This document shows positions 1-64,000 of a stretch of 64,000 bases of DNA, piece by piece. This stretch comes from Microthyrium microscopicum. Lineage: Eukaryota. How positions within the stretch are numbered: position 1 is the first letter of the stretch; each line of letters opens with the position of its first letter. A program made the translations under genes and the position numbers. The stretch covers positions 4,671 through 68,670 of the forward strand of contig MU004234.1 of assembly GCA_010405405.1 (NCBI GenBank). The letters run 5' to 3'. The notes beneath the pieces were generated by a model. That model saw nothing but the letters and a program-made list of their open reading frames with translations. It did no database searches and had not been told where the DNA came from.

Positions 1-2839
1 ATAAAGTTATATAGCTAGTCTATATTATTAGGATTAAAATCTTTCTATAATTTAATATCTTATACTATTATATTAGCTAGTATTAGCTCTAATAAGATTA
101 TTAATTATAAGAGGTTATAAAATCTAAGTAATTCTTTAAGGTATATATTTAGTTTAGCTTATATTTACTCTTCTATTAGTCCTTCTATTTACTCTTCTAT
201 TTACTTTTTTATTATTTTATATAGATAGTAGGCTTTATATAAAGGACTTATAAGGCTTATAATAATAAATATTATAAATATAGATTAAGTATTAGTAGAT
301 ATAGAAAGAAGAAGATAAAGATTTAGTATATAAGGTATTTATATTTTAATTTATTATATAGAATTAAGTAAGAGTAAAGTAATACTTAGTTAGTTACTAT
401 ATCTAATCTAGAGACTAGAAGTTACTTACTTATATTAAAGTATTTTTTACTATTACTATATCGTTATAAATAGTAATTAAAATATTAAGGTTATAATTAT
501 AACGTATAGTAAGTTTTTAAGATTATTAGTATTAATATAAGACTACTATTAAGTAACTAGTCTATCTTAAGTAAGTAGTAGCTTAGTTTTCTAATCTTTT
601 TTACTTATAGTTATTATATAAAAATTAAATACTAGATTCTAGTTTAGAAAGTTCTAGTATCTCTAAGCTAAATCTCCTTAGTCTTAAGTATTTTAGTATA
701 TATAATTATTCTACTTCTAGTTTTTAAATTTTATCTATATTAATAACTTATATAATATATACTTTAATATTTTTTTTTATTATAAGTATAATACTATATT
801 ATACTTCCTTTACTACTAAAGCCTAAGAAGTAGATAAAAACTATAGCTTAGAACTAGTATACTATAATTCTTTCTTATTATTATAAAGAAGTATATAAAA
901 GTTATAATCCTAAATTAGTATACTACGTTTCTTTTACTATTATTATAAAAGGATATATAAAAAGTATAACTTTAAAGTAGTATATTATATTAGATTATAG
1001 ATTTTATATACTTCTAAAGTTTAATTTAGATAAATATAATAATATTTTATATTTCTTTTATTATTATCTTAAGAGGGTATAATAGAATTATAGTATAAGA
1101 TTAATATATATCTTATACTAAGTTATAGTTCTATATTATCTATATAGATTAATAAGTAGTTAATTCTTATTACTTAAGTTCTAAACTATAATCTAAATTA
1201 TAACTTTAGTACTAGGTTATTATTATTATTTAGGTTTTAAGATATATTTTATCTATAATTAGGCTTATACTATCTATATAGATAGTACTAATTATTAAGA
1301 CTTAAAAGCTAATATTTTAAGAATTTATTTAATAGACTTTTCTATTAGAATAAAGTACTTTAAACTTTTAGTTCTAAAGGCCCTAGGAGTTAGATACTAT
1401 TATATTTCTAGCTAGTTATTTAGTAACTACTTTTATTATTTATAGTAGTTTTAAAGTAATCTTAAAGTTTAGTATATACTTAGCTTTATTACTAAAGAAG
1501 GCTATAGAGTTATTATATTTTTACTAGATAACCTTAGTACTAGTATAGTATTAGTACTAACTAAGATATAATTTTAGTTTAGACTTATATATAAATAAGA
1601 AACTATAGCTAGCTACTTAACTATTTCTAGCTAATAGTCTACGTATTATATTTAGTAATAGCTTATTAAACATTAGGTTTCTATAAACTACTTATATAAA
1701 GATAAATATAAAAGTATTTTTTAGTACTACGTAAATAGTATTTATTATAGCTAACTTTATAATTAATACTATTATAGTCTATAGTAAGATTAGGTTAATT
1801 ATTAAAAATATTAGTAATAACTTTAATTATATAGCTACTATAATTAAATAGAGCTACGTTTATATTAAGTTTTATTATAAAGACGTAACTAGATAGCTAT
1901 ATTATAAGTATTAATAGCTAGATATAAATAGAAGATACTATTATTAAATCTTACTATTAGTATATATACTATAATACTTTATATACTTACTTTCTAATTA
2001 ATAATATTAAAGGCCTTAACTATAAAGTCTTATTAAGTACTTAATATAGTAATATAGCTAAAATAAGGTTTATAAGTTAGTATATATAGTAAGACTTTTT
2101 ATATAAAATTAACTTACTTATTTACTTATTTTATATATTATTATAATATAAACTATTATAGAGAATAGAAAGTAAAAAAGAAAAGGATAGAAGTAGTAAA
2201 GTAAAAGAAAAAGAGAGAAGTATAGAATAAGAGAAGTAAAGAAGAAAGCTATAAATATAAATAATATATATATTAGGCTTAGTTAGTACATAAGTAATAC
2301 TATAATTACTTTTATAGATAATATAATAAATTAGTACTACTTTAAGAATAATAGTTAACTTTATATATAAATATAGAAGCTAGAAACTAGGAAGAAATAT
2401 TAAATATTAGTATTAGGAGTTAAAGTAGATATAGATAGATATATAGATACTAATAGATATTTTTATACTTAAGGTAATAGTAGAACTTTATAGAAATTAA
2501 TATAAGAAATATTATTTACTTAAGCTAATTTATTTATAAATACGCTTCTAAGCTTTTTATTTAAGTCTTATAATAAGATTAATATATTATTAGGAAACAT
2601 CTATTAAATATATTATCTTCTATTTATTCCTAGATATAGAAGATAGTCTCTAAATAAAGTTAATTAATCTAGAAATAATAAAGAATAATATTAGAATAGA
2701 GTATAGTTCTTATACTTTTAAAAATAAAATACCTTAACTAATATTAAGCTTTATTACTAAGACGTACTACTAAATTTAATTTAGTAACTAGCTATAATAT
2801 TAAAAAGAGAAGTACTTAAGTACGTATTAGTATTAAGAA

Positions 2840-2972
2840 TTAAGGTAGATAGAAGTTAAGATAGATAGAAGTTAAAGTAAATAGGAGTTAATATATATAG
2901 GAGTTAAAGTATTAAAAGCTAAGAGCTAGGAGCTAAAAGCTAGAAGCTAGAAGCTAAGAGCTAGAAGCTAGA
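2840..2972. repeat. Degenerate tandem repeats (about 15-bp units, then 7-bp GCTA(A/G)(A/G)A units)
   Basis: gatagaagttaa-like units followed by gctaaga/gctagga/gctaaaa/gctagaa units. Confidence 0.7.
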
Positions 2973-3426
2973 TTAAAGAGTAGATATTAAATATATATAC
3001 TAATAGTTAAAGCTAATAAGAGCTAGGTACTAGGAGTATATATTAGATTTTAGTATTAGAAGTAGATACTAAATATTAGTATTAGGAGTTAAAGTAGATA
3101 GCTAGGAATTTTTTTAGGGAATTTTCTTAGGTTTATTTTAATCTTAACGTATTTTTACTAAGTAAATTTTAAATAGGAGGATTTAAGTAAAACTAAAATT
3201 AAGGTAAATAGTAGCTAAATATTAGTAGTAGTAGCATATAGTAATATATATTTAAAAACTATAAACTCTAACTCTAAATTTATTTTAACTTTAGTACTAT
3301 AATTTAGTCTAAAATTTTATTATACTAATATAATAGTAGTATATAACTCTATTATTATATAAAGTTAAGGTTATAGATTTAAATTCTATACGTAGTAGGG
3401 TTACTTATTTAATCTTTATAAAAGAT

Positions 3427-3720
3427 ATTTTTTTTATTATTATAGAAAAATATAGAAAATAAGTAGCTTAATAAGCTAAGTATAGATATATTATTTATTT
3501 CTTTTTTAGCCTTATATTAGTAAAGATAAAGGTAATTTTATATATTTTAGTAACCTTAGTAGTAGTAAGGTTACTAGGTTAATTCCTATAGAGAATATTT
3601 TTTTACTATAGTAAAAAGATATAAAAAATAAGTAGCTTAATAAGCTAAGTATAGATATATTATCTATTTCTTTTTTAGCCTTATATTAGTAGAGATAGAG
3701 GTTATTTTATATACTTTTAT
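3427..3720. repeat. About 125-bp direct duplication inside the RIP block
   Basis: 'aaataagtagcttaataagctaagtatagatatattat.tatttcttttttagccttatattagta.agata.agg' occurs at about 3457-3535 and again at about 3626-3702. Confidence 0.85.
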
Positions 3721-6700
3721 AGTATTTTTAAGTAGAAGTAATCTTAGTAGTTATAAGTAGATATTAGGATATATTAGAATTAAATAGCTAAATTCCTCTA
3801 TAATTAGTATATATAACTTTATTAATATTAAAGAGGTAATATAAGTTCTAGAATAAAAATATATTATAAAAGTTATTAATATTTAGTAAGATATAGCGCT
3901 AAAGTTATATAATAAGTAAATAATAAGAGTATATAGAATTTTATAGCTAATATAATTTATTAAATAATTATTAAGTAAAAATAATATAAAATAATTTTAT
4001 ACTAAGTAATAGGAACTACTTTAATATACTTACTAATCTTATATAGACTAGTAAATTTATTCTTATTATTATATTTCTATATCTTAATATGCTTTAACGT
4101 TCTATAAGTCTAAGTATTTATATCTAAGTAGTATTAATATTAAAAGTATAGTAGACTTAAAGAAGGTTTATATAGTAGAAAGATATAGAGTATATATAAA
4201 GTAGTATTATTAATAAGATAGAAGGACTTATTACTTAATAACTCTCTAAGTTTTTCTAGAATATATTCTAAGCTACTTTAGTTAGTTAGTATAATAAAAT
4301 TAGTATTAATATTAAGCTCTATTAAGTATATTTACTTTAATATATTTTATAGTTCTTTTAGAAACTTACTTATTCCTCTAAGAGCTAATTTATTAAAGTA
4401 CTAGTTATATATATATTTATTATAGTTTTACTATATTTTATAAGTAGTATATTACTATTATAAGTCTTTAACTAGTATAATTAATAGTAAAATAGATAGT
4501 TTCTTTTTATATAGAGTTTATTATTAGGGAATATAAGAGAATAGTATTTTTATAATTATTAGATAGAAAAAAGTAGTAGTATTAAAGAGTAAAGTTAATA
4601 ATATTTTAGTTTAGAGTTAGGTAAGAATTTAACTAAGATTAGAAAGATTAGTAAACTTTATAATAACGTACTTCTTTTTCTATCTTTTATATCTTAATTA
4701 TTATCTATACTATCTTTTTTAGTATATATAAATTATTTAATATTTACTATAATAGATTAGAGTAGTACTTATTATTACTATATTCTAATCTTATAATAAG
4801 ATACTAAAGGGCTATCTAAAGTCTATAACCTAGTTATTTAGTAGTTTTATATTATAATAGTTAGTAACTATAGTATATAGAGTAAATATATTTATTTAAG
4901 ACTATTAACTTTTAGCTTAATTATAGTATAGCGTAGTATAATATAGTATATTAGTAATCTAGATATTACTATAAGCTTCTTAAAAACTATAGCCTAGAAG
5001 GAATATTAAAAAAGCTAAGTTATAGTTTTTAAAAAGCTCTTTAGAGTAAGTTATTAAGACTACTAGAATTAAATAGAGAGTTAACTTTAGATAGAGTAAG
5101 TATTAAGTAAATAATATATAGAGCTATAGAGTAGAGTAGTATTATACTATTAGGTATTAGTTTAGTAGGTATTATTACTAATAGTTAAAGAAGAAGTTAT
5201 ATTCTATTAGTAAGTTACTTTGCTAAGTCTTCCTAATATAGTATTTTAATAATAGAATTTTTACTAAGTTCTAACTTTATACTATTAGATCTATCTACTT
5301 AATAAAAGTACTATATTATATAAAATTATATATATTTAATAAAGAACGTTAACTTAAGTAATATAAGCTTTAGAGTATATTTATTAAGTAGGTATTAGAG
5401 AAGTTATAGAGGTATAGAGGTATCTCTCTACTAAAAATATAAACTTTTAATAGTCTAATATTTTACGTACAGACTAACTTAACTCTAGCTTACGAACGTC
5501 TACTATCTAAAATACTAAAATATTAGTTAATTTTATTTAAATTACTTATTAGCTTTACTTTATAATTATAAAAAGTACTTTTATTTCTTTAAAGTTTAAA
5601 GTCTTTTTACTTTAAATAAACTTTATTTATAAGTAAATTAATATATTTAAAAACTATTTTAGTTAATTTAGTTATATTAGTTAAACTAAGCTAAATAAGA
5701 ACTTTCTTAGTATTTCTATATAGATTTACTATAAGTAATACTTATATATTTTTTTTTAGTATAAAACTCTAATTAATATATATAGTATTAGTTTAGAAAA
5801 TATATATTTTATTTAGCTTTTAAAAGTATAATAATACTTTATTTAGACTTAAAGTAATACTAAAATATTAGCTATTATATATTATACTAGTATATTATAT
5901 TTTATTACTTTAAATATAAAATAGTACTTTATATTAAATAAAAGAATTAAAGAATAATTCTTATAAGTAGTACTTAATTATATTATTTCTTATATTTAGT
6001 TATAAATAAATTAGTTAAATAACTAAATTATAATTTAAATATAAGTATTAAAATTTTAGTATCTTTTTTATTACTATATTAAGTAAGCTTAGTAATTTAA
6101 AGCTATTAACTATAACTTCTTAAAAGTATAAATTAACTTCTTATAAGTTCTAATAAGTATTAATAAAGTTCTTAATAAGTACTTAATAATTAATAAATTA
6201 ATAATTAATAGATATTTAATATATTATATACTTTAAAAAAAAAAAGCTTATTTTTTAAAATAACTAGTAGAAATATTTAGTTACTATTTTACTACTATTT
6301 ACTTATTTAAATATTAATACTTATAGACTTTTAAAAGTAAAGACTATATTTAATAAAGTTATATATTAAAAAATAAATACTATAGTAAATAAATTTAAGT
6401 CTTAATATTAATTAAGCTTATAATAGTAAGAAATATTATTTAATTATATAGTACTTAAAAAATATAGTATTAAGCTATTTATAGTATTTAGATATTCTTT
6501 ATAATAAGTATTATAAATAAAGTAATAAATATAGAACTTTTTTACTTTATTCTAGTTCCTTATATAGTAGTAATACTAAAATATTCTATTATATCGTAAA
6601 AAAATTATTATTAATTTAAGTTATCTAATAGTACTAATAATATCTATAACTATTATACGTAGTTCCTTATCTAAGGAGTTAGAAATAACTTTAAAATAAC

Positions 6701-7228
6701 TATAATAACCTACAATAACCTTAAGATTAATAAAATAGATAAAAGAATTTTAGTAAAGTCGTAAGTCTAATAACCAATTAACTAAACTAGGTAGACGCCT
6801 ACAGACCTTGCTATAGGCTAAAATATAGAGTTTAGTACCTTTAGTTTAATCTAGAAATAAAACGGTAGAAAAACTATAGAGTTAGCAAGGATTCTAGAAA
6901 TAAATAAAAAAAGGAACATTAAAGTCTAAAAAACGTTTTTTAGCTACAACTAGTAACAACTAGATAATAAATTCTAATTTAAATTATAACTTACGTATCT
7001 AAACGAGGGCTATCTAATAGTATTTATTTTATTATTATAGTAATTATATCTAAAAAGTTATTAATAGAATTTAGAGAGTAAAAAATATATTTATCTTTAA
7101 ATAATTATAACTTAGTAAACCTTTAAGATATAAAAATAATAAAACTATATCTAGATAGAGCTTAACGAGCTCTAAATAGTAATATAAAAATTCTACCTTA
7201 AAGTTGCTTATTTAAGTTTCAATGTCTC

Positions 7229-7340
7229 TAATAACTATAATGGATTTTAAATAACTACGATAGATTTTAAATAACTATAATAGATTTTTAATGTATTTAA
7301 AATAACTACAATAAGTTTAAAATAACTAGAATAACTAGAA
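7229..7340. repeat. About 20-bp tandem repeat (aataactaYRatRgatttta)
   Basis: Three consecutive units from about 7229, followed by further aataacta units. Confidence 0.7.
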
Positions 7341-7576
7341 TTATTTAGTACTTTATTTAATATATATCTAATATATATCTAATATCTTTAGAATAACTAA
7401 AATAACTATTTTACTATTAAATACGTAGTTTAATTTATAATATATAATAATTTTTTTACGATATAAAAAGTAATAAGCTAGTATATTTTTTCTTATAGAA
7501 AGCTTTACTTATTTAAAGAATTCCTACTATTACTTAGAGATAAAACGTTACTAGAAAACTATACTAACTTATTACT

Positions 7577-8439
7577 TTAAGTAAAAGTAATCTAGAAGGA
7601 GTATTTTAGCTAAGAACTAAGTATTATTTAAATTTTTAAAGAAGTAGAAATTCTAGTTTCTTAAGTATTTTATATTAAATATAATTATTAATAGATTCTT
7701 TAATACTATTCTATACTATATTAATTTAGAAGCTAAACTATAAATAGTATTATAATCTTTTATTTTTATATTCTTTTATTAAATAAGTAATATAATTAAA
7801 CTAATAAGTACTAATAATAACTAGCTTTTTTATTATTATTTCTATTATATTTTATTATTAAATAACGTTATTTTTATTAATTATTATTAGATTTTATTAG
7901 ATTCTAGTAAACTTTAATACGTTTAAACTAATAAGTAGTATCTTACTAAAGTAATTTTAGCTAAAAATACTCCTTTTTAAATAATAAAGTATAAACTAAA
8001 CTAGAGCTAAATATATAGTATTAAATATATAGAATTATTTAAGTTAAGTTACTATAAGCTATTTTAATAGCTAAATGGAACGGAATAGTTCTATAAATAT
8101 CTTTTAAATAAGAAGAAACAATTCTAGCTATAATTTAGTAGTCTAAGGACCTTAAAAGGATTTAGTACTTTAGTAAATAAGAATAAATAGAGACGACTAT
8201 AATTAAAGAAATAGTAATAAGTAAGAATTAGTAAGTTTTTATTATAAAGATTAAAATTATATTTTAATCTTAATTACCTATAAGATAGTTAAGTAGAAGC
8301 GACCTAGAAGGAGTATTTTAGCTAAGAACTAGGTATTATTTAGATCTTTAAAGGAGTAGAGATTCTAGTTTCTTAAGTATCTTTTATTAAATATAATTAT
8401 TAATAGATCCTCTAATGCTGTTCTACACTACATCAACTT
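7577..8439. repeat. About 150-bp direct repeat pair (7577-7727 and 8289-8439), possibly LTR or element-end fragments
   Basis: ttaagtaaaagtaatctagaaggagtattttagctaagaac...ctatactatattaattt aligns with ttaagtagaagcgacctagaaggagtattttagctaagaac...ctacactacatcaactt; differences are almost all C>T or G>A. Confidence 0.85.
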
Positions 8440-8530
8440 TTTAACGGAATATTTCGGTGTAAACATTGACTGTATTAGCTAATTATTCGTGACGTCATCA
8501 GAGATCAAAACGCGCTTCGCGATTTCAGAC

Positions 8531-9780
8531 ATGTCCCCAAGATGGTTGAAGAAGATTTTGCCCCGGTCCAAGTCCACTCATAGCAAAGAACATGGAGCTT
8601 CGCCCGCAGGCAGCAATTACGCAGAAGCTCGCCGAAACTATCAAACACGTCGAAGGAAGGAGCTTCGCGATCGCAGTCGCCCGCCCTTTATGCCCCTGGA
8701 GCGGCCTTTGAGATCGCAGTCTGCTGATGGCTCATGGATGTCGTCGTCAATGAGCGAACAAACTCAATCAAAATTCATGCAGGAGCCTGCAGAAGTGCGA
8801 TTGGCCATATATGCAGAGCTGCTTGCCGAACGAACTGTGCATTTGTGGTACGGATTCTGGCCCGGGAATTGGCGTGGTGGAAGAATAAGTATGAAGTCAG
8901 GCAAGACACTTCTGAAGACAAGACGGCGAACAGATTTGCCAGATCAATGGAACTTCTACCACTCAGTATGCACTGGGGGTGGTCACTATGCTCCAGTTGC
9001 AAAACACTGGCACTGGGTATGGTCAAGACATCGAGCTCATAGTAAATGCGCTTATGGCCCGGCTCGGCACATCTCTGAGCCGTACAATACAGAGACATTG
9101 CTTGTGATGCCGTTTCTATTGACCTGCAAGAAGATGTAAGTTGTTTGTTGATGACCCAGAACAATGCTTATCGGTCTAGGTACTCTGAGATTATCAACAT
9201 GATGTATTCAAAGCTCACATTCAGTCTAAGGATGAGTGACTGGCCTCGAGGAATCCCAACGGATATATCGGACGCGTTGCTGACTCCTCCAATCTTTTCT
9301 CAGTTGTTGCTTTCTGACAACTTTCAGAGAATCACTTCCCTTGACCTTGAATGGACACTTATTACAAGTGAGCAACATCGGGACGGACTTTTCTTCGATC
9401 CAGCGCAGTATAAAGAGTGGTGGGACATCATTCTCTCCATGCGGCGTCTCCAAAAGCTTTGTCTTCTGCTCAGCATGGAGATCCCGCCTTCGCCAATTAC
9501 AGATTACTGCTGCAAGGTCATGAATGAGCCGATTGAAATGATGAAAAACAAAAATCTTAGCGAATTTCACATCGCAGCGCCAGAACCTTTCTTTCGGATA
9601 TTTCGCAAGATCGAAAACCCGCCTTGTACATTCAGCTTTTTGAATTACCAGACGATTTGGGGCCAATTTCGAGCGGATGGCACGGGGTCAATCTTCCAGC
9701 AAGGTAAGCCCCCTTACGACGACGGAGCTTGGAAACGCTCAGAACACGATGGCATATACTTTCCGATGTGCGGAGAGTGA
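8531..9780 (+). CDS. Hypothetical protein, DUF7730-like (2 exons; intron 9136-9179)
   Basis: ATG at 8531; the GTAAGT...CTAG intron joins LLTCKKM-YSEIINMMYSKLTF. The motifs 'QTQSKFMQEPAEVRLAIYAELL..VHL' and 'LLTC..YSE...YS..TF' are typical of this fungal family. Confidence 0.75.
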
Positions 9781-9782
9781 TC

Positions 9783-10516
9783 AAGCTTAAAAGAATGGAG
9801 AGAAAGATTTACCAGGAACCTTGCCTTGTTTGAAAGTGAGATGAGGACGGCAAGGTCTTAGCTTGTTTTTCAACCCTTATGATAGTATTATGGCTTTACA
9901 ACAGCAGATACAGCATCACCTGTGCTCACTACGCGCCTCTAGAATAGCACAAATCGCGGCGAATGAAGGGACTGAGGTATGATTTCATTGACTTATAGTC
10001 TGCCGTGATGAACATAATGTTCTCAATTCCTGTGCTCTCGTCGAAAAGCTTGAGACCATGAAATCTAGCTTTAATGAAATGCTGGTATCGGCCCTTCTCG
10101 AGCTCTGGGACTTAGACAATGAAGAAACGATGGAAACGGTTGATATCGAGGGCCTGCTGGCATCGACTGTATCCTCCGAGTTTGATAAAGACGAACTGAT
10201 CTCTCTGGTGACATCTCTGCGAGACCTCATAAAAACCGAAGGTTTACCCGATCAGAAGATCACAAGTGTGTATCTAGATACGACTTTGGGAGTCGGTGCA
10301 GCCTAGATAAGAGCTGCGCCACTACAGAAACTATAAAGTGAAATGACATATTTGTGTGACGGAAAATTAGTCTCAAGGGTGGGTAAGAGATATCGAGATG
10401 CAGTCCTCTGTTGTCTCACGAATGGCCTGGTTCTAGAACCTGACGCGTCGACAGTTGCTTGGTTGCAAGCCTTCAGTTGGAAAGTGTTGCAAGAATTAGA
10501 GAAATGCTCTGCATAG
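9783..10516 (+). pseudogene. Relic of a HeLo/kinase-like-associated (HET-s-related) fungal gene
   Basis: ORF 10058-10306 continues in frame through TAG (10304) and TAA (10334) into LCDGKLVSRVGKRYRDAVLCCLTNGL...LQAFSWKVLQELEKCSA*, resembling the C-terminus of fungal HeLo plus kinase-like proteins. The upstream part has many stops. Confidence 0.5.
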
Positions 10517-10733
10517 TACTCACGTCATTTAGTATATGTTAAAATTTTATGCCTGCGGTGTATTAGGTATATAGCTATCGTTTCTAGCATCGCACCGAAA
10601 TCTGCCTATTGTTCGGATGAAATATCTAGATGTCACAATCAAAATCTACGCCACATACCAAAATTGTGAACAGTCATAGGGTATATTCCTAGCTATGTAC
10701 ATTGATACGTTGGTCGGTAATCGTTATAGCTGG

Positions 10734-12497
10734 TCATGTATGGTCTTCGCCGCGAGGCTGAACTGGATACTTTTCGCTATCAATATCAATATCTCCCACA
10801 TGCGTAACTGCATCACCCTCATGCCTACACTGACTACAGCTGCACTCCGGTTCAATCATTGAATGGTGATCCAGATCATACTTTTCTGGGTATGAATGCC
10901 TGACAGGATCCCTCCACCAGTCGAAGAACCGGCGTCTTCTTTGTCGCGAATTCCAAACAAAATGTAGCACATTAAAGATAGCATGCTGCTTAATGTCGGT
11001 TAAGCTCTTGTGTGCTGTTGTTGTTGTTGCCTCTTCTTTTGGCTGTGGTCGATCATGAGCATCATATTGGATCCAGTGAGTAACTCCCTCAACCGCTCGT
11101 CGCAGCGCTGGATAGACTGCTAGAATGATTGCTGAGAGCACAATGAGAGCTGATCCCGCCCATGGGCTCCAAGCACCAAGCGTTGAGCTGGGTTCACTAA
11201 CAGGCATTGATGAAGCAAAAAGCTCACAAAATGCCAAGGTAGAAATAAACAAGAACGGATACAGAACCATTCCAAAAAGTCGGAGCAGATAGATGAATGC
11301 TGCCACAGATTTAGCAAAGAATCGACGCAGACTCCAGTAGAAGGTGTTCTTCTCGCGAGGACGGATTCCATATTTTCGTAACATCCGTTGTCGACGCCAT
11401 CCTTTAAAAACATATCCAGTGGCAGAATGAAGATCGCCGTATAAGATTCGGAAGACACGATTCCGAATGGCCTCTTGTGTAGAGCTAGATCCAAGAAGGG
11501 CCGATAATCCTTGTATAATGGCGAATATCCAGAGCCCAAACAGCGCTGTTTGGATAGAATCTAGATCACGTCCGACCTTTCCAGACCATATTTTGTTCAC
11601 AACGGAGTATGAAAGAAATGGTACCATCTGAGACCCATCTCTAAGAGGAGCGGTCGGTGAAAGCATCCCACAAAGAGAATAGCATTGACACCTGTCAAAC
11701 TGTTCCTTATCATCGAAATACGGAAATCCACCAGAATCAGCAGTACCGATTGGTTGACAGCTATCATCTATGTTTGAACACCAAGCCATACTGTCAATTT
11801 GATCAGTGTTCCAGTCAGTTCCATATTCTCTAATCAGTGTGAGAAATGCTATTGATGCCGCAAACATCACAACTGCCCAGCACTGAATGACAATCTTTGC
11901 CGAGTGTGATCGAAAAGTCTCAGACCAATGAAGCATTGGTGTCAACAAAACGACGGTTAGGGAGACAACTGGAGCGATACCAAAAAAGTCTACATCTCCA
12001 AACCCGCTCGAATCGTTGACATCGAAAGGATAAGTTCCGTCTTTGTACGGCATTCTAAATTTATAGAGGCCAAGTAGCATAAATAAATGAACGGCAGCAG
12101 TAGCGGAGTAGGCAATGATTATTCCGAGTGCCGCTTCAGCAACCCAGGTACGATGTCGTCCCAAGACGGCAAAGATAGCGGCGACGTAAAAGAGAATTCG
12201 CGGCAGATGATCGTATTGCCCACTTAGAGGATATGTGCATGTTACTAGGCCTCGAGTGACATTTGGAGCAAGAAATTGCGTGATAAACGGCATTACGGTC
12301 CAGATGTTTTGTCCATAGTCTGCAAAGCTCAGTTGCACAATGTTATTAGGTCCAAGATTTAGAGATATGCCAGGATCCGAGTCGGCTATTGGATAGATAC
12401 TGTCGTTGAAAGCTTGCCAAAGCGAGCCGTTATAGCTGGTGGCATTAAGTGCTCCATTGATAGAAAACCATGGATTAGCGCTATTTGGAGTGTTCAT
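10734..12497 (-). CDS. Uncharacterised multi-pass membrane protein (587 aa)
   Basis: Long ORF with multiple hydrophobic helices and the motif CTYPLSGQY..LPRILFY seen in conserved fungal hypothetical membrane proteins. Confidence 0.8.
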   Translation of the reverse strand: MNTPNSANPWFSINGALNATSYNGSLWQAFNDSIYPIADSDPGISLNLGPNNIVQLSFADYGQNIWTVMPFITQFLAPNVTRGLVTCTYPLSGQYDHLPRILFYVAAIFAVLGRHRTWVAEAALGIIIAYSATAAVHLFMLLGLYKFRMPYKDGTYPFDVNDSSGFGDVDFFGIAPVVSLTVVLLTPMLHWSETFRSHSAKIVIQCWAVVMFAASIAFLTLIREYGTDWNTDQIDSMAWCSNIDDSCQPIGTADSGGFPYFDDKEQFDRCQCYSLCGMLSPTAPLRDGSQMVPFLSYSVVNKIWSGKVGRDLDSIQTALFGLWIFAIIQGLSALLGSSSTQEAIRNRVFRILYGDLHSATGYVFKGWRRQRMLRKYGIRPREKNTFYWSLRRFFAKSVAAFIYLLRLFGMVLYPFLFISTLAFCELFASSMPVSEPSSTLGAWSPWAGSALIVLSAIILAVYPALRRAVEGVTHWIQYDAHDRPQPKEEATTTTAHKSLTDIKQHAIFNVLHFVWNSRQRRRRFFDWWRDPVRHSYPEKYDLDHHSMIEPECSCSQCRHEGDAVTHVGDIDIDSEKYPVQPRGEDHT

Positions 12498-13255
12498 GTT
12501 CTCGTAAGACCAGGGCGAATGACAGGCATGACAAGGCTGACATGGAAAGACTTGTTTAAAAGTAAGGCGGTCGATAGTAAGTACTAAGCTACTGCCCCAT
12601 AGCTACACACTTGCTGCCAGGTTGGATATTTCGTACATTGCGAGTTGTTGAGCGTTCATTGAAGATATGCATATACTCCAATGCCGGCGCAGGTTCATAT
12701 TTTGTATGGCGGAAGCCTTCAATTTTCCTTGATTGTCAAGATCAAAAAGATGGCAGGCACAGTACCATATGCAGAGTGTGCATAAGTTCGTAATTCTAAA
12801 AGCACAAAACACCACGATGTGTGCAGAGAGTCATGGGAGCTCTGCAACCGTAATCGGTAGATTCTTGAAACCACCAATCGCAGCTACAGTTTGGAGAGTT
12901 GGTTGGAATCTAGACCAACTTGGCATGCATATATCAGCAAGTCGAGAACAACCAGTTGTGTGAGTTTGATAAGCAGCTGAGCAATTTACTTTCTTTGCGT
13001 ATGATATCCAGGTTACCTTATCCCTCGCTTCATCCCAGGTTGTTTGCTTCAGCTTGGTAAGGCTGAACAAATCTTTCTTGTGCATCGCTGTAGTGTTGTA
13101 CCGCAAATTGGCGACATACATATACCGTTTCGCCCACTAATGCAGTTGTTGCTTGATCTTATGTTACTCCAATAGTAATCAAGGTTGAGAGTCAATCATG
13201 TGGTACCAGAAATTCCAGCTACATAGACTCATTCTCTCAATGTATTCTACTTCAG

Positions 13256-15402
13256 ATGTCTACGGCCACGAATGATAATGTTCATATTGGAAGATGGACC
13301 GATTGGGGTGAGTATAGTCAATATTATATACGCACAAAATCAACTAACCAAAGATAGACAGAGGGAGAGTATTGGGCTCGACGATCACTTTGCCCACTAC
13401 TCAAGGAGCTTTCCTCATTGCGTTTCTTGCTCTGTATATTAGGTTCGCTGGCAATCAACTCTGGAATATACTATGTTTCTTTCTCCACCAGCATAGGTCC
13501 ACAATCCAAGCACGAGATGGGCATCATCACCAACTCCAGGCACTACTACGAAATGCCTTGGTTGATACTTCCACGATTTGGGAGACAGTGAAACTCACCT
13601 ATCTCTGGAGATCAAAAACAACCTCTGCGGTGCGAAAGTCTTTACTGGTTCTTTTTTTTGCAACCCTTAACTGGGTTGGATTTGCAGTTGCTGGCATATT
13701 TTCTTCCAGAGTGGCTCTCGCCGGGAACCTGGCTCTTAGGAATCCAGGAACATGCGGCTGGATGTCCATCGACTTATCAGGTCTTTCAACTGAGCTCCCT
13801 ACTGAAGCTGCCCAAAGAATCAACGCAATGTATGTATTTGGTCGCAGATCCGCAAAACTTGGCATGGATTACAGTGCTTCCTGCTACGCAAATACAACAG
13901 AAGGGATGCCGGCTACATGTCGTATGTTTGCTCGAGCTAATATCCCGTCGACTATCGACAGAAGTGCGCCATGTCCTTTCGCGAACAATCTTTGCAACGG
14001 CCCTGCTGTTCAGCTAGACTCGGGTCTAGTAGACTCCAGTAAGTTTGGGCTCAACACTCGACAACAGGAAAAAATTCAATTCAGAAGACAGACAACTTGT
14101 GCTCTCATTCCGACCAACAGGTTTGTAAGTGATTGGACAAGAGAAGCTCCAGTCCCACGACAACGATGGGACGTCGCAATTGACGATTCGTACCTCTATT
14201 ATTCTTATGGCCAAAATACTCAAGTCATCGCTTACAACTGGGCTCAAGCCAGAACAAACTACTCCTTTGTCCGGTCAAACGCAAGTTTCCTGACACAAAA
14301 GGATAGCTACGACCTTGGCTGTACAGCCACTTTTGCTGGGAATTTGACTGATGCGGCACTACTTAGCAGTTTTGTTCCTCGAAAAGAACTCGCAGTTGAT
14401 AGTGGTGATCTCACACTTCTCATGCTTTCAAATCAAGCGCAGTATCTGGGCCCCGTTGTGGATACGTGGTTCTCAGCGAGCAGCACAGAAGATAATCGCA
14501 ACCTCGGACTTGCATCAACCGTCAATGCAAGCGTATATTATCCGGATAGCCTGATCTCGACCATGGGCTGCATCGAGAAATATCAATATTGCAATAATGA
14601 TGTCTGTACCCCTCTGGATGGATATTACACGGTATCACCAGACCAGGATAATGGACTTCATATGAACACTCGACAAAGAGCTGTCTTTCGGATTATGCTA
14701 AAAGCTGCTTGGTCATCCAAGATCAAGTTCCTGTCACAACTCGTTGGAGCTGAGGGATTACTCGCCCAGCAATTTGTTGAAGAACATTCGGGAGGATTGG
14801 CTTCAGCTCCTGTATATCCCGATCAGTGGAAGCAAGAAGTCGAAAACATGCATAACATCTCACTAGCAGTCCTTCAACAAAAGGTTGCAGATTATGCTAA
14901 TCAACCATACATGGAGACACAGCCCGGAATTGGTGTTGAGAAGTTCATTATTCCTCCTGGCTCCCCTGAGGAGGCCGAGCTTTGCAATCAAATCAAGATT
15001 CGATCCACATCGCATACATCATTCAGCCTGTTTGGTACGATTCTTATCCTCCTGGTCGGCGGCCTGATCATACTCATCAACATCTGGCTGCCTGCTATTG
15101 TTTTTAGACTCCGAGATAAGGAACGTGTGCGGGAAGAATACAAAGCCCATGACTGGTGGGATTCGGGAACTCTACAAATTCAACGGGCCGCATATGAAAG
15201 TCAAGGGATAGGACCCTGGGAGGGAGCTGCTCGATACGTTCCCGTTACAGCACTCTTTGGTATGTCATTCCCAGCTCTTCGACAACTCTCCAACTCTAGA
15301 GTACCTGCCTGGTTCGGGCAGAGTCCAGGCCCGAGTAAATGGCCTGTTACTGGTAAACCACGTCCCAGAACTAGGAATTCGTATGTTGGGCAATATCCTT
15401 AA
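13256..15402 (+). CDS. Uncharacterised membrane glycoprotein (2 exons; intron 13308-13357)
   Basis: ATG 13256; the GTGAGT...CTAAC...TAG intron gives VHIGRWTDW-DRGRVLGSTITLPTTQGAFLIAFLALY. N-terminal TM segments, a large Cys-containing lumenal domain and a C-terminal TM (FSLFGTILILLVGGLIIL). Confidence 0.85.
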
Positions 15403-15517
15403 TGAACAGCAGCAAATGGACTTTTGTTGAAACTTCCAACGACTTTGAGCAATCTATCGTTTCATTATTATTTAAATAGTTGTCTCAGAGAAAGTGGCAG
15501 CGTAGGCGAATCTGGCA

Positions 15518-16649
15518 CTACACTATCTTGGTGAGTAATTTCCCTCTATTGTGGCCACTGAATAGTTTGACCCAAGTCTTTGGAATGTCTTCAAACTTTG
15601 TATCCACGATCGTCTCATTCTCGTCACTTAGCTTTATCTTCCCATCCTTCACGGCGTTGGTAAGCTCCTCGACCCACTTTTGGGCATTGCCATCACCGAA
15701 GTGGTCAAAAGCGATGAAACCAGTGATCTGGATTCTCTGCTGAATTATTTCGAACCAATTCTTTAATCCAGACTTGTCGCCTTTGTTGTAGTCAGCAATA
15801 GCACCACAAGCAGCCACTCTTCCTCCTCTACCCAATCGAGTCAACATCAAATCCAGCTGTTCACCACCCACGTTGTCAAAGTAGACATCGACGAATCCCT
15901 CCGTAGCTTTGACGAGCTTCTCTTTCCAGTCGTCCTTTTTATAGTTGATGCACAGATCTGCACCCAAACTCTCAACCCACTGGCACTTTTCGTCACTTCC
16001 TGCGATCCCAATGACCTTGCCACATCCAATCAGCTTCTTCGCAATCTGCACCACCATACTGCCAGTAGCTCCCGCGGCTCCGGACACTACGATTGATTCG
16101 CCTTTCTTTGCTTTGGCAATCTCGTTGATTCCAACCCATGCAGTCAGACCAGTGGAGCCAAGTGCGCCTAGAAATTGGGTCTCTTTGACACCTGGAATGT
16201 CGGTCTTCACCCGCTGGACTTCTTTGGCATCGAAAATGGCATACTCCCTCCAATTCATGGTTGCAGTGACAAGATCACCTTCTTTGTAGTCTTTAGATTT
16301 AGAAGACACGACCTTCCCCATTCCACGTGCGCGCATAGCGTCGCCAGTGGGAACAGGTGGTACATATAGACGGTCTGGATCGGCTTTTACGTCTGTGATC
16401 TGTTAATTGAACGTCTTTTAGGTGGTAACGGCATAATGATAGATCGGCTTAAACGGGGAGCTTACCAATCCAGCCGCGCTGTGCCGGGTCGTTTGAGAGG
16501 TACACTGTCTGGAGAAGTAGTTGACCATCATCAAGGGATGGCAAGTCCTGTGTTTCGAGCTTGAAGGTTGCGTTGGAGCCAGAAAGAACGGCATCATCAG
16601 TAGGTTTATTGGCGAGAATCCACACTTTTGTTTTCGTTGGTGGCGACAT
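15518..16649 (-). CDS. NADP-dependent MDR-family oxidoreductase (prostaglandin reductase/LTB4 dehydrogenase-like); intron 16393-16465
   Basis: YLSNDPAQRGWI, VVSGAAGATGS nucleotide-binding motif, YFDNVGG, CGAIADYN, N-R-GKL C-terminus. Confidence 0.92.
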
Positions 16650-18662
16650 GCTTCATAGACTGACTGTTAAGGCGAGATACTTCAGGTCCTGTTCAAAGTG
16701 ATATCGCAATTCGATGCAGTGGTTGAGTAGTTGGAGTTATGTATGGGTTGGTCGCGGATATGAACCACTGTGCTGGTGGTTTGATGTCGTGCTTCATGAG
16801 GTTTTCGATGATGTAGTTACTGGCTTTTGACGTCATGGATAACTAATCCAACCCGGTAGAAAGCGCATGGAATTGTGGAATAATGGTGAATTTGCCGCAG
16901 TAGAGTTTGGCCGAGGCTGCATGCATTTGATTGACATTTGATGTATGCAAAGACATGGAGATGGCCAAGAGGTTCTGTACGTTAGAGGCACTACCAGTGA
17001 AGTGAAAGAAGTGCTTTCTTCTCATGCAATAATAGATCCATCCCGTCTAACCTTCTTTTGATGTTGTTTTCAGATGATCAGCCAGCCAATAATTGCACTG
17101 TTCATAAGGCATGGAATGGAACAAACGTTAGCACTTAATCTACGTTTACGCTAACTGAAACGAGAATTACTTCGCACATCAGTCATTTGATCTATGTCAA
17201 GGTTTGATGTCAAACCTTGATGGGAATTATTAGTCCTGTTCAAGTACTTGGGTTGGGTGCTTTAAAAAGTTGTATATGCTGCTTCCACATTCTCACAACT
17301 TTCTGAACTAAATGGTAGATTTGATTTTCTTCTTCTCCGATGTCTTTTACGCTTTGAGTGTTACCGTAGAGAGAAGTCCCACAAGATGTCCGCATGGTAG
17401 CTCCAGTAATCGATTCAGCCAAAATAGCGCTTTTGTGCAAAGAAGGCGTCAAAGACATATGATTAACAAGCGATCGAGTAAAGTATTTAATAGAATCAAC
17501 TTTAAGATAAGCGTAAATTTAGAATTACGAAACTTTAGCCTACTTTAACGGGGAATCGGCTTAAGCCTTATAAGCTTAATATGTTTATACTTACTAGAAA
17601 TTTGAATCATTCTTCTAGAGTAACAGCAAAGAAAAAACCAGAGAAACAGAATCGCCACATAAACGTTAATAAGCAGCCACGAAAACCCCAAATAGCTTGT
17701 GGACATCTTGTTAGATTTATACGGTCATGATTGTGTTGCTTCTTCATTGATACAAGCGAGAGCTACTCAAGTAACAGGAAGCATTATGATTGTCCAGACT
17801 TTTCTAGTCGTAAGTAAGTATCTTATCGTACCTTTTTATAGTAGGTTGAATATCTTCCCATTTACGGACCAACTCTACCGTAAATTGTCATACATATTTT
17901 AAGGATAGTCAGAACCTGCGAGCGTCAACGCCAATCAGGTACTTGGTTTAAAAGTGAGACCCTCTGCTGCTTGTTGCTTTTTGGGCAAGCGCTACAGGGA
18001 CTTTAACGTCCAGACCTCAGTAGTGGCTGATACTATTCGATATCATCAACACCCGACTACGGAGTACCGCACTCTTAGCTCTGAATTTTCTTATTGTTGG
18101 CGGCATGGGCAACAAACAAGCAAAGTAAGGCTGAGTGGGCTGTTCCTCATTACGAGTCTGGACTCTGGACCTTGCGCCCATTGTGTCGCGGCAGCTCTAG
18201 CTCGCGATTCAGCAATACGTTCGAGGCTTGACCATCAATTATTGGCTTCGAAAGCCACCACAAATCGTTTAGTTTTTAGTGTTTAGCAGGTATTCAACCA
18301 GTAAGAGTGCGAAGGAGAACTCAACCCGTATATAACAAGCTAAATCAAGCTTTTTCAGCCACAGAAGGTTTTCGCCAAAACCTGGAAGCTCATTTTGGTT
18401 GCGTTTAACCGAGATAAAAGTAGTAAAAGCGTACTGTGTAGGCTTGACGTTCGAACCTGTCTCTCAATCGCGGCATGTATACGGTAAGATATACCTGGGT
18501 ATGTACGCTGCCACAATCAGCTTCTGTAGTTGGTCGTCGGCACGCCGCTTTGACTTTTGTATTCCTCCTCGTTGACAACGTTGCTATAAGACAAGCTGCA
18601 CGCACCATATAGTTCATCATCGCGACCGGGTGTTTCTCAACTTCGATCAGAACGCTTCCAGA

Positions 18663-20030
18663 ATGGTCGTCCTACCAGCCGTTTTTTTGCTTCTAACATC
18701 TTTTGGCCGTGTTCAGGCTGCACCTGGAGCTTCAAGTCTTGAGCGGAGAGACAATGTGGATAATGCTGTCAAGTTGCTCGTCGCTGCGAAAGCCTCTGCC
18801 TTCTGCTCCAGCGTTATTGGGATCAAAGATGTGACCACCACTAAAACCTCAGTAGGCCTAACGAGCCATATCACCATCACCGATTCAGCAGCTCCTTGCA
18901 CCATCACAGCACCTGCGAATACTCTGACTGCAACCTCCATTGTCACTCTGTCCGCTTCTGTCATATCGACGACTACCACTCTTGTTGCTTCAACCTCTAC
19001 TTCCTTGGTTACCGCGTCCGCCTCTACTGTCGTGGCAACTTCGACTTTATCTGCCATTACAGATACATCTTTGATCACATTATCTATCTCTACTTCGACG
19101 ACCAGTACCACTGTAACTCCTGATCCCGTTTTCACCACCAGTACCGCTACTTCCGCTACTGTTGTCACAACGTAAGGGCCCTATTTTGTGTTACCATACT
19201 TTTCATATGATAACTAACATCAAACCAGCACCATTACCTCCTATGCTCCGAACGGAGTTATGAAGAAGCGCGCAACGGCTTCTCCGACCTGCAACTTGAA
19301 GAATCTTCCTCCAGTCGTTAGTGTCTTCGCCTGCGATGTCATCCAGAGCGCCTGCAGCAGATATGTCCAACCAGCGACACAGACCACAATCAAGACAGTC
19401 CCAGGCTCATTATATACGTCACATACCACCGCTCGATCTTCTTGCATAACCATCACTCCCTCCTCGTCAATGGCTACAACCACTACCACAGTCACTCCGT
19501 CGGCCGTGACCTCTGTCGCTACCAATACCCCTCCAGTCTCACAGGTGACCTCCACCATCACACCGCCAGCAGTCACTGTCACTGTATCCTCTCAGCTACC
19601 CGACAGCACAACCAGCGTCACAGTCACTCCCCCAGGCACGGTGGTGACATCCACTATCACTCTTCCCGCCTCCACGATCATTTCCACAACGACTTCTATG
19701 CCCACCTCTACCTCCACTGTCTTTGTCTCAGGCACCACGACAGAGACCAACAACTGCAAGGCCGGAAGAACGCCCTATGATATCGACATCCCTGGCATCA
19801 CTGCATATATAGACATCACCTGCAATGCTTTTGGTGGCAATCCGTTTGGGTCTGTGGCTACGCTGACTACTACTTCCTTTACCGATTGTGTAAACAATTG
19901 TTTGAACACCGCTTGTGATGCTGTTGACTGGAATATCCAGACTGGAGAGTGCATCGAGTATAACGGTGCTATCCAAGGTCCCAGTCAGAATTATGGCTTC
20001 AATCATATGCAAATAGATATTGCATTCTAG
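18663..20030 (+). CDS. Secreted Thr/Ser-rich (mucin-like) protein with a C-terminal Cys-rich PAN/apple-like domain; intron 19172-19228
   Basis: Signal peptide MVVLPAVFLLLTSFGRVQA; Thr-rich stalks; the intron joins the two ORFs in frame; C-terminal FTDCVNNCLNTACDAVDW..GEC pattern. Confidence 0.8.
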
Positions 20031-20365
20031 CGGAGGAATCAGGGCATCCGCATTCTGTCCCCTCTACCGTCATTCTAAGATATCCGTCGCCTTACTGCCT
20101 GTTATGTCTACCTGGCCTCAATTAGGACCAGAGGACTTTGGTATTTTCCATCGATACAGCATTTCAACGTCCTAGAGGATATGTGACACGTGCAAAGCAT
20201 ATAACCTGAAGGTAATGAATGTCGAACTGTGCGAAATGTCGCTATTGGTCAATACCTTAGGGAAATGCGTAGATTGAGAAGATATCTACGAGACAACTTT
20301 CTCACAGAAGGGCAGATTTTTACAATGATGTATTAATATATCTATTCTATATTCGGTGCTAAAGC

Positions 20366-22453
20366 CTAGAAACGGGCCATCACACTACGTTGTGAAGTCC
20401 AAAAGCGAGCCCTCTTTCCATATATGTACATGGGAATAGAGGCAGCCATGCAAACCATTTGTATCGTTCCAAGAGCTATGAAGACTTTTTTGCTTCCACT
20501 CCTTTGCAACCATTGAGGAAAGAATAGGGAAAATACTAGGCCATGGAATATGTCTACATTTGTTAGTCAAGCTGGGTTAGAAATGGAAGCAGGGTAATCT
20601 TACTTTTGGAGAAATTGAGCGTTACCAACGCTTCGCCAGCGTATTGCCGGTAACTGTCTACGCAATATGTGATTGCAGTTGTAGAACCAAGTGCACAACC
20701 AAATGATATAATTCCGAAAAATATGGTAGGCACGATTGGGTTGTCTCGCACTTCTACTGACCAACCAAAGCCATAGAGACCTGCTGAAGTTGCTAAAGCC
20801 ACTGCGGGTATCATGGCAAGTCTGAATTCAGGTTCGTAGACCCCATCGTTTCTTTTGGACAGAATTTGAACGATGGTGTCGCTGATCTTTCCTGCTAAAG
20901 CTGATCCAAGCACTGCTCCTATGAAAGGGGAAAGAAAGACCATTCCAGTCTCCAGTGATGTGAAGTGATATGTTTCCTTATTCTCATATATTTGACCAAC
21001 AGCTTCGGACAGAACGATAAGCCAGCCAATGGAGAGGGAATATACCAAGGAGCTCCAAAGAATGGCTGGATAAGAGAACAAGATAAAAGGCCGGAGAGCA
21101 ACCTTCAGCCAGCTATCTTGATTGATGCGTCCTGTAAATGGACTCAGTGTCTGAATAAATGTCCTTCGAGGATGGCTTCGAAGTCTTTCGGTGTAGTCCT
21201 GATTTTCGATTGGAATGGGATCATTTATGTTTGTCCATGTAGAAAGAATAGTGGTTTCAACCTCTTCGACATGTGTTTTGGATTCGTTTGTAACCCATCC
21301 TGGCTGGTCATAAGCCTCAACGACGCCATGGAAACCTCCATTTCGAGATGGTGCAAGGTTGGAGGTGCTTTCCTCTATGACATTGAGATCTGATACAGTC
21401 TTGGCATCTGAAGAAAACTTGTTGGACATTTGAGCGTTGCTTTGAATTACCCTGGATCGTCTTTGCATGTCTTTTGCGACTTCGATTTGTCGGGGTCTTC
21501 GGTCCCAGTAGGTTTCGCCCATGAAAAGGAACAAAAGAACAAGACAGGCTGTTGCGTAAGCGGTGACGACCCTTGAGCACAGTTAGCATCAATTCTAGAG
21601 GAAAAATGTAAGACGTACCAAAAGACGGTTCTCCAGCCACTTTTCTCGTTGATCACAGCTCCTAATAATGGAGCGAGATTCTTTCCAGTCAAGAGAAGGA
21701 GAGTGTATAGACCCAGACGAAAGGCTCTTTGGTGTAGAAAGAAAAGCTCCGTAATAGCTGCGGAAGGAAGAACTTCGACTGGACTTGTAGCCATACCTTC
21801 GAAGATTCTTGCAGCAACAAGAGATCCGAAGCTTGGAGAAATAGCACACCAGATCGAAGTGGCGATCATCAGTGTTGCTCCGACGAGAAAGACGAATCGT
21901 TTTCCAAATAAAACTGCTGTTGGACTAGCAACAACACCACCTAGTCCCAAACCCATCATGAAAAATCCTGTTGTGAGCGCTACCTTGGGGACTGGTACGT
22001 GGAAAGCCTCAGCAATGTCTTCGAAGCCAGCGGAGATAACAGGAGTGAGTCCACCACCAAGTGTGCAGATTAAGCCTATTGCTACTAGAGCCATATTCCT
22101 TCGCCATAATGGCCAGTTCAAAGGATCGTTGGGTGAATCATCTGGCTGTGGTTCGAGAACAATCTTGCCATCAGGTGTCGTCTTCTTTGGAACCTCCAGT
22201 GATAAATCAGAAGAGTTAGAGTCGGTGAGACCAAGAGAGTCGTTGCCATTGTCAGGTATTGGCTTTGAAAACAATAGAACGGATCCTTAAACTTGTCAGT
22301 ATGGGTTATGGGGTAATGAAGCGGCAGTGACAGACCTGGGACAAGTTCGGATGACTCTACATTGAGAATGCCACAACACCATTTACGGTTCGAGATACTA
22401 GTCTCAATATCGCCGATGGCGTCAAGGCTTTCTCTTACTCTTCTTCTTGGCAT
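20366..22453 (-). CDS. MFS transporter (HOL1-like), 4 exons
   Basis: LEPQPDDSPNDPLNWPLWRR, GVYEPEFRL, YCVDSYRQYAGEALVTLNFSK-NIFHGLVFSLFF...IPMYIYGKRAR after splicing; introns near 22286-22386, about 21575-21618 and about 20555-20603. Confidence 0.9.
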
Positions 22454-24870
22454 TTTTGTGTAATGAAATTAAAATGTCTTGGTGAAAGATGAAAAAGGAT
22501 AGATCCAGCTATTTTATGTGTCTTCCACTGACAGAACTAAAGGTACCAAGTATTAGCTATGAGTTGAAACTATTCCTAGTGACGCGTCTTCATCTAAGAT
22601 GCTACGACACATGTCATAAAACTGATAATTGGTGTCAAAGGGCTGAGGGAATTAACTCACAATGTTCAAAAATCCCTTGAATATTGGACCATGGTACAAG
22701 CAACAATGATCAGCTGTGATAATCAAGTGCAGCAAATCCTTTTTCCGTGGGGATTTGGTCAAGGCGGCCTGGTAGTCGAGATAGATTGAATATGGCGTTA
22801 GACTTGCAATTCCAGCAATATATTTGGGGTGACATGGCTTGTGGGCATATGAAGGTATCAACGATGTAACTAGAAGCCTTCGAAAACCATATCTTGGGAA
22901 CGCATAACAGGCGTAATAAACAGTCCAAGCTCACAGATCCGGGACTTTCCATTCCCTGCTTCAAATATTCCGGCCCTGGAATACTTGTTTCCTATTGGAA
23001 CATCTGATCGTGTTAATTGCTCAATTAGGCCAAGACAACGGGGAGCCGCAACATGATCATCTTTTAAAGTTGCTAAGCTTTTTGGATTAATCTACTGAGA
23101 TAAGCTTATCAACCCTTCCCTTGTCGATCTTGATTCAAAAGGATCAGCAGATGGACCTGGCATCTCATCTAGTACACCAAATATATGGCTTGGCATGGGT
23201 AAGTGTAGAACTCGGGCATTCCTTTGAAGCAAATTGTCTAGGTTAATGGCTTGACTAGATCATTGTTTAAGATTTTACGCCTTCGAATCTCCGAGTCTTG
23301 GGGAATAAGAGATATTAGGGAATAACTTCAATACAATCAGGAAGGGACATCGAGGTGTCAATATAACCGGGAGACAATGTGTATTCCGGTGATGGGGAAT
23401 TGAAACAAAGCTGTAACACACGAATCGCAGTGCGAGTTACATTTTATCATGTTGCCCTTGTGAAGCTCATGAGAGTCGAAAAAGAGTCCCCAATTGTGAG
23501 GAGAAGAAACCCCACGTTTCAGAGTTATCCCCCCAAACAGTACAATAAACGCGAAGTTCTTCTAGAACTCCGTTACTGATTAGATTGGGGGCGGTATGGA
23601 TCTAAGCCCAGCGCAAGCGAAAGTAAACAGATCTACAAATCCTAGCTAGCCTGGTCATAAGCCAAGAAATATAATATCCATGCCCAGCAGTAAATTAGGC
23701 TTCTTTTCCTAAGGGACCTCCACGGGAAAAGCTGCAGTATGTCATCTAACTGGAAATTCCACGTTAGGTCTTCACTGTTAGATCAGAACAATACATATGA
23801 GAAGATCAAGGCTTCATAATGTCTCACAGCTATACCATGGAACCATAAACTAGTAGGATATTCATACAAATGAGGTCCGACCTTTTAGTTGAATACTCAG
23901 TCAAAAGACAACAAGACGGTTGCCGGCTAGACTGGCCAGAATCAAAGTAAGGAACGTTTGAAACAGCATTGCAGTTATGAGAACTGTTATAATCATAGAG
24001 CCAATAGGTAGCTCAAACATTGTTTCTACAGTTTGGGCAGTGAAATCATGAACCAGAGCAGCATTTAGATTGCCAGATAAGGACTGCACTGCGTGAGCAT
24101 TCAAAACCAGCATGCCCATCTAATCAAAAGATGTGACAGTGATCATCCGAGTGAGGATCCCAGACAAGTCATCGCTTTGTAGCAGGCGTATTGATCTTGG
24201 TGGCTCATGTCATATCCACTAGCACTAATGACTTTGCAGTGACCATCCTATGCACTGGCCGTCTTGACCTTGTGTCAAAATCACCACATCAATACTTGAC
24301 CTTTGGATATTTTGTCCTTGCACTAGGTGACATGCGTGATGCCCCAAAGTTCAAGCCAGTTGTTTCCATTTTTTGTGTGATAATGCTGCAGCCAAATCAG
24401 CAAAGTAGCAGTGATCTTGACAACTACTTCGACAGATTGACCAACGGAGGCTGTGAACATCATAGCTTACATACGGACTTATCAAAATCGCTCCCCGTCA
24501 AGTATGCATGATACAATTTGCTCTCTGTGTCCAGGTTGATGCTTGCCTTGCATCCCATTGTTCTTCAATTTCGATTGCGGTTGAAATCCTTCAACGGTGA
24601 TGCGTCGCTTCGGCCCCTGCTTTTTAAGGTTTAGTCACTGAGACTGCATGGATTTGCTCTCAACTCTATTACAACACTCTTATATCCCGATCCTCTAAGC
24701 AGATTAGATTAAGCCATGGTCCTGGAGCAAGGGAGGAATAGCTAAGTAAGAATGGTTAATCGATAGCTCCTCGTTAGATGACTTTGCGGCCATAATTCAC
24801 ATTCCAATGAGTTAAAGGACCTCTCGATTGTTGTGCAGCGCGAATAGCGCACTGGGCTCACTTGTTCTTG

Positions 24871-25133
24871 TGAGCAAGTTTTAGAATTAAGCTGGGAGAG
24901 CACGTGGATGGGATCGACTTCCGTGGTGTTGATATTGCTGACACCGAACTTGGCACACCACAGCTTGGCAGAAAATGCACAAATAAGATAATTCGCAAAG
25001 ACCATTTTGAGCAGAGTTTGAATTCAGCTGGGAGAAACACGTGGATGGGATCGACTTCCGTGGTGTTGATATTGCTGACGCCGAACTTGGCAGACACAGC
25101 TTGGCAGGAAATGCACGAACGAGATAGTCGCAA
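24871..25133. repeat. Tandem duplication, about 136-bp period (24871-24998 and 25008-25133)
   Basis: Shared core cacgtggatgggatcgacttccgtggtgttgatattgctgac.ccgaacttggca in both copies. Confidence 0.9.
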
Positions 25134-25620
25134 CGGTCTTAACATCATGTAGATACTGCGTAATCACAGTCTCAGCTTCTTCGCACACTACCAGCTACGC
25201 TGGGTTACACTCACACGACATCCTGAATCCAGAGAACCTCATGCGACTACGCCAGTGGCATTCACCGAACCCCAACGCAATTATTTGTTTAGGCAATACA
25301 TGATCAATCATTGACAGTGGCCTGTCTCTATCGCTTTTGCCGATCTGTTAGCACTGTCTGATCCCCCTATACCTACCCCTTTTCCTTGAAAGGGCAGGAC
25401 TGACAACATATGCCGATCCCAAAGTTCTGACCGCCATTCTATAAAGCTTGATCAGATGAGCAGAATAGAAGATCAAAGACATTACATTATCAACCATCAC
25501 CACCATCAATCATATATACAACATTTCAAGCCCCTGCTAGAAAGCCAGTCTATGCTCATCATTATATACATCCACTCATCACTCACACAGCTATCCATCA
25601 CGCCATCATGCAAACTTCAC

Positions 25621-26943
25621 TTACTTGTAATTACTAGAAACCGGTCCTTTGAGCCCAAAGCAATTCGCAAAGTAAACGACTGTACTCGCCCAATCACTAA
25701 ACATGCCCTTGACACCAACCTGATTAATCAACACATCAAGCACATTATACATCTGGCCATCATAGCTAAGAGCCGGCGCAATAGACGAGTAGTAATACTC
25801 TCCCGTGGCCAGTACCTTAGCTAGCGGTCCACTGCGATCAAATGACCAGGACACGATATCAAGGCCAACTCGTTTCGCCTCAAGGGCATATGGCGAGGGG
25901 ATTATGGTTTTGTTGTCCGGGGTCAGTGTGAGGAGGTAGTTGAAGGGTGGACTGATGATGTTCACGCCTTTCGCTTTGATACCTGCGAGTGCGGACACAG
26001 AGACGTTGTAGGTGGAGGGTGTGTCGCCGGACTCGTCGAGAAAGACTGCTTGTTTGCCAAAGGCGGGAAACTCCTTGAGCCATTGGTAGATATCTGGGGG
26101 GTTGAAGCTCTGTGCCCATACTCTTGAGGGATCAATACCACGGTTGATGAAAGCGTTGAGCATGTCTCGTGCATACTGTTCCTGTGTATATCCTTTGAAC
26201 GGCATAGGGACTTGGGCCGGTGGTGTCTTGAGTTCTGGTGTGAAATTTCGGTAGCCGGGGAGTGAGTCGACGAGGGTTATGTAGCTGTCGAGCGTCATGA
26301 CTGTACCACAAGTGTCGTAGAGCTCAGTGCGCCAGGTTGGAGTGCCATATTGATAATCTGCTGGTGTTTTGGCAGAAGCGTTGAAGCCATCCTGCTTACC
26401 ACAAAGGCTAGTGTATTCAGCGGTGGTGATATCGCTTGTGCAGCAAAGCGCATTTGCGGGTGCTGTCCCATTGGCAGGAGTGAAGGGAATTGTACACTTC
26501 TTGGCAAGCTCAGGTTTGAGCAGGATGTTGGTGGTGGTGTGTAAATCGCATAAAGAATGGCGGCAGACTAGTCCACGGTCTCCAGTGAATGATACGTCGC
26601 ATTCTAGGACGCCTGCTCCCATGCGGGCTCCGGCCATGGTTGACTCGACGGTCTCTTCTGGAAATTGAAGAGTTCCACCACCACGATGGCCAAAGACGAA
26701 GGTTGAAATCTCAAATGGACCATTCTCGCAAGACTGAAGTTTTGTCTTGAGAGGCGATGCGGTCATGTTATTGATGATATAAAAGGGGCGTGGACCAAAA
26801 GAAATGTAGTAATTGGACTTGGCTAGAGGTGCCTCAACGGCTGTATGCCTCTTTGAGAGGCTTGAGTCCAAGATCTGGGGTAAGCCATTGGCAATTGAAG
26901 CCACCAAGGCTAGACTCAAGAGATTAACGATAGAAGAAGACAT
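25621..26943 (-). CDS. Secreted glycerophosphoryl diester phosphodiesterase (GDPD)
   Basis: Signal peptide; GHRGG...FPEET, GAGVLECDV, LVCRHSLCDLHTTTNI, PELK, GMFSDW motifs; no intron. Confidence 0.92.
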   Translation of the reverse strand: MSSSIVNLLSLALVASIANGLPQILDSSLSKRHTAVEAPLAKSNYYISFGPRPFYIINNMTASPLKTKLQSCENGPFEISTFVFGHRGGGTLQFPEETVESTMAGARMGAGVLECDVSFTGDRGLVCRHSLCDLHTTTNILLKPELAKKCTIPFTPANGTAPANALCCTSDITTAEYTSLCGKQDGFNASAKTPADYQYGTPTWRTELYDTCGTVMTLDSYITLVDSLPGYRNFTPELKTPPAQVPMPFKGYTQEQYARDMLNAFINRGIDPSRVWAQSFNPPDIYQWLKEFPAFGKQAVFLDESGDTPSTYNVSVSALAGIKAKGVNIISPPFNYLLTLTPDNKTIIPSPYALEAKRVGLDIVSWSFDRSGPLAKVLATGEYYYSSIAPALSYDGQMYNVLDVLINQVGVKGMFSDWASTVVYFANCFGLKGPVSSNYK

Positions 26944-27928
26944 TTCCAATGATATCAATCAGGGATCTTTAGAATCCTCAAGGTTTGATATAGATTGCAG
27001 ATAAAAGATGCGCGACCTGGATCATACTTGTACCTGTTTTCTTACGCTTATCGAATGAACTTGAGCAAGTTGCATGACATGAAATCCTACCTTGTTTCTG
27101 CAGTCATGGTGTGCAAGTCTACTGCTTACTTCCACACGTGTAAAAACAGATGCCATTGACTGACTGGCAGCAAGAATAGGCTTGCAGTGCCAAGATGCGG
27201 TCCAGAAGGATGAGATCTTGTTGGAGCTATCCAGAGCTGCGTGGTGTTTGTGAGCTCTTTGATACGCCAGTTGGGAGCTCTCGAAGCATCATTCAGCCTC
27301 GCATCAACGATCTTCAGGCACCCTTCCGACCGACACCGGATGATGACCTAGGGAAAGCAAGTTGCTTGAAAAAAGAAATGAGTCTCGAACAGCTCATCTC
27401 GACTCGACTTTGAGAAAAAGTAGTGGGGCTGGCGCTGAGAGATGCATGGGTGAGAAGCTAGGAGTTCCTGGTGGTGGTCCGCCAAAAACTTGTGAACAGT
27501 TTTCCCCAGTCCTAGACGTATATGAACTCCCAAGGTTGTACAGCGATAAGGAGAAGCACAATCGATGGTGAGGAAGTCAGTGTCTGAGAATGTTGATCGC
27601 TTGAAGTTGGATTTAAGATGAAGATCGCCTTTAACAGTTGACGATGACTAAGCCCATCAAGCCATCAAGATTCGAGATAAGATGCAGGAACGCCGAACTT
27701 GCCATGACTGTAGCCACTGAATATTCTTTTGCAATTATTAAATGTATTAACTATGTCCAGATATTATGTAGAAAGAATCGTCAATGGTGCTTTTGTCAAA
27801 GTACAATGCATGAATGATGAGAGAAGTAGTCCTGAAAACCGACATGCTGAATTCTCCATGCTGATTTACCAAGCTACAAACATCAGGAAACTCCAAACCA
27901 ATGCAATATCCATCGTATGATTATATGT

Positions 27929-28439
27929 CTAGTTGTCACAAGTCTCAACCTTGTACTCAACAGTCTCATTGCCGGTCTTCCAGACCTTGGGCTTGAAGTC
28001 CAAGTACACAAGCTATAAGGCGTCAGTCAAACCATTCAACACCACAAACCGTCGGATTGAGCATACCTCTCCCTTCTCGGGCTTCCACTCGCCATTAGTG
28101 TCGCGATAGAAGACAAGCTCTCCGCTTCCTGAGTCACGGACTTCAACGGTGGTGTGGCTCAATGCACCATCCGTAGACCACTGGATGTTGTAGCAGCCGC
28201 CCTTGGTGACGAGGAAAGGCTTGGTGCATCGCACGTTCTTGTCGGCATCGATACACTTCTCGACGGCATAGTCCATGACTGAGCCAGATGAGATGGTGTC
28301 GGCTATGTCAAAGGGTCGTTAGCAAATTGTACCGCATGTTGTTGTACCAATGTTGATGGTGTGGATACGTACAGTTGGAGAAGACGCTGGTCAAGGCCAG
28401 TCCGGCGGCGAGCACATTTTGGGCGTTGGGTAGATACAT
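27929..28439 (-). CDS. Small, probably secreted protein (about 130 aa, 4 Cys, 3 exons)
   Basis: Exon 1 MYLPNAQNVLAAGLALTSVFSN; GTACGT and GTATGC donors with TAG acceptors join ...DYAVEKCIDADKNVRCTKPF...KPEKGE-LVYLDFKPKVWKTGNETVEYKVETCDN*. Confidence 0.8.
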
Positions 28440-29439
28440 GATGATTTGCTTGAACGATTGATGAAATTGGTGAGAGTTGGTAATTACAGGAAGAGAAGAA
28501 GATGAAATGAAGTTGGAGACGATGGTGAATTCTATGGTTGCCTTGGACTTAGAGGCCCAGAAGGAGGCAGGTACCTGCTGGCTATGACGCTGATGACGCA
28601 GTGCGCGGCTATACTGAGGCCAAACAATGCAAAAGAGTTACGTTTCGCAAACGGGGAAATAGGTAGTAGCGCGCCTATTTCTATATCTGCTTTGGGAATT
28701 TAATAGTTATACAGAATCAATATATTGAAGGTGGGAAATGGTGATATGCTGGGGTTGATGTTTGTTGTGGTGAGCATTTTGGTACCTTTCACAGCTCTCA
28801 TGGTACAAATCACACCAAATCCACATGGCTAGTAGTAGCCTACCACTTCCCCAAGCTGTAAAATATCCGGAGCATGTTTGCTTCTATTGTGACATCCCAA
28901 AAGATACTGTTTTTTGGATACCTTGCATTTGCAATACTTCTTGACTTGGGAACGCAAGTTGTGATTGAAATGTGAAGCTCTTGCAAAGGTTTGTTTGCAC
29001 CTTCTCATGACTCGACGGAAACTATCTCCAAATGCTACACCAGGTCCTCAATTTACCAATGTGATATCCTCAATATACGCAGCTGATTGAATTCTCCTGT
29101 TCACAGCAGAAGCAACAAATAAACAATCGAGGAAGGTAATGATACTCGATAAAAGAAGGCAAAGGAGATGGAAGATAGAGTAGCACTCGACGATGATGAC
29201 GCTGCATGCATCCACTTGCTGCCCTGGCCGGAGCTTCCTGCAGCCATCACATCCTCAATTGATTCGTCCTTCCCCCAATCTACAATCTGCAACTGTCAAT
29301 CAAGTACTTAATCGCCTCTTTGCCCAGCCGAATCTCCTCATACATTTTCTCCATCACTATACGCAACCTTAGCAACACGCTCCAATTCGAAACCATACAC
29401 TAATACACACATACTCGAATCCATCCAACCTCCATCACA

Positions 29440-29721
29440 ATGGCCCAAGAAAACCTACCACAAACGCCAGCCCCAGTTGTCTCAGTCAGAAAAGGCGTTG
29501 TCGAGGACATGCAACCTGCTCCTCGAGAGCCCATGAGCATGCGTGAGTCTAGTCTACCAACTTCTTCACCCGCCATGCTAACCATCTCAATCGCAGGTCC
29601 TCAACCCGCCCAGACTCCAGTCGGCGGTCTACGAGGAGGCGGTGACCGCGGCGGAGCCTGTCCAGGTCGCTTTTGCTTCTGCGTTCCATGTCCCATCCCT
29701 TGCGATTTCTGTATCATTTAG
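29440..29721 (+). CDS. 75-aa protein with LRGG motif and Cys-rich C-terminal tail (54-nt intron 29543-29596)
   Basis: GTGAGT...GCTAAC...CAG intron; spliced product ends QPAQTPVGGLRGGGDRGGACPGRFCFCVPCPIPCDFCII*. Confidence 0.8.
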   Translation: MAQENLPQTPAPVVSVRKGVVEDMQPAPREPMSMRESSLPTSSPAMLTISIAGPQPAQTPVGGLRGGGDRGGACPGRFCFCVPCPIPCDFCII

Positions 29722-29935
29722 AGCAGACGACCAACGAAACGAATATATCCTCCATCACGATCCTAAGAGATGGATATAACGGGCTTATCAAGATGAAGTT
29801 TTCGGCGTTGACACGACCATGACGGGTTTGACTCCATCCAGCTTTACCCGCAGATAGGAATAATGAACATATATAATTGATGGTTTTGGGAATGGTGTTC
29901 TCGAATTAGTGCCTTGCCACGAAAAATCATTTTTC

Positions 29936-31372
29936 TTATCTTATCCGTTCAGCGAACCTCATCTCTCCCCTTCCAACATCGAACACCGCAACCACACCCT
30001 TTAAGAATGACCCTCCCAATACGGATCTTACTCCTTTGCCTACATTTGGTGCATTCTGAATCCCGCTCACACATAAATCGCCTGCGCCTACAATCATCAG
30101 GTCCGCCGGATCAAAATGCACAGTCGCATTGCCAAACTTGACGCCCACTTTTGCAGGTTTGGTGTTCTTGCAATCAAAGAGGTATTGGCCCGTAAGCCAA
30201 TCGACGCTCACCGGAGGCGTGAATTGAGCATGAATCGCTCGCGCAATTTCTTTAGGTAGGTAGGATACCGGAGAACCAGAGTCGATAATTACCTCCGCGC
30301 CCTGAGACATGGGAACGGAGTTTATGCTAAAGCCACTGGTGCTAGTCACGTAGAACAGGTAGTCCGTTATTCCATCGGCATCCGGTGGTGTTGGTGCGCG
30401 TGGGCTTATAGATAAGTGCTGCATCGGCGCCCTCGCAAAGTTCGCTGAAAACTTCACAGCCTTGCTTTGTTCAGGCAGACCACCGAGTGCCAATACACCA
30501 GGTCCTTCCTTTGGCCTATTCACTGCCAGACTAAAGATCGGCTGTATCAATTTCTGGCGATACATGTTCGTGAAGATGGGCGGGTATGGAATACTCGTGC
30601 CTTTCTTATCTTCTCTCGGGTTTCCTGGTTCTCCTGGATACGCATTCGTGATACTTGGAAATGCCATGCCCATCAACCCAGAAGTAACTGCGTCACCTTC
30701 CCAGGATGCGAGATCTACGAAGCCAAGAGGCTGCTTATCAATCGTGATGTTACCGATCGTCACGGTTTCTGTTGCCATAGCGCCGGACGCGAAAGATTTA
30801 TCGACATACGAAGTGTTGAAATGGCGATCCGGGATTGGTTGGTATGTACTGCTTTTGTTGTAGCCATTTGCGAATTTACATTTTTGCGGGGAGATTGGTT
30901 CGCGTCGTTTGTTTACGCATTTTAAAGAGGATGTTATGAACCAGGTGTCAGAGCTGCCGGTATCGAGGAGGGCGGTCAGAGTTTGAGTGCCGATTATTAT
31001 GGGGATTGTGAAGATGGTATTTACGTTGCTTAGTTGGACGCCTTTGACTGGTACTTGAGTGCTTGGAAGATCCGCAGTGTTTGCTTCTAGGAGGAGTAGG
31101 TCGAGATATCTTTGGCTCAAAGAAATTCCAGAGTGGCTTGTAAGCTCGAGAGTGTTTGAGGATACTGTATGGATTTAGTCTTCAAGATTGAGACCGCTGC
31201 ACATTATACAGGACGTACTGGTATCTAGAGGTACTTTCAAGCTCAATGCTTTGGCTTCACTCAGAGATATATCATATTTTGAGCTCTGGCTGTCTACTCC
31301 GAGTTTGATGAATTGAGTACCTTGAGCCCCTAGACCTAGTAGAAAGAGCAGAACTGCTAGCGTTCCATGCAT
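29936..31372 (-). CDS. Secreted pepsin-like aspartic protease (A1), 2 exons
   Basis: Signal peptide MHGTLAVLLFLLGLGAQG; catalytic LLDTGSSDTW and IIDSGS motifs; GLMGMAFP; VLGGSFLK..VAVFD. Confidence 0.92.
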
Positions 31373-31689
31373 TATAAAAAGCGGATCGCGCTTCAATTTG
31401 TTAGATACAATCCTATTCGTATTTCAAAAACAATTGAGGATGTTCCAAATGACTTCCATATGCCATCGTTTTGCTCAGAATCAAGGAAATCCGTAGAGGA
31501 TTAACTGTATGGTAGAACTTCTCTCATTGAAGTTGAAAAAAATTATAATGTAAAAATAGATTGCTTCCACTCTATTCATCCATCTTATCCTATCTTCGCA
31601 ATCACTTCCATTTTGAACTATTCAGTCCACAGGAACTTCACTCAAGATCTTCGTATTCTTAATTTAATACTCTAACTCAAAATCAACCT

Positions 31690-33479
31690 CCTCCGGCCCA
31701 TTTCACCGCCAACAGGACTATTCAATGCCAATTTCTTGATCAATTCCATGCCCACTCGCTCCACCAGTCATTTTACTACCATAACATTCAGGAAGGAAAA
31801 CGACTTTTCGGAATGCTTATTGTCCCACTGGTCAGAATCAGGTCAAGGACGTTGCCCATAGATCCCTCTATCTGGGTATGTAGCAAGACTGTTCCGCAAA
31901 GCTCACCAGCTCCATCTACTACGTCAAATCTCGCTAGCTGAGGGTTCAACGAAGGGTACTCGTGTCTCTTGTATGGCAAAGCTGGCCAATCACTGCCTTT
32001 TCGTCGCTCCACTAGACTGTCAGGCGCGAGATGTAGGGCCACAACGAAGGCACAGAAACCTAAAACGTATTCGGATAGATACTTGAGGGTTATGAACGTG
32101 TTTTCATCAGATTGTTCAGTGTTCTTTTGACTGCCAACAATAGCTTCTCCGAATTGACCAGGATGCATTGCCTGCGCAAGAACAGAGGTACAGTCGTGCC
32201 AATCCAGCCGCACCCGCTCCAACTGGCAGAGCCCTCTCGCCTCGTCAACGCTTTCTCTGGTCGCCAGAGCAGGAGACTGTCAATGTAGCACATTGGAATC
32301 CCATATTGCATCTCAGTGTTCATTGCTTGTACAAAAAGTTGGCTGACACCAGCGAAAGCACGCAAAATGTCGGTGGGAAAAGTCCGGGCTCAGTTCATTT
32401 CGTGTATTGCGGAATCAAGGAGCGGTAGTCGGCATACGTGTAGCTGAGTCCTAGACGGGAGGCGGAGGAATTGCCAAAGGTGGCATACAGGACGTTACCG
32501 TTCCCTTTGGGCGGACCGATCCAATATATACCATGTCCTCGTAGAAGCAGGGGGTTGAGCATTGAAAGTGGACACGACCGTTGAGAAATACTAGGAGATG
32601 GGGAGCAAGAAGCCGTTCTTGGAAACAGGAGATTGTTAGTTGGTAGCGCTGGATATAGAACAAAAAAACTTACGTCCAGGCACAGGCTATTGTATGTTGA
32701 ATCTTCGAATTGTTTCTTCCGGGTTTCGCTGTGTTCTAGCTCGACGAAAACTCGTGGACCAAACTGTGCTGAGGACTGTGGGGGTCGCTGCGAGGGAGTT
32801 TGTAGAGCCAGTACTCCATGACTGGCATTGTCGCCATCTGCTGCTACTATTGTGAGGTATGATTTGCCATATACAGCACCCAGTTTGAGAATCCAATGAA
32901 GTTTAGTATCTTCGTCATGCTAGGTGACACTCAGCACATCGAACCATAGATATCGCTATCCAATACCTTCGACGACTACCATAGCATCTTCGACAGTTTT
33001 GGGGGTTGCGTTGAACGAAAGGTACGAAGGTAGATCTCACGCTCTAGCCCTTTTAAATTCTCAGCTAACCGGGTACCAGATCTGCATACATAAGTTGCAT
33101 ACGACACAAGCGCCTCATTTCAACCTCAAAGAAAATTCCTTTGCAAATACACGGCTCTTTGTTGATGTAGCGCGGCCTGCTAATCTTGAACTCGTCCCTG
33201 GTACGCCGAATAAGATGGAAATCTGTGCTTCTCCAGAACTCCATCAGCATTCTACAGCGGATACAGAAGTGACCGCTATGTATGATTGCTTCAGCTAGTG
33301 GAGTGGTGACGTTCATATCATTGAGGGCGGATGTGATGCTTTTGTAGTCGACTGTGTTGGGATCTAGGCCGTAGAAGCGGTCGGGTGATGGGCTGATTGA
33401 TGAGTTGGCGTAGTGGGTCGGATCGAAGAGCAGTGGTTGTACCTATTCGGGCAGGCTGCCTTCTAGACTTTTTGGTCAT
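31690..33479 (-). pseudogene. HET-domain (heterokaryon incompatibility, PF06985-type) pseudogene
   Basis: Fragments PKTVEDAMVVVEGIG*RYLWFDVLSVT*HDED, VYGKSYLTIVAADGDNASHG, FQERLLAPHLLVF..RVHFQC, DILRAFAGV, YGIP...SLLLW, SASWSGCGW; multiple stops and frameshifts. Confidence 0.85.
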
Positions 33480-34263
33480 TGTTGAGTCAAGTCGTATTTT
33501 AACGTCTCTTTCCCCGTGCTCCTTACCATGCTGTTATGTGGTAGGTTGTCGTCCCGAATCCACATCCACGAAGGAGGGATGCTAAGTCCTAAATTGTGGA
33601 GTCATAATATATTTTATTTTCTCATCTTCAGATATGTCTGGCAAGGCTGTTATCATGTATATTTGTGCCTTTCAAAAAGGGACAACACTTGACAACGCCC
33701 GATGCTATTTAAAGCATTCACAAGGCTGACCTCGTAAAAAGTAGACTTTTCGACCAATCACATCGCAGATAACCCAGCCTTGCCCTATCGAATTGCCACC
33801 CTGCTTTGCAAGGAAAATGTTGGTGGCGCAGTTGCATGCGACTCAAATTCGATCCGCTGAAATGGCGTTCGAATGGCGACATGCAATGTTTGAGATTCGT
33901 CAAGGCTCCTACCTGAGGGCGATCTGACAGGTGGCTGTGGTGAAGAAGCGACAGCAGTACGGAGCCCACTTTCAAAAGTCTGTCCTGGCGCTAAAAACAC
34001 TGGTCCAAAATAACGCCCTTGGCGGTAATCTAAAAGCTTCGTCTCACTAACGCTCAGCACGACTCTCACTAATGTTTAGTAGGCAAGCCACAAGACAATA
34101 GTGCGTGCTTCGCTAGCAACAAGGCGCACTAACATAAAATACGCATAGATTTCAGGCTTGGCAAAACGCCTCAGGACAGACTTTTGAAAGCGGGCTCCGT
34201 AAAGCAGCAAAGTCTGCTTTTGGATTCAAAATCTGCATTGAATATTCTGTGAGGCTTGTGAAA

Positions 34264-34949
34264 ATGGTAATAATCCTTGTGTAGATTCGTACATGTAGAT
34301 CGCTAATCGACCAAGGTCCACGCAGAAGCCTCAACCTTCACCCGAGGTCTATCAAAGAGAGAAGTCTACACTCAGCTGTTGGAGCAAACTTCTGCGCTTT
34401 TCGACAATCGGCGTAACTGGGTCTGGTTCGTCAAGGGAATCCCTCGAGTCACTCATCGTGTCTAATCTCAGCCATAGCAACCTGGCTAACACAGCATCGA
34501 TTTTATATCATGCGCTTCATTCACTTCCTGCGCCGTCAAATGCGGTGAACTGGGCTGGATTTTATATCGTGTATCCCACGGACCCGCAAACGCTCGTGCT
34601 GGGTCCTTTCATGGGCCATGTAGCATGCCAGACTATCGCACTGGGTAGAGGTGTCTGTGGAGCTGCCGCAAAAAAAGCAAAGACGCAACTTGTTGCGGAC
34701 GTGGATGCATTTCCGGGACATATTGCCTGCGATGGAGCGAGTAAAAGCGAGATCGTCGTACCTATTGTGAAAGATGGGCATGTAAGAAGAGCACTTCCCA
34801 ATCAACAGATATGATGCTCACTGTGTTAGGTTGTTGCTATAATCGACATTGACTGTGCCGAACTCAATGGGTTCGATGGACAAGACCAGGCTTTCCTCGA
34901 ACGGTTAGCAAAGACACTTGCAGACTCCTGTGACTTTCCAATGGACTAA
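34264..34949 (+). CDS. GAF-domain free methionine-R-sulfoxide reductase (fRMsr, yeast Ykl069w-like), 4 exons
   Basis: M-VHAEASTF...RNWVC-NLAN, VNWAGFY, LGPFMGHVACQTIALGRGVCG, FPGHIACDGASKSEIVVP, IIDIDC. The first coding exon is only the ATG. Confidence 0.92.
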
Positions 34950-35112
34950 GAATCGTGATGCGTAATGGTTGTACATTAGTTATAGACATAAAATCCGCAA
35001 TCCTAGTCTCGAAATGCCGCTCAAATTCAACCGAGTCCATATCAGCGCCGGAATTTTCGTAGATATTCGTACATTTCACCACACCACCAGTGCTCTCTCA
35101 GATATGCGCAAA

Positions 35113-36006
35113 CTACTTGATTGTTGGCGGCGTCGATCCAGCCACCGCTGGCGGATCGTGATGTGCTGCCGCACCTCCGTACGAAGTGTCATAACTAAAT
35201 TGCTCTTCTGGCAAAGCATAGTCAGCTCGCTCGCCATATGCAGCGTTTGGCGCCGTATATTGTTCGAGCGCAATACTGCTTCTCGAATCCGAGTAGGCGG
35301 GAGCATTGTAAGGTCGACCGGGCGCGCCAATGCCGACTGGTTTCTCGCGATTGTCTGGCATTTGGGCGTATTTGCCTCGTGAAGTCGTCCTCCGCCATAC
35401 CACTATATCCAGAATCAAAGCTGCGACTGTCGTCACACTGTTATCACGTCAGCATATACATATGCAAAGTCCTAGGGTCTAGCATACGATCCAAGCATCG
35501 CAAACGCGAATAGCGCCTTATATATCCGACACACCATAATTCCCACTGGCCCAGTCCAGTTTTCGCGATTGCACACATGGCCTAACGTCGCTCGCGTAAA
35601 GAACCAGAGATATCCAAATGACGGCACCCAAAGTAAGAATAGAACCAGGTTTCCAATCATATTTATACGCGGTGAAAGACCGATGCAAGCATATACTAGC
35701 ATCGATCCGATAAGGAAGAAAAATGTTGACAGCGACGCCGCTAAGAGCTACAACAACACACCATCAGCCTTACGATCCAACTTCGAAGTATAGGGCACGA
35801 CTTACGATCCAGAATGTCCTCGGGGGATCAAAATCTTCATGAACGAGATTCCAGATAAAGTAAAACATAACTGCCATAACGACCAGGCTGGAGAGCGCTT
35901 GAGCACAGCGGATGGCGTGGAAGGCGAGACGAGGGTATGGCGTTGGTGCCGTGCGCGCTCGCGCTCTCGCTTGCGGGACCATGTTAGATATGTTATTGAA
36001 CGGCAT
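35113..36006 (-). CDS. MARVEL-like four-TM membrane protein, 3 exons
   Basis: FHAIRCAQALSSLVVMAVMFYFI; HVCNRENW...MVCRIYKALFAFA; AALILDIVVWRR; introns with GTAAGT/GTATGC donors link three ORF pieces. Confidence 0.8.
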
Positions 36007-36455
36007 GTTGACGATTCGGTATCGCTCTGCGGGGTCTGGAGGAGGGTAAAGGAGTGTGTTGTTTTTCTCAGGCTGTTGAGAGGGAAGGGGGTGAGCTTCA
36101 GCTGAAAGGAGATGAAACCGTCTGTGCTTGGCGATCTCAACTGCGCCTCAGCCTTGTCTCCCACGCCATATACTTCTCGTGATGAACGTTGCATTCTAAA
36201 TACGAGGGCGGGTATAACTTTTAGTGTTATTATTTTAATGAGTTCTAGCAGCCATATCTCTGATCAGGCTTATGCAGTGCTCGTCAAAGAGCTTACATAA
36301 ACCCGAATGCGACAAGAAAAGTTACATCAGGCTGAGGCTCAAAAATCTCAATTTGAAAACGTTGGAATATGCGTATTCTGATCCTTATCAAGCCATTCTA
36401 CATGAAATCAAAATAAACTCATAGATCTTACAATGCGTATATACAAAAGACCAAA

Positions 36456-39400
36456 TCATGCCGATCCACGTCCGCGACTTGTCCCCTTCCCTCTGCTAGC
36501 CTCACCATTACCGCCAGTCTCAGCTCTCTCCGCTCGCTTCCCTCTACTGTGCTTCTCCCGATTGCCACCATCAGCATCCGCTTTACCGCCCCTCTTCCTA
36601 CCACCCCGTCCTCCTCTCGCACCACCTCTGCCGCCACGCGACCTCGTCGGCGTGTTCGCTGCCACACTATCTCCTGGTACGTCTTCCCCTTGCACACGTG
36701 CACTCTCTTTATCCCACCATTCCTGAAATGCTTGTTCAGCCTGGATCTCGCTGAGACTACGCTTGTCATATGAGCCAGAGAGCACAAGTTTCTCAGCTAC
36801 TTGTTGGCTCTGAATATCGGAGAGATTGACACTACCAGGCGTGATAGATGGCCGAACCGGCATGGGCGTATGGCGTATGGAGCGTGGTTGGATGGGAGAG
36901 TCTGCTGCTGGCGCCGGCGAAGATGTTGTCTGGTGCGGAGTGGGGCGCTGGTGTGGTGGAGCGCTAGTTGTGCGAGGGAGAGTGGTGCTAGGGAGAGACA
37001 TTGGACTAGGTGCTTGCGCCGGTGGGCTGGCGAGGGGGGTTGACTTCTTGGAACTGGGATTAGCGACGGTTTGGCGCATGGTGAGATGTGGTGTTGGTGG
37101 GCCGGCTGAGGTTATGGGCGACGGAGCGTCCGTGATCTTGCTCTTTGGTTTCGGTACGGCTTGCCAGGGTGATGGGGCCATTGAGGAGGATGGCCCGGCG
37201 ATGGGCGAGGATACGTTTTGCATTGCTTGGTGTTGTAGTTTCTTTCGCTCTTTTTGAGACATCTTTGGGATAGAGAGTGAGCCTCCCGATGTCTTCCGAT
37301 CGGTTGTGGGTGTTTCTGATAGACCAAGGGATAAGCCTGAGGGCTGGCGAACACTGGCTTGATCGAGAATATCGCGCATGTTGAGCTTGGATGTTGGCAA
37401 TGGGGAAAGAGATGGCCATGCAGAGCCATCACCTTTCGTTGGCGTAGCTGTTAATGTGCGTATTGAAGGCGACGTACTGGCGATGTGAGAATCTACCGAG
37501 TTGAGCAACTGGTCAGCTTCAGGTGTCTGACGATTCTTCTGACCACTTCGAGAGGCCACAGTCGTCCAATGCGCTGAGGCGCCCATGTAAGGGCTGGATT
37601 GCTGATTAGATCTGGAAGGAGTAGGCACCTCAAGTCCAGCATGATCATCTCCGTCCATATCGAAAATGAGATCCGAAGCTGAAGGCTTCCCACGAAGTAC
37701 AGGCCTTGTTGTGGGACTGGGTGGGCTTTGTAGGCCATGATGCGAAGACCGTCGTCTTGACCGTGATGCTTGCGCTTGTCCTGCCATTTCCGTCTCATGA
37801 AAACTGCCTGCTACAAAGGACGAGCCACCTTTGGGTATTGATTCCGTGTACTTGTTGAATAGTACAATGGAATCAATCTTAGCCTGGCGTTCTTGTTTCA
37901 ATCGAACCTCAAGTCCAGGATTACGGGACAGCAGTCGATCTTCGAGTATTCCGGAACGACTAACAGTAGAGATTTCCAAGTGAGCTTTGCGAGCCGTCTC
38001 ATCTAGTTCGAAGAGAATATCTTCGTCTAATTCGTCAAGTTGACTGCAAGCATTAATATCTTTCTCTTCACAATCATCTCGAAGTGTAACTCACCCATGC
38101 CGCATGACAGCCTCAAAGTTCTTGAAGATATACTTCAAACAAACCATTTTCAGATTCTGAACCTCGCACGGAGCCACCGACATCAGAATCTGGCAGACAT
38201 TCCTCGCGGAAACGTGCGGCCCCAGTTCAGTCTGGCATATTCCAGCCAGCGGTTTGATCATTAGCTCATTGGCCAGACCCATAACTTCGAGAACATGGTC
38301 CACAAAATCATCAACATCACACTCTGCCATGTCTTTAAATAGTTCTTCTCCCATATCGGTATACGCCCACTTGACCACACGGTCAAAGGCCGAGGTAGTA
38401 GCATGCGTCATATCCACCGGGACCAATTCATCTTCATTCTGTCGGTTTGCTATCCACTTACCGCCAGAACGACCTTCAAACAGTGCCTTGAAGAAAGGGG
38501 AGCGTTGGCACATAAGAGCAGCATGAACCTTTCGCTCGCCATCTTCTAGTTGAACAATAGTGTCAATGCCTGGGAGTACAATTGGATCCGATGCATTACT
38601 TTTGAAGAAGTAGGTGAGAGTGTTATAGGATCCAGGGTGTTCATGCTGATTAGAGTCTGTGTTGCGGGCATATTTCTCAAGCCACTCTGCATCTAGCTGA
38701 GTAGCGAGTTTGACCAACTCCGCTCTGAGAGGACGGTACCAGCCAGGGTCCTTGGCGCCCAATGGATACATGGTGAAGCCCACAGACACATGCATTGCAA
38801 TGTTAAGAAGACAGTACCATGAGGTATCGTTGAAAGTGATCTTAGTCTTCTCTCCATTATAATCTATGCTGTATAGCTGTGGTGTACTTGACTGCTGGAA
38901 TGCTAAAAGATCCTTCCGCAGAATTGGACTACAAGCTCCAAGCATAAAGGAGTGGACTGGGACAGCAATCTCTGAAGTGCTTGTCGCCAGAAGCACGTCG
39001 GGTCCCAAGAACGAAGATGTATTGAAGTTGTTGCATAGCTGTTTAAACATCGCATCGAACTTTTCAAGGCCTGGTGCTGGTGCAAACCAGGCAAATGCGC
39101 ATATCTCTTTGGCGCTAGGAAAAATGTCATCTTTGAAAAGAGACATCTTGAGTAGCTCGTTATCCAGAGATCTGCCAGGATAACTCAGTCCCATGCCGGA
39201 GACCGGGGTTTCCTGTCGAACAGCAGCGTAAGCACCAGCGCCAGAAGCACGAATGGCTCCGATTGAGGTTAAGCCGGATATGCGGGAGAACTTGTAGTCT
39301 TTTGGCTTGTAGGCTGCAGTGCCTGCGTAGCTTCGTTCCTTTATCTTCGCACGCTTCACTCGGCGCCAGACACTGCCAGCTTCCGTGACCAAGACAACTA

Positions 39401-41225
39401 GGCCATTTTGATCAACAGCAACATCTTTCGCAGCGAGTCGACTCTTGCGATTTGCCCAAACTTGTACGGGTATAGATACAGCTCCACGGATTTTGGCTGG
39501 GTTTGTGGTCGATGAATTAGCTCCTGGGGGGGCTAGTGAAGGACGAGATACTGTGAGTGTGAAGATCTTTCCACTATCCGAGAGGGCAGCAATGGTGTCA
39601 CCCGACGCCGCGATCTTGACAATGGAGGTATGAAAGTCATACCGGGCCATAGTCTGATTTCTCGAGCTCTGCGAGGTAAAGTGATTTGGTAAGAAGTCTG
39701 ACATGAAGCTGATTTTGGTATATCCATAATTTGCGTATACCCAAACGTCCCCGCAAGTCAAAAGACATATGGTAGCATTGTCAATAGCTGCAACTGAACG
39801 AATAGTTGATGAGAACTTGTTTCCGCCAACCTTGCGGGGAACACTAATGGTGTCCCACGATCGAGCATCGGAATCGACGATACCAAGCTGACCTTTGTTC
39901 TTACCGAATGTGAACAATTCATTTGCAGTATGGATAACGGAATGAATTCCTGATGCAGCAATTCCGACCACGATTTCTTTTCTAAGGGGACCATAGATTT
40001 GACGAGGAAGCAGTTGAACAGCGTCTTCCGCTTTGGTAGAATTGGCCATAGCATATCCAAGTTGGCCATATTGATTGCTGCCCCAAGAAAAGACTTCGCC
40101 CCGGGAAGTCAAAGCCAATGTATGGTGATATCCCAAAGCAATCGCAGCAGTCTTTCGGTATTTCAATTCGCCAGTTTGAACACAGACAAATTGAAATCGC
40201 GTTCTCTCATCGCCAAGTCCCAAACGACCACCGGAGCCATGACCACATATGTAAACATTTGATACGGGGTCGTCAGTAAGGACCGCGGTGGAGAATTTGC
40301 CCATCTCAACCTCGCGAACTATCAAGGCCTTTTGCCGGATGTGAAAAGGAATGGCCTTGTCGCCGGGATCTTTGGCGTAATACTTTTGACGAGAACAGTA
40401 CTCCCTGAAAAATTGCAGAACCAGGCTCTCCGGTCGTCGAAGCACAATTCTCTCCGGAAACTGACGATCATCCTCATCGCCAAATCCTAGTGAGAGGTTT
40501 TTATTGCTGCCAAACGTGAAGACCTCTTGCCCTTTCAGATTAATCTGCCGGTTCAAGGGATTTTGAGTAGATGTAAGCAGTCGTGCGTTGTGGCTAGACG
40601 AAGCGTCATCGTCAGAATCTTCATCGGAATCGGTATCATCCTCAAGCCGAGCTCCGACAGTGCTGTTGTTTGGTTCCGAGAAGGTTTGTTCCAGGACATC
40701 AAACGGACCATTTCCTTCATGGTCTTTGATCTTGATCAATCCACCAGGATGCTGAAGACTAGCGTTTGCTGATTGATATGCATCGTGCATATCGCGAGTC
40801 AGAATCGCGATAGCAATAGTCATATTGCCCTGATAAAACGCTCTATGCAGCGCAGTCCAACCACTTTCCTCATCTTGAGCATAAATGTCCGTCAATGGGT
40901 GATCCAGCAGGGCCTGTGCAAATTCAACGGCCGACGCCTCGCGCGCTGAAGCGGCCAAATGTAGAAGCGTCCGTCCGTGTGAATCTCGGCGATTCAAGTC
41001 TGCGCGACTTAATGTGATGCCAGCGGGCAGTTTGCCAGCTCTTGCGCTCACACGAGGGGGGGATGCCACTCCCCAATCCAAGCCGTCTGCTGGACTGTGC
41101 GCAGCCGGCCCACTATCATGGCCTTTCGATGTCCGTATGCGAGGGGCGACCGTGGCCGCATCGAGTACGGCTCGGAAGGTCGCCACATCGTCTTGGAGAT
41201 ATGCTTTCCAGAGATAACCACTCAT
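36456..41225 (-). CDS. btb1: Ankyrin-RCC1-BTB/POZ protein (Btb1/IBtk-like Cul3 adaptor); intron 38044-38094
   Basis: GRTLLHLAAS and ESGWTALHRAFY ankyrin repeats; FTFGSNKNLSLG, GHGSGGRLG, WGSNQYGQLG RCC1 repeats; two BTB segments (VHSFML, VHAALMCQRSPFF); C-terminal SLSEIQAEQAFQEWWDKES. Confidence 0.92.
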
Positions 41226-41677
41226 GTGCAGAATAAAGAAGGAAGGGAAGAACTAGCTCGCAGATCTTCGTCAAGTACCTCGCCTCGACCTCTTGGGACC
41301 GAAGCTTGTTTAAAGGAAGGACGAAGAGGCGAGCAAGAGCTCCGTGGGGTGTATAATCGTGGTTGCGCAAGTGAGTCAGCGAGACAGTCGGAGTGTGGCA
41401 AGATGTAAGATGCGATCAAAGGGCTTCAAAGGACGAGTTGAAGAAGTAAATAGCGAGTACGGATATATGAAGGTTTGACGAGGAAAGGAATAATGAATTA
41501 GAGCTGGACAGTGTGCGATGGATCGGATAAGGCTGCCAGTGGACTGGGGATAGAGTTGGTGGAGGTTCGGTTGGTGACGCGCAGAAGACGCGGGTTGGTT
41601 ATCAGCTGCGGGAAGAATCGGTTCGATGGACGATATCAACTAAAACCACAATACACACTATGTATAGTAGACAGGCT

Positions 41678-41701
41678 CAATTCAATTCAATTCAATTCAA
41701 T
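41678..41701. repeat. (CAATT)n microsatellite
   Basis: caattcaattcaattcaattcaat. Confidence 0.8.
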
Positions 41702-42157
41702 ACAAGCAGGCAGACAGAGAAGATATATGCAGCGCTTGAGATAATTCTGAAAGAGCGGAGAGCTGCCCCTTGAGCACTTCCGAGGCTTTGGCTCATGGCT
41801 TCCCCAGTACTTCTTACTCACTTAGTACAGGTAAATGCAGGACATAACAGGTACATATCTATACATATTCCAGGGCTAGGAGAGATCTCGCGAACCATTG
41901 ATCATCACTTGCAGCTTCACGTGGTCGCGTCTTTATCGTGCTTCCTCCTGCATGACAGCATGTGCTCTCGCGACTGGTTCAAAGTTTCCTTCACCACTCA
42001 CTATGTACTGACCACCCCTTGGAGCACCCAAAGTAGCTTCTCCGTTTTCTTACGAAGTCGTTAAATGCGCGCTACTTCAATATATGGGTATTCAATCCAA
42101 TGGCGCGCTGGATTCCATGCCATTAAATCTGAAGGGATTTGACACGAGCTAGGAATT

Positions 42158-42926
42158 TCATGATTGGCGCTTGCCAGTGGCTGTAAAGAGGACTGTATGC
42201 TTTCCATTCTTGAAGTTGCCCGTCGCCCCAATTACACCCTCAATGAAGCCTCTTGCAATACTTGTCTGCTTTGCCGACATTTCCTCTGTATCCATGCTGT
42301 TCAAGTACGCAAGCACTGGCTCAGCCGTCGGCACCGAGACATCTCCCGGAAATCGCTCTGACTTAACATCCACAAAGTAACGACCCAATAGATCTCCCGC
42401 ATTCTCAGCGAAAATCCGAGCCTGCTTTAATGCTAATGCTGGACGTCCAACGTTTATACTCAAAGCACTGAGCTCGGGATTGGCATCGCGTCCGCTCAGC
42501 GACACGATGAGCTTGCCTCCACGTCGCAAAACTCGAGCAAATTCTGCCAGAACAGCGTGTAGATCATCAACGTGGTAGAGCATAGAGTTGGCGATGACCA
42601 TATCAAAGTGGTGATCTAAGAATGGCAATTGTGCTGCGTCGCATTGCCTGACTTCTGCACTGCCAATTTCCAGTGCCTTCAGAGCATCAACACATTGCTG
42701 GCGAAAAGTCCGTCAGGGTCAGATGAGCTTTCGAGTGGTCGATATGCTTCCATAGCTCGCCAGTACCTGCGCCCACCTCAAAGACATGTCCTTCCATGGT
42801 GAGGCGCTCACTGAGCCATGAAAACCAGCTTTGCGGATTGGTGCTGTACGAGTGGATTGCAATGCGAGTCGTAAGGTTGTCACTCGTCTCAAGGCACTGC
42901 TTCGCTGCGATAGTGGACGGGTCCAT
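42158..42926 (-). pseudogene. Class I SAM-dependent methyltransferase interrupted by a single +1 frameshift at about 42689
   Basis: VFEVGAGTGELW and LTDFSPAMC in ORF 1; removing one T gives DALKALEIGSAEVRQCDAAQLPFLDHHFDMVIANSMLYHV...RVLRRGG. No intron signals at the junction. Confidence 0.8.
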
Positions 42927-44773
42927 GGTACCAAAAATTGTGGAATCTGATGCTGAAGGTTATTGAATTTGGTGTTTTCGAGTGCTTTTGCATTTGGGCG
43001 GGTCAGACTGATCTGAATCCTTCATTTAATCCCTCCTTCCCGAGTCTAAAGATAACCCACCCCTATCATACACACATAACACTGCCATCAATCATTGCAG
43101 TCTTGCAGGGAGCCTAAGCTCATGTTTGCTCCTTATATCAGATGGACTACGAGGTGAGTACTATCGAAACATGTTTAAACACTACTACACGGTAAAGAAT
43201 TTTCGAAGTCGGAATGGTCGACAAGTGGCCAGATTACAGCTCTTATACACTCAACTTCTGCTACGAAGCTTTGAACAACCGCCATATCCCATATTGCTGT
43301 TCTAGAAATGCGAGACAACTGTTTCAGCCTAATAGGAATTAAAACCGAATAACGATTGGATACACCCTACACTGCGTGGCTTCTCACCAGCAGACCTCTG
43401 GTACTAAAGCAAACCATGAGGATGCTGATCGTGTTGGAGATCCTGGCATTTCGGAGTCTGTACCGCTCAAAGAGTAATCTATAATTGCCCGAAAGAGATA
43501 TTGCCTGCTTCTAAGCGTAGGCTTCCCCACATTCTTTAATAACCACCTTGGACCAAGGGCCAATTGCCAGCATTTTCAAACCACAGCAAGGCACACTATC
43601 CAATTACAAAACAGCAGAATTCAGTCAGTTACGCGTAACAATCAAGTGATCATGGCCAAGCTTCGCTACATCCAATAACCATACTCTTCATACTACCACA
43701 ATGATTCCCTATTACCTTCCTGGAAAGGTCAACAGACCACTTTTCTTCGGCGCTATCCAGATTGCCCTAAGACGGACAACAACGCGGCTGATCAAAACCC
43801 TCTTCCGCGGTCAACTGGCTAGATGAAAAACACTGGCCGCAGATTTTCCCGGTATTGATCTCTAATGAAGATGAGCCGCATGGTACGCCGCAGGCGCATT
43901 TTTCATCAGCTGGCCAAAGCATAGTAATGGGAGATGATCGTATGATTTATGGGCAGTCCCTTTCAATATCTCTTTGGTGTTTGCGAACCTCGTGAGCTGG
44001 CCATATGAAGTCAATGCTCCCCCCATAAGGACTAGGATTTTCCGGGGTTGCGTCGTACTCGAGTGGTTTATCCCAGGAAAGAGTACGTGGAGACCGCGAT
44101 GTACATGATACTCAAGCTCAAATCTAGAATCTGAGGCGAATTGTCTGGCCTGCACCTGGAGTTTGACGCTCAAAGTGCATGGAATTCACCGAAGTGACAA
44201 CGGTCTCGACCCTATACAAGTTACTTGATACAATAGAATAAGAATATGGTAGTAGTACTGAACTAGTCTTTACTGTTGAATACAACTTAATCCCAAATAT
44301 CAAGACCTATCCTAGGATGCAATCACTATTTTGTTATTGGTTTAACGCAAGGATAACCATACGACCTTCCCACATCTGAGCAATTAACAAATCAAATGAT
44401 CTTGAAAATGCCAATGCATTGATCTACTCTCATGTCTTTCATACTTGCTGTGGCACCTTCCCGCAGCTAGGATGCACAAGTGGCTGGAAGAAGAAAATGG
44501 TCCCACGACACCATTCATCTTGTCATAGTACACGAATCTTTAATATTCAGCGCAATACTTATCCTAGAGTTCCGGGGGATCCAAGGGTCAGGAACAGCAA
44601 AGCCTAGCTATCATGTTTAAGCCCAAACGTACACACATCTTCGCCAAGAGGTATCTTGTTATATATATGTAAAGCCTCGACCGGTTCAATACCTAATTAC
44701 CCAGTCTTCACTCGATCGTCTTCTCACACTCCTTTAAACTAGTCTCTCATTTAGCTAGCCTAAATTCTTCAAG

Positions 44774-45529
44774 ATGAAGTTCCTCGCAGCAGCACTCCTT
44801 CTCTCAACGGCCCTGGCGGCCCCAACAATTTTGGATATCGAGAAGCGCCAGGTAACCGCAAGTTCGGCGAAAGGCAAAGGCAAAGGCAAAGGCACAGAAA
44901 CAGCCGCCCCAGAAAAACCCGCTCCAGAAAAGAACAGCTGCAAACCGGCGTTCGTCTGGGCCCGTGGTTCCACCGAACTACCCCCAATGGTACAATATCA
45001 CTGACTTGTCATCACTGCGATCTTCTCGACTAACCATGTATGATAGGGCTACTTCGTTGGAGATTCTCTCAAGAGCTACGTTGACAAAGCAATCCCCGGT
45101 ATCGTCACATTTCCAGTCTATTACGCCGCGTCCATAACCACCAACATCGCCATCGCACGCACCGACGACGCCTCCATCAAAATCGGCCGCGAAACTTTCG
45201 AGAAAGCGTGGGCCGCCTGCAAAGGTCGCACAATCATTGCCGGTGGCTACTCGCAAGGCGCTGCAGTGATGACCAATGTTATCCCCAAGCTACCCGCCGA
45301 GATGAAGGAGAAGATTGCAGCCGTCGCACTATTTGGCTCCACGATGAACTACCAGACCAGTGGCCATGTTCCCAACTTCCCCAAGGAGAAGAGCCGGACA
45401 TGGTGCAATGCCACAGATGGTGTATGCGGTGGTAGCTTATTGGTCAACCTTGGACATTTGTCGTATAGCAACTCGCAGATCAGTGAGGCAGCGACCTGGA
45501 TGGCAGGGTTGGTGAAGGCGGCGGCATAG
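44774..45529 (+). CDS. Secreted cutinase (CE5); intron 44990-45046
   Basis: Signal peptide; WARGSTE; GGYSQGAAV nucleophile motif; CNATDGVC and HLSY catalytic Asp/His region. Confidence 0.95.
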
Positions 45530-47240
45530 ATGCGCTGCTGACTGATGCGGCGTTGTATAATGTGATTATGTCTAACAGTTAGTTGTATATATCAGGGAGA
45601 GCTAAGCTCGGCATATAGAGATAATGGCCTATGGAAGAATATCCAGATACATACATTGAACTCTCATGATAGATATTGTCCTATTCTTCCAAGGTCAGGT
45701 GTGATATTCCATATCATTTTCACTTATCGAAACCATAATATAGCCATTTCTCATAGAAGTGATACAATGCCTGGAAAGTACTGGAGTAATTCTCTGAAAC
45801 TCGATATGGCAAAGTCCGATTATCCGCCAATACAGCTGCGAGAAGAAATGAAGTCAAAGTCACAGATTTGTCCGCATGTAATTGGTTGTATATCCACCTG
45901 TCCTGTACCTGATATCAATTCAAACCCTAAAGGAATTCCCGGGACTAACAGAGTCAAACTGGGAATCATATGATGGTCCCGACTTGCTTGTTCCCCACAA
46001 GACAAGCTTTCCTGGTAATATCCCGGAATCATATATCAGCAACTGGCAAATCAAACGGCAAAGTACACACGTCAAGCAGCCAATAGGTCTGCGGCAACCT
46101 CCGAAATTCCTTCCATGATATTTTCTAGAATACACAGTACATCTCTGGACACCTTTAACTTGGGCGTCTAGGTACTTCGACTAAATGAAAGCTAGATGGA
46201 TTACAACTCGTCATATTGTGTCATATGGAACATAAGAGCTGTTCCTTGTTCCAATGATTCGAGCTGAAAATTCATTTTTCAGGTTCAACAAGAATGTAGG
46301 TTTCGTAATATCTTCGCAGAGTGCTTACGATTTGAAGCATCCACCATGACTTATCGTATGTTGCGACAATCTAATATTGTTTTCTTGAAACTAGAGTCAC
46401 ACACCCAACTTTGGAAAGGCCCAAAAAGGCGTAACAAATCTATTGATGAGTGTGAGTGCTCGGATAGTACATAGCAAGCTAAGTATTTCTAGAATTCCAG
46501 GTGCTCCAATGTGCCAAAATTGAATACTTTGAATGTCTCAGACCTTGGTAGTGTCACCCAAGGACGGAATGTTCCTACTCTAGAGATTATATATTACCGA
46601 ATTTCTGTTGGTATTTTGTTCTAACCGTTTCCTAGTAACCTCTCAAACTGGACCACAGGTGGGTCTCAAAGACCTTGACCTTGGGATCATAAAAACCATA
46701 CGACATGAAGAAGTAAAAATTACTACTTCATAGTCGAAATTGAACAAAGATTATTTCCAATCATTTTATAATGGTTAAAAGTGTCGTACGCATACATTAG
46801 CAGCTTCCGCCGCAGTAATGGTGCGCCTGCGCTAAAACTGCTGTGTGTGACTTCTCAAAAAACCTGCAGCAGAGCAGAACAACTTTGTCCAACCACCAGT
46901 TGACACCAGACCAGACGCAGGTCCTGCATCGCAGTCACTTCGTGCATCCAGCTGCTCATTGCGTGTTCCACGAAAGCGGTCAGTATGATGGCAGTCCTTG
47001 GTGCTGATCAGGCAATCGCTAGCCTGTCGGTTGCATGGCCCATCTCATCCTCCTGGGTGAGATTCGTCTCGCGTTCCGTGCTCTCGACATCGCCTCATCA
47101 TTTTCTATTCCTATATACTTTAAACCTATAAACTCTATGCGTTTGCATCTTTGAAGAGAAATTCGCGGGTCCAAGCAGCCTTTTCTAAGAACTCACACGA
47201 TCATTGCCCCTATAACGCACCTAATTGCCTACTGTTTACC

Positions 47241-48221
47241 ATGAACAACGCCCCACAGCCTCCATCATCTCCTCCTCCAGCATCTCCTTCTCCAGAGAAA
47301 GATGGTCATGGCGCGGATACATCGGACGGTATTAGCTCTATAGCTCCAGAGCATCGTGAGTTCCCTCTCCCCAAGCTCATACTCGAATAGACGGACTAAC
47401 CCAATGCAGCAAATGCGCCAGCTCCCATTGCACCAGCACCAGGCTTGCCAGGTCATGGAGTTGCCCATCCATCCCTAGCGAATCTCAACCAAATCCTCAC
47501 TCTCACACAATTTCGTGGATTGATGGGGATCCCGTTTGACGATAGTACCCTTCCAACGTCTAACGATCCCTTAGCTCAACCCTTCAAACCAGTGCTACTC
47601 AGACCACCCAGAGTAACACCGAACTGGCTCTACAAAATCTTCTCATCTTCCGATCCCGAAGCTCCTACATCCATATACTACACCCTCCTTGAGCAAGAAC
47701 GTTATTCCTGGCGAAAGTATATCATTTACGACTGGTTAACGTACGGAGCTCTTGTCTCGCAACTCGTTCTTTCAGCAGCGTTAATCATTCTCGGCGCGCT
47801 TCCTAGTAGTCATCACATCAGCATCAGTATCATAGGTGCCGCAGGGGGTGTGCTGGCTGGCATCTTGTCTATCCTCAAGGGCCAGGGGCTGCCTACTAGG
47901 CTTCTCCGGTATGCCGATGGACTGCGCCAGGTACGCGAGGCCATTGAATTCGACGAGCGGGAACTACGTGTCGGGCTCAAATATGTCACGCTCGGAGATG
48001 CTATGGCACATCGCGAAGCGTACGAGAATGCACGTAGCGCGGAGATTACCAATATGCCCGATGTATGGCAGGCGGCGGAGGCTTTGAAGGGTGGGAAACC
48101 TGGGGCGGCTGGAACTACGACCAGTGGGCCGCCTCCTGGGACGTTTTCAAAGATTCCAGAACAACATCAGGCTACGCTTCATACTCCCGCCCCTGTTGTA
48201 CCGGGAGATCATAATGTTTGA
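47241..48221 (+). CDS. Fungal SLATT-domain (SMODS/SLOG-associating 2-TM) protein; intron 47356-47409
   Basis: Two TM helices QLVLSAALIILGA and ISIIGAAGGVLAGILSILKGQGLPTRL followed by LRQVREAIEFDEREL, matching the SLATT_fungal pattern. Confidence 0.8.
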
Positions 48222-48512
48222 GTTAGGGATCGGTTGACAGAGGACATGGTGTGTTCCAGTTTGTACATGAGATTGATGAGACCATGATTGTTATGCCCAG
48301 CGAAGACTGTTGTCTAATGTCGTTGAGGAATGCAAGAGGTATGGAGATAGAGAAATGAAGAACAAGTGGAATCCTCCTCGTCTTCTTAAAGGATTTAGAT
48401 GGTGGCACAAGGGCTCTTCAGGGTCCACTCTTGATGCATAACAAGCCCACTTAATAACCTTAATTGCCCTTCAACTACTACTTGTACTACTAGTACATAG
48501 TATAAGGTAGTA

Positions 48513-49035
48513 CCCATGCCTTGGTCCAGACATCCCCGCTAGGGGATGCCCACCGTTCCAACCGCCAACCGTTCCAACCGCCAACTTTTTTTAACTAGCG
48601 TTTACTAACAAAATTATTAAACCTATATTCTTAAATAACTTATTTATCTATTTATACTTTTTCTTAAAATTTTAAACTTAGCTTTATATAACTATAAAGA
48701 GTCTTATTACCTATTTTTTAAAGTATAATTATTTCTAGTTCTTTTATAAATTAAGAGAAAGTAAAAGTAGTTTATAAGGCTCTAAGAAATAAAAGCTAAC
48801 TCTTTTAACAATAAAGATATAATTCTAAAAAATACTTAGTTAAATTCTTATTATAGTCCTAAGTCTAATATAAATACTTTTTTATTATATAAAGACTTAG
48901 TTAAAAAGTTATATTTAATATAAAAGTCTTAAAATTAGCCTGTTTTTGGTGCAAAAATGGGTTGGCGGTTGGAACGGTTGGCGGTTGGAACGGTGGGCAT
49001 CCCCTAGCGGGGATGTTCAGGACTCTGGGCATGGG
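48513..49035. mobile_element. Non-autonomous TIR element (MITE, Tc1/mariner-like) with about 73-bp TIRs, flanked by TA
   Basis: Left end cccatgcc...catccccgctaggggatgcccaccgttccaaccgccaaccgttccaaccgccaac is the reverse complement of 48961-49035; TA at 48511-12 and 49036-37; AT-rich, RIP-like interior. Confidence 0.9.
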
Positions 49036-49805
49036 TACTAAGAATATCTTCCGACCCGAGACCCACTCGGACTCCACCCATTTTCCCACTTGTTCCCAAA
49101 AGAGGGGTAACAAATCCGGGGTAACAAGTTCACTTCTATACGAACCAGCCTTTGTTGCTCTGCTTTCCGGTCCTTATGTACGGGAATGGCATGAACCAAT
49201 GCTTGAGATGATTGATCCATGGAAGAACAGAAACTGTCTACCTAGCTCTCATAGCGCTTATCGCGTTCTGCAATTGCAAGTGTGTTCCTGGCAGCAGCAA
49301 TGAAGACGACCAGCCACCCAAGACGCGCCAGTACTAAGAGGTAGTTTTGAGCTTATACCAAAACGGCAGAGGACTCTCTAGCCGAGGGAATATGCATGTT
49401 TGGAGAGGTGGTTTGTCGCCTCAATCAGCGGTGGGGGAGGTGATTTATCATTTTAGGAAGGTCAATTCCAATCTTACGTACTGATCGCCTCTACTGTATT
49501 CACCTCTACATCTACTGTCCAGTGAGTTCGCTCTACTCCTGCTATCGTGACAACATCTTCGAGGTCGCGAGTGCTCTTCTTGATTCCAGGCTTGACGCCA
49601 CAGAATAAGCAAAAGCTCAAAGTGTGCATGTACCGAGGACCAAAATAATCCTACAATTCTCCTCACCAAACAACCCACTAAGAGCTAAGCGATTGCAAAC
49701 CGTTGAATACTCGACATCTCCAAGTTGACAGTCTGGATATCTACCTCTTCCAAACACATTCACCACTTTAACTCAACCTCTCGACCCTCGATTCCTGGAC
49801 TCATC

Positions 49806-51699
49806 ATGCCAATCAAATCAAGATGGACCGTCGACATACCTGACATCTCCCTCCCAACCTTCCTCTTCGGCTCTCCCACCGTTGACCTACCAACAACACC
49901 ACTCATCATAGACCCTCGCGCACCAGACGATGCATACCTAACAATGACCACCTACCGGCTCTGGGCTCAACGCTTTGCAGCCGGTCTATTGAGAAATGGC
50001 TTCCAGAAAGGCGATCGTTTACTGCTATTCAGCGGCAACACCATATTCTTCCCTGTCATAATCATGGGCACTATCATGGCCGGCGGGATCTTCAGCGGCG
50101 CAAATCCAAGCTATGTACCTCGTGAACTAGCCTATCAACTAAAAGACACGGGTGCCCGGTTCTTGATTACAAGCGAAGCAAGCTTAGATACTGCGCTGGA
50201 GGCGGCACAGATGGTTGGCGTCGATAAGAGCAGACTGTTTGCTTTCGATGATGGACTTGCGACGGCGGCTGGACAAGGCAAGAACCACGGCGAGGTCAGA
50301 CATTGGTCGACTTTGCTGGCCAGTGAAGCTGAGGGGAAAGCATATGCCTGGCCGGAATTGAGTAGCGAGGAATTGGATCATACCAGTTGCACACTCAACT
50401 ATAGTAGTGGGACGACGGGTGTGCCCAAGGGTGTGGAGATTACGCATCGTAATTATGTTGCGAATTCTGTTCAGATTCAGTATCAGAATCGGTTAGATCC
50501 GGACTTCGAGGCGGTTACGGCACGAGCAAAGCTACTGTGTTTCTTGGTAAGTGTGACAACGCACCATAGCAGTAAGAGTGAGACTAACGGAGACAACTAT
50601 AGCCCATGTACCATGCTTATGGGCTCACAGTTTTCACGCTGAACGCCGCGATAGAAAACATCCCGTCATACATCATGAACAAGTTCGATTTCGTAACGAT
50701 GCTGGAATATGTAGAACGATTCCGGATCTCGTTCTTAGTTCTAGTACCACCAGTCGTCGTCGCAATGGCAAAATCGCCGCTTACAAAGAAGTATGATTTG
50801 AGTGCTGTGGAACGTGTTGGCTGTGGTGCGGCACCTCTGGGGCGAGAAGTGTGTGTGGAGCTGGAGAAACTTTGGCCACAAGGCGTTGTCAATGTCAAAC
50901 AAGGCTGGGGTATGACAGGTACGTTGGCCAGGTTGTTTGGAGAACATGAGCTCTTTCGCTGACTCTCGCAGAATTGACTTGTAGCGCAATGGGTTGGGAC
51001 CCTACACATACCAGCGAGAGTTTTAGCGTGGGCGAACTCAATGCTAATTGCGAGGCGTTGCTGCTCGACGATTCTGGCTCTGAAGTATCTCAAGGTGAAC
51101 GTGGCGAGATCTGGATCAGTGCGCCGAATGTAATGAAGGGATATTGGAATAAGCCAGAAGCCACGGCGGAGACTCTCACAACAGACAAGCAGGGCAAGAT
51201 ATGGCTGAAGACTGGCGATATTGCCTACATCGACGACCAGAACCGATTTTACATCGTTGATCGAAAGAAGGTAACGAAAATTGAGGCTCTGAGTACTCGA
51301 ATGCTCACTCTTTTAAGGAACTTATCAAGGTTAAGGGCAACCAAGTCGCACCTGCTGAGCTCGAAGCTCTTCTTCTCGATCTTGATCCCGTTGCCGATGC
51401 TGCCGTCATTGGAGTAAGCATTGAGGATGAAGAGTATCCGCGAGCGTACATCCAGGTCAAGGAAGGACAGACACTCACTGAAGCTCAAGTACACGAATTT
51501 ATGAACAAACGCGTCGCATTCCACAAACGCTTGACTGGTGGTGTTCGGTTTATTGATGCTATTCCAAAGAATCCTGTAAGTTTAACTAATGATACATACA
51601 AAACATGCTTCTAATGGCAAATAGTCGGGCAAGATCCTTCGCAAGATTTTGAAAGATGCTGCGAATGCGGAGCAGAAAGCACCAAAGGCCAAGTTATAA
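49806..51699 (+). CDS. 4-coumarate/phenylacetate-CoA ligase-like AMP-binding enzyme, peroxisomal (PTS1 -AKL), 5 exons
   Basis: YSSGTTGVPKGV, PMYHAYG, QGWGMTE, WLKTGDIA, DRKKELIKVKGNQVAPAELE, IPKNP-SGKILR after splicing; ends KAKL*. Confidence 0.93.
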
Positions 51700-51957
51700 G
51701 AAACCAGCAATTTGTTGGCTGCTTATCGATATTCTGGCCCATAGAGTGCATAATCTAGAAGATTGTACAGGCACACACCTATATACTTCGGATGTTAACC
51801 CATCTGTCACTAATGACAACCCAATCGTTCATTTTCTTACAAATTTCTATCTTAGACTCGGTTCAAAGCACAAGACTATGGAACTCTGAAGCACAAATTT
51901 ACCGAACGGGAGTCAGGAATAGCTCTTCAACCCGGAATACGGACTTGTTTCCAATTT

Positions 51958-52776
51958 CTAAAGCTCCATAAGTTTGTCTTCATCATCTATTTCATCCTCA
52001 AGATCAACATTTTCCTCCAAAACCATTTCCAAAGCATCCGGACCAGATTCGCCGTCGTCTCCAAATGTCCTCTCACCTTGCATTGAAGATAGGCTTGATT
52101 TGATTCCCTTCTTGTCCCTGTATCTATGTTTTCGAAGAACCTGGTACTGAATGGCAAATATGCGCTTGCCCTCAAGCCCAGCGCCGCCATCACGGCTATT
52201 CTCTTTACTCATTTCACCACCGCCTTCAAGAGTTGGAACATCCACGGGTATTCCTCCTGTCACTGCCATTGCAATTTCCTTCGTGGGTACTTTGGCATCA
52301 AGACTCGCGGCTGATCTTGATGATAGGCTCTCTGTGTACTTAAGAGAATCAGTGACCAGTAACCCAACGATTAGATATGCGGTCCTATCGGTCCAAGTTA
52401 AGCTGTTTACAGCCGCATGGAGTTGTGCATCAGCTTTGATGTTTTTCAGTACATCTGCATAATCTGAGATGGAAAGCTTTGCGACTTTGGCAGCGTTGAT
52501 CTCTGGCGAGTCTGAATGAGATTTTTCGGTAGAGAACTTGAGCACATCGGCCAGTGCAGCGTATATTGAGGTCCCTTGCTTGGACTTTAAGAGCTCTGAA
52601 ACATTCGAGTAACCTTCGTCCGTGAGCACGTCTCCGCGAATAGTAGATGTGTCCTTGGGTGCTTTGCCAGATAACGGATTTTGATGGTTACTGACTACCC
52701 TTCCTAGCCATTCCTCTGGCTTATCGGTTCGGAGAGTGGACCAAGAATCGAGCAGGTAGAAGCTGTCTTTGCTCAT
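51958..52776 (-). CDS. Fungal gasdermin-like pore-forming protein (HET-Q1/RCD-1 family), 272 aa
   Basis: Size and motif order: N-terminal FYLL, WLGRVV...P, AYLIVGLL, beta-hairpin-like Ser/Gly-rich segments, IFAIQYQVL, basic patch, F238-G239, then a highly acidic tail; adjacent to a protease gene. Recognised by pattern, not by HMM. Confidence 0.78.
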   Translation of the reverse strand: MSKDSFYLLDSWSTLRTDKPEEWLGRVVSNHQNPLSGKAPKDTSTIRGDVLTDEGYSNVSELLKSKQGTSIYAALADVLKFSTEKSHSDSPEINAAKVAKLSISDYADVLKNIKADAQLHAAVNSLTWTDRTAYLIVGLLVTDSLKYTESLSSRSAASLDAKVPTKEIAMAVTGGIPVDVPTLEGGGEMSKENSRDGGAGLEGKRIFAIQYQVLRKHRYRDKKGIKSSLSSMQGERTFGDDGESGPDALEMVLEENVDLEDEIDDEDKLMEL

Positions 52777-53364
52777 TTTTTATAGGCTTGGGGTACTGGT
52801 GTCTTCGTGCACAATCTAGACAATTTGGAAAAGGATAGGACAGATCAGGAAGTGGGGTTAGTCAGTGTTGGTGATGAGGCTTCCAACTTGAGGCCGGGAA
52901 ACAGTTTGGTGTAGCTGTCGTAGGCGGTTGGCCTCCACCAATCACAGACAGTGATGGCAAAATCAGAACTTATGTTTATTAATAAGACTTCGTAATGCAG
53001 GAAGTACGACCAGTTCTAGGCCACTTTGAAACTCGCGAAGGTGTGGTGCTTGGCGAGCCGGAAGAGGAACGCCATGCATGAGCAGACTGTGCAAGGGAAC
53101 GACAACGGCGCTTTGGATGTGCCAGGAATTCAGGATAATCGTCAGCACTCAAAGCCTTGTCAAGAATCTACTCTCTTGCGTTTTGTCCTTTGTTCACGGT
53201 AAACCTTCTGTTTGGCGCCATAGCGAAGTGTGCCTACGGCATTCTCAACGAGTCATAGGATACGTTGAGTCGAAAGCAACGGACTCCGGTTGGCGTTCAT
53301 CCTGAAGCTTCATAAGTATTTCTCCGTGGGACCTCCTATCGACGTTCAAAGAAAGCATTAAGAA

Positions 53365-56300
53365 ATGGCAAGTCGGCAAAAGAAGATTCTGATATACGGT
53401 TTGCCTCACGGAGCTGACGGAAATCTTCCATATCTTCGCATATCCTATGAAGGCTTCAAAGCGGCTGCTCCTATTCCAATCAGTATTATGCCAAATGGTA
53501 AGCTTATCGTACATCGTACTACGTTCCTTGAAGAAATGTCATATACCAGGACTAGTGGTGGCTGTCAGAGCATTCGATGGACCCCATAGAATTCATGTGT
53601 TATTGTGTTCTATGGTTCCCACCACATGCGAAGGCTTCCATAACGTTTATATGGTTTCACCACGAGAGAAAAAAATTGATTTTTCGAAGCCTGTCGACCC
53701 TGATCAGAGTCTTATGCTAACAAATTCGAGGACCCGACAACAAGCTGCATGACCTTAAGTGGAATCTAGAGGAATTCGCAACAAAGGATCCATTTGACGT
53801 GTCAAGGTAAGGCTCTCTGATTTCAAAGCACCTTGCTTGATGACTTTCAAAACTACCAAACTAGTGGTGGCTTTCAGCACATTAGATGGCTCTCATGGCA
53901 TGTGTTTCTAAGCGCTATAGCTCCCAATGGATGCCATGGCCTTCATGGAAGGTTTGAACACGAAAATACCGAATACCCTCTTCGTATTGCTTGGGCTTTG
54001 ATCGATTGTTGATGTGATGCTAACAAAAGCAAGAGCAAACAAGATTGCAGATAATATCAAAAAATATACCAGTCATCTAATTCAGTTCGTCTTGAAAATC
54101 CTGGAAAGCCCCACCGATATATTGGGAAGTAGACTTGTTGTCAAGTTATCTGATCATTGGACGGGATCGTCGTTGTTAAGGCAAACCAGCGATGGGACAA
54201 ACATTGTTCCCCTTATGCAATGGGAATGTCTGGAGGAAGTGGAGTCATGGCCATCCGAGTACAGACCTCTCGCAGTCACAGTCGTACGAAGCACAGCTTG
54301 CTTAAATTTTGAAAGCGGAGAGACACAACAGCCTGTCTTGAGCGTCAAGTCTGTTCGAGTGCTGGCACTGAGTGCAAGGCCTTTTGGGGATAATGATGTT
54401 CCTCATCGTCTAGTCACTCGAACAATATATCAAGTCGTACAGTCGCTCGAGACGCAGCAGTACCCACCAGAGCTTATAATCGCAAGACCTGGCAGTATCG
54501 AAAGTTTGGATAGAGAACTGGGATCTCATCCTACCGGGTACTTTGACATTGTCCACCTCGATGTTCATGGAGAGGCAGACGAAGACAGGTAAGTCGGCTT
54601 GCAACTCTTATTTGCTAGTCCAAACATAACGATAGATAGCGCCACACTTCTATTCCTAGAGAATGCCGAGCCCACAAATGTGAAACGGGTAGAAGCTTAT
54701 CAGCTGGGGAAGGTGCTGCGGAACCACGGCGTTCGATGTGTTATAATGAATGCGTGTCAATCCGCCGCGTTGGTGCACAACTTCACTCGAAGCTTAGTCC
54801 AAGAAGGTATTCCCATGGTTCTCGGTATGCAATACAAGCTGCTAGAGACCGCTGCCGAGATATTGACTACAACACTTTACGAGGGCCTTCTTGCCCGTAA
54901 TCAGTCACTACCCGATGCTTGCGCTTATGCTCGATCCAAGCTCCGGGCCATTCCCAGCCGCAGAACTAACTACAACACCACGGTTCGGGTTCTCGACTAC
55001 ATGAATCCAGTGCTGTTTATGGCCGAGCGATTCGAAGAACCTGATCTGCGGGAGATCGGAAATGCGCCTCAAGTCGCTGCAAATGCTTTTGAAGTTGAGC
55101 AAGGCCTTCTTGGACGAGAATCCGTCATGCTTGATATGGAGAATGACTTCCTTACGTTCTCGAACCTGGGCTTTTTGACCGGCATAGCGGGCTCTGGTAA
55201 ATCCGCACTTGCTGCTCACCTATCCTGGTGGTGGAAAGCCACAGGTCTCATATGTGGCACTCTTCACATAGATTTCGCAAGCTTTGGTTCACTCGAATGG
55301 AAAGATATAGTTCAACTTTTCTGCGATGAAGTTCGGCAATTAAAAATCGACCATCAGGATGTGAACAGCGAAGAGAAACTACTTCAACATCTTCAACACT
55401 ATCGATATCTTGTGCTTTTTGATAGTATCGACGCTCTCGGATCAGTCGCGCCAATACAACTTCTTGACAGCATCATCAAATTCTCAAAGACTCTGAAAAA
55501 ACGTTATAAAAAATCCAAAGTTGGATCTTTGATCCTCTTCGTCAGTCGCGATGAACAAAACCGACTAAGAGCTGACACTGCTGCTCAGGTCTTCCCCTTG
55601 CAAGGATTGGTACGTTTTCTTGGGTAAGATCGCATCTCTTGACAACGCTTCGAGTACCAAAGCTAGTGGTGGCTACCATAGAAGGTGCTCATGACTGAGT
55701 GCTATGGTTCGCACCAAATGCAATGGCATTCAGAACGTGTTCAATGTTTCCTCCACGAAAAGACTAGGTGGCCGTTTTCAAATTATGCTAGATTAGTTGC
55801 TTCCTCGTACTAACAAATTCCAGGATCTTTCTTCCAGCTTACGCACCTCCTTCAGCCTCTTGGAGAAAAAGTCTAGATTTCTGAGTGCAACCGACACGAC
55901 CACTGCTCAGCATATGGCGGAGATAATGGCGCTCATCGGTGGCAACCCATTGGCTATCGAGCTAGTGATGGACGATTTTGCGCAACGTTCGGATGATCCT
56001 GCACAGTATTATCGGCGACTAACCTCCAATAAGAATTTTAAGATCGATACTTCCAGAATTCCCCATCGCAGCCTGCAACAAGCGCTGGAGTTGCGCGATT
56101 CTTCATGGGATTACAAACCTTTAATGGGAGTTTTGACCTCCAAACACATTATGTACCTTAGCCCATTTTGGAATGTCATTCCAGCCCGGCTCGCACCATA
56201 TTGGAGATTTGCTGAGCTCGCTATAAAAAGAACAAGTCGCCGTAACATATTTTCCAGGGATATGAAGGCGGCAGCCGAGTCGCTGGACGACTCAGAACTA

Positions 56301-57749
56301 CAACTGTTCATGGAACAAGACCGTTCCTGTGACGTGCTTGGAGCAGAGCAATACAAATACATGAATGAGGAATTCGCAAAGGCATTAGCTGGCTTTACTG
56401 ATTCTGGCTTTATCAGTGGACCGGAATCTACAAATTTCGGTACTGCTCTATGGGACGTTTACTACAACGTTCATCCCATCCTCACTATATGTTTGAGAGC
56501 CGCACTGAACGATAGTGATACTACTAGCGTGGACAAATTCATCGTCCCTGTTGCATTCCAAAGGTTCTATGAGCGACGCAATTTGTTGGAATTTCCCGAA
56601 AACCTAGCCCTTGGAGATTGGAGTGATGCCAGAGAGCAGATCAACTTCGAGTTTTCCAACTATGTAACGTCCGTGAATCTGTCATTGTCAATCAGAATGA
56701 CTTACGACAATTACAAATGTGACACGTTGAGTGTCATCCGGGGTCTAGAGTGCCGTGATGCCCGAGCACTCATGGTTGCCCACACACTCCAAAACCGCAG
56801 CATAGACTACCTTCTCGACGCGCTATGGGATATTAAACCAACTACATTTTCTGAGGCTCGAAACTCTTTCAACATGTTTGGACTCAAAACGCTGAGAAAG
56901 CTCAGCAAAGGTGTCAAGGCCCCGACCGATGACATCGACAGGTCCAACATTTCATTCTTCTGTATAATAGGAGTGTTCTGTGTAGGAAAAATGATGGATG
57001 CAGCCATGTCCGCATACAAGCTTGGTTTCAATATGGGTATATACCGAAAGCACTTGGAAAGATTGAAAACATATGGTGCAGCCGAATCATCTGCGGCCAA
57101 GGAGTTGAATGCCATGCTGAAATCATTTGAAGGACATCTGGATTATATCGATAGGGGTCTTTCCAACAGATCTATCGAAGAAGATAACCTGGCCTCTAAG
57201 GTAGCTCAGACGGGTCAAGCGGAAGCTTTTCTGGCTTTGCAGAAGGGTCTGGGAAGAGTTGGTGATCTAAACTCGCTTTCTGAACGTGTGCAACAGGCCA
57301 AACTAGTATCAAATTTCAACACGCTATCTCGGAACATACATGGCGGCGACGAATATCAGGCTCAAGCAGAGGCCGTGGTTGGGCTTTTCTTTAGAAGCCG
57401 AAATGGAGAAGACATTTCCATCGATGAAATCGAGGGCCTTGAGAAGATTTCACACGACTACCTGCGTCAGAACTTACTCGGAGGAAGCAGTAATCCCGAG
57501 CGGATGGTCTCACTACATCATCATTTGATTACTCTCGCCATAGTGCGGGACGATATACTGCGGGCCAAGGAGCATTTAAAAGCGTCACGCCCTTATCTCT
57601 TGCAGTTGCCCGAAAAGGAAGAGCCACGGCTGTCGATTGAGACAGTACGCAAGGATTTTGAAAACTGGATCGAGGCAAGAAAACGTCTGGAGCAATTGTT
57701 GCAGGAGAGGGAAGCAGAGGCAGTATTGAATAAAGGTAGCAACTCATAG
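53365..57749 (+). CDS. CHAT (caspase-like) protease fused to a STAND/NB-ARC-like NTPase and a helical C-terminus; exons 53365-53497, 53731-53806, 54034-54588, 54640-55609, 55824-57749 (1219 aa)
   Basis: Exons sum to 3660 nt in one frame. CHAT His motif FDIVHLDVHG and Cys motif VIMNACQS; GIPMVLGMQY; Walker A GIAGSGKS; Walker B YLVLFDSID; GGNPLAIEL (GxPLA) motif. Confidence 0.88.
53498..55823 (+). repeat. Three mutually homologous long introns (53498-53730, 53807-54033, 55610-55823)
   Basis: Each has CTTGA at +28/29, TACCA, identical CTAGTGGTGGCT at +53/54 from the donor, CTAT(G/A)G(T/C)TC, ATGC.A.GGC, CACGA and a CTAACAAA branch region. Confidence 0.88.
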
Positions 57750-58193
57750 AGGAGCTGGAAAATTGTATGGACAATGTGCTTCAATTACCAATCCTGTTTG
57801 ATAAGCTATTGTGACTGCCTAGTTCCCACTACGCACCTATTTGAGGGATGAGGGCGAAGTTATTGATGTATAACGGATAGAAGATTGTTTGATATAATGC
57901 AGATTGTGTTTCTTCTTCCTCACCGAGCCTCACTTCTTCATAAGTTCACCCTAAAACCACAACCTCACAAGCTTCGCCCAAAACCTTGGAAATCAGCCTC
58001 GATACATCCTTTGACAGCTACGCCTTGTCCCAACCGGAATCTTCATCCCAGCTCCCCGAGCAAGGTACGACCCGAGAAAGCCTCGAAGGGTTACTGGGGG
58101 AGAAAACACGCGAGAGAAGAGAAAATAATGAACGAGAGAAGTTTCTCTTTACTCTTCTCCGATGTCCTAAGCCACTTCTCTCTGTCGCCACAC

Positions 58194-58934
58194 TCATATG
58201 AATCTCAACAAATAGCAGATACTCTCCAACCAGTAGTTCACTGAAGAATCTGCTTGTCCTCTACCCACTAATGGCGATTGCCAGCTTTCACTCCTTGCCA
58301 TCTCGTACAGATAACCCAAATTACCACATCGCGCCACCACAGTCTCCTCGACATACCGATCTCCTCCAAACAAGGCATTCATACATCCAAAAACTTTCAA
58401 AGCCCACCCACCTGCCTCAAACAGCGATACAACGAGGCTGACACTCATGAGCGGAAAGCCGTCCCGCGCATCCGCGGACCGCGATCCACATGCACGGCGC
58501 CGTACGTAGTCAAAACGCAGCGCGCTGCCGGTGATCACACGGGCGAAGCAGGAGAGCATTCTTTGCCAGACGGCTGGGTTCAAACAGGGCGAAAGGCAGT
58601 GGGGGGCCTCGATGCAAGCAAGGCAAGTTTCTCGAATTCAAGGCGGAATTTCAGGTAGTTGCTCAAGACGGTTAGGTTGAGACCGGGAAGCAGATGCGGG
58701 TGGTGGCGGGGAACTAGCCGTCGGCGGGCCGGACCGCGGCTGGGTGGGGGGGTTTGTCAGGGGTTGGAATATGTTGGCTGGTGTTTGGGTATACTCGAGG
58801 AACGGGCCTGTGTTCTTTGCTAATATTTGTGAAAATGACGGAAGCTTTTGATTGGGGAGGGTCAATTATGATGTGCTATTTGGTGATAGTCGTAGATTTG
58901 CATCAGCGTCATGCCAGTTCTGAGAGGATGTCAT
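58194..58934 (-). pseudogene. Possible degraded gene of unknown family
   Basis: ATG at 58934 reads MTSSQNWHDADANLRLSPNSTS*LTLPNQKLPSFSQIL..., then protein-like pieces in shifting frames (LSNYLKFRLEFEKLALLASRPP; LNPAVWQRMLSCFARVI). No family recognised. Confidence 0.3.
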
Positions 58935-60005
58935 GGTGGTAGATCCAGTGTCAAAAGTTCCTGCTTCCTGGCTCCGCAGGAGGACCTGACTGATGACATT
59001 CGGCCCGATCGTATAGACGACTTGCGAGCTGATCCAGATTTCACAAATGATTGATAGACCAAGAGCACGTAGAGCTGCATTCGGAAAGAGATGGCCAAGT
59101 CCATGAATGTATTGTAAGCTTCACTTCGTGACAAGGAGGTACGTGCCTAGCTGACGATCATGGCACCAGCTCTCTGGATACCTGACTGTTTCAAGTCATG
59201 CATGCATATCAGCCCAGCAGTCACTAGACCAACGTGCAGTAATGCTAACAAAACCGGGACAAATCAAAACAAATCACTGGCGCTGGACTGGATGAAGATG
59301 ACGAGAATGTTCTTGGTTCAAGTGCCGACAGCTCAATGCCGGAACGAAAGTAAGCGCCGCGTTGGGGGCTGATCTGGATTAACTATATATAGGGTAGCCC
59401 GGCTCAGCAGGGTTTGTATCTGTAACATGTTGTAGAAAAGAAAGGAAACCGGTCTAATATTATGGCATGTCGTCGCCAGAAATGACTGACGGATGGGAAT
59501 CTTGTGCAAAGGTAGCAAAAACGATGTGATGGGAATCATGCAGTAGAACAAAAAGGTCAAGACAAAAAGAACAGGACATGTCATCATGCAATATTGGTAT
59601 TCGCAAAAAGAAAAGAAAAGATCGCTGTAGAAAGCTAAACCAGTGCCGCCCAAGTCGGATCAGTGGCTGCCGTCGTTTGTTGGACGGGATGAAATGCCTC
59701 AAGGTCAACCCAGATGCTACCGGGTGACTAGTCACATAAACTCCGATTAGAATAGTGGTATGCTCCAGATGTAGAAAAGGCCACGTTTTCCGGTCGTTGA
59801 AGTCGTTACGAGAAATTGAATGTATTGTACAGGTAATAGATACAGATAAAGGTGCTGCCGTTTATGTTGCTTTTTGTCATGATCTGCATGATTGAGATTG
59901 AACTGTAATTGTGATTCGCAATGCTTAAACGATAAAAGCTTTTGTCGATCTTCACAAAGATCGAAATATGGACCATGCTAGATTGGCGGCATGCCAATTT
60001 TGAAG

Positions 60006-63000
60006 TCATTGCTGCAAGGAGCGCTTCTCCGATGCGGCGGGCTCGACCACAGTGCGAACTGATGTGTCGCTGTTGGACGAAATGGGGCCACAAGGAGGAA
60101 ATGTCTGAGCATGTGTAGGCCATGGATGGGTGGAGGATGCAGTAGCAGGTGGGGAGGTGGAATAGGCTGGTGCGGAATCAGTTTCCTTGCGCTTTGTCGA
60201 AGGCGTTCGATTGCGAGTGCCAAAGACTCGGCTCATGATGCCCCGACCTTTCTGTGGAGGACTTGTGCTATGCTGCAACGACTCTTCAGGAGAGACTGGT
60301 ATGATGTCTTCCTTGTGTATTTTGCAGAATACAGAGGAGAAGTAGAATCGTTCCCCAGCAACGTTGGTGAGAGGAATCGCCCGATATCCTTGCCGAAGGC
60401 TTTCGAGCTTGGCCGTGTAGCTGGCCATCGGGATCTTGGAATTGGAATAGTTTCTGCCATTATCGCTATGATGAACCGTCCATCGAATGAAGACCAAAGA
60501 TGGATATCGCGTATGAACCGTGACATTGAATTTTTGGTGATATGAAGGGTCGTATACGTTTCGCTCCGCGATACTGGTGCGTAAGCGTAGAGGCGCGCCA
60601 ATGTTGCGGCTATCGGAAGGATCTTGGCTACCTTCCCCAATAGCATGGCTCTGTCCTTTGTCTTCTGCTACAAAAACTTCAACCTCAACGTATGGGTTGG
60701 TTGCAATATCTGAATTTTGCCCACGAGCACGAGGAAGTTGATGTCCTGATATGACATCAATAGAAAACTTGACACGCTTCTTCTCAGGCTTCTGCGACTC
60801 TGGGTCAATAGAGGCATCTGAGGGACGAAGATCGGCTGGTTTGAGCACGTAGCCGAGTGAATCGTCGCCACCGGCAAACATGGCTGTATTGAGCTGCATA
60901 CCAAGATCATTTGTTTGCCAATTCAGGGCGGCAAATTGAACGCCACGACGCCAGAACTTGAGGGGCTCGAAGTTATCGGATCTGATTCGGGTGGCAGAAG
61001 GATACACGCGCATCAAATATCGACGATTGTGCTTCTCCAACTGAGCTTTTGCGCCTTTATTCTCTTTGTTGCAGATAGATTCAAAAGTCTTTTCGGCAAA
61101 AGAGTAGATGTGATTAAACGTTCGACCCTCATTGGATTTGAAATCACTGTATTTGATTCCCTTGGTGTAAATTCCCAGATCCCCGAGAGCTCGCACAATT
61201 TTGCTGGTCATTTTCTTCTTCGACGACCCGGCATGAACATCACTGTCTTCAGAAGAACTTGTTTGACAGATTGGAGAGCCGACTGAGGCTATCGAGTTCA
61301 AATGGCTCGTGGTTGGCATAGATGACGATATCAACGTCTGTTCGGTGTCCGGCTGAGAAAGGGTCGAGGATTTAGACAACGGAATGGTGAGAGGAGACGC
61401 ACCGATTGAGTCAAGAGACCCAATGTCCGCCCTGACAGGCTTGACGAATGGCGAACTAAGCCCTCGTGGTCGTCGCGGTAAAGACTCCATAGAGTTTCCG
61501 AACTCGGTCAGTTCTTGCGAAGAAGCCTTGACTTTGATCAAGATCCTGTTCCTGAGTTCTTCAGGAGTGGGCAGAGTTAAACTATCATCTATAGGCGCAG
61601 TCAAGAGTCTGGCTCCAAATATTGAATGCATCCTGTTAACCATGACGACTTGTTGTGCAGGGTTGCAGTGAACCTCGAGTGAAATGATCAATGGATAGTC
61701 GCTGGATCTGAAGGCATTTTCGTTGATAACTTTGATGCAATCGGTAAACCCAATAGATGATGTGAACGCCCTACCGTGCATAACAATGGGTTCTCCGTCT
61801 TCACCATTCCAGCAGTCAATCTCAATGCAACGACAGTTTCTGCTAAGCGCATTAACGTAAGCCTGTGTGGTAGACTCGTCCAAGACCTGTTTGCCTGGCA
61901 GATAGGTGTTGTGCGAACTGGATACGAAATACTCGTTCAAGGGTCGATTCAATGGCTGGCCAGAGGTATAGTGAGAAATATCCCCAGAAACCTCCGGAAT
62001 CAACAAAAAGGCCTGGAAAGCTGGAAAATGCATCGTGGTGTATGTAGCAGGCTCTGCGCCAACCGGACGCTCTCGAGACTTTTGACAGTACTTTTCAAAC
62101 ATACCGGTCCACCAGTCGAGGTGCTTATCAACATCGATTCCTTGGGTATCTCGGAGAAACCTAAAGCATGTGTCTTGATCTAGTTCCTTCTTCCCTGATG
62201 AAGAATCTTCCCGGGAGAGTATGGATTGAAATATCTGTTTGATGTCATGTCGCTTCCTAAGGCGCTTGATAAACATGCGAAACTGTTGGAAGTTCAAGCC
62301 GGAAGTATGGTCCTGATCAGCTCGCAGGAATTGCTCTCTGAGTTTTGCATCTGAGCAATTAATGCCGAGCTTTTTGCGGCAAAGGATTTTGATGTTATCA
62401 AAATCAAGTTCCACGGATCCATCGAATTCAGCTCCTGGGACCTTGGCGTGTACTTCGGATTTCCAGATGTCTTTCAGGCTCTTTGCTCCACCTTTTCGAA
62501 TATTTGTCATGGTCTCAATGCGCGTCCGTTGAATTTGATTGATTGTTTCGATCCAATGTCTGCAGGTTGACTCGTCTTCTGCTATCAGATGCATAGTCTT
62601 TTGAGCTCCAATCGTTCTGGACACATCTCTGTACACAATGGTGAACCATCGTTTTCCAATTTCGGGGTCAAGATATCCAAGGGCATTTCGGTATTCTTTT
62701 GCTTCAAGCCCATCTTGAATGCTTTGGACGTCATCAATGTAGACCTGTTTGGAGAGGCCAGTATCCCAAGAAAATTTGGCGGCCTCAAAATCAAGGCGCA
62801 GACGAATTTCCTTGGGTTTTTTGCCCTTCTTTGCCACCTTTGTAACTGTTGTTCCAGCTCTCAGAATCGCAGGTACAAGAGGACCAATACCATCAGAAGC
62901 TGTCGATGATGCCATGCTAGGGCGAGACTGCGCAGCTGAAGGAATTTTGGTAGAAGATCTATCTTCAAGATCATTGACAGCCTCGTCATCTTCGCTGTCA

Positions 63001-63581
63001 AGGTCCAGGTCAGAGATTTCGGGATTATTGTCAATGGTGGCACGGCTGCCGTCGAATGGGACGCGAACGCTTCCGCTTAAACGCCGCATGACCATCGGGC
63101 CTGCGCTCAGGTCTCTGCTGGTGTTAACATTGGATCCACGCCGGTGGCCAAGTCGACTATGAGCACCCTTAGACAGTCGACGAACGATATCTCCGGGACT
63201 ACGGGACATTATCATCGCTTCTGCCATGGCAGAAGCCAAAGCTGGTGGAGAAGCCATGGAGGTGATACTGGCATTGTCAGGTTGCGTTCCTGCCATTGAA
63301 GTAGGTACGGTGGTAGTAGTAAGCGGAGACATGAAACCTTCTGGACTGGTAGAAATAGAAGTATTGGTAGGTGGTATTGATGTCGTAGATATTAGACTAC
63401 CTCTGGATGAGTTGTTGGATATGGCGGATGCAAGGTTGCTGGCAGGAGGAATATTGGTGGAGACATTTTGTCTGAACCTGGACTTTGAAATTGAAAATGT
63501 TTGGGAGGATTTCTTTGAAGGAGGGTGAGTATCTCCTTTGAACTCGGGGGACGGAGGAGTAGAGGAGGATTTTGACTCCAT
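60006..63581 (-). CDS. PLC1: Phosphoinositide-specific phospholipase C (PH, EF-hand, X, Y, C2)
   Basis: PLNEYFVSSSHNTYL, CRCIEIDCW, YPLIISLEVHC (X box); LMRVYPSATRIRSDNF, ALNWQT (Y box); C2 domain with GYRAIPL. The first in-frame ATG is at 63581; an upstream exon cannot be excluded. Confidence 0.95.
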   Translation of the reverse strand: MESKSSSTPPSPEFKGDTHPPSKKSSQTFSISKSRFRQNVSTNIPPASNLASAISNNSSRGSLISTTSIPPTNTSISTSPEGFMSPLTTTTVPTSMAGTQPDNASITSMASPPALASAMAEAMIMSRSPGDIVRRLSKGAHSRLGHRRGSNVNTSRDLSAGPMVMRRLSGSVRVPFDGSRATIDNNPEISDLDLDSEDDEAVNDLEDRSSTKIPSAAQSRPSMASSTASDGIGPLVPAILRAGTTVTKVAKKGKKPKEIRLRLDFEAAKFSWDTGLSKQVYIDDVQSIQDGLEAKEYRNALGYLDPEIGKRWFTIVYRDVSRTIGAQKTMHLIAEDESTCRHWIETINQIQRTRIETMTNIRKGGAKSLKDIWKSEVHAKVPGAEFDGSVELDFDNIKILCRKKLGINCSDAKLREQFLRADQDHTSGLNFQQFRMFIKRLRKRHDIKQIFQSILSREDSSSGKKELDQDTCFRFLRDTQGIDVDKHLDWWTGMFEKYCQKSRERPVGAEPATYTTMHFPAFQAFLLIPEVSGDISHYTSGQPLNRPLNEYFVSSSHNTYLPGKQVLDESTTQAYVNALSRNCRCIEIDCWNGEDGEPIVMHGRAFTSSIGFTDCIKVINENAFRSSDYPLIISLEVHCNPAQQVVMVNRMHSIFGARLLTAPIDDSLTLPTPEELRNRILIKVKASSQELTEFGNSMESLPRRPRGLSSPFVKPVRADIGSLDSIGASPLTIPLSKSSTLSQPDTEQTLISSSMPTTSHLNSIASVGSPICQTSSSEDSDVHAGSSKKKMTSKIVRALGDLGIYTKGIKYSDFKSNEGRTFNHIYSFAEKTFESICNKENKGAKAQLEKHNRRYLMRVYPSATRIRSDNFEPLKFWRRGVQFAALNWQTNDLGMQLNTAMFAGGDDSLGYVLKPADLRPSDASIDPESQKPEKKRVKFSIDVISGHQLPRARGQNSDIATNPYVEVEVFVAEDKGQSHAIGEGSQDPSDSRNIGAPLRLRTSIAERNVYDPSYHQKFNVTVHTRYPSLVFIRWTVHHSDNGRNYSNSKIPMASYTAKLESLRQGYRAIPLTNVAGERFYFSSVFCKIHKEDIIPVSPEESLQHSTSPPQKGRGIMSRVFGTRNRTPSTKRKETDSAPAYSTSPPATASSTHPWPTHAQTFPPCGPISSNSDTSVRTVVEPAASEKRSLQQ

Positions 63582-64000
63582 GTTGAAATTGTTGAAATGC
63601 AAGGCGGATAGCCTAAAATTGATGACAAGGTCTCATTTTGTTGAGCAAACGACTAAAGAGACAGTGAAAAGTCGAAGCAGTGGACTGGCAAATTTAGCCA
63701 CAAATTCTTTGGACGATCAAAAGTCGAGAGGCCGATCGTAGTAAGGTGAAACTGAATTTGAGGTGGACGGGTTGGAAATAGAACTCTTGGAGAAATATCG
63801 TCAGATCAAGAGGCTCCAGAGGTGCATAAGAATGCCAGAGCCAACAGCACTCTGACAAGTGTGGGCTATGAATAAATTCAAAGGTAACGTGTAAGCCAGT
63901 AGATTTGGAGCCCAACAGAATGTCGAGGGGGCCGAGCGGCAGTGCAGTCAGTGCAGACCTGAAAATAATGGGAAGCAAACAGAAGCAGTCGGATCACTAG

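Follow-up and report, generated by a model that had tools for sequence, protein, structure and literature searches.

Three of the four introns in a CHAT-NACHT gene of the window (the whole 64-kb stretch of DNA analysed here) are copies of one repeat family. We consider it probable (about 0.68) that they represent a degenerate family of introner-like elements (ILEs) with three separate entries into this gene. Fungal ILEs were reportedly described in Dothideomycetes by van der Burgt and colleagues in 2012, and the long introns of the CHAT-NACHT gene have the appearance of this established class of self-spreading introns and not of a novel regulatory device. This is a clean example of a single gene that gained three homologous introns, with the splicing verified in the run X5. 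Intronless relatives provide the 'before' state, and an old intron that they share with this gene serves as an internal control.

The host gene and the splicing of its introns

The CHAT-NACHT (het-Q2-like) gene occupies positions 53365..57749 of the forward strand and consists of five exons (53365-53497, 53731-53806, 54034-54590, 54642-55609, and 55824-57749, stop codon included). Joining the exons at the predicted GT..AG borders yields a single frame of 1219 aa, and the encoded protein is collinear with its homologues. Exon 4 matches the Pfam CHAT profile with an E value of 1.9e-11; the NACHT profile scores 26.6 bits there, just short of its cut-off (26.7). Introns 1 (53498..53730, 233 nt, phase 1), 2 (53807..54033, 227 nt, phase 2), and 4 (55610..55823, 214 nt, phase 0), all on the forward strand, belong to the repeat family, whereas intron 3 (54591..54641, same strand, 51 nt, phase 1) is an ordinary short intron outside it. 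The RNA label of run X5 is a guess, and we handled this run as transcript-derived because its contigs contain GT..AG joints. These joints skip exactly 233, 227, 51, and 214 nt at the predicted borders (shorter side of the joint 77, 26, 255, and 28 letters, respectively). The three DNA runs contain no splice joints over this stretch, which is present there unspliced, in one contig. Thus, the intron lengths given in the initial annotation are confirmed by the frame and the X5 joints, its phases for introns 1, 2, and 4 agree with the spliced frame, and the exact joining of the exons in X5 is contrary to the alternative that these segments remain unspliced. With regard to the range of about 44-100 nt that the initial annotation gives for most introns in the window, the verified example is intron 3. 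Elsewhere in the window, signal-based candidate introns of 56 and 66-75 nt are predicted in an AMP-binding gene, and the phospholipase C gene is intronless.

Intron 4 is also processed in non-productive ways. An alternative donor at 55624..55625 on the forward strand (position +14; X5 joint 55622->55823, shorter side 28) skips 200 nt and, by translation, causes a frameshift with a stop after residue 602. When a cryptic donor at 55768..55769 on the same strand is used (X5 joint 55765->55822, shorter side 31), the first 158 nt of the intron are kept, the last 56 nt are skipped, and translation stops after residue 583. The productive junction contig has a depth of 105.5 versus 39.9 and 42.3 for the alternative and cryptic forms, respectively, contig depth being a poor measure. 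X5 record 26 runs unspliced through 55610, and unspliced contigs over introns 1 and 2 are found at low depth (6.3 and 7.9). In translation, every form with a retained intron or an alternative joint terminates at a premature stop.

The CHAT-NACHT gene is arranged head to head (divergently) with a gasdermin-like gene of the HET-Q1/RCD-1 family (51961..52776, reverse strand; a single open frame of 272 aa), at a distance of 588 bp. The family profile of the latter matches RCD-1-1 (8jyz_A) with an E value of 1.2e-5 and the HET-Q1 pore (9uv9_A) with an E value of 0.0023. When the AlphaFold2 model of the protein (pLDDT 80.1) was used as a Foldseek query, each of the best 9 matches was a gasdermin chain, with E values from 7.6e-10 to 1.7e-5, and the Atlas feature score to a bacterial gasdermin cluster is 0.95. 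A het-Q1/het-Q2-like pair is defined by a gene with a CHAT or S8 protease domain and a gasdermin gene no more than 10 kb away from it; this arrangement is found here, and the two genes are such a pair. The likeness consists in a gasdermin gene adjoined by one for a CHAT-domain NLR-like protein; among 1884 fungal gasdermins, 353 have a CHAT-type gene nearby (Clave et al. 2022, PMC8851545). It covers the host locus only, and the sections of that paper on these pairs do not link them to intron content. The gasdermin-partnered host is, for the intron family, a curiosity that would matter only if there were a genome-wide preference for such hosts or an effect on expression.

Homology of the long introns

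Pairwise identity among introns 1, 2, and 4 is 58-62% overall and 67-71% in a core of about 120 nt; 92 of the 239 columns of the three-intron alignment are invariant. The alignment contains a run of 12 invariant columns, a length that arose 10 times in 10000 column shuffles, and the invariant columns are concentrated in the core (57/130) compared to the 3' arm (6/43; Fisher p 4e-4). The cores map, all on the forward strand, to 53542..53672 in intron 1, 53851..53970 in intron 2, and 55653..55765 in intron 4, with covariance model scores of 137.8, 124.7, and 113.7 bits; the nhmmer profile recovers the introns with E values of 8.9e-65, 1.2e-60, and 3.2e-55, respectively. Each core contains the 12-mer CTAGTGGTGGCT (53552-53563, 53861-53872, and 55663-55674), and no other site in the window matches it with at most one mismatch. 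Three matches compare with 0.20 expected, and this number was reached in none of 100 shuffles.

The shared motifs are collinear and keep a nearly constant distance from the intron ends. In introns 1, 2, and 4, respectively, CTTGA is located at intron position 30, 30, and 29, the 12-mer at 55, 55, and 54, and CACGA 70, 75, and 70 nt from the 3' end. In each intron, 54-55 nt separate the core from the donor and 70-75 nt separate it from the acceptor. All three possess GTAAG or GTACG donors, an AG acceptor, and a CTAAC branch point at -14, and their last 14 nt read CTAACAAA..C.AG. For the arms, gapped alignment against shuffles proved uninformative (z about 0), and an ungapped test in fixed register was used instead. 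Counted from the donor, the 5' arms are 45-50% identical versus 27% expected (P 0.0017-0.0069). In the interior of the 3' arm, the same test detected no similarity (24-33% identity, P 0.21-0.81), which counts against the ILE reading. The initial proposal that the three long introns are homologous, with motifs in fixed register, is borne out by the alignment, the motif positions, and the shuffles.

Folding and transposon hallmarks

The minimum free energies of introns 1, 2, and 4 are -52.5, -58.4, and -54.8 kcal/mol, with z scores against shuffles of -0.48, -0.92, and -1.11. Thus, if 'structured' is taken to mean unusually stable, this description of the introns is not supported, and the lack of excess stability in the whole-intron folds counts against the ILE reading. 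An imperfect hairpin is present in the core of intron 4 (about 55670-55713, forward strand); this central hairpin is largely lost in intron 2. Among the antisense cores, that of intron 1 folds with a z score of -3.56 and the other two with -0.35 and -1.12, values to which we gave no weight.

The Rfam scan that the initial annotation had suggested, run over positions 52500-58500, produced no match at E values up to 10, and ARAGORN predicted 0 tRNA genes in the window. We also considered and rejected an intron-borne snoRNA, given that intron 2 alone contains the box-C-like TGATGA, intron 1 alone the box-D motif CTGA, and Rfam has no match, and a tRNA-derived SINE, for which the by-eye likeness of two islands to an A-box and a B-box is backed by no tool, with negative results from both ARAGORN and Rfam. 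A search for terminal inverted repeats found none: the scores of the introns against their own reverse complements are 22, 20, and 18, compared to a shuffle mean of 19-20 and a maximum of 33-34. There is no consistent target-site duplication either, the exon end and the intron end sharing 1, 4, and 1 nt. The insertions of the long introns are seamless.

Gain of the long introns

The homologues compared are sequences called as plain reading frames. The N-terminal homologue frames, P0032-P0038, share their starting methionine, and all seven are gapless across the sites of introns 1 and 2. At the intron-3 site, six of the seven stop, the seventh ends 12 residues later, and four C-terminal homologue frames begin no more than about 13 residues beyond this site. 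The residues that flank intron 4 (55609|55824) are adjacent in six of the ten C-terminal homologues; three others cross the site with trimmed alignments, and one ends there. Three pairs of N- and C-terminal frames come from contigs of equal size (38449, 3446, and 4488 nt), which suggests that each pair belongs to a single gene interrupted only at intron 3. The initial annotation had called for a comparison of intron positions in orthologues, and in the homologues the long introns are absent; the frames break only at intron 3, which is an old intron common to them. Because the homologues are uninterrupted at the three other sites, introns 1, 2, and 4 are lineage-specific gains. There is no close sequenced relative of the host lineage, the best named relatives showing 52-56% identity in a conserved enzyme.

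Copies elsewhere

Neither the nhmmer profile nor the covariance model with filters off detected further copies of the family in the 64-kb window. The next-best matches beyond the three introns have E values of 0.17 and 3.5, respectively; a profile match at 18190-18317 on the reverse strand (E 0.17-0.44) is not significant and was discarded. The statement that the motif occurs nowhere else in the window therefore holds by the 12-mer count and by both searches.

Outside the window, six other DNA contigs of single-copy depth contain stretches of 35-57 nt that are 81-89% matches to the intron cores, a count that refers to matches of at least 80% likeness, with 30-nt flanks, in each of the three DNA runs of one sample. 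One of these loci matches intron 1 at 53612-53648 with 4 differences in 37, and the other five match intron 4 within 55666-55731 at 81-87%. None of the six matches the exons of the host gene, and their loose ends continue with family motifs. Because these six further single-copy loci match the intron cores, the family is dispersed. In the visible flanks of these loci, the 12-mer CTAGTGGTGGCT is altered, which counts against the ILE reading; its exact conservation within the gene hints that, judging from the sequences, the in-gene copies may have something extra in common. A scan of metagenomes with the first pattern returned 0 matches. The sole match with a looser pattern (L001) is by eye an ordinary protein-coding stretch, presumably of a bacterial argininosuccinate synthase, with no profile match, and was dismissed as chance.

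Origin of the long introns

Under the ILE explanation, each unit would bring its own donor (GTAAG or GTACG), a CTAAC branch point 14 nt from its end, and an AG acceptor, these signals flanking the conserved core of about 120 nt. Since such a unit carries its own splice signals, its insertion into an exon in the sense orientation would be removable by the U2 spliceosome, restoring the frame exactly. The CHAT-NACHT gene would have been hit by units of this type three times, at sites that are unrelated and differ in phase (1, 2, and 0), and its relatives not at all. The mobile entity would be the intron unit itself, with a core that is retained as it serves propagation. Because there are neither terminal inverted repeats nor a consistent target-site duplication, we infer a mode of spread other than cut-and-paste DNA transposition. 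The identity of 58-62% between the copies is low and speaks against this explanation, as does a copy number that may be low, given six other loci at 80% likeness or more compared with the tens to hundreds of copies in published ILE families. Furthermore, with three copies in 2.3 kb while the remaining ~60 kb of the window contain no copy, random insertion seems unlikely unless the family is large, and local or same-gene copying may have contributed.

Such copying could, in principle, account for the entire pattern in the gene: a founder intron would have been copied twice within it, for example, through reverse splicing of an excised intron into the transcript it came from, with subsequent reverse transcription and recombination, and the other genomic copies would reflect a separate, minor spread. 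The confinement of all three copies in the window to 2.3 kb of one gene and the exact 12-mer, common to these introns and changed in the visible flanks elsewhere, fit this scenario, and fungal introns that arose by same-gene duplication are on record as a class (PMC3609843, Table 1). Nevertheless, we deem it unlikely as the full explanation. The family is not confined to the gene, given the six other loci, and introns 1 and 4 match other loci (81-89% over 35-57 nt) at least as well as they match each other (75-79% over 27-55 nt), which is not expected if the in-gene copies are the closest kin; this last comparison involves short segments and is weak evidence. A short non-autonomous transposon, a MITE or SINE, that landed in three pre-existing introns would explain the dispersal of the family, the imperfect hairpin in the core, and the resemblance of two conserved islands to polymerase III A and B boxes (by eye, against consensus sequences). 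Repeats within introns are known from Sclerotinia, Fusarium graminearum, and Rhytidhysteron. For the three in-gene copies, this possibility is largely refuted, and we give it almost no credence. The homologues are intronless at all three sites, so there would have been no older introns to land in; the constant distances from the core to the donor (54-55 nt) and to the acceptor (70-75 nt) are unexpected for unrelated host introns; and no tRNA by ARAGORN, no Rfam match, and no terminal inverted repeats were found.

The initial annotation had read the islands of identity as a sign of functional constraint, which leads to the alternative that the core is an intronic RNA element selected by the host to control the splicing, and hence the dose, of a gasdermin-activating protease with lethal potential, one conceivable route being the diversion of transcripts to premature-stop forms. 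The uneven conservation (core compared to 3' arm), the 12-column invariant run, and the maintenance of a length of 214-233 nt despite about 40% divergence are compatible with such selection, and the two non-productive forms of intron 4 hint at it, contig depth being a poor measure. Constraint at the level of the host is, however, not needed: the same core recurs at no fewer than six other loci, so selection on the element's own propagation would suffice to explain its conservation. There is no Rfam match or excess fold stability, intron 2 lacks much of the central hairpin, the homologues work without the long introns, and the unspliced contigs over introns 1 and 2 are of low depth. We regard this alternative as very unlikely, and its strong form, in which the host-selected core makes these introns a domesticated splicing gate for the protease, as highly improbable. 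If true, slow or misdirected splicing, above all of intron 4, would turn much of the transcript pool into premature-stop forms and keep the lethal enzyme below threshold, and a mobile-intron family would have come to safeguard a cell-death locus of a fungus. The ILE explanation, namely the initial suggestion of an introner family that hit one gene three times, fits most of the tests: the introns are spliced, absent in homologues, built in fixed register, and related to at least six more loci.

Comparison with known intron families

Repeat-derived introns of several kinds have been described. The transposon-derived introners are likewise intron-creating repeat families, with fungi among the enriched groups, and TIR DNA transposons make up about 82% of the introner families that were classified with confidence (Gozashti et al. 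2025, PMC12130899); the terminal inverted repeats and consistent target-site duplications that mark these and MITEs were not found in the present family. The symmetrical sister (stw)introns of Hypoxylaceae resemble it in being low-copy (tens), about 100-200 nt long, seamless, and proliferating, without flanking duplications or an Rfam match. They differ in their 45-55-nt terminal inverted repeats, the self reverse-complement scores of our introns being no better than those of shuffles (PMC8469720). [quoted passage not shown]

ILEs, as presented in the relevant sections of the papers on them, are longer than regular introns, carry canonical signals, and are tied to intron gains; their families comprise tens to hundreds of near-identical copies, two ILEs in one gene are on record, and one orthologue group contains four ILEs across three species (Collemare et al. 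2013, PMC3609843; PMC4457414). The present family differs in the identity of 58-62%, in the nine family loci known so far (the three introns and the six contigs found at 80% likeness or more), and in the presence of three copies in one gene. The low free energy of ILEs was judged against regular introns, and the stability here against shuffles, with no excess. A full-text literature search with four family motifs retrieved only the 12-mer, in eight papers on animal and plant topics that are unrelated, judging by title, and the placement with ILEs is by described features rather than by a sequence match to published ILE families. The shared features are a whole spliceosomal intron that is repeated, with canonical signals and seamless insertion, degenerates with age, and occupies sites that are intronless in relatives. 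The length also agrees, with 214-233 nt here versus 51 nt for intron 3, as ILEs are several times longer than regular fungal introns of 50-55 bp (Collemare et al. 2015, PMC4457414). The family thus would add introner-like elements from a poorly sampled ascomycete lineage and, lacking transposon hallmarks and having a conserved core that is defined and non-symmetrical, offers material for the study of how fungal ILEs move.

The CHAT-NACHT gene and its genomic context

The CHAT-NACHT gene is encoded on the forward strand in five exons (53365–53497, 53731–53806, 54034–54590, 54642–55609, and 55824–57749), from the ATG at 53365, for a total of 1219 residues. The CHAT protease domain (Pfam, E 1.9e-11) and the P-loop NTPase both lie in exon 4, the NACHT score (26.6 bits) being just below the Pfam cut-off of 26.7. 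The introns are 233 (53498–53730), 227 (53807–54033), 51 (54591–54641), and 214 nt (55610–55823) long, with introns 1, 2, and 4 in phases 1, 2, and 0, respectively.

Head to head with this gene, 588 bp away, lies a 272-residue open frame on the reverse strand (51961–52776). Pfam gave no match for its protein; the family profile matched RCD-1-1 (E 1.2e-5) and HET-Q1 (E 0.0023), both of them fungal gasdermins, and the nine best Foldseek matches of the structural model (pLDDT 80.1) are all gasdermin chains (E 7.6e-10 to 1.7e-5), spanning animal, fungal RCD-1, and bacterial pores. The predicted product is gasdermin-like and belongs with HET-Q1/RCD-1, and the two genes form a het-Q1/het-Q2-like pair. 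The arrangement is that of the pairs described in excerpts from Clave et al. (PMC8851545), where 353 of 1884 fungal gasdermins are near a CHAT-type gene.

No intron interrupts the phospholipase C gene at 60009–63209 (reverse strand; 1067 aa), whose best named relatives, at 52–56% identity, are from Dothideomycetes. Those of the CHAT gene include two Leotiomycetes, Oculimacula and Trizodia. Judging by these matches, M. microscopicum is without a close sequenced relative among the proteins searched; its lineage is poorly sampled, and its class is left open here. An open frame on the forward strand (47400–48218), some 4 kb upstream of the gasdermin gene, carries a SLATT_fungal domain (PF18142, E 5.5e-26), whose family has been linked to conflict systems.

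Splicing

Splicing was assessed in public sequencing runs, one of which, X5, is treated as RNA, although this label is a guess. In X5 contigs, exon is joined directly to exon, and the GT..AG joints leave out precisely 233, 227, 51, and 214 nt. The four introns of the initial annotation are thus true introns, the joints falling at the predicted borders, which are also those that homology requires. The shorter side of the joint spans 77 letters for intron 1 and 255 for intron 3 but is short for introns 2 (26) and 4 (28). The three DNA runs, from the probable source sample, contain no joints, and the stretch is unspliced within one contig.

Contig depth is a poor measure and the splice-form depths come from a single data set, but in X5 the canonical intron-4 joint has a depth of 105.5, an alternative donor 14 nt downstream (55624, forward strand; 200 nt skipped) 39.9, a cryptic donor (55768, forward strand; only the last 56 nt removed) 42.3, and unspliced contigs partly across intron 1 and wholly across intron 2, 6.3 and 7.9, respectively. 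On translation, every retained or alternative form meets a premature stop, at residues 70–74, 583, or 602. Both extra intron-4 forms would leave the CHAT and NTPase core without the C-terminal part of ~640 residues. These forms hint at untidy splicing of intron 4 and do not amount to evidence of regulation. One X5 contig (record 22; 4179 nt), in which exons 1 and 2 are spliced, reaches ~3.9 kb upstream of 53300, past the gasdermin gene; contigs being strandless, it may represent merged overlapping transcripts of neighboring genes.

A family of homologous introns

The proposed homology of introns 1, 2, and 4 is borne out by a full-length alignment with 92 invariant columns of 239. Pairwise identity is 58–62% overall and 67–71% in the central core of ~120 nt. 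The 12-mer CTAGTGGTGGCT (53552, 53861, and 55663) has three copies in the window and, with up to one mismatch allowed, no others (0.20 expected; three reached in 0 of 100 shuffles), and a run of 12 invariant columns was seen in 10 of 10,000 column shuffles of the alignment. The fixed register of the motifs was likewise recovered: CTTGA lies at intron position 30, 30, and 29, and the 12-mer at 55, 55, and 54, in introns 1, 2, and 4, respectively; the distance to the 3' end is 70, 75, and 70 nt for CACGA and 14 nt throughout for CTAAC. The 5' arms, in ungapped fixed register from the donor, are 45–50% identical compared with 27% expected (P 0.0017–0.0069). The interior of the 3' arm shows no detectable similarity among the three introns (24–33% identity), yet its length is kept.

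In the intron-1 core (53610–53669), a direct repeat of ~15 nt (TATGGTTCCCACCAC and TATGGTTTCACCAC, 40 nt apart), weaker in introns 4 and 2, may reflect an internal duplication in the ancestral core; either copy can pair with GTGGTGG.

Neither an nhmmer profile nor a covariance model run without filters detected further copies in the 64-kb window (next best E 0.17 and 3.5). A weak profile match at 18190–18317 (reverse strand; E 0.17–0.44), in apparently non-coding DNA, contains TTTGTGGTGGCTTTC and would be either a chance match or a very degenerate family fragment. Beyond the window, a search of the DNA-run contigs at 80% likeness showed that the family is dispersed outside the CHAT-NACHT gene: each run yielded six further contigs at single-copy depth (102–119 vs 104.9 in X1), all of them matching the intron cores alone and none matching the 2 kb of exons. 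One locus matches 53612–53648 with 4 differences in 37 positions, five match within 55666–55731 (81–87% over 35–57 nt), and their loose ends run on into recognizable family motifs, such as GGTTTCACCACGA.

Intron gain and rival explanations

The exon-3 search yielded seven proteins of 236–267 residues, all with the same start methionine and no gap across the intron-1 and intron-2 sites; six run as far as the intron-3 site, and one continues for 12 residues beyond it. Read-through of the intron-3 donor in the window gives AGG TAA, an immediate stop, so frames ending there are to be expected where unspliced DNA is called as plain reading frames. The exon-4 search yielded longer proteins, four of which start within about 13 residues of the intron-3 end. 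Across 55609|55824, the residues are adjacent in 6 of 10 homologues, another three span the junction in trimmed alignments, and the last stops at it. Equal contig sizes in three pairs of N-terminal and C-terminal frames (38449, 3446, and 4488 nt) suggest that the two members of each pair share a contig. Because the frames, 42–63% identical, are uninterrupted at three sites and broken at intron 3, the relatives have one intron, at the intron-3 position. By these alignments, introns 1, 2, and 4 are gains at sites where the relatives lack introns, and the insertions are seamless, with no residues gained or lost at the three junctions.

That a repeat landed in older introns is largely refuted, given that the relatives lack introns at the three sites and that the distances from core to splice sites are constant; the repeated unit therefore spans GT to AG. 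Copying within the gene is a somewhat less remote prospect, though unlikely: all three copies in the window lie inside 2.3 kb and share the identical 12-mer; in the flanks that can be seen at the other loci, this 12-mer is changed. However, the best local matches among the in-gene copies (75–79%) are no better than those to other loci, which weakly favors separate insertions from already diverged sources.

The islands of identity had been read as a sign of host function, possibly an RNA element gating a lethal protease. Conservation is indeed uneven (invariant columns number 57 of 130 in the core, but 6 of 43 for the 3' arm; p 4e-4), and a central hairpin is common to introns 1 and 4 but largely lost from intron 2. 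Predicted folding is not unusually stable, either in the whole introns (z-scores −0.48, −0.92, and −1.11) or in the cores (−0.8 to −1.35), and neither Rfam (E up to 10) nor ARAGORN gave a match. Moreover, the other genomic copies keep the same core, so that its conservation would be explained by selection on the element's own spread, with no host function needed, and a host-selected gating element is improbable.

Relation to known introners

On the strength of their anatomy and of published descriptions, we consider it probable (roughly 0.7) that these introns form a new and degenerate family of introner-like type. The anatomy fits the suggestion that an introner family hit one gene three times; the accompanying preference for functional constraint is not required, the element's own spread being sufficient. 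[quoted passage not shown] No terminal inverted repeats were found in introns 1, 2, and 4, self reverse-complement scores falling inside the shuffle range, nor a consistent target-site duplication, exon and intron ends having 1, 4, and 1 nt in common. Terminal repeats, which the family lacks, distinguish both the Hypoxylaceae symmetrical sister introns (PMC8469720) and the introners derived from TIR transposons (PMC12130899), as portrayed in parts of those reports. Like the fungal introner-like elements of those excerpts (PMC3609843; PMC4457414), the introns have the whole intron as the repeat unit, carry canonical signals, are longer than regular introns, are tied to gains, degenerate with age, and include several gained copies per gene.
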